Shown here: piece by piece, positions 1 to 237 of the stretch | Layout of the letters: the number at the start of each line of letters is the position of its first letter | Numbering within the stretch: position 1 is the first letter of the stretch | Source: Escherichia coli | Lineage (GTDB): Bacteria; Pseudomonadota; Gammaproteobacteria; Enterobacterales; Enterobacteriaceae | Direction: 5' to 3' (one strand) | DNA length: 237 nucleotides | Assembly: GCF_003334315.1 (NCBI RefSeq) | Contig: NZ_QOWR01000141.1 | Notes under the pieces: generated by a model | The model's input: the letters and a program-made list of their open reading frames with translations, nothing else | Databases searched by the model: none | Told to the model about the DNA's origin: nothing | Position numbers and translations under genes: made by a program

Positions 1-19
1 TGATAGAAACAGAAGCCAC
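1..19 (-). CDS. insA: IS1 InsA (transposition regulator and N-terminal part of the InsAB' frameshift transposase); first 6 codons only, CDS continues beyond the window
   Basis: GTG start at 19-17 on the minus strand, followed by GCT TCT GTT TCT ATC, i.e. (M)ASVSI, matching the InsA N-terminus MASVSISC. The start is 56 nt from the IS1 terminus, consistent with the known insA position in IS1. Only 19 nt lie in the window. Confidence 0.72.
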
Positions 20-26
20 TGGAGCA

Positions 27-45
27 CCTCAAAAACACCATCATA
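27..45 (-). promoter_or_regulatory. insA translation-initiation region: Shine-Dalgarno GAGG (30-27) and a candidate -10-like hexamer TATGAT (45-40) of the IRL-associated insA promoter
   Basis: GAGG lies 7 nt upstream of the GTG start, which is good spacing. TATGAT sits about 20 nt upstream of the start region. The insA promoter is known to overlap the IRL, but exact -35/-10 assignment here is my reading and not verified; no convincing -35 is seen at 17-bp spacing. Confidence 0.4.
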
Positions 46-51
46 CACTAA

Positions 52-74
52 ATCAGTAAGTTGGCATCATCACC
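52..74 (-). repeat. IS1 terminal inverted repeat (IRL, about 23 bp); InsA-binding end of the element
   Basis: The minus strand reads GGTGATGATGCCAACTTACTGAT, against the canonical IS1 IRL GGTGATGCTGCCAACTTACTGAT (22 of 23 matching). IS1 ends are established binding sites for InsA and carry an IHF site; I cannot place those precisely from sequence alone. Confidence 0.85.
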
Positions 75-237
75 GAATCTATATACTGAACCGGATTCAG
101 CGGATACTGATAAAAATTCCATCCCCCCTTCAGCCCAATCGGATCCTGAGTGATATACCTCCCCTGCAGCGGGTCATAATAGCGGTGGCGGTTGTAATAC
201 AGGCCGGACTCCTCATCATACTGCTGCCCCGGCAGGC
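53..237 (-). CDS. Rhs-family (YD-repeat) core protein, 3' end of the conserved core domain; ORF interrupted by IS1 at 74/75 and terminated inside it (probable truncated gene or pseudogene lacking its C-terminal toxin domain). 5' end lies beyond the window.
   Basis: Minus-strand frame starting at 235 translates without stops to [53 protein letters not shown], then S-VMMPTY and TGA at 55-53. The first 53 residues match the strongly conserved Rhs core C-terminal region ([10 protein letters not shown]...[11 protein letters not shown]...YQYPLNP) as I recall it from enterobacterial Rhs proteins. The other two minus-strand frames contain early stops. Codons 55-60 and the stop are IS1 sequence. Confidence 0.85.

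Follow-up and report, generated by a model that had tools for sequence, protein, structure and literature searches.

A short Escherichia coli contig very probably records a strain-specific IS1 insertion in the second DPxGL motif of an rhs gene

Introduction

Does an rhs gene that runs into a co-oriented IS1 copy change the activity of that copy? The question is raised by contig QOWR01000141.1 of an Escherichia coli draft assembly (GCA_003334315.1), which an exact-protein look-up showed to be 237 bp long and which is spanned in full by the stretch of DNA analyzed here (the window, 237 nt). Its partial product of 60 amino acids (aa) is deposited as RCQ20512.1. On the minus strand of the window, an rhs core contributes its terminal 163 nt (positions 237..75), and these are followed directly by the initial 74 nt of an IS1 element (positions 74..1). 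The original prediction drew attention to the arrangement of rhs and insA across this junction and proposed that transcription or translation leaving rhs could alter insA/insAB' expression and thereby the activity of IS1. We propose instead that an A8-variant IS1, specific to this strain, has very probably inserted into a gene of the rhsC/ybfO core type; it is oriented like rhs and interrupts the second DPxGL motif, where the Rhs core comes to its end. This explanation is built on the two short segments named above; any full-length IS1, full-length rhs, or downstream toxin/immunity pair would extend or lie beyond the contig.

Results

Aligning the window with an rhs copy of the same type that is uninterrupted at this point, from E. 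coli O25:NM 2014EL-1343-2 (L001; reference sequence ...CAGTATATAGATTCAATGGGACTGGCA...), and with the annotated IS1 elements of L001 and of E. coli ECONIH5 (L002; NZ_CP026202.1) fixed the junction at 75|74. By this alignment, positions 1..74 of the minus strand correspond to IS positions 1-74 of the IS1 left end, and rhs gives way to IS1 precisely where the left inverted repeat (IRL) has its base 1. The IRL covers approximately positions 74-52, starts with GGTGATGATGCCAACTTACTGAT... at the first base of the element, and agrees with the usual IRL at 22 of the 23 bases of the terminal inverted repeat GGTGATGCTGCCAACTTACTGAT. The single deviation (C8A) concerns IS1 position 8, aligned to position 67 of the window, where an A replaces the usual C. 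Of 9,314 E. coli records that contain IS1, 364 have the exact 74-nt left end with A8, at many loci and with IS1 transposase annotation; A8 is a real minor natural variant that is evidently still mobile. An A is also the base found at the same position of the right inverted repeat (IRR), and in the left end it gives incoming frame 2 a further TGA, at 69-67.

The insA gene starts with GTG at 19-17 (IS position 56) and continues as ASVSI to the end of the window (1..19, minus strand). This start agrees with the IS1 coding sequences annotated in RefSeq, which begin at 6490 for the IS1 starting at 6435 in L001 and at 6227 for the IS1 starting at 6172 in L002. A Shine-Dalgarno (SD) sequence, GAGG, can be read from the sequence at 27..30 of the minus strand, 7 nt 5′ of the GTG. 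Furthermore, a consensus scan returned a promoter-like site at 40..67 on the same strand (ATGCCA, a 16-nt spacer, and TATGAT; 9 of 12 matches) that overlaps the IRL. A weak IS1 promoter overlapping the IRL has been described (PMC12428005), and the site at 67..40 lies at its position. The IS1 part of the contig stops at IS position 74, short of the IRR, the A6C frameshift site, and the 8-9 bp target duplication that belong to a full 768-bp element. The neighboring examples in L001 and L002 show 768 bp and 9-bp duplications. Collectively, alignment and annotation bear out the anatomy as originally read, namely, the rhs part, the IRL, the insA start and its SD sequence, and the junction at 74/75.

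The rhs part (75..237, minus strand; 54 codons, counted from 235) scored 73.4 bits against the NCBIfam model TIGR03696 (Rhs_assc_core; cut-off of 32.5), covering profile positions 20-73 of 76, and matched NF041261 (RHS_core) at positions 1205-1259 of 1261. The match hence stops 2-3 positions short of the ends of both core models. The 163 nt are 100% identical to the rhs copies in L001 and L002, and the very same sequence ends a 3.7-kb rhsC open reading frame (ORF) in L002 as well as 1-kb orphan fragments in L001 and in E. coli JCC-EE 7 (L004), which are devoid of the N terminus and of a promoter of their own. Both a full-length transcribed gene and a promoter-less orphan fragment would be compatible with these 163 nt.

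The shell end of Rhs proteins carries two DPxGL-type motifs (defined as DPLGL) that are 17 residues apart, with the catalytic Asp located in the second one and the toxin domain cleaved off just after it (PMC8636562). In the translated window, the first motif of the C-terminal aspartyl-protease plug is present as DPIGL (131..145, minus strand), and exactly 17 residues separate it from the Asp of the second motif. Compared with the uninterrupted copies, in which the second motif reads DSMGL, only a remnant is left at 74..79 of the minus strand: the Asp codon at 79-77 and a Ser codon at 76-74, whose third base is supplied by IS1. As a member of the Rhs core family, the ORF is therefore disrupted, with the first motif intact, the second cut after DS, and no toxin encoded. 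IS1 lies within the second DPxGL autocleavage motif, leaving an ORF that would retain the shell end and lose the toxin. Provided that the insertion is simple and that the usual toxin tip follows downstream, the toxin domain after DSMGL would no longer be translated as part of Rhs; by analogy with L002, the toxin tip and its immunity gene would be located beyond this IS1. The Photorhabdus Rhs1-type polymorphic toxins share the two DPxGL-type motifs spaced by 17 residues at the shell end; however, in these proteins the toxin directly follows the second motif (PMC8636562), whereas here the motif is broken after D-S and six IS-encoded residues follow instead.

The second DPxGL motif is a recurrent breakpoint, through other IS elements or through tip replacement. 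Four further truncated Rhs proteins (P0126, P0127, P0132, and P0134) also break at or right after it (...NTDPLGVRSFS and ...DPLGLGKVRISGEILLG). Measured in steps of 40 nt (77-237), the GC content of the rhs part of the window falls steadily toward the junction, starting at 0.65 and reaching 0.35. This fall is the switch from the GC-rich core to the AT-rich DNA of the toxin tip, where IS1 landed. IS1 prefers AT-rich targets, and its landing at the start of the AT-rich tip DNA fits this preference.

The rhs ORF crosses the junction 75|74 and adds the six IS-encoded residues VMMPTY, reading 19 nt into IS1 before it terminates at TGA 53..55 (minus strand; IS positions 20-22). As originally stated, rhs and insA are co-oriented and in the same frame, with the TGA at 55-53, the GTG at 19-17, and the insA SD sequence (GAGG, 30-27) between them. 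The stop and the GTG are 36 nt apart, with 33 nt between them. On the other hand, they are not separated by one stop codon, since the codons from stop to start read TGA TTT AGT GTA TGA TGG TGT TTT TGA GGT GCT CCA GTG and contain three in-frame TGAs, the second at 41..43 and the third, which overlaps the SD sequence, at 29..31 of the minus strand. The two other incoming frames are closed as well, frame 0 by TAG 48..50, at which the rhs::IS1 junctions of L001 and of the database protein P0013 stop, and frame 2 by TGA 70..72, at which the ECONIH5 junction stops. All three frames are thus closed inside the first 27 nt of IS1 (frame 0, TAG 50-48; frame 1, TGA 55-53; frame 2, TGA 72-70). Because of this, any co-oriented insertion into an ORF places the host stop 28-50 nt upstream of insA.

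The probability that host gene and insA share a frame by chance is 1/3 given co-orientation and approximately 1/6 overall, and the natural rhs::IS1 junctions indeed occupy all three frames: frame 1 in the window, frame 2 in ECONIH5 (...YIDSMGR, stop), and frame 0 in L001 and P0013 (...GDAANLLI, stop). The shared frame is a coincidence without mechanistic content. A terminated ribosome keeps no memory of the frame that it has read, and here the ribosome has already terminated 33 nt upstream of a start codon with its own SD sequence, so that the frame relation is meaningless. Nor is a fusion between the host protein and InsA possible, as the IS1 left end carries stops in three frames, with three of them in the insA frame. 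The translational coupling that had been suggested fares no better: the 33-nt gap, the separate GAGG at normal spacing from the GTG, and the two further in-frame stops differ from the classical coupling geometry, in which the upstream stop overlaps the next start or is only a few nt away from it.

The transcriptional half of the original prediction rests on firmer ground, inasmuch as a general effect of read-through on IS1 is known (PMC12428005), whereas the single stop and the shared frame that were to single out this copy do not hold. In E. coli K-12, IS1E lies co-oriented inside yrhA. The promoter of IS1 itself is very weak, insAB' is transcribed more strongly with upstream DNA present, and chromosomal IS1A and IS1E transpose less once an rrnB terminator precedes them, the loss being approximately 30% in the frameshift-fixed copies (PMC12428005). 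As in the window, IS1E is oriented in tandem with its host gene, and host transcription entering insAB' modestly raises its transposition (PMC12428005); in contrast to the window, the host gene is a different one, the IRL of IS1E is canonical, and the experiments concern IS1E, while the window is known by its sequence. An older plasmid study is titled as reporting repression of IS1 cointegration by flanking read-through (Machida et al. 1983, Cell 34:135, as cited in PMC12428005). The sign of the effect is therefore disputed, stimulation (PMC12428005, 2025) standing against repression (Machida 1983). A scan for terminator-like sites found none in the 163 nt of rhs, as expected in the middle of an ORF, and a scan of the window found none in the IS1 left end. 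Read-through from rhs into IS1 is plausible.

Under the strongest competing explanation, transcription and translation coming from rhs would have a measurable influence on how active this particular IS1 is, either by read-through insA/insAB' mRNA, by promoter occlusion at the IRL, or by termination and reinitiation between TGA 55-53 and GTG 19-17. We consider this rather unlikely. The weakness of the native promoter, the loss of transposition upon insertion of an upstream terminator, and the terminator-free 163 nt of rhs all speak in its favor, and so does the predicted folding of the RNA, in which the SD sequence and the GTG are no more occluded in the read-through transcript than in the short native leader. 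In ViennaRNA calculations, the SD sequence was unpaired with a probability of 0.04 when the leader was native-like and of 0.35-0.5 in read-through constructs, these values being model dependent and relying on an assumed transcriptional start site (TSS) and on downstream IS1 sequence borrowed from L001. Nevertheless, the direction of the effect is contested, the identity of the frames adds nothing, and the 33-nt gap with a separate SD sequence is unlike classical coupling. The upstream rhs may moreover be a promoter-less orphan fragment like those of L001 and L004, and anti-oriented insertions at such sites are at least as common as co-oriented ones, with no sign of selection for co-orientation (see below). 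In addition, IS1 is strongly polar, and read-through transcripts are expected to be ended by Rho inside the element, which would shorten them.

Host transcription and translation entering the transposase gene is an issue that IS1 shares with IS10, IS50, and IS200. The leaders of IS10 and IS50 sequester the transposase start in read-through RNA and leave it open in the native transcript. No read-through-specific structure hiding the insA start was found by folding with the assumed TSS and the borrowed L001 sequence, and an IS10-like protective leader is unsupported, the folding trend being opposite, although this trend too depends on the assumed TSS and the partly borrowed sequence. What the IS1 left end does is to block incoming translation in all three frames; it is without a detected terminator, unlike the left end of IS200 (PMC4513863).

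We next consider where this insertion stands among other IS1 copies near the same rhs core end. Of 5,426 complete genomes of E. coli, 145 have the left end of IS1 in co-orientation no more than approximately 600 nt downstream of this core end; when the IS1 right end took its place in a synthetic query, anti-oriented IS1 was retrieved near the same core end in 198 of the 5,426. Both figures count genomes and not independent events, as they include many clonal relatives and pool several rhs loci. The distances vary widely in both orientations, which points to multiple events in each. A selected orientation bias was rejected in view of the 145 co-oriented versus 198 anti-oriented genomes. Taken at face value as genome counts, these numbers make rhs tips look like frequent landing sites of IS1.

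Two of the co-oriented cases were compared with the window directly. L001 and L002 carry independent simple insertions of a 768-bp IS1 flanked by 9-bp target duplications (CCAGGGATG in L001 and CAATGGGAC in L002). The insertion in ECONIH5 resembles that of the window in the type of rhs core, in orientation, and in striking the second DPxGL motif; it is a simple insertion with its 9-bp duplication in a 3.7-kb rhsC ORF. It differs from the window in being located 8 nt further downstream, in reading out in another frame (DSMGR, stop at IS positions 3-5), and in carrying an IS1 of a divergent type, with 35 differences in 768 nt. Downstream of IS1, L002 continues with the remaining 155-aa toxin tip and then ybfC. 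A Pfam scan of the L002 copy assigned no family to the 155-aa tip of this core type (6940-7409 in L002; 6174-6434 and 7203-7409 in L001); together with ybfC, the tip constitutes an uncharacterised Rhs toxin/immunity pair. Among the anti-oriented cases, one was confirmed by annotation, in L004. There (1865-3423), the IS1 beyond the orphan rhs adjoins a pseudogene of an ISAs1 (H-rpt) transposase and ybfC is missing, an arrangement pointing to a deletion, associated with IS1, that removed the tip/immunity module.

Such recurrence could also be read as adaptive, with IS1 at the boundary between core and toxin being selected, because it silences a costly Rhs toxin or because it seeds IS1-mediated exchange of tips. 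The genome counts in both orientations and at many distances, together with the other truncated Rhs proteins that break at the same motif, speak for this reading. The pattern is, however, also explained by the preference of IS1 for AT-rich DNA, given the drop in GC content from 0.65 to 0.35, and by tolerated insertions in toxin modules that are non-essential and often orphan, and the support consists of genome counts rather than independent events; we regard selection as improbable. Still more doubtful, to the point of being very improbable, is the broader proposal that rhs tips are preferred and selected landing sites at which co-oriented copies put the IS1 transposase under rhs/T6SS-inducing conditions.

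As for the insertion itself, megablast of the exact junction against the 5,426 complete E. coli genomes gave 0 matches, and an exact-pattern scan did not find it in GTDB species representatives or in JGI metagenomes. A second copy of the ...SVMMPTY end was likewise not found, the protein search with the 60-aa ORF returning only short Rhs fragments and supplying the differently framed IS1 junction of P0013, and an Rfam scan of the window produced just sub-threshold chance matches to archaeal snoRNA models. Because the exact junction is absent from the genomes, representatives, and metagenomes scanned, the insertion is private to the strain and presumably recent. A chimeric join of two repeats by short-read assembly might be suspected from the tiny size of the contig, from both of its ends falling in multi-copy DNA (rhs core and IS1), and from a junction that occurs nowhere else, yet this is hardly credible, since the break lies exactly at IRL base 1 as a real insertion requires, short repeat-bounded contigs are the normal short-read output for real IS insertions, the contig is recorded in 2 samples, and independent IS1 insertions are found 8 nt and approximately 270 nt away in finished genomes.

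Discussion

The account that we favor, an A8-variant IS1 inserted in the orientation of rhs into the second DPxGL motif, has several consequences. The product is an Rhs core with a six-residue foreign tail, VMMPTY, ending at the first stop that the IRL offers in its frame. Transcription of the upstream rhs, if it takes place, would carry RNA polymerase into IS1 and could modestly change the amount of insA/insAB' mRNA, as it does in other copies. Ribosomes would be released 33 nt before the insA GTG, and initiation at insA would then depend on its own SD sequence. A simple insertion would also have duplicated 8-9 bp of ...ATAGATTC next to the IRR.

With respect to the question posed at the outset, it is already known that co-oriented IS1 copies in general respond modestly to read-through. 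If the reading that places IS1 under rhs/T6SS control were true, bursts of IS1 activity and rearrangement of toxin tips would be linked to interbacterial conflict. On the explanation preferred here, the contig represents an ordinary IS1 insertion, private to one E. coli strain, by which an Rhs protein loses its toxin domain, and it is of little import beyond annotation. For genome scans, the lesson is that the combination of a same frame and a nearby stop at an IS boundary is not worth flagging. The case nevertheless illustrates two textbook points. The left end of IS1 stops translation in every frame, which makes the frame relation between a host ORF and insA uninformative, and the AT-rich tips of rhs genes collect IS1 insertions in both orientations.

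Follow-up and report, generated by a model that had tools for sequence, protein, structure and literature searches.

The question raised by this locus is what befell an Rhs gene whose conserved core runs, within one short contig, into the end of an insertion sequence: which Rhs module was hit, what of it was cut off, and by what route the two came to be joined. The stretch of DNA analysed here (the window) is 237 nucleotides long and is the complete contig QOWR01000141.1, in reverse complement, of the Escherichia coli draft assembly GCA_003334315.1. Our reading, to which we attach a probability of roughly 0.7, is that a copy of IS1 inserted itself, by transposition, at the terminal conserved motif of an Rhs module of the rhsC locus, one that carries the SMGL tip followed by ybfC, and that this was probably a simple insertion into an orphan of the ybfO type.

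The Rhs core end and its junction with IS1

The features on which the argument draws are the following, with positions counted from the first letter of the window.

75 to 237, minus strand: Rhs core, 3' end (its hyperconserved part, with the autoprotease), read in the frame from 235 to 77 plus bases 76-75; NCBIfam RHS_core and TIGR03696
131 to 145, minus strand: first DPxGL box, D-P-I-G-L, its Asp codon (145-143) being the putative first catalytic aspartate by equivalence to RhsA D1324 (PMC8765631)
77 to 94, minus strand: P-V-Q-Y-I-D, the first six residues of the terminal motif, its Asp codon (79-77) being the putative second catalytic aspartate from a spacing as in RhsA; the native continuation is S-M-G-L
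75 to 83, minus strand: TATAGATTC, predicted 9-bp target duplication, by analogy with the duplications of two comparable IS1 insertions (CAATGGGAC, CCAGGGATG)
74 to 75, no strand: Rhs/IS1 junction, from direct comparison with uninterrupted sequence and IS1 ends
53 to 76, minus strand: tail of the truncated Rhs frame reading into IS1, S-V-M-M-P-T-Y, then TGA at 55-53, from translation
1 to 74, minus strand: IS1 left end, element positions 1-74, oriented as the Rhs frame, from matches to annotated IS1 copies
52 to 74, minus strand: IS1 left terminal inverted repeat, 23 bp, GGTGATGATGCCAACTTACTGAT, from sequence comparison
40 to 67, minus strand: sigma-70-like site, ATGCCA, 16 nt, TATGAT, overlapping the IS1 inverted repeat; one site against 0.3 expected
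1 to 19, minus strand: start of insA, GTG at 19-17, then A-S-V-S-I..., IS1 position 56 onward, at the same offset as the annotated CDS

That the larger part of the window is the end of an Rhs core, as the preliminary description had proposed for the minus-strand translation of 237-75, is borne out by the curated profiles. The 54-residue translation aligns with positions 1205-1258 of the 1261 in NCBIfam RHS_core (NF041261) with an E-value of 2.4e-31 and 108.5 bits, a score over the 54 core residues that the window contains; the model's cut-off of 2000 bits applies to the whole protein (the ECONIH5 relative reaches 2654 bits). With TIGR03696, the RHS repeat-associated core domain, it aligns over positions 20-72 of 76 at 73.2 bits, which exceeds the curated cut-off of 32.5. 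The placing of the insertion at the boundary between core and toxin also stands, in that the curated core models end 3-4 positions past the junction and that different Rhs proteins, when their sequences are compared, diverge from the junction point onward.

Codon by codon, the minus strand reads CCG (94-92), GTT (91-89), CAG (88-86), TAT (85-83), ATA (82-80) and GAT (79-77), that is, P-V-Q-Y-I-D, just as it was first read. Uninterrupted copies run CAG TAT ATA GAT TCA ATG GGA CTG GCA, where the window has GAT TC|GGTGATGATGCC. After GATTC| the native Rhs sequence is AATGGGAC, which starts with A, and the window has GGTGATG, which starts with G, such that the Rhs/IS1 boundary is unambiguous; comparison with uninterrupted copies and with IS1 ends gives window position 75 as the last Rhs base and 74 as the first base of IS1. 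The boundary at 74/75 had therefore been set correctly, but IS1 does not follow the Asp codon directly as had been supposed, since two Rhs bases (76-75, TC) lie between. They open the native Ser codon TCA, and the first base of IS1 completes it to TCG, again Ser. A single minus-strand frame is open from 235 to the TGA at 55-53, and its product of 60 amino acids, which has been recorded one time only and on this very contig, is in GenBank as RCQ20512.1, 'RHS repeat-associated core domain-containing protein, partial [Escherichia coli]'. In a protein search this truncated product matched nothing but further short fragments of Rhs, all of which lack the SVMMPTY tail. Three further open reading frames, one of 30 amino acids on the plus strand (61-153) and two of 24 and 29 amino acids in other minus-strand frames, were rejected as unsupported and as overlapping the well-supported Rhs frame.

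The significance of where the frame is broken lies in the autoprotease that ends the core. In RhsA of Pseudomonas protegens the Rhs barrel ends in PxxxxDPxG(W/L/F), which is needed for C-terminal autoproteolysis; the catalytic pair is D1324 and D1346, and the chain is cut after W1350, four residues beyond the second Asp (PMC8765631). The Asp codons at 145-143 and 79-77 of the window are 22 residues apart, a spacing equal to that of D1324 and D1346, and alignment of the motif with RhsA would place IS1 a single codon beyond the second catalytic Asp, with three residues still to go to the expected scissile bond. In other words, both catalytic aspartates of the Rhs autoprotease are, on this alignment, kept, and the parts severed are the cleavage site and the toxin tip. 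The complete terminal motif, PxxxxDPxGL with a variable tip behind it, is absent from the window, where IS1 cuts after P-V-Q-Y-I-D-S. It had been stated at the outset that IS1 lies inside this motif, which is so, but the motif itself departs from the consensus: the native motif of the cut-off tip is DSMGL, with Ser replacing the consensus Pro of DPxGL (coordinates 8153-8173 in L001, 8175-8195 in L014 and 6014-6034 in L015).

The same DSMGL is also found in the full-length genes of O157 and E2865. A search of the literature found no self-cleavage test of the DSMGL variant. Of 5,426 complete E. coli genomes, 3,560 have the tip, each of them as a single copy; that a tip occurring in 66% of them has DSMGL, and not the textbook DPxGL, is a reminder for annotation.

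The remaining 74 bases belong to IS1. Read from 74 to 1 they are identical (74/74, E 4e-30) to IS1 copies, annotated as of the IS1A/IS1B family, in 364 E. coli records, and agree at 73/74 positions with the IS1 copies in L001 and L002. Neither this agreement nor that of the Rhs part is fortuitous. The inverted repeat of IS1 extends over 23 bp, and positions 74-52 share 22 of these 23 bases with the terminal repeat GGTGATGCTGCCAACTTACTGAT. In L001 and L002 the transposase CDS of IS1 is annotated as beginning 55 bases inside the terminus, and the window matches this arrangement, with six codons of it lying within the window. The sigma-70-like site at 67-40 is situated at what we take to be the expected place of the insA promoter.

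As to the form of the element, position 8 of the left repeat (window 67) is A, and not the commoner C of IS1A/B copies (GGTGATGATGCC). The variant is real, being contained in the exact 74-nt matches of the 364 E. coli records; A is the base that the right repeat has at the same position (GGTAATGA...), and it overlaps the -35-like hexamer ATGCCA.

Of IS1, the contig takes in positions 1 to 74 and no more. It is bounded by multi-copy repeats on both sides, by the Rhs core at one end and at the other by IS1, which occupies a median of 10 places per genome, and it is there that short-read assembly halts. It might be supposed that the contig is an assembly chimera of these two repeat families. Its length of just 237 bp and the repeats at both ends would suit such a view, the two samples listed for the contig may be two records of one assembly, and the exact junction found no match in 5,426 complete E. 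coli genomes, 100,044 GTDB species-representative genomes and JGI metagenomes. A chimera is nonetheless exceedingly unlikely, because the join coincides to the base with the end of IS1, as is expected of transposition and rare for a random misjoin, and because there is no shared sequence at the join to mislead an assembler. Short junction contigs bounded by repeats are, moreover, a normal product of short-read assembly, and that the site is accessible can be seen from a finished genome in which IS1 inserted independently 8 bp away.

The Rhs module that was interrupted

Over its full 163 bases the Rhs part of the window is identical (163/163) to K-12 ybfO, to rhsC of ECONIH5 and to the full-length Rhs gene of E2865; from K-12 rhsC it differs at 11 positions. 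Set against the classes of full-length genes, the window has 2 mismatches to that of O157 (a gene of 1,399 amino acids), 5 to the rhsB-locus class and none to E2865 and ECONIH5 (rhsC locus). As source copies, the O157 class, the rhsB-locus class and K-12 rhsC itself are ruled out by these single-nucleotide differences within 163 nt. Cluster-mates on long contigs (P0126, P0127, P0132 and P0134), considered as a source of genomic context, were rejected on account of their different tips.

In K-12, ybfO (b0703) is a silent orphan pseudogene with rhsC-ybfB upstream of it and, downstream, ybfC (b0704), the latter being, by its position, the presumed immunity gene. Such arrangements are known: orphan C-terminal tips with a partial core lie downstream of main genes, and a dissociated tip can be identified from the hyperconserved region (Poole et al. 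2011, PMC3150448; Jackson et al. 2009, PMC2935791). The 163 Rhs bases of the window are equally identical to orphan ybfO and to the full-length genes, with no base to tell them apart. We consider it quite probable, however, that the copy hit was a promoter-less orphan module of the ybfO type rather than a full-length rhs gene, because in a spread sample of the matching allele class (100/99.7%) 26 of 32 rows carry an orphan-type name as against 6 of 32 with the full-length name 'RHS element core protein', a ratio that comes mostly from the annotation names in those 32 sampled rows. Within the matching class the orphan fragments of K-12 and 2014EL-1343-2 and the full-length gene of E2865 were checked directly, as were, for the other two classes, the full-length genes of O157 and MLI108K3.

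Were IS1 instead to have hit a full-length, expressed gene at the rhsC locus, as found in ECONIH5, E2865 and O157-type strains, the event would not be without parallel: full-length genes with a 163/163 identical end do exist in ECONIH5 and E2865, the 3.7-kb rhsC of ECONIH5 has itself taken a comparable hit 8 bp away, and 6 of the 32 sampled matching-class genomes bear the tip on a full-length gene. As most of the matching class, K-12 among them, carry the tip as an orphan of the ybfO type (the 26 rows above), we regard a full-length target as unlikely.

The preliminary description had seen in the module a polymorphic toxin, often a type VI secretion or contact-dependent inhibition effector, and had suggested looking for a vgrG/PAAR/T6SS neighbourhood; none of the relatives inspected has one at this locus. 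No T6SS genes are annotated within the 5-8 kb flanks of six related loci with the same tip, where the neighbours are kdpFA(B), ybfA, ybfB/ybfC, ISAs1-type (H-repeat) genes, ybgA and phr, or nikE/nikR and yibA. Pfam has no family on record for the tip of 155 amino acids or for the YbfC of 189 amino acids (L004-L013, 3001-4034), and the literature on ybfO and ybfC yielded incidental mentions only and no functional study.

Two further observations concern the tip family itself. In NZ_CP117006.1 (L017, 1293-6058) it occurs, at 97.3% identity, on a full-length Rhs gene between nikR and yibA, which is the rhsB position, and a 'hypothetical protein' of 189 amino acids follows in the place of ybfC, such that the same tip is seen at two Rhs loci. 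Secondly, the run of C at plus-strand positions 123-128 (minus-strand codons AAG GGG GGA) comprises 6 bases in the window, K-12, L001, L002, L004 and L012, and the same homopolymer (around position 2945 in L004-L013) comprises 5 bases in seven other assemblies and 7 in one. An altered length of this G-run shifts the Rhs frame, with the consequence that the 155-amino-acid tip is called as a separate gene; the variation could be either long-read homopolymer error or real slippage.

Origin of the junction and its consequences

The simplest account of the junction is that an IS1 copy landed in the terminal motif; the core frame stops after seven codons that read into IS1. If, as is probable, this was a simple insertion with a 9-bp duplication of TATAGATTC, the remnant of the tip and ybfC would be displaced by 768 bp and no longer coupled to the core, the reciprocal junction should have the sequence ...CATTACC|TATAGATTCAATGGGAC, and the sequence expected at the right side of the insertion, duplication included, would be CATTACCTATAGATTCAATGGGAC. 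IS1 prefers targets rich in A+T. The last 25 Rhs nucleotides have 36% G+C against 62% in the core, and the local sequence thus suits this known preference.

Two finished genomes supply readable analogues. In ECONIH5 (NZ_CP026202.1, L002) an IS1 of 768 bp lies in the same orientation 8 bp further downstream, after ...GATTCAATGGGAC, with the duplication CAATGGGAC; beyond it come the remainder of the tip and ybfC. In 2014EL-1343-2 (L001) an IS1 is found 276 bp further downstream with the duplication CCAGGGATG, and again the tip remnant and ybfC are kept. The near-identical insertion in ECONIH5 also supports the earlier judgement that the event is not novel in kind. Traces of a reciprocal junction were sought by means of gene calls: 'MGLASKYG...' occurs in 869 blocks, of which 10 places were read, none of them with an IS1 end upstream, and the reciprocal gene call 'MESLPIDSMGL...' is absent from the records. 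Nor did the complete E. coli genomes, the species-representative genomes or the metagenomes yield the right-hand junction.

IS1 also promotes adjacent deletions. The junction might accordingly be the endpoint of such a deletion, or of recombination between IS1 copies, rather than of a simple insertion: a pre-existing IS1 downstream, with its left end facing the core, would have deleted the DNA up to GATTC, and part or all of the tip, and ybfC, would be gone. Suitable precursors exist, in that IS1 in the same orientation lies at several distances downstream in other strains (match spans of 245, 508, 587, 762 and 839 bases, in H15 and H1-H4), and in CP084683.1 an IS1 fragment is fused to the same Rhs module in a foreign neighbourhood, such that IS1-linked rearrangements do occur here. 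Both of the fully readable analogues are, however, simple insertions with 9-bp duplications, the target segment is rich in A+T as for a primary IS1 insertion, and nothing inside the window favours a deletion. We therefore hold the deletion route to be rather unlikely, and infer a simple insertion.

What the insertion would mean for the cell depends on the copy that was hit. As read from the motif and the frame, the junction separates the core from the toxin tip. The preliminary description went further and had the tip removed, which is unproven, the tip and ybfC being intact beyond IS1 in the two nearest analogues; it also had a polymorphic toxin inactivated, a claim that is unproven and probably overstated, and that holds only if a full-length gene was hit. 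In that case the product would be an Rhs shell with neither tip nor release site, and one contact-dependent toxin would be lost, with ybfC probably kept. In the more likely case of an orphan, no expressed gene would be changed, and what would be lost is a spare tip for recombination onto the main gene. Loading of orphan tips in this manner is documented for CDI loci (PMC3150448) and is reported for Salmonella Rhs (PMC3967940). With the orphan tip parted from its core homology by IS1, what the main gene would gain by recombination is a truncated end and not a new toxin. In either case the kind of event is already known, being an ordinary gene disruption, and it has little significance beyond the isolate. 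There is nevertheless a caution for annotation, namely that a repeat-bounded junction contig of 237 bp does not suffice to distinguish an Rhs gene that is expressed from a fragment of the orphan type.

Insertion sequences at Rhs core ends and comparison with known systems

Several features of the locus could be taken to suggest a more general role for the A+T-rich step between core and tip, namely as a preferred landing site for insertion sequences, where a parked element would act as portable homology or as a switch for uncoupling and reshuffling tips. Were this true, IS1 would be part of the turnover of the Rhs toxin repertoire, beyond mere damage to a gene. The hints are that IS1 inserted independently at two points 8 bp apart, in the window and in ECONIH5; that several truncated Rhs proteins read into foreign sequence at the motif or shortly after it; and that in the rhsC of another strain an IS5-family element lies 27 bp upstream from the equivalent Asp codon. 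Interruptions of the tip are rare: in ~15 of 3,560 genomes the match to its first 295 bp is split or partial. A landing site of this type seems to us very improbable, and the ordinary insertion set out above is preferred.

Other insertion sequences near Rhs core ends were recorded in their own right. In 2014EL-1343-2 (NZ_CP024228.1; L001, 5195-5215 and 6245-6262) an IS5-family element, with the end GGCTTTGTTGAATAAATCG..., lies in the main rhsC at ...WNFYQYP, between the two catalytic Asp codons and with a 9-bp duplication CAGTATCCG; at this one locus, two Rhs core ends thus each have an IS element nearby, and the two elements differ. In CP084683.1 (L004, 2880-2920) an inverted internal fragment of the right part of IS1 abuts the Rhs module at 'atcactcaggatccg', and a porin gene and genes of the proline-biosynthesis type (Aldedh, AA_kinase) replace kdp/ybfA in the neighbourhood, which suggests a rearrangement, linked to IS1, by which the module was moved or truncated. 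Lastly, P0005, P0009, P0126 and P0127 are partial E. coli Rhs proteins that extend to DPLGL or a few residues beyond and then continue in foreign sequence, such tails being ...EGANKRGNSSRLTQSFHFF, ...GKVRISGEILLG and ...DPLGVRSFS. We take EGANKRGNSSRLTQSFHFF and GKVRISGEILLG to be two frames of an IS5 end, and these proteins suggest further independent IS junctions at Rhs core ends.

The components of the locus are each familiar. There are published descriptions of IS1, of the core/tip architecture of Rhs, of orphan tips and of orphan toxin modules that contain IS elements (PMC2935791, PMC3150448, PMC3032704). The published cases of IS-disrupted orphan CDI/Rhs modules differ from the present one in that they cover CDI orphans, or Rhs tips generally, and not this IS1 allele at this base (PMC3150448, PMC2935791).

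With the aspartyl autoprotease of Rhs and TcC proteins, as in P. protegens RhsA and the BC components of Tc toxins, the window shares two Asp residues 22 apart in DPxGL...PxxxxD; in that family the motif closes the Rhs shell and marks the point of toxin release (PMC8765631). It differs in that the second box is natively DSMGL and is here cut after D-S, such that the scissile site is absent from the window, and cleavage is in this case a prediction from the motif.

Compared with the orphan module ybfO-ybfC of K-12, the Rhs part is the same at 163/163 nucleotides, and the native continuation SMGLASKYG... identifies the tip that was cut off, although K-12 ybfO is uninterrupted and without IS1. 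The comparable rhsC::IS1 allele of ECONIH5 shares with the window the tip module, the locus, the orientation of IS1, the terminal motif (there entered after ...YIDSMG) and a truncated core frame. There, however, the target is the long rhsC, the insertion lies 8 bp downstream, the duplication is CAATGGGAC and IS1 position 8 is C; with another insertion point, another duplication and another base at position 8, the insertion in ECONIH5 and that in the window are independent events.

Follow-up and report, generated by a model that had tools for sequence, protein, structure and literature searches.

An Asp-Ser core/tip boundary next to IS1 in Escherichia coli, read as the normal sequence of a common ybfO-type Rhs allele

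The window analysed here, a stretch of 237 nucleotides of E. coli DNA, joins the end of an Rhs core to the left end of an insertion sequence, and at this junction the residue after the aspartate of the core/toxin boundary motif would be serine, not the proline of the published consensus. This raises the question of whether the serine belongs to the Rhs allele itself or marks a place where the DNA next to the element is not the native continuation of the gene. Both options had been put forward in an earlier note on the same window.

On the minus strand, the window is read in a single frame, which consists of the C-terminus of an Rhs core (...NPVQYID) followed by the IS1-encoded residues VMMPTY and a stop. 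The Rhs part, the 3' end of a core coding sequence, was assigned by translation and by exact identity to the four allele sequences L001-L004. It covers 163 nt at window positions 75..237 (-), that is, 53 residues and the TC of a Ser codon, and thereby the last 54 residues of the core domain up to the position after the second Asp (D+1). Homologues of this flank are annotated as RHS repeat-associated core or RHS element core protein. The first DPxG(L) motif, DPIGL, lies at 131..145 (-), its Asp codon (145..143) encoding the first Asp of the catalytic pair. The PxxxxD portion of the core/toxin boundary motif is PVQYID at 77..94 (-), in which GAT at 79..77 encodes the second catalytic Asp. The flank ends in GAT TC (79..75), as the earlier note had stated and as direct reading of the sequence confirms. 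The range given there, 74-79, contains this GATTC and is one base too long, since window position 74 is the first G of IS1 (GGTGATG...). At 75..76 (-), TC opens the native Ser codon, for which intact alleles have TCA; in the window, its third base is supplied by the initial G of IS1 (TCG), and Ser is retained. Reading through past the Asp gives Ser-VMMPTY, and the frame terminates six codons into IS1 at a TGA found by translation at 53..55 (-).

The left end of IS1 (IRL, GGTGATGATGCCAACTTACTGAT...) occupies window positions 1..74 (-), with the transposase running in the same direction as rhs. The earlier identification of the element was correct, as 73 of the 74 positions from 74 to 1 are identical to the canonical left end (GGTGATGCTGCCAACTTACTGAT...). 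The sole difference in the IRL is at IS1 position 8, window position 67, where an A replaces the canonical C (GGTGATGATGCC vs GGTGATGCTGCC). This variant is a minority allele: annotated IS1 copies that are 100 % identical to the window end were found in 364 E. coli records, and among the 9,314 matching records, 364 reached at least 99 % identity and 8,044 had 95-99 %. The exact position of the IS1 terminus is confirmed by a nearby IS1 in strain ECONIH5 (L002), which is flanked by a 9-bp target duplication.

The origin of the Ser codon can be answered from uninterrupted alleles. Alignment with intact homologues, which the earlier note had proposed as the check, yielded GAT TCN (Asp-Ser), the outcome it had named for a natural variant. 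All 163 nt of the flank recur without any difference in L001, L002, L003 and L004, and uninterrupted alleles run on with A ATG GGA CTG GCA TCA..., so that GAT TCA ATG GGA CTG encodes D-S-M-G-L. This allele is of the ybfO type and occurs either as an orphan behind rhsC-ybfB or at the 3' end of full-length rhs genes. In K-12-type genomes, the copy at the ybfO position, between ybfB and ybfC, is an orphan Rhs fragment truncated at its N-terminus, and it is annotated as a pseudogene fragment. Intact full-length genes without internal stops carry PVQYIDSMGL in the strains E2865, Santai and EE72d, all reading CCG GTT CAG TAT ATA GAT TCA ATG GGA CTG. The genes of E2865 and O157:H16 Santai (1,399 AA each) are located at the ybfA/rhsC locus and that of EE72d (1,395 AA) at the nikR/rhsB locus. 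Each of them is followed by a 189-AA gene annotated as ybfC, or as a hypothetical protein in EE72d. The K-12 ybfO-type orphan and the full-length proteins of the RhsC and RhsB loci (WP_126347089.1, WP_048237751.1, WP_040234608.1) thus share the flank, the frame and GAT TC(A) with the window, whose copy differs from the K-12 allele in that IS1 breaks up its Ser codon behind TC.

The allele is also widespread. For a 70-nt probe centred on the motif, the best place had at least 99 % identity, in effect 100 %, in 2,891 of 5,426 complete E. coli genomes, among them K-12 MG1655, and 95-99 % identity in 667 further complete genomes. Coverage of at least 80 % of the probe was lacking in only 13 of 3,559 genomes. 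Judged by these alignments, the Ser after the motif Asp is the normal sequence of a common E. coli Rhs allele and not a sign of rearrangement. Of the two options raised by the earlier note, the rhs copy with a non-canonical boundary variant is therefore the one that stands. We consider it very probable that the window represents a junction between IS1 and a ybfO-type Rhs allele of E. coli/Shigella that naturally reads DSMGL, with a flank that is native up to IS1. IS1 splits the Ser codon behind its second base, at the boundary between core and toxin tip, and the TC of the flank is the start of this codon.

The boundary of this allele was compared with the canonical aspartyl autoprotease boundary PxxxxDPxG(L/W/F) of P. 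protegens RhsA, P. laumondii Rhs1 and TccC3, for which PxxxxDPxGL has been published as the consensus (PMC8636562, PMC8765631, PMC3150448). PxxxxD is shared, as P-VQYI-D at window positions 94..77, and so are Gly and Leu at D+3 and D+4, which are encoded by GGA CTG in intact alleles and whose codons are replaced by IS1 in the window. The upstream DPxG is likewise present 18 residues before the second motif, giving DPIG-(18)-DSMG with an Asp-Asp spacing of 22 residues, which corresponds to the hyperconserved core end published as 'DPXG-(18)-DPXG' (PMC2935791). A further shared feature is the end of the Rhs_assc_core profile. The intact allele, represented by the coding sequence of L004, matched the NCBIfam model NF041261 (RHS_core) with 2640.9 bits (cutoff 2000) over positions 1-1261 of 1261 and TIGR03696 (Rhs_assc_core) with 80.8 bits (cutoff 32.5) over 1-76 of 76. 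Both profiles stop at L1247, the Leu of DSMGL, four residues past the second Asp. In contrast to the canonical boundary, the ybfO-type allele has Ser instead of Pro at D+1, as TCA in all intact alleles and as TC in the window. Hence, all tested features of an Rhs core/tip boundary are found except the Pro after the Asp.

In P. protegens RhsA, the catalytic dyad is D1324/D1346 and cleavage occurs after W1350, four residues past the second Asp (PMC8765631). In P. laumondii Rhs1, the exchange D1338N in the second motif abolishes cleavage (PMC8636562). The residue after the second Asp is not among the catalytic dyad residues mutated in these two studies. Since both catalytic Asp residues, their spacing and the G-L are kept, and D+1 lies outside the mutated dyad residues, we infer that DSMGL would still support aspartyl autoproteolysis after the Leu, although all five best-matching solved Rhs structures have Asp-Pro.

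The frequency of residues other than Pro at this position was surveyed in the 150 closest representatives of 50 %-identity clusters, which yielded 131 boundary motifs. Pro follows the boundary Asp in 112 of these motifs (99 distinct tips) and Ser in 13, while the remaining six carry Ala (2), Val, Phe, Arg or Thr (1 each), so that 19 of 131 motifs are non-Pro. The motifs with Ser belong to five unrelated tips, namely DSMGL-ASKYGHL, DSLGL-KFHVNGD, DSLGL-CVEDLC, DSLGL-VNSNLY and DSIGL-APKLNA. Pro after the Asp is thus a strong preference, at about 85 % in close relatives, and not invariant, with Ser as the commonest alternative. The earlier note had allowed that its form of the motif might be imprecise; this form agrees with the published consensus, and the doubt was justified insofar as the Pro is conserved only to about 85 %. 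Within one K-12-type genome, six of the seven Rhs boundaries (rhsA, rhsB, rhsC, rhsD and two orphans) read GAY CCN, and the ybfO-type boundary alone reads GAT TCA. Two apparent motif matches at position 22755 of L009 and position 20826 of L010 were discarded as spurious because they lie inside unrelated genes.

The prefix PVQYI also precedes Pro on another tip, PVQYIDPFGL-ADMNFYD (L005; P0121); therefore, the Ser is tied to the tip rather than to the core. Asp-Ser was also observed in another tip, PVRFIDSLGL-KFHVNGDPSD..., on a different core subtype (...GLRGEWNLYKYPLNPVRFIDS...) in the proteins P0185, P0190, P0194, P0026 and P0127. It occurs in fragments from E. coli and Shigella sonnei as well as in several 50 %-identity representatives.

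Variants without Pro are not discussed in the cited motif papers, including PMC8636562, PMC8765631, PMC2935791 and 10.1101/2024.02.26.582050, and a literature search on ybfO in connection with Rhs returned nothing about the motif. It is conceivable, but improbable in our view, that the Asp-Ser and other non-Pro boundaries, which account for about 10-15 % of the tips in close relatives, form a functionally distinct subclass with slower, conditional or absent autoproteolysis. If so, the timing or the occurrence of toxin release would change.

Several explanations other than an IS1 junction with a naturally Asp-Ser allele have to be weighed. The junction could have been generated by an IS1-mediated adjacent deletion or by IS1-IS1 recombination, in which case the DNA beyond IS1 would be missing and, in a stronger form of this explanation, the flank itself would be non-native. 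The far side of IS1, like the insA/insB genes, lies outside the 237-base window, where a target duplication is consequently not visible, and about 420 bp of the core are gone next to an IS3 at the same locus in CUPS03, which leaves a deletion some plausibility. Nevertheless, it is considered unlikely, as the flank follows the intact alleles without a break up to the junction, which also makes the reading of the Ser independent of how the junction arose. The stronger form, which the earlier note had offered as its second option, was rejected because intact alleles agree with the flank at all 163 bases, the final TC among them. The neighbouring IS1 of ECONIH5, located 8 bp downstream in the same orientation, is a simple insertion with the 9-bp duplication CAATGGGAC, which again argues against a deletion. 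With regard to known IS1 (IS1A/IS1B-type) insertions in rhs, the orientation and position of the window copy resemble those in ECONIH5 and 2014EL-1343-2. Its insertion site differs from that of ECONIH5 in lying 8 bp upstream, and its IRL has A at position 8 where ECONIH5 has the canonical C. Because this C is found in both the ECONIH5 and the 2014EL-1343-2 (L003) copies, the event in the window is independent of theirs.

An assembly chimera of two repeat families would be in line with the multi-copy nature of both the Rhs and the IS1 halves and with the absence of the exact junction from every collection searched. A 51-nt junction probe gave only chance IS1 matches in the 5,426 complete E. coli genomes, the exact 35- and 24-nt junction patterns were absent from GTDB representative genomes and JGI metagenome contigs, and no protein corresponding to the predicted Rhs-IS1 fusion peptide was present in the protein collection. 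However, the Rhs sequence gives way to IS1 precisely where the inverted repeat starts, which fits transposition and not a misjoin, and finished genomes contain real IS1 insertions at distances of 8 bp and about 270 bp. A chimera is therefore very unlikely and was rejected. The Ser might also have arisen when a pseudogene copy, already in decay, recently acquired a C-to-T point mutation, since CCA, as in rhsC, and TCA (the codon in question) are one transition apart and the K-12-type allele is annotated as a pseudogene fragment. This explanation is extremely unlikely and was likewise rejected, because TCA is also found in intact full-length genes at two loci and in most of the allele-bearing genomes, and Asp-Ser occurs on four other unrelated tips. 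A junction of IS1 with a natural DSMGL allele is thus retained as the preferred reading.

Three independent IS junctions were observed within 9 bp at the core/tip boundary. These are the window IS1, which follows ...GATTC (74-76), the ECONIH5 IS1 8 bp further on, with the target duplication CAATGGGAC (L002 3159-3180 and 3935-3950), and the CUPS03 IS3, whose right end adjoins CAATGGGAC, with about 420 bp of core missing on the other side (L007 1740-1750 and 2995-3010). This clustering may reflect a local hotspot or selection against the toxin, with the ascertainment bias inherent in a single examined spot. Mobile elements are numerous at the rhsC locus in different strains. Strain 2014EL-1343-2 has an IS5 within rhsC and, some 270 bp beyond the start of the ybfO-type tip, an IS1 (L003 1-1250, 3430-4200), and ISAs1 (H-repeat) remnants are present downstream of ybfC in K-12-type genomes (L001 4424-6163). 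In addition, IS1 insertions near the 3' ends of Rhs cores recur across E. coli assemblies, and in the protein fragments P0126, P0132, P0134 and P0142, Rhs core ends read into IS1 termini (...FYQYPGDAANLLI, ...NPIQVIGSDSNLLIVFYVQIMPDD...).

In the Rhs core, the G+C content is about 0.60-0.65; right at the motif it drops to the value of the toxin tip, about 0.43, and ybfC has about 0.30 (L004 4900-5100, corresponding to window positions of about 75-140 and beyond). The last 30 nt of the window flank already have a value of 0.43. The drop at the motif fits a horizontally exchanged module of tip and immunity genes. IS1 prefers AT-rich targets, and the low G+C content at the boundary may favour its insertion there.

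The insertion would take the toxin tip out of the reading frame and leave a toxin-less core extended by six IS1-encoded residues. As the flank is identical in orphan and full-length contexts, either an active toxin gene or an already silent orphan may have been hit. In most genomes, including K-12, the allele is an N-terminally truncated orphan, and selection on the ybfO-type motif may be weak there. This very common E. coli Rhs tip, 157 AA behind DSMGL (L004 5037-5506), had no Pfam or NCBIfam match, and the 189-AA YbfC (L004 5503-6072) had no NCBIfam match.

The case is not new in kind: a ybfO-type allele that the K-12 reference and most E. coli have long carried has been cut by an ordinary IS1. 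The odd codon belongs to the normal allele, nothing at the Ser position points to a rearrangement, and the junction as such carries little wider weight. It does bear on how Rhs boundaries are recognized. In silico cleavage at PxxxxDPxG[LWF] or DPxG[LWF] skips proteins without either motif (10.1101/2024.02.26.582050). Rules requiring 'DP' miss about one in seven tips among close relatives, including one that is present in more than half of the complete E. coli genomes examined, and PxxxxDxxG[LWF] is therefore a safer pattern than PxxxxDPxGL.

Follow-up and report, generated by a model that had tools for sequence, protein, structure and literature searches.

The question raised by this locus is what becomes of an Rhs protein when an IS1 element joins the last codons of its core, and in particular whether the product is a toxin-less Rhs core with a short new C-terminus that might still form a shell, or whether the gene is simply decayed. 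The window, by which we mean the whole stretch of DNA that was analysed, is the complete 237-bp contig QOWR01000141.1 of the draft Escherichia coli assembly GCA_003334315.1, and the locus as fetched is its exact reverse complement. It consists of two parts only, both read on the minus strand: an rhs core frame from 237 to 75, which passes directly into the left end of an IS1 element from 74 to 1. In our view, the window very probably holds a genuine IS1 junction at the end of an rhs core, by which the second of two DPxGL-type motifs is split and a functionless tail is added, leaving an IS1-insertion pseudogene. The features on which this reading draws are the following.

75 to 237, minus strand: 3' end of the rhs core frame (hyperconserved / Rhs-associated core domain), 53 amino acids and two bases of a serine codon; from translation and profiles.
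131 to 145, minus strand: first motif, D-P-I-G-L, intact, with the putative first aspartate; from translation, its role by motif alignment.
74 to 94, minus strand: second motif (the PxxxxD-S part), cut after D-S, with the putative second aspartate at 79-77; by comparison with P-V-Q-Y-I-D-S-M-G-L of intact copies.
56 to 73, minus strand: new C-terminal tail V-M-M-P-T-Y, six IS1 codons; from translation and codon coordinates.
53 to 55, minus strand: TGA ending the truncated rhs frame, IS1 nucleotides 20-22 in the left inverted repeat (IRL); from translation and codon coordinates.
1 to 74, minus strand: IS1 left end, with the IRL at 74-52 and then the leader as far as the first insA codons; 73/74 positions identical to the canonical element.
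67, minus strand: IRL allele with A for the canonical C at IS1 nucleotide 8 (T on the plus strand), which turns VMLPTY into VMMPTY.
40 to 67, minus strand: sigma-70-like promoter match ATGCCA, 16-nucleotide spacer, TATGAT, directed towards insA; from a consensus scan only.
1 to 19, minus strand: insA start, GTG at 19-17 followed by ASVSI; IS1 nucleotide 56, the same position as in the InsA ORFs of the loci L001 (strain ECONIH5) and L002.

The assignment of the shorter part to IS1 is based on several observations. Against the canonical sequence, the agreement extends to 22/23 positions within the terminal repeat (GGTGATGCTGCCAACTTACTGAT...), as is characteristic of an IS1 end, and the insA start lies at the expected distance from the IRL; the IRL and the right inverted repeat (IRR) of the element agree with each other at 18/23 positions. 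The exact 74-mer is present in 364 of 9314 IS1-bearing E. coli records, annotated there as IS1A or IS1B family transposase, showing that the A at nucleotide 8 is a real minority allele and not an error. The IRL begins at 74 with GGTGATG, matching IS1, which places the junction between positions 75 and 74 (...ATAGATTC followed by GGTGATGATG...), and the IS1 flanks in ECONIH5 and in an O25:NM strain diverge at the same terminal nucleotide. With 74 nucleotides, the window covers a small part of the element, the comparison IS1 in L002 being 768 bp long with a target duplication of CATCCCTGG. The sigma-70-like match is what we take to be the IS1 IRL promoter, and the allele at 67 forms the first base of its -35 hexamer, giving ATGCCA for CTGCCA. 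The window yielded no terminator-like site, and an Rfam search of it returned two chance-level matches only (E ~0.6-0.8).

Translation of the minus strand from 235 to 53 gives a peptide of 60 amino acids, and the codon coordinates bear out how the initial annotation had read its end: TCG (76-74), GTG (73-71), ATG (70-68), ATG (67-65), CCA (64-62), ACT (61-59), TAC (58-56) and the stop TGA (55-53), which lies, as had been proposed, inside the 23-bp terminal repeat. The serine codon is a hybrid, with TC contributed by rhs and G by IS1, and preserves the native serine, encoded by TCA in intact copies. As six residues, VMMPTY, are purely IS1-encoded and the hybrid serine may be counted or not, the description of a tail of 6-7 residues is correct. 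However, the tail is without a function of its own: the IRL contains stops in all three frames by nucleotide 27, which makes such a tail an unavoidable by-product of the element and not a feature in its own right. Depending on the offset, a frame entering the IRL reads GD(A/D)ANLLI and stop (offset 0), VM(L/M)PTY and stop (offset 1) or an immediate TGA (offset 2), and a stop within six codons was reached in ~31% of shuffles of the 74-nucleotide segment, so that its presence is no statistical surprise. All three outcomes are found on natural rhs genes, namely in the window, in the protein cluster P0013, which ends in ...YQYPGDAANLLI and stop, and in ECONIH5, which ends in ...DSMGR and stop. More generally, other fusions of IS1 to an open reading frame at the IRL resemble the window in that the host frame ends within 0-8 IS1 codons; only the frame, and hence the tail, differs, and the nucleotide-8 allele exchanges L for M.

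IS1-Rhs fusion peptides are scattered through protein databases under the plain name 'RHS'. The P0013 cluster comprises eight sequences, one of them labelled Salmonella, ending in ...NFYQYPGDAANLLI and stop (IRL, frame 0), and a further deposited partial Rhs protein (P0011) ends in ...SGNDSNLLIVFYVQIMPDDFVMQLHR, a read-through into the IRR. We also considered a translational fusion of rhs to insA, which share strand and frame in the window, but rejected it, as the stops at 55-53 (TGA), 43-41 (TAG) and 31-29 (TGA) intervene. Transcription of rhs, if there is any, would run on into insA.

The longer part of the window clearly belongs to the Rhs core. It scores 73.4 bits against TIGR03696 (Rhs-associated core; cut-off 32.5) and matches the NCBIfam model RHS_core (NF041261) with E=5e-32 over model positions 1205-1259 of 1261, an extent of 55 model positions for which the whole-protein cut-off of NF041261 is out of reach. 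Over all 163 of its rhs bases, the window shows 100% identity to rhs copies from K-12, E2865, ECONIH5 and an O25:NM strain. Intact copies run through this region as ...QYIDSMGLASKYG..., in which the codons GAT TCA ATG GGA CTG encode D-S-M-G-L; in the window, 17 residues separate DPIGL from D-S, and IS1 takes the place of M-G-L. The ancestral gene thus possessed two DPxGL-type motifs 17 residues apart together with a cleavage site, which is no longer true of the present allele. What these motifs do has been described for related proteins. Rhs1 of P. laumondii has two DPLGL motifs with a spacing of 17 residues, and its C-terminal cleavage site lies behind them; its catalytic aspartate belongs to the second motif, and the substitution D1338N abolishes cleavage (PMC8636562). 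For RhsA of P. protegens, a consensus PxxxxDPxG(W/L/F) has been reported, with D1324 and D1346 as the catalytic pair and the chain ending directly after the motif (PMC8765631). Judged by motif alignment, both aspartates that match the published catalytic pair would be retained in the window (145-143 and 79-77), while the predicted product lacks the final MGL of the second motif, the scissile bond behind it and the toxin.

Accordingly, the initial annotation was right in describing the product as lacking the conserved cleavage site, since the comparison with intact copies places IS1 where M-G-L should be and the scissile bond is gone, and equally in calling it toxin-less: the frame stops within IS1 at 55-53, and neither a tip nor an immunity gene is attached to it. 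Its further suggestion that the core was left without the DPxGL segment holds in part. The second motif is indeed cut after D-S, but the first, DPIGL, is intact, and both aspartates are kept. In another record, L011 (JAWVHL010000001.1), the stretch 2930-2980 carries five G where the window has six (123-128; six C on the plus strand), which frameshifts rhs just before D-S-M-G-L and results in a call of 1235 amino acids; the same split is present in L018, where the gene ends at 2977 and is followed by a 155-aa tip ORF. The five-G run in L011 may be a homopolymer sequencing error and not biology.

Of 5426 complete E. coli genomes, 3560 carry a single copy of the toxin tip that is proper to the core end of the window. 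This tip begins, in intact copies, with ASKYGHLNNGG..., comprises 155 amino acids and is followed by ybfC; it is a ybfO-type tip as in K-12, and its sequence is identical in K-12, E2865 and ECONIH5 (L004/L005: tip 6783-7250, ybfC 6217-6786). From its position, YbfC is presumed to be the immunity protein of the tip. The tip matched no Pfam or NCBIfam family and YbfC no NCBIfam family, and the activity of the tip appears to be uncharacterised. Two arrangements of the module occur. In the K-12 type, the full-length rhsC bears another tip and is followed by ybfB, a 1.5-kb orphan that carries the tip ('missing N-terminus') and ybfC; in the E2865 type, a full-length rhs of 4.2 kb carries the tip directly and is followed by ybfC. 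The module was an orphan fragment in 43/59 cases and the end of a full-length rhs in 16/59, the 59 being those full-length matches that were reached by sampling the ranked 3560 tip-bearing genomes at even intervals, classified by product name, which tracked the arrangement in the five records on which this was checked. Orphan tips of this kind are without start sites and probably silent (PMC2935791; PMC3032704). They have been described as 'C-terminal displacement' (Jackson et al. 2009, PMC2935791), and the K-12 pair ybfO-ybfC shares with the window core-end bases that are 100% identical and the type of the tip which the window has lost. The direction of the damage differs, however: in orphan tips the 5' end was removed by recombination and the tip kept, whereas in the window the 3' end is cut by IS1.

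We attempted to tell an orphan from a main copy by the 163 rhs bases, but this attempt failed as they are identical in both kinds, and therefore the window is assignable to neither. The last 77 bases of the window (161-237) correspond exactly to the stretch that is common to the main rhsC and the downstream orphan of K-12-like loci, which begin to differ at 160; this suggests a de Bruijn unitig with k=77 that is bounded by repeats. For the 74-nucleotide IS1 side to agree with k=77, a second IS1 copy in that genome would have to share the three flanking bases.

To what extent does this junction recur? Megablast with window positions 45-105 against 5426 complete E. coli genomes did not retrieve the exact junction, the near-miss in ECONIH5 being the only one, and scanning for the exact pattern gave zero matches both in a set with one genome for each bacterial species and in JGI metagenome contigs. 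The 60-aa peptide, compared with 5.8 billion proteins, matched short Rhs fragments only, none of them with the tail of the window, and a literature search on QOWR... / GCA_003334315 returned no paper. The other end of the IS1 copy and the downstream part of the assembly were sought through predicted ORFs: the hypothetical ORF MESLPIDSMGL... was not on record, and the 155-aa tip ORF, present in 869 index blocks, was too common for tracing.

The closest counterpart is the rhsC::IS1 allele of ECONIH5 (NZ_CP026202.1, L001 7300-8090). There, IS1 sits in a full-length rhsC of 1247 codons, 8 bp downstream of the position of the window junction, is flanked by a 9-bp target duplication, CAATGGGAC, and has the tip and ybfC on its far side; PGAP labels this gene 'incomplete; missing C-terminus'. 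As in the window, the IRL faces the core end in the same orientation, the insertion falls within D-S-M-G-L and the same tip and ybfC are separated from the core. The two differ in frame, ECONIH5 having nothing IS1-encoded beyond one hybrid codon, and in the IRL allele, which is canonical in ECONIH5. In addition, the context of ECONIH5 is visible, with a full-length core and the duplication, whereas that of the window is confined to 237 bp. As the IS1 of ECONIH5 sits in a full-length rhsC, such insertions evidently occur and are tolerated. The P0013 fusions add another IS1 breakpoint, after YQYP, in the same region of ~90 bp, and altogether at least four IS1-related breakpoints lie within ~90 bp of the core/tip boundary, a count for which clonal relatedness and the tolerance of insertions elsewhere are confounders. 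In 145 complete genomes, a similarly oriented IS1 left end was located within ~620 bp of an rhs core end, the span within which pieces are joined by the search; the same confounders apply. Taking these genomes and the further breakpoints together, IS1 insertions around rhs tips are commonplace. In L009 (CP084683.1, 2868-2925), a 55-nucleotide remnant of an IRR is fused to an rhs core end at ...ATCACTCAGGATCC (window ~154) and adjoins a porin gene; its breakpoint falls within the Rhs hyperconserved region, lies at an internal IS1 position and is probably a deletion.

How the junction arose can be weighed on this basis. A 237-bp record made up wholly of two repeats, the last 77 bases of which are a stretch of two rhs copies, might be a chimeric mini-contig formed by the assembler, but we regard this as highly improbable: the break is located exactly at the terminal nucleotide of IS1, the two sides have no common sequence that could mislead a de Bruijn assembler, the contig is listed under two samples, and a repeat-bounded unitig is the expected outcome for a real junction between repeats. 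A break at the exact IS1 terminus, as seen in other genomes, is what transposition would be expected to produce and a random chimera would not. Alternatively, the window and ECONIH5 might go back to one insertion, after which the window lost the 8 bases AATGGGAC adjoining the IRL and acquired an A for C at IRL nucleotide 8. The rhs flank is identical in both, the ECONIH5 duplication CAATGGGAC starts with the last rhs base of the window (C at 75), and the junctions are exactly 8 bp apart. On the other hand, the IRLs differ at nucleotide 8 and a common origin would require a small precise deletion together with a point change, as opposed to one extra insertion. In addition, the IS1 of ECONIH5 encodes an InsB' that is divergent relative to the IS1 of L002, although the IS1 stretch of the window is too short for typing, and the flank of the window, TATAGATTC, is itself a plausible AT-rich 9-bp target. 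A single event is therefore a rather improbable account, and two independent insertions into one AT-rich spot are the likelier one. Among the points that weigh against our reading, a single IS1 end is on record, so that the junction could be the endpoint of a deletion or inversion and not a simple insertion; the 237 bp from two repeat families provide no tie to a particular rhs locus, and the junction is seen in this one contig and in none of the other genomes searched.

A separate matter is what kind of rhs copy was interrupted. We consider it the probable case that the piece is a silent downstream orphan, a 'dissociated C-terminal tip' as K-12 ybfO, devoid of the N-terminus and of most of the core, so that IS1 struck an already incomplete gene and no toxin-less shell exists. 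The orphans of K-12 and O25:NM match the window in each of the 163 rhs bases, 43 of the 59 sampled tip carriers have the 1.5-kb 'missing N-terminus' fragment after rhsC-ybfB, and such tips have been described as without start sites and probably silent. Yet the same 163 bases are identical to the full-length copies of E2865 and ECONIH5, the only comparable IS1 allele, that of ECONIH5, resides in a full-length rhsC, and the prior is drawn from complete genomes and not from the source strain. Conversely, a full-length and expressed rhs would give rise to a cargo-less, non-cleavable PAAR-Rhs cage, which would fold and might have a structural role in the T6SS spike. About one in four of the sampled genomes carry the tip on a full-length rhs, and, with the truncation at 1259 of 1261 RHS_core positions, the whole core would be present. 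Such a product could be stable and even useful, as engineered RhsA without its toxin domain is still processed at the N-terminus (PMC8765631) and, according to the summary given in PMC8651079 of the work of Donato et al. (2020), E. cloacae requires the Rhs cage to assemble its T6SS efficiently. In most of its copies the module is an orphan, however, and the upstream sequence, the promoter and the expression in the source strain lie outside the record; we therefore look upon an expressed cage as unlikely. The allele is private to the contig of the window, and hence there is no sign of selection. A still more far-reaching proposal would be that IS1 cut a full-length, expressed PAAR-Rhs between aspartate and scissile bond, that the cage is retained for T6SS spike assembly without the cost of the toxin, and that the AT-rich core/tip boundary, with its cluster of breakpoints, is a recurrent toxin-off target of IS1; this appears to us barely credible.

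An IS1-insertion pseudogene is thus the reading we favour, and the course of events may be pictured as follows. IS1 would have reached the last codons of the core either through simple transposition or because an IS1-mediated rearrangement ended there. The bases just before the junction, TATATAGATTC, are AT-rich, and the G+C content falls from ~0.55 to ~0.38-0.43 on the approach to it. IS1 prefers AT-rich targets, and this run-up fits the preference, so that simple transposition into TATAGATTC may be assumed. If a simple independent insertion took place, the far end of the IS1 copy would be flanked by TATAGATTC followed by AATGGGACTGGC.... The interrupted module would normally have continued from D-S-M-G-L into ASKYGHLNNGG..., the K-12 ybfO tip, and then into the presumed immunity gene ybfC. 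By splitting the second motif after D-S, IS1 has uncoupled the tip and removed the bond for autoproteolysis, and the rhs frame then reads six IS1 codons up to the TGA that occurs in that frame of every IS1 IRL. Toxin delivery from the module has probably been lost.

In E. coli, disruption of rhs genes by IS elements is routine, and the case of the window is already known in kind. GenBank already lists the product of the contig as a partial RHS protein (RCQ20512.1), and annotation pipelines flag IS-disrupted rhs genes as partial or as pseudogenes. For the scanning of genomes, mini-contigs built from two repeats represent real junctions, but these are free of context, and claims about their products cannot be judged from them. 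With regard to the Rhs proteins themselves, the consequences depend on the copy that was hit. If it was a downstream orphan, for which the prior is about three in four (estimated, as is its counterpart of about one in four for a full-length copy, from complete genomes and not from the source strain), nothing shell-like would be possible. If it was full-length, as the shell proposed in the initial annotation presupposes, the product would be a cargo-less PAAR-Rhs cage with both protease aspartates and no cleavage bond, and, if also expressed, it would be the natural equivalent of engineered toxin-less or non-cleavable Rhs constructs. It would then resemble RhsA-delta-tox and the D1324N/D1346N variants of P. 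protegens (PMC8765631) as well as D1338N of P. laumondii Rhs1 (PMC8636562). Those are deliberate constructs in prePAAR effectors with established T6SS partners, whereas the product of the window would keep the aspartates and have the substrate bond removed. The mildly instructive point of the locus lies in the site chosen by IS1, which is located between the aspartate that would be kept and the cleavage bond that is lost.

Follow-up and report, generated by a model that had tools for sequence, protein, structure and literature searches.

A minority base at position 8 of the IS1 left inverted repeat, carried by an IS1 copy in an orphan Rhs fragment of Escherichia coli and shared with an IS1B-like sub-lineage

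Introduction

Identical terminal inverted repeats are common to the insertion sequence isoforms IS1A to IS1E (PMC12903888). InsA and InsAB' bind both IS1 ends (PMC12428005, PMC12903888), the weak promoter PIS1 partially overlaps the left inverted repeat (IRL) (PMC12428005, PMC12903888), and the target duplication left by the element is 8 or 9 bp (PMC12428005). The IS1B and IS1C copies of strain K-12 have been reported to be almost immobile (PMC12428005). Natural isoforms of the IS1F type carry altered inverted repeats with fewer mismatches between IRL and the right inverted repeat (IRR) (PMC12903888), and they are approximately 9–10% divergent over the whole element (69–73 differences; PMC12428005).

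The DNA studied here (the window, meaning the whole 237-nt stretch that was analyzed) joins an IS1 left end to an orphan Rhs fragment, and its IRL departs from the canonical sequence at a single base, IS1 nt 8, where C is replaced by A. This base is a minority but well-established polymorphism of a very well known element, ordinary in kind and previously sequenced; the variant is already known from public sequence and matters little. It is convenient as a lineage marker with which one IS1 sub-family can be followed across the chromosomes and plasmids of E. coli and Salmonella, and it offers a natural test case for whether the symmetry of IRL and IRR tunes IS1 activity. The IS1-Rhs junction adds one more IS1 insertion into an orphan Rhs toxin cassette.

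Results and Discussion

The IS1 left end and its variant base

The following features were assigned to the IS1 part of the window.

Positions 1 to 74, minus strand: IS1 left end (IS1 nt 1–74, with nt 1 at window position 74), by comparison with K-12 and the variant copies described below.
Positions 52 to 74, minus strand: 23-bp left terminal inverted repeat, IRL, GGTGATGATGCCAACTTACTGAT, by alignment with the K-12 IRL and IRR.
Position 67, minus strand: variant base, IS1 nt 8 = A (canonical C; T on the plus strand), the same allele as in copies L003 to L014.

Window positions 63–74 read ggcatcatcacc (reverse complement GGTGATGATGCC), and the minus strand, read from position 74 to position 1, begins GGTGATGATGCCAACTTACTGATTTAGTGTATGATGG. 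All four annotated copies of K-12 MG1655 (IS1A, IS1B, IS1C and IS1E) have the IRL GGTGATGCTGCCAACTTACTGAT, which the terminal 23-bp imperfect inverted repeat of the window matches at 22 of 23 positions, as expected of a member of the IS1 family. Over the entire IS1 part, identity was 73/74 to K-12 IS1A and IS1B, with nt 8 as the sole mismatch, and 74/74 to variant IS1 copies from other genomes; IS1C was likewise the same as the first 74 nt of the window except at nt 8. A first-pass annotation of this DNA, made from the letters alone, had given GGTGATGCTGCC as the canonical terminus and proposed a single-base change within the IRL at window position 67 (T; IS1 nt 8 C>A). The K-12 alignment confirmed the change, and the canonical terminus had been given correctly, being carried by IS1A, IS1B, IS1C and IS1E of MG1655 alike.

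The junction with the Rhs fragment

An Rhs core ends in the boundary motif PxxxxD(P/S)xGL, beyond which lie a variable toxin tip and an immunity gene. Translation of the window gave the following features.

Positions 75 to 237, minus strand: terminal (3') part of the coding region of an orphan Rhs core, which breaks off within the boundary motif PVQYIDS/MGL (the slash marks the break).
Positions 53 to 73, minus strand: six IS1-encoded codons and a stop, VMMPTY-stop, by which the truncated Rhs ORF is extended in frame.
Positions 1 to 19, minus strand: start of insA, with GTG at IS1 nt 56, which is window position 19 (VASVSI...).

The IS1 end lies inside the core/toxin boundary motif, and the toxin tip has thus been removed. 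In the native sequence past the junction, PVQYIDSMGLASKYG, the protein continues as SMGLASKYG; the intact allele has MGL and a variable tip followed by ybfC, so that the boundary motif of an Rhs core is present. Annotations place the orphan, N-terminally truncated rhs fragment after rhsC-ybfB and before ybfC, and RefSeq describes the segment as "RHS repeat-associated core domain-containing protein", a pseudogene without its N-terminus. The insertion has no evident consequence, since the fragment was already a promoterless, N-terminally truncated pseudogene. Within the tail that IS1 adds to the ORF, the canonical end reads GTG ATG CTG CCA ACT TAC TGA, and the variant base turns residue 3 from L to M.

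The whole 237-nt window was matched at 99.6%, with one mismatch each, in 2014EL-1343-2, PEC1003, SW071610 and BDSF8-3. All four genomes have C at IS1 nt 8; the mismatch is therefore the variant base, which leaves the 163 nt of rhs sequence without a difference. The exact IS1-Rhs junction was searched for with each nt-8 allele and found in none of three collections, namely complete E. coli genomes, GTDB species representatives and JGI metagenome contigs. An Rfam scan of the window returned only two sub-threshold chance matches to archaeal snoRNA models, which were rejected.

The first IS1 base completes a Ser codon of the Rhs ORF, which is TCG here and TCA in the native sequence. The insA GTG, which corresponds to the RefSeq start of the IS1 transposase CDS 55 nt into the element in L003 to L012, is in the same frame as the truncated Rhs ORF with three stop codons between them; the shared frame is most likely a coincidence.

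Frequency of the variant terminus

Among complete E. coli genomes, the 50-nt terminus with A at nt 8 was the perfect best match in 363 of 9,301 IS1-bearing records and the canonical 50-mer with C at nt 8 was perfect in 8,205 of 9,303 E. coli records, which corresponds to about 4% and about 88% of IS1-bearing records, each record being counted by its best place only and not by every IS1 copy. Perfect copies of the variant terminus were likewise carried by at least 97 plasmids from E. coli, Salmonella enterica and E. fergusonii. When GTDB species-representative genomes were scanned for the exact variant 30-mer, 0 matches resulted; the allele thus occurs in no representative genome, though it is frequent in E. 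coli strains and plasmids outside that set. A full-text literature search with the 12-mer GGTGATGATGCC returned unrelated qPCR primers only, and the literature found under IS1 isoform names consisted of plasmid-annotation papers that held nothing about nt 8. The first-pass annotation had held that an identical terminus in an ISfinder isoform would make the change an ordinary isoform signature, and in substance such a terminus recurs throughout these records and plasmids.

Variant copies at other sites

Twelve variant copies (L003 to L014), at 11 different sites, were examined.

Interval solA-yceJ of ETEC H10407.
Adjoining cof in ATCC 8739 (L004).
dgcP.
traE of an E. coli plasmid, with the identical insertion on a Salmonella Derby IncI plasmid.
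gatB.
A NapC/NirT cytochrome gene.
nrfA.
yrhA (L012).
A MobH relaxase gene.
Adjoining blaTEM-1 on a small plasmid.
An IncHI1A/IncN Salmonella plasmid, the copy being truncated by IS26.

Perfect 9-bp direct duplications, the signature of IS1 transposition, were found at 6 of the 11 sites (GTCATTCAC, CTGCTTATT, CTGGTGTCG, CTGTTGCAG, CAAACGGAT and CAGTTCGTT), which demonstrates that ends with A at nt 8 have been used repeatedly by the transposase. Strain ZJ3920 carried the identical variant IS1 on a plasmid (in traE) and in the chromosome (in gatB).

Seven of the twelve copies (L003, L004, L008, L009, L011, L012 and L014) were one identical 768-bp sequence, in which the insA and insB' reading frames are uninterrupted and the A6C frameshift site lies at nt 307; the RefSeq product name for variant copies is "IS1-like element IS1B family transposase" (WP_095033700.1). 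Full variant copies agreed with K-12 IS1B in their length of 768 bp, IRR, InsA F81, A6C at nt 307 and 9-bp duplications, and differed from K-12 IS1B/C at three positions: besides nt 8, they lacked the two changes specific to K-12 IS1B/C, C>T at nt 127 and T>A at nt 704 (InsB' L>Q). Compared with IS1A/IS1E of K-12 ("consensus" IS1), the IRR and, apart from nt 8, the IRL were the same, and the common variant sequence departed from them at 8 nt of its 768 bp. The variant lineage does not belong with the IS1F-like elements; in ATCC 8739, the IS1F-like copy carries A, not G, at nt 4 of its IRL and shows 69 differences. Because most sampled copies share one IS1B-like 768-bp sequence, the nt-8 base marks a sub-lineage, and the proposal in the first-pass annotation that it marks a particular IS1 isoform largely holds in this form. 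The same A was also present on other backbones, namely in L005 and L007, with two differences each, and in L010, an IS1A-like mosaic, which is consistent with exchange by recombination between IS1 copies or with the mutation having recurred occasionally.

The traE insertion with the duplication CTGCTTATT was found on the Salmonella Derby plasmid pSa64-96 as well (L008 1001-1768; L009 901-1668; L014 901-1668). This distribution suggests that conjugative plasmids carry the nt-8 A allele between genera. In ATCC 8739 (L004 224-1768), an IS1F-like copy and the variant copy lie head to tail, 9 bp apart (CTATGCAAC), neither being flanked by its own matching duplication. The possibility that the yrhA copy (L012) was the K-12 IS1E insertion with one changed base was rejected, as the sites and duplications differ.

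The IS1B-like variant lineage with InsA F81 (L003 1001-1768, compared with K-12 IS1B, L016 664-1431) has moved to many sites. Besides nt 8, K-12 IS1B/C differ from this mobile lineage only by the synonymous nt 127 and by nt 704 T>A. Judging from this comparison of sequences, InsB' L>Q, rather than L81F, may be what cripples the K-12 IS1B/C copies.

End symmetry and the promoter-like site

Canonical IRL and IRR differ at 5 of 23 positions (4, 8, 9, 10 and 19). The IRR has A at position 8, and the variant IRL therefore shows 4 mismatches to it in 23 positions (19 matched), compared with 5 (18 matched) for the canonical IRL. As the IRR naturally has A at this position, A is already accepted by the DNA-binding domain of InsA/InsAB'.

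A consensus scan also placed the variant base in a promoter-like site.

Positions 40 to 67, minus strand: promoter-like site with a -35-like ATGCCA (67 to 62), a 16-nt spacer and a -10-like TATGAT (45 to 40), 9/12 matches to the consensus.

The site sits where the weak PIS1 is expected, and its -35-like hexamer begins with the variant base. The consensus has T there, which neither C nor A equals, so that the -35-like match is unchanged and the score is 9/12 with either base. A motif that we take to be IHF-like (consensus WATCAANNNNTTR) lies at window positions 51–63, outside the variant base.

The best-supported reading of these comparisons is that A at nt 8 is neutral or nearly neutral, both in end recognition and in its effect on the weak IRL promoter. 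The first-pass annotation had further suggested that the change could affect end recognition; the many sites occupied, six of them with perfect duplications, and the A of the canonical IRR do not support this. Its interpretation thus stood as to the IRL, the C>A change and the mark of a sub-lineage, and found no support as to altered or impaired recognition of the end.

Origin and effect of the variant base

The window very probably holds the left end of a copy from a widespread, transposition-competent IS1B-like sub-lineage, with the base inherited from the donor and neutral or nearly so. The donor would have been an IS1 copy of this minor but widespread group (IS1B-like backbone, A at IRL nt 8), and the element derived from it would have inserted at the core/toxin boundary of the orphan Rhs fragment next to rhsC, where the DNA is richer in AT, most likely bringing the A with it. 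A simple insertion would leave TATAGATTC and then AATGGGACTGG after the right end of IS1, which lies outside the window, and a member of the sub-lineage is predicted to have C at nt 127, G at nt 256 and T at nt 704. The polymorphism would be nearly neutral for the reason that it falls at a position where natural IRL and IRR already differ. Strain 2014EL-1343-2, whose rhs segment is identical to that of the window, has a variant IS1 elsewhere in its chromosome, and a suitable donor thus exists in close relatives.

Two other explanations were weighed against donor inheritance of a near-neutral base. The A might be private to this copy, having arisen in it once inserted, by point mutation or by gene conversion from another IS1 end, or as a sequencing or assembly error, without relation to the widespread lineage. 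Because the junction is absent from the collections searched, the base at this locus is supported by a single sequence; every canonical IS1 copy inserted close by in related strains reads C at nt 8, and the presence of the allele on more than one backbone (L010, L005 and L007) indicates that it has recombined or arisen more than once. Such a private event is nevertheless very improbable, given the same base at nt 8 in the hundreds of E. coli records and numerous plasmids counted above and the variant copy in a strain with the identical rhs segment, and given that inheritance from a donor requires no extra event. Sequence comparison thus points to inheritance rather than mutation in situ for this copy.

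The base might, on the other hand, be functional and measurably alter IS1 behavior, through increased transposition or through a change in InsA repression or in the strength of the IRL promoter. It lies within the inverted repeat bound by InsA/InsAB' and within the promoter-like site (PMC12428005, PMC12903888), the nt-8 A lineage has clearly spread, and fewer IRL/IRR mismatches, of which nt-8 A removes one, have been proposed to lie behind the higher mobility of IS1F (PMC12903888). Against this, a share of about 4% versus about 88% for the canonical end shows no sign of a sweep and, being low, gives no hint of an advantage; the -35 consensus score is the same with C or A; no binding, promoter or transposition assay, nor any other experiment, on IS1 nt 8 was found in the literature examined; and the IS1F mismatch hypothesis is untested according to its own authors (PMC12903888). 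A functional effect is accordingly considered unlikely. The more specific version, in which nt-8 A is a natural activity-tuning variant that with one IRL/IRR mismatch fewer gives, for example, a modest rise in transposition, is regarded as rather improbable; such a rise would accord with the published, untested hypothesis that more symmetric IS1 ends are more mobile, and nt-8 A would then not be a neutral marker. Inheritance of a near-neutral base from a donor copy is preferred over both.

Other IS1 insertions near the Rhs core end

IS1 prefers AT-rich targets. The Rhs core end of the window is one at which other strains also carry IS1 insertions.

Within about 600 bp downstream of the Rhs core end, in different E. 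coli strains: at least six other IS1 insertions (L001 2672; L002 2935; L018 2014; L019 2189; L020 2266; L021 2000).

Independent canonical IS1 copies in the same orientation were located 8, 271, 350, 525 and 602 bp downstream of the junction, each of the five with its own perfect 9-bp duplication and with C at nt 8, and a divergent IS1 was found at +337 bp in the same rhs region. The shared orientation of the nearby copies is an ascertainment effect, since the search joins pieces on the same strand only. The junction might have been formed by an IS1-mediated adjacent deletion from a nearby canonical copy, such as the one in 2014EL-1343-2; this origin was not supported and is weakened by the neighboring copies, which are simple insertions with their own duplications and C at nt 8.

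An IS1 left end lay no more than about 600 bp from this core end in 145 genomes in total. The 600 nt preceding the junction have a GC content of 55% and the 600 nt following it one of 41%, a drop that fits the preference of IS1 for AT-rich DNA together with relaxed selection on a silent cassette. The region looks like an IS1-prone and probably selectively neutral orphan toxin/immunity cassette.

Follow-up and report, generated by a model that had tools for sequence, protein, structure and literature searches.

An IS1 end in the 3′ end of an Escherichia coli rhs core: probable simple insertion into an orphan fragment, read at one junction in a short draft contig

Introduction

Orphan rhs-CT/rhsI modules are found downstream of main rhs genes (Poole et al., 2011, PMC3150448; Koskiniemi et al., 2014, PMC3967940). 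Core and tip of the Rhs proteins meet at a boundary motif defined as PxxxxDPxGL (PMC3150448), and orphan tips can fuse to the main rhs gene via core homology and become expressed (PMC3967940). Loss of a target duplication from an insertion sequence, by adjacent deletion or by recombination between two IS copies, has also been documented (PMC11708052).

Here we describe a stretch of E. coli DNA, referred to as the window, in which an IS1 end adjoins the 3′ end of an rhs core. The window is 237 bp long and constitutes the entire contig QOWR01000141.1 of draft assembly GCA_003334315.1; the other IS1 end lies outside it. We compare it with the IS-free allele of the locus, with the predicted partner junction in complete genomes and with other IS1 insertions around rhs.

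Results

Features of the window

The following features were assigned.

1-74, minus strand: IRL end of IS1, the first 74 nt of the element (GGTGATGaTGCCAACTTACTGATTTAG...), present here as the reverse complement
52-74, within the IS1 IRL: 23-bp terminal inverted repeat, one substitution at position 8 relative to GGTGATGCTGCCAACTTACTGAT
53-55, minus strand: TGA stop inside the IRL, which ends the truncated rhs frame (by translation)
67, T on the plus strand: minority IRL variant, A instead of C at IS1 position 8
75-237, minus strand: rhs core, 3′ end; all 163 nt agree with the orphan rhs fragment that follows rhsC-ybfB
75-83: candidate copy of the target-site duplication, gaatctata (tatagattc in rhs sense), abutting the IRL
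75-94, minus strand: PVQYID-S codons, the first part of the core/tip boundary motif PVQYIDSMGL (PxxxxDPxGL with Ser for the second Pro)
123-128, minus strand: C6 run (G6 in rhs sense), in frame here and of varying length elsewhere
131-145, minus strand: DPIGL codons, a motif conserved in Rhs cores and located upstream of the actual boundary motif

Positions 52-74 carry the IS1 terminal inverted repeat. The IRL reads GGTGATGaTGCCAACTTACTGATTTAGTG... and departs from the common form at window 67, which is position 8 of IS1; in an alignment of window 1-74 with the IS1 of strain ECONIH5 this was the single mismatch. All 74 nt are shared with the annotated IS1 of strain RCAD0514 (L014 7860-7933; 74/74), and the exact 74-mer occurs in 364 of 9,314 IS1-bearing E. 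coli records. At position 8 the variant IRL (GGTGATGA...) has the base that the IRR has there (GGTAATGA...), and the two ends are thus more symmetrical.

The 9-mer gaatctata directly follows window 1-74, which confirms the original prediction that these nucleotides abut the IS1 end. It had also been described as an AT-rich patch in a GC-rich gene; the first half of this description stands (7/9 A+T, against 47% A+T across window 75-237), but the gene portion of the window is only 52.8% G+C. On the minus strand, window 75-235 encodes 53 residues followed by the first two bases of a Ser codon, so that IS1 sits after the second base of this codon, within PVQYIDSMGL, a form of the PxxxxDPxGL boundary motif with Ser for Pro. 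The rhs frame reads through the junction into IS1 and terminates after SVMMPTY, seven codons beyond. The 60-aa partial read-through product is NCBI RCQ20512.1, and the SVMMPTY tail was absent from its matches in a protein search of cluster representatives only.

The G run lies about 70 nt before the tip, which corresponds to about 70 nt upstream of position 2501 in L005-L013; it is G6 in the window, G5 in seven other loci (L005-7, L009, L011-13) and G7 in L008. The G5 and G7 forms each frameshift rhs just before the tip, a variation that could be real slippage or long-read homopolymer error. Because of these frameshifts, the 155-aa tip is predicted as a separate ORF on 594 contigs; the contexts that we sampled were mostly G-run frameshifts rather than IS junctions.

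The IS-free allele and the interrupted gene

Comparison with an IS-free allele, as the original prediction had proposed, was carried out with strain 120899 (L015). Its gene order is full-length rhsC (4.2 kb), ybfB, a 1,521-nt truncated rhs fragment and ybfC. The fragment is annotated as 'missing N-terminus', its frame begins NLGIDIPY without a start, and it lies downstream of a full rhs/rhsI pair, which is the arrangement of an orphan module; we take it to be ybfO-like, as in K-12. The only exact match of window 75-237 in L015 is at 3065-3227, inside this annotated N-terminally truncated RHS pseudogene, and the 9-mer is present at the site as a single copy (L015 3065-3073). The orphan and the main rhsC are near-identical core-ward of window coordinate 101, with only 42 of 110 positions identical tip-ward.

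The interrupted gene is therefore most likely the N-terminally truncated orphan downstream of rhsC-ybfB and not a full-length rhs, in which case the tip and ybfC were orphaned before IS1 arrived. A simple insertion had been expected to leave behind an orphaned toxin-immunity pair; the pair is already an orphan in the IS-free allele, and IS1 is not the cause. We also considered that IS1 broke a full-length, expressed rhs, formed by recombination of the main rhsC core onto the tip, and so disarmed an active toxin. Strain ECONIH5 has just such a fusion of the main core to the orphan tip, lacking ybfB and the rhsC tip and interrupted by an IS1 8 bp from the window site, and the 163 nt of core in the window are as compatible with a fusion as with an orphan. 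Against this, eight complete records with the same IS1 (see below) retain an intact rhsC-ybfB upstream, the K-12-like orphan arrangement, and we consider disruption of a full-length gene unlikely.

The 155-aa tip had no match in Pfam, NCBIfam or the PDB, and YbfC none in NCBIfam or the PDB; the precomputed Pfam fields were empty for both, and a literature search found no paper on the function of ybfO or ybfC. From gene order and the boundary motif, the tip is a putative toxin and ybfC a putative immunity gene. YbfC (L001 4271-4840) begins MKRVLFFLLMIFVSFGVIADC, which resembles a signal peptide with a lipobox-like Cys, and the tip has three Cys residues; these sequence features hint at a periplasmic site of action.

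A short contig between two repeats

The junction of the window was absent from 5,426 complete E. coli genomes, in which the best full-coverage matches were IS1 and rhs pieces at other spacings. The sole contiguous whole-window match among complete genomes was in ECONIH5, and it is a different insertion, 8 bp away. PLSDB plasmids gave no contiguous full-identity match to the whole window, and the exact junction pattern CATCACCGAATCTATATACTGAACCGG had zero matches in GTDB representative genomes, JGI metagenome contigs and IMG/VR. We also guessed 10 junction-specific ORFs of the partner contig (TTG-start MESLPIDSMGL... on seven tip alleles, two initial-L copies and one post-IS1-stop form). Exact look-ups of these returned no match, which is uninformative because PGAP marks this piece as a pseudogene.

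At 237 bp, the contig probably owes its shortness to repeats on both sides, IS1 on one and the shared rhs core on the other, with only the junction between them being unique. The final position that tells orphan core and main rhsC core apart, as determined in the IS-free genome, is equivalent to window 160; since 160 + 77 = 237, the rhs-side end would fit an assembly-graph break at k = 77. The IS1 side comprises 74 nt, not 77, a shortfall that points to a further IS1 in the source, sharing the IRL variant and with a flank starting gaa. If the source does have further copies of this variant, the variant would be a better marker of a lineage than of any single event.

The predicted far junction in eight complete records

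A simple insertion would be expected to leave a far junction composed of the IS1 IRR, tatagattc and aatgggactggca..., with the tip and ybfC beyond. We assembled a synthetic query of 259 nt from the tip (...cccatt), GAATCTATA and the IS1 IRR, and searched it against complete E. coli genomes. It was contiguous over all 259 nt, at 99.2% identity, in eight complete records, which represent seven strains (RCAD0514, AHM9C68I, AHM9C61I, JX21CE33 (twice), 2017.13.01CC, 30EVA2 and 23CRST042). The only other full-length match was in ECONIH5, offset by 8 bp.

In the eight records the junction reads ...cccatt GAATCTATA/GGTAATGACTCC, where the slash marks the edge of IS1, and the 9-mer directly abuts the IRR. 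RCAD0514 reads ...cccattgaatctata/ggtaatgac..(768-bp IS1)..gttggcaTcatcacc/agagcaatt or, in another excerpt of the same region, ...gccagtcccattgaatctata/ggtaatgactcc... (768-bp IS1) ...gttggcaTcatcacc/agagcaattaactt... Beyond the IRR the rhs frame picks up again as (I)DS-MGL-ASKYGH... and continues through the 155-aa tip to ybfC, which it overlaps by 4 nt. The element has a length of 768 bp, is annotated as IS1 transposase with programmed frameshift, and has both the orientation and the minority IRL variant of the window. The original prediction of the same 9-mer at the other IS1 end, followed by xGL, a tip and a small ORF, was thus borne out to the base in these records, with the qualification that the two junctions come from different genomes.

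At the IRL, the eight records differ from the window: the element abuts agagcaatt, 17 bp past the ybfB stop, and not gaatctata, and there is consequently no duplication at this IS1. Both of its junctions were present in 8/8 records, 849 bp apart and with a 100% identical IRL flank; rhsC-ybfB is intact upstream. Relative to the IS-free allele, exactly L015 3074-4129 is gone, a stretch of 1,056 bp that comprises the entire orphan core. IS1 is kept, the edge of the deletion lies exactly at the IS end and target duplication is zero, as in an adjacent deletion; ATTGAATCTATA and AGAGCAATTAAC form the flanks, and 8/8 records share this structure. The prediction had named an IS1-mediated deletion as the alternative to simple insertion. 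Such a deletion, of the 1,056-bp orphan core on the IRL side, is true of these complete records, as a statement about them and not about the source of the window. Either transposase or homologous recombination with a second IS1 may have removed the core.

A single insertion followed by deletion

We interpret the window as the IRL junction left when IS1 transposed, by simple insertion, into the orphan rhs fragment after rhsC-ybfB, with a deletion occurring later in the lineage of the eight records, and give this reading a probability of roughly 0.78. Its basis is the IRL junction of the window, the single-copy target in IS-free genomes and the complementary IRR junction in the eight records, the two junctions never having been found in one genome. 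The 9-bp target-site duplication is very probably real but unremarkable, with the far side of the source read across from the sequences of other genomes. We infer that both junctions descend from one event and that the source genome keeps the IRR junction.

The proposed history is as follows. IS1 would have cut its target with a 9-bp stagger at tatagattc, spanning the Y-I-D-S codons of PVQYIDSMGL, and inserted with its transposase genes in the rhs direction. The resulting order would be orphan core ...tatagattc, IRL-IS1-IRR, tatagattc a-ATG-GGA-CTG..., tip (155 aa) and ybfC, in which the tip and the putative immunity gene ybfC would stay intact and 777 bp would now lie between the tip and the core homology. 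The tip is thus likely to have been cut off from the core homology needed for fusion to the main gene, with ybfC intact. In the derived lineage, an IS1-associated deletion of 1,056 bp, from the IRL to 17 bp past the ybfB stop, would then have erased the IRL-side copy of the duplication, either as an adjacent deletion or by recombination with a second IS1 beside ybfB.

Assembly error would offer a trivial explanation, an IS1 end wrongly joined to the end of an rhs core. The contig is very short, has repeats on both flanks and comes from one assembly record (2 samples), yet a chimera would not be expected to overlap by exactly 9 bp with an IRR junction sequenced independently in eight finished genomes; we regard this as a very remote prospect.

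The single-insertion reading would also fail if the window and the eight records stemmed from two independent hot-spot events, or if IS1 had first inserted beside ybfB and an IRR-side deletion had then reached the 9-mer; under either history, the match across genomes would not demonstrate a duplication. The locus has been struck repeatedly, at no fewer than five distinct IS1 sites; 145 genomes have an IS1 end near such a core end, and strain CFSAN064036 has an IS1 at a distance of only 4 nt from the breakpoint at the IRL in the eight records. Two independent events would, however, have to coincide in a base-exact 9-bp register, in orientation and in a minority IRL variant, and the other insertions lie at different positions, which argues against a single dominant hot spot. 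As to a first insertion beside ybfB, in the established model of replicative intramolecular transposition the deleted DNA leaves as an excised circle. The IRL/gaatctata junction would then sit on a non-replicating circle, and the window would need a second base-exact insertion. We judge both histories highly improbable.

A further possibility concerns the source genome itself. It may have the IRL junction of the window while the far side of its IS1 was rearranged by IS1 recombination or by an IRR-side deletion or inversion, such that the tip and ybfC are no longer adjacent and the duplication is lost. IS1-rich genomes often recombine between copies, and the far side of the source could differ from that of the eight records. 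The far side of the source is unassembled, several IS1 copies with this IRL seem to be present in that genome, the same IS1 lineage underwent a deletion on its other side in the eight records, and in another genome (L004) an IS1 remnant is fused to the same rhs core end beside unrelated genes. Yet the IRR junction with the 9-mer is kept in 8/8 complete records that have this IS1, and the other IS1 insertions at the locus are simple in 4/4 cases. A rearranged far side is accordingly not what we expect, although it deserves some weight among the less probable outcomes.

Other IS1 insertions around rhs

A perfect 9-bp duplication flanks each of four further, independent IS1 copies at the locus (GTCCCATTG, CATCCCTGG, CCTGTTCAC and CAATTAACT), so that 9 bp is the local rule for IS1. 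All four are at different positions. Together with the window, the rhsC locus has at least five independent IS1 events: the window, ECONIH5 (in an activated fusion of main core and orphan tip), 2014EL-1343-2 (within the tip), L008 (some 1 kb beyond the tip) and CFSAN064036.

At 4271-9813 of ECONIH5 (L001, NZ_CP026202.1), an orphan-type tip directly continues the main rhsC core, and neither ybfB nor the rhsC tip is present. It is a natural fusion of main and orphan genes, like one selected experimentally in Salmonella, and is broken by IS1 with duplication GTCCCATTG, 8 bp from the window site. We rejected ECONIH5 as the same event as the window because its element is offset by 8 bp, has the canonical IRL and is flanked by its own duplication.

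The independent IS1 of CFSAN064036 (L016, NZ_CP028166.1), 3317-4084, has a divergent IRL (...GCATCGCC) and the duplication CAATTAACT. Its site, in the spacer between ybfB and the orphan, is just 4 nt away from where the deletion in the eight records ends. A second IS1 near a CFSAN064036-type site could have produced their deletion by recombination.

In L004 (GCA_020494055.1, CP084683.1), a 55-nt IS1 IRR remnant at 2365-2420 is fused to the rhs core at ATCACTCAGGATCCGATTGGG, with a porin gene and a proB-like gene as neighbours. This fusion represents a rearrangement associated with IS1, with its end point within the same core end.

More widely, 145 of 5,426 genomes have an IS1 IRL end within about 0.6 kb of such an rhs core end on the same strand, at many spacings and under genes annotated rhsA, rhsB and rhsC; IS1 insertion in rhs tip/immunity regions is therefore common. 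We doubt that IS1 at or near the core/tip boundary is a recurrent, selected lock or disarming of toxin tips with the immunity gene kept. Were it so, parting the tip from the core homology would block the activation of orphan toxins by recombination, and later deletion of the orphan core would make the block permanent. Most simply, the clustering of IS1 around rhs tips reflects its preference for AT-rich DNA.

Discussion

The insertion described here is itself ordinary and its biology already known. We regard the locus as only mildly notable, for a pre-deletion intermediate that would be represented by a 237-bp contig and for the repeated IS1 insertions around rhs tips. The analysis nevertheless illustrates that a candidate duplication in a repeat-bounded draft contig can be tested via its predicted partner junction in finished genomes. 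On the single-insertion reading, the window would supply the missing intermediate for the 1,056-bp IS1-associated deletion of the eight finished records, and the source strain most probably retains the uncharacterised tip and ybfC, with the tip severed from the core homology through which it could be activated (PMC3967940).

Among the closest described systems are simple insertions of the IS1 family in E. coli and Shigella. The window locus has in common with these a typical terminal inverted repeat and an AT-rich target; the element is 768 bp long in related genomes, four other insertions at the same locus have 9-bp direct repeats, and both kinds of junction (IRL in the window, IRR in the eight records) have the 9-mer in common. 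It differs from typical IS1 in the minority A, not C, at IRL position 8, and from a typical IS1 insertion in that its duplication is reconstructed from two genomes and not read in one. As in the IS-associated deletions described previously (PMC11708052), the eight records keep an intact IS1, one original flank and one new flank; in contrast to these, the presumed pre-deletion intermediate is here known solely from a 237-bp draft contig.

The interrupted gene compares well with known orphan rhs-CT/rhsI modules (PMC3150448; PMC3967940). Here, too, a truncated core that has neither N-terminus nor start is followed by a boundary motif, a variable C-terminal tip and a small ORF (ybfC), and in another strain, ECONIH5, the same tip is fused to the main rhsC core. 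Two features set this locus apart from the known modules: its motif, PVQYIDSMGL, has Ser for the usual Pro, and IS1 parts the core homology from the tip.
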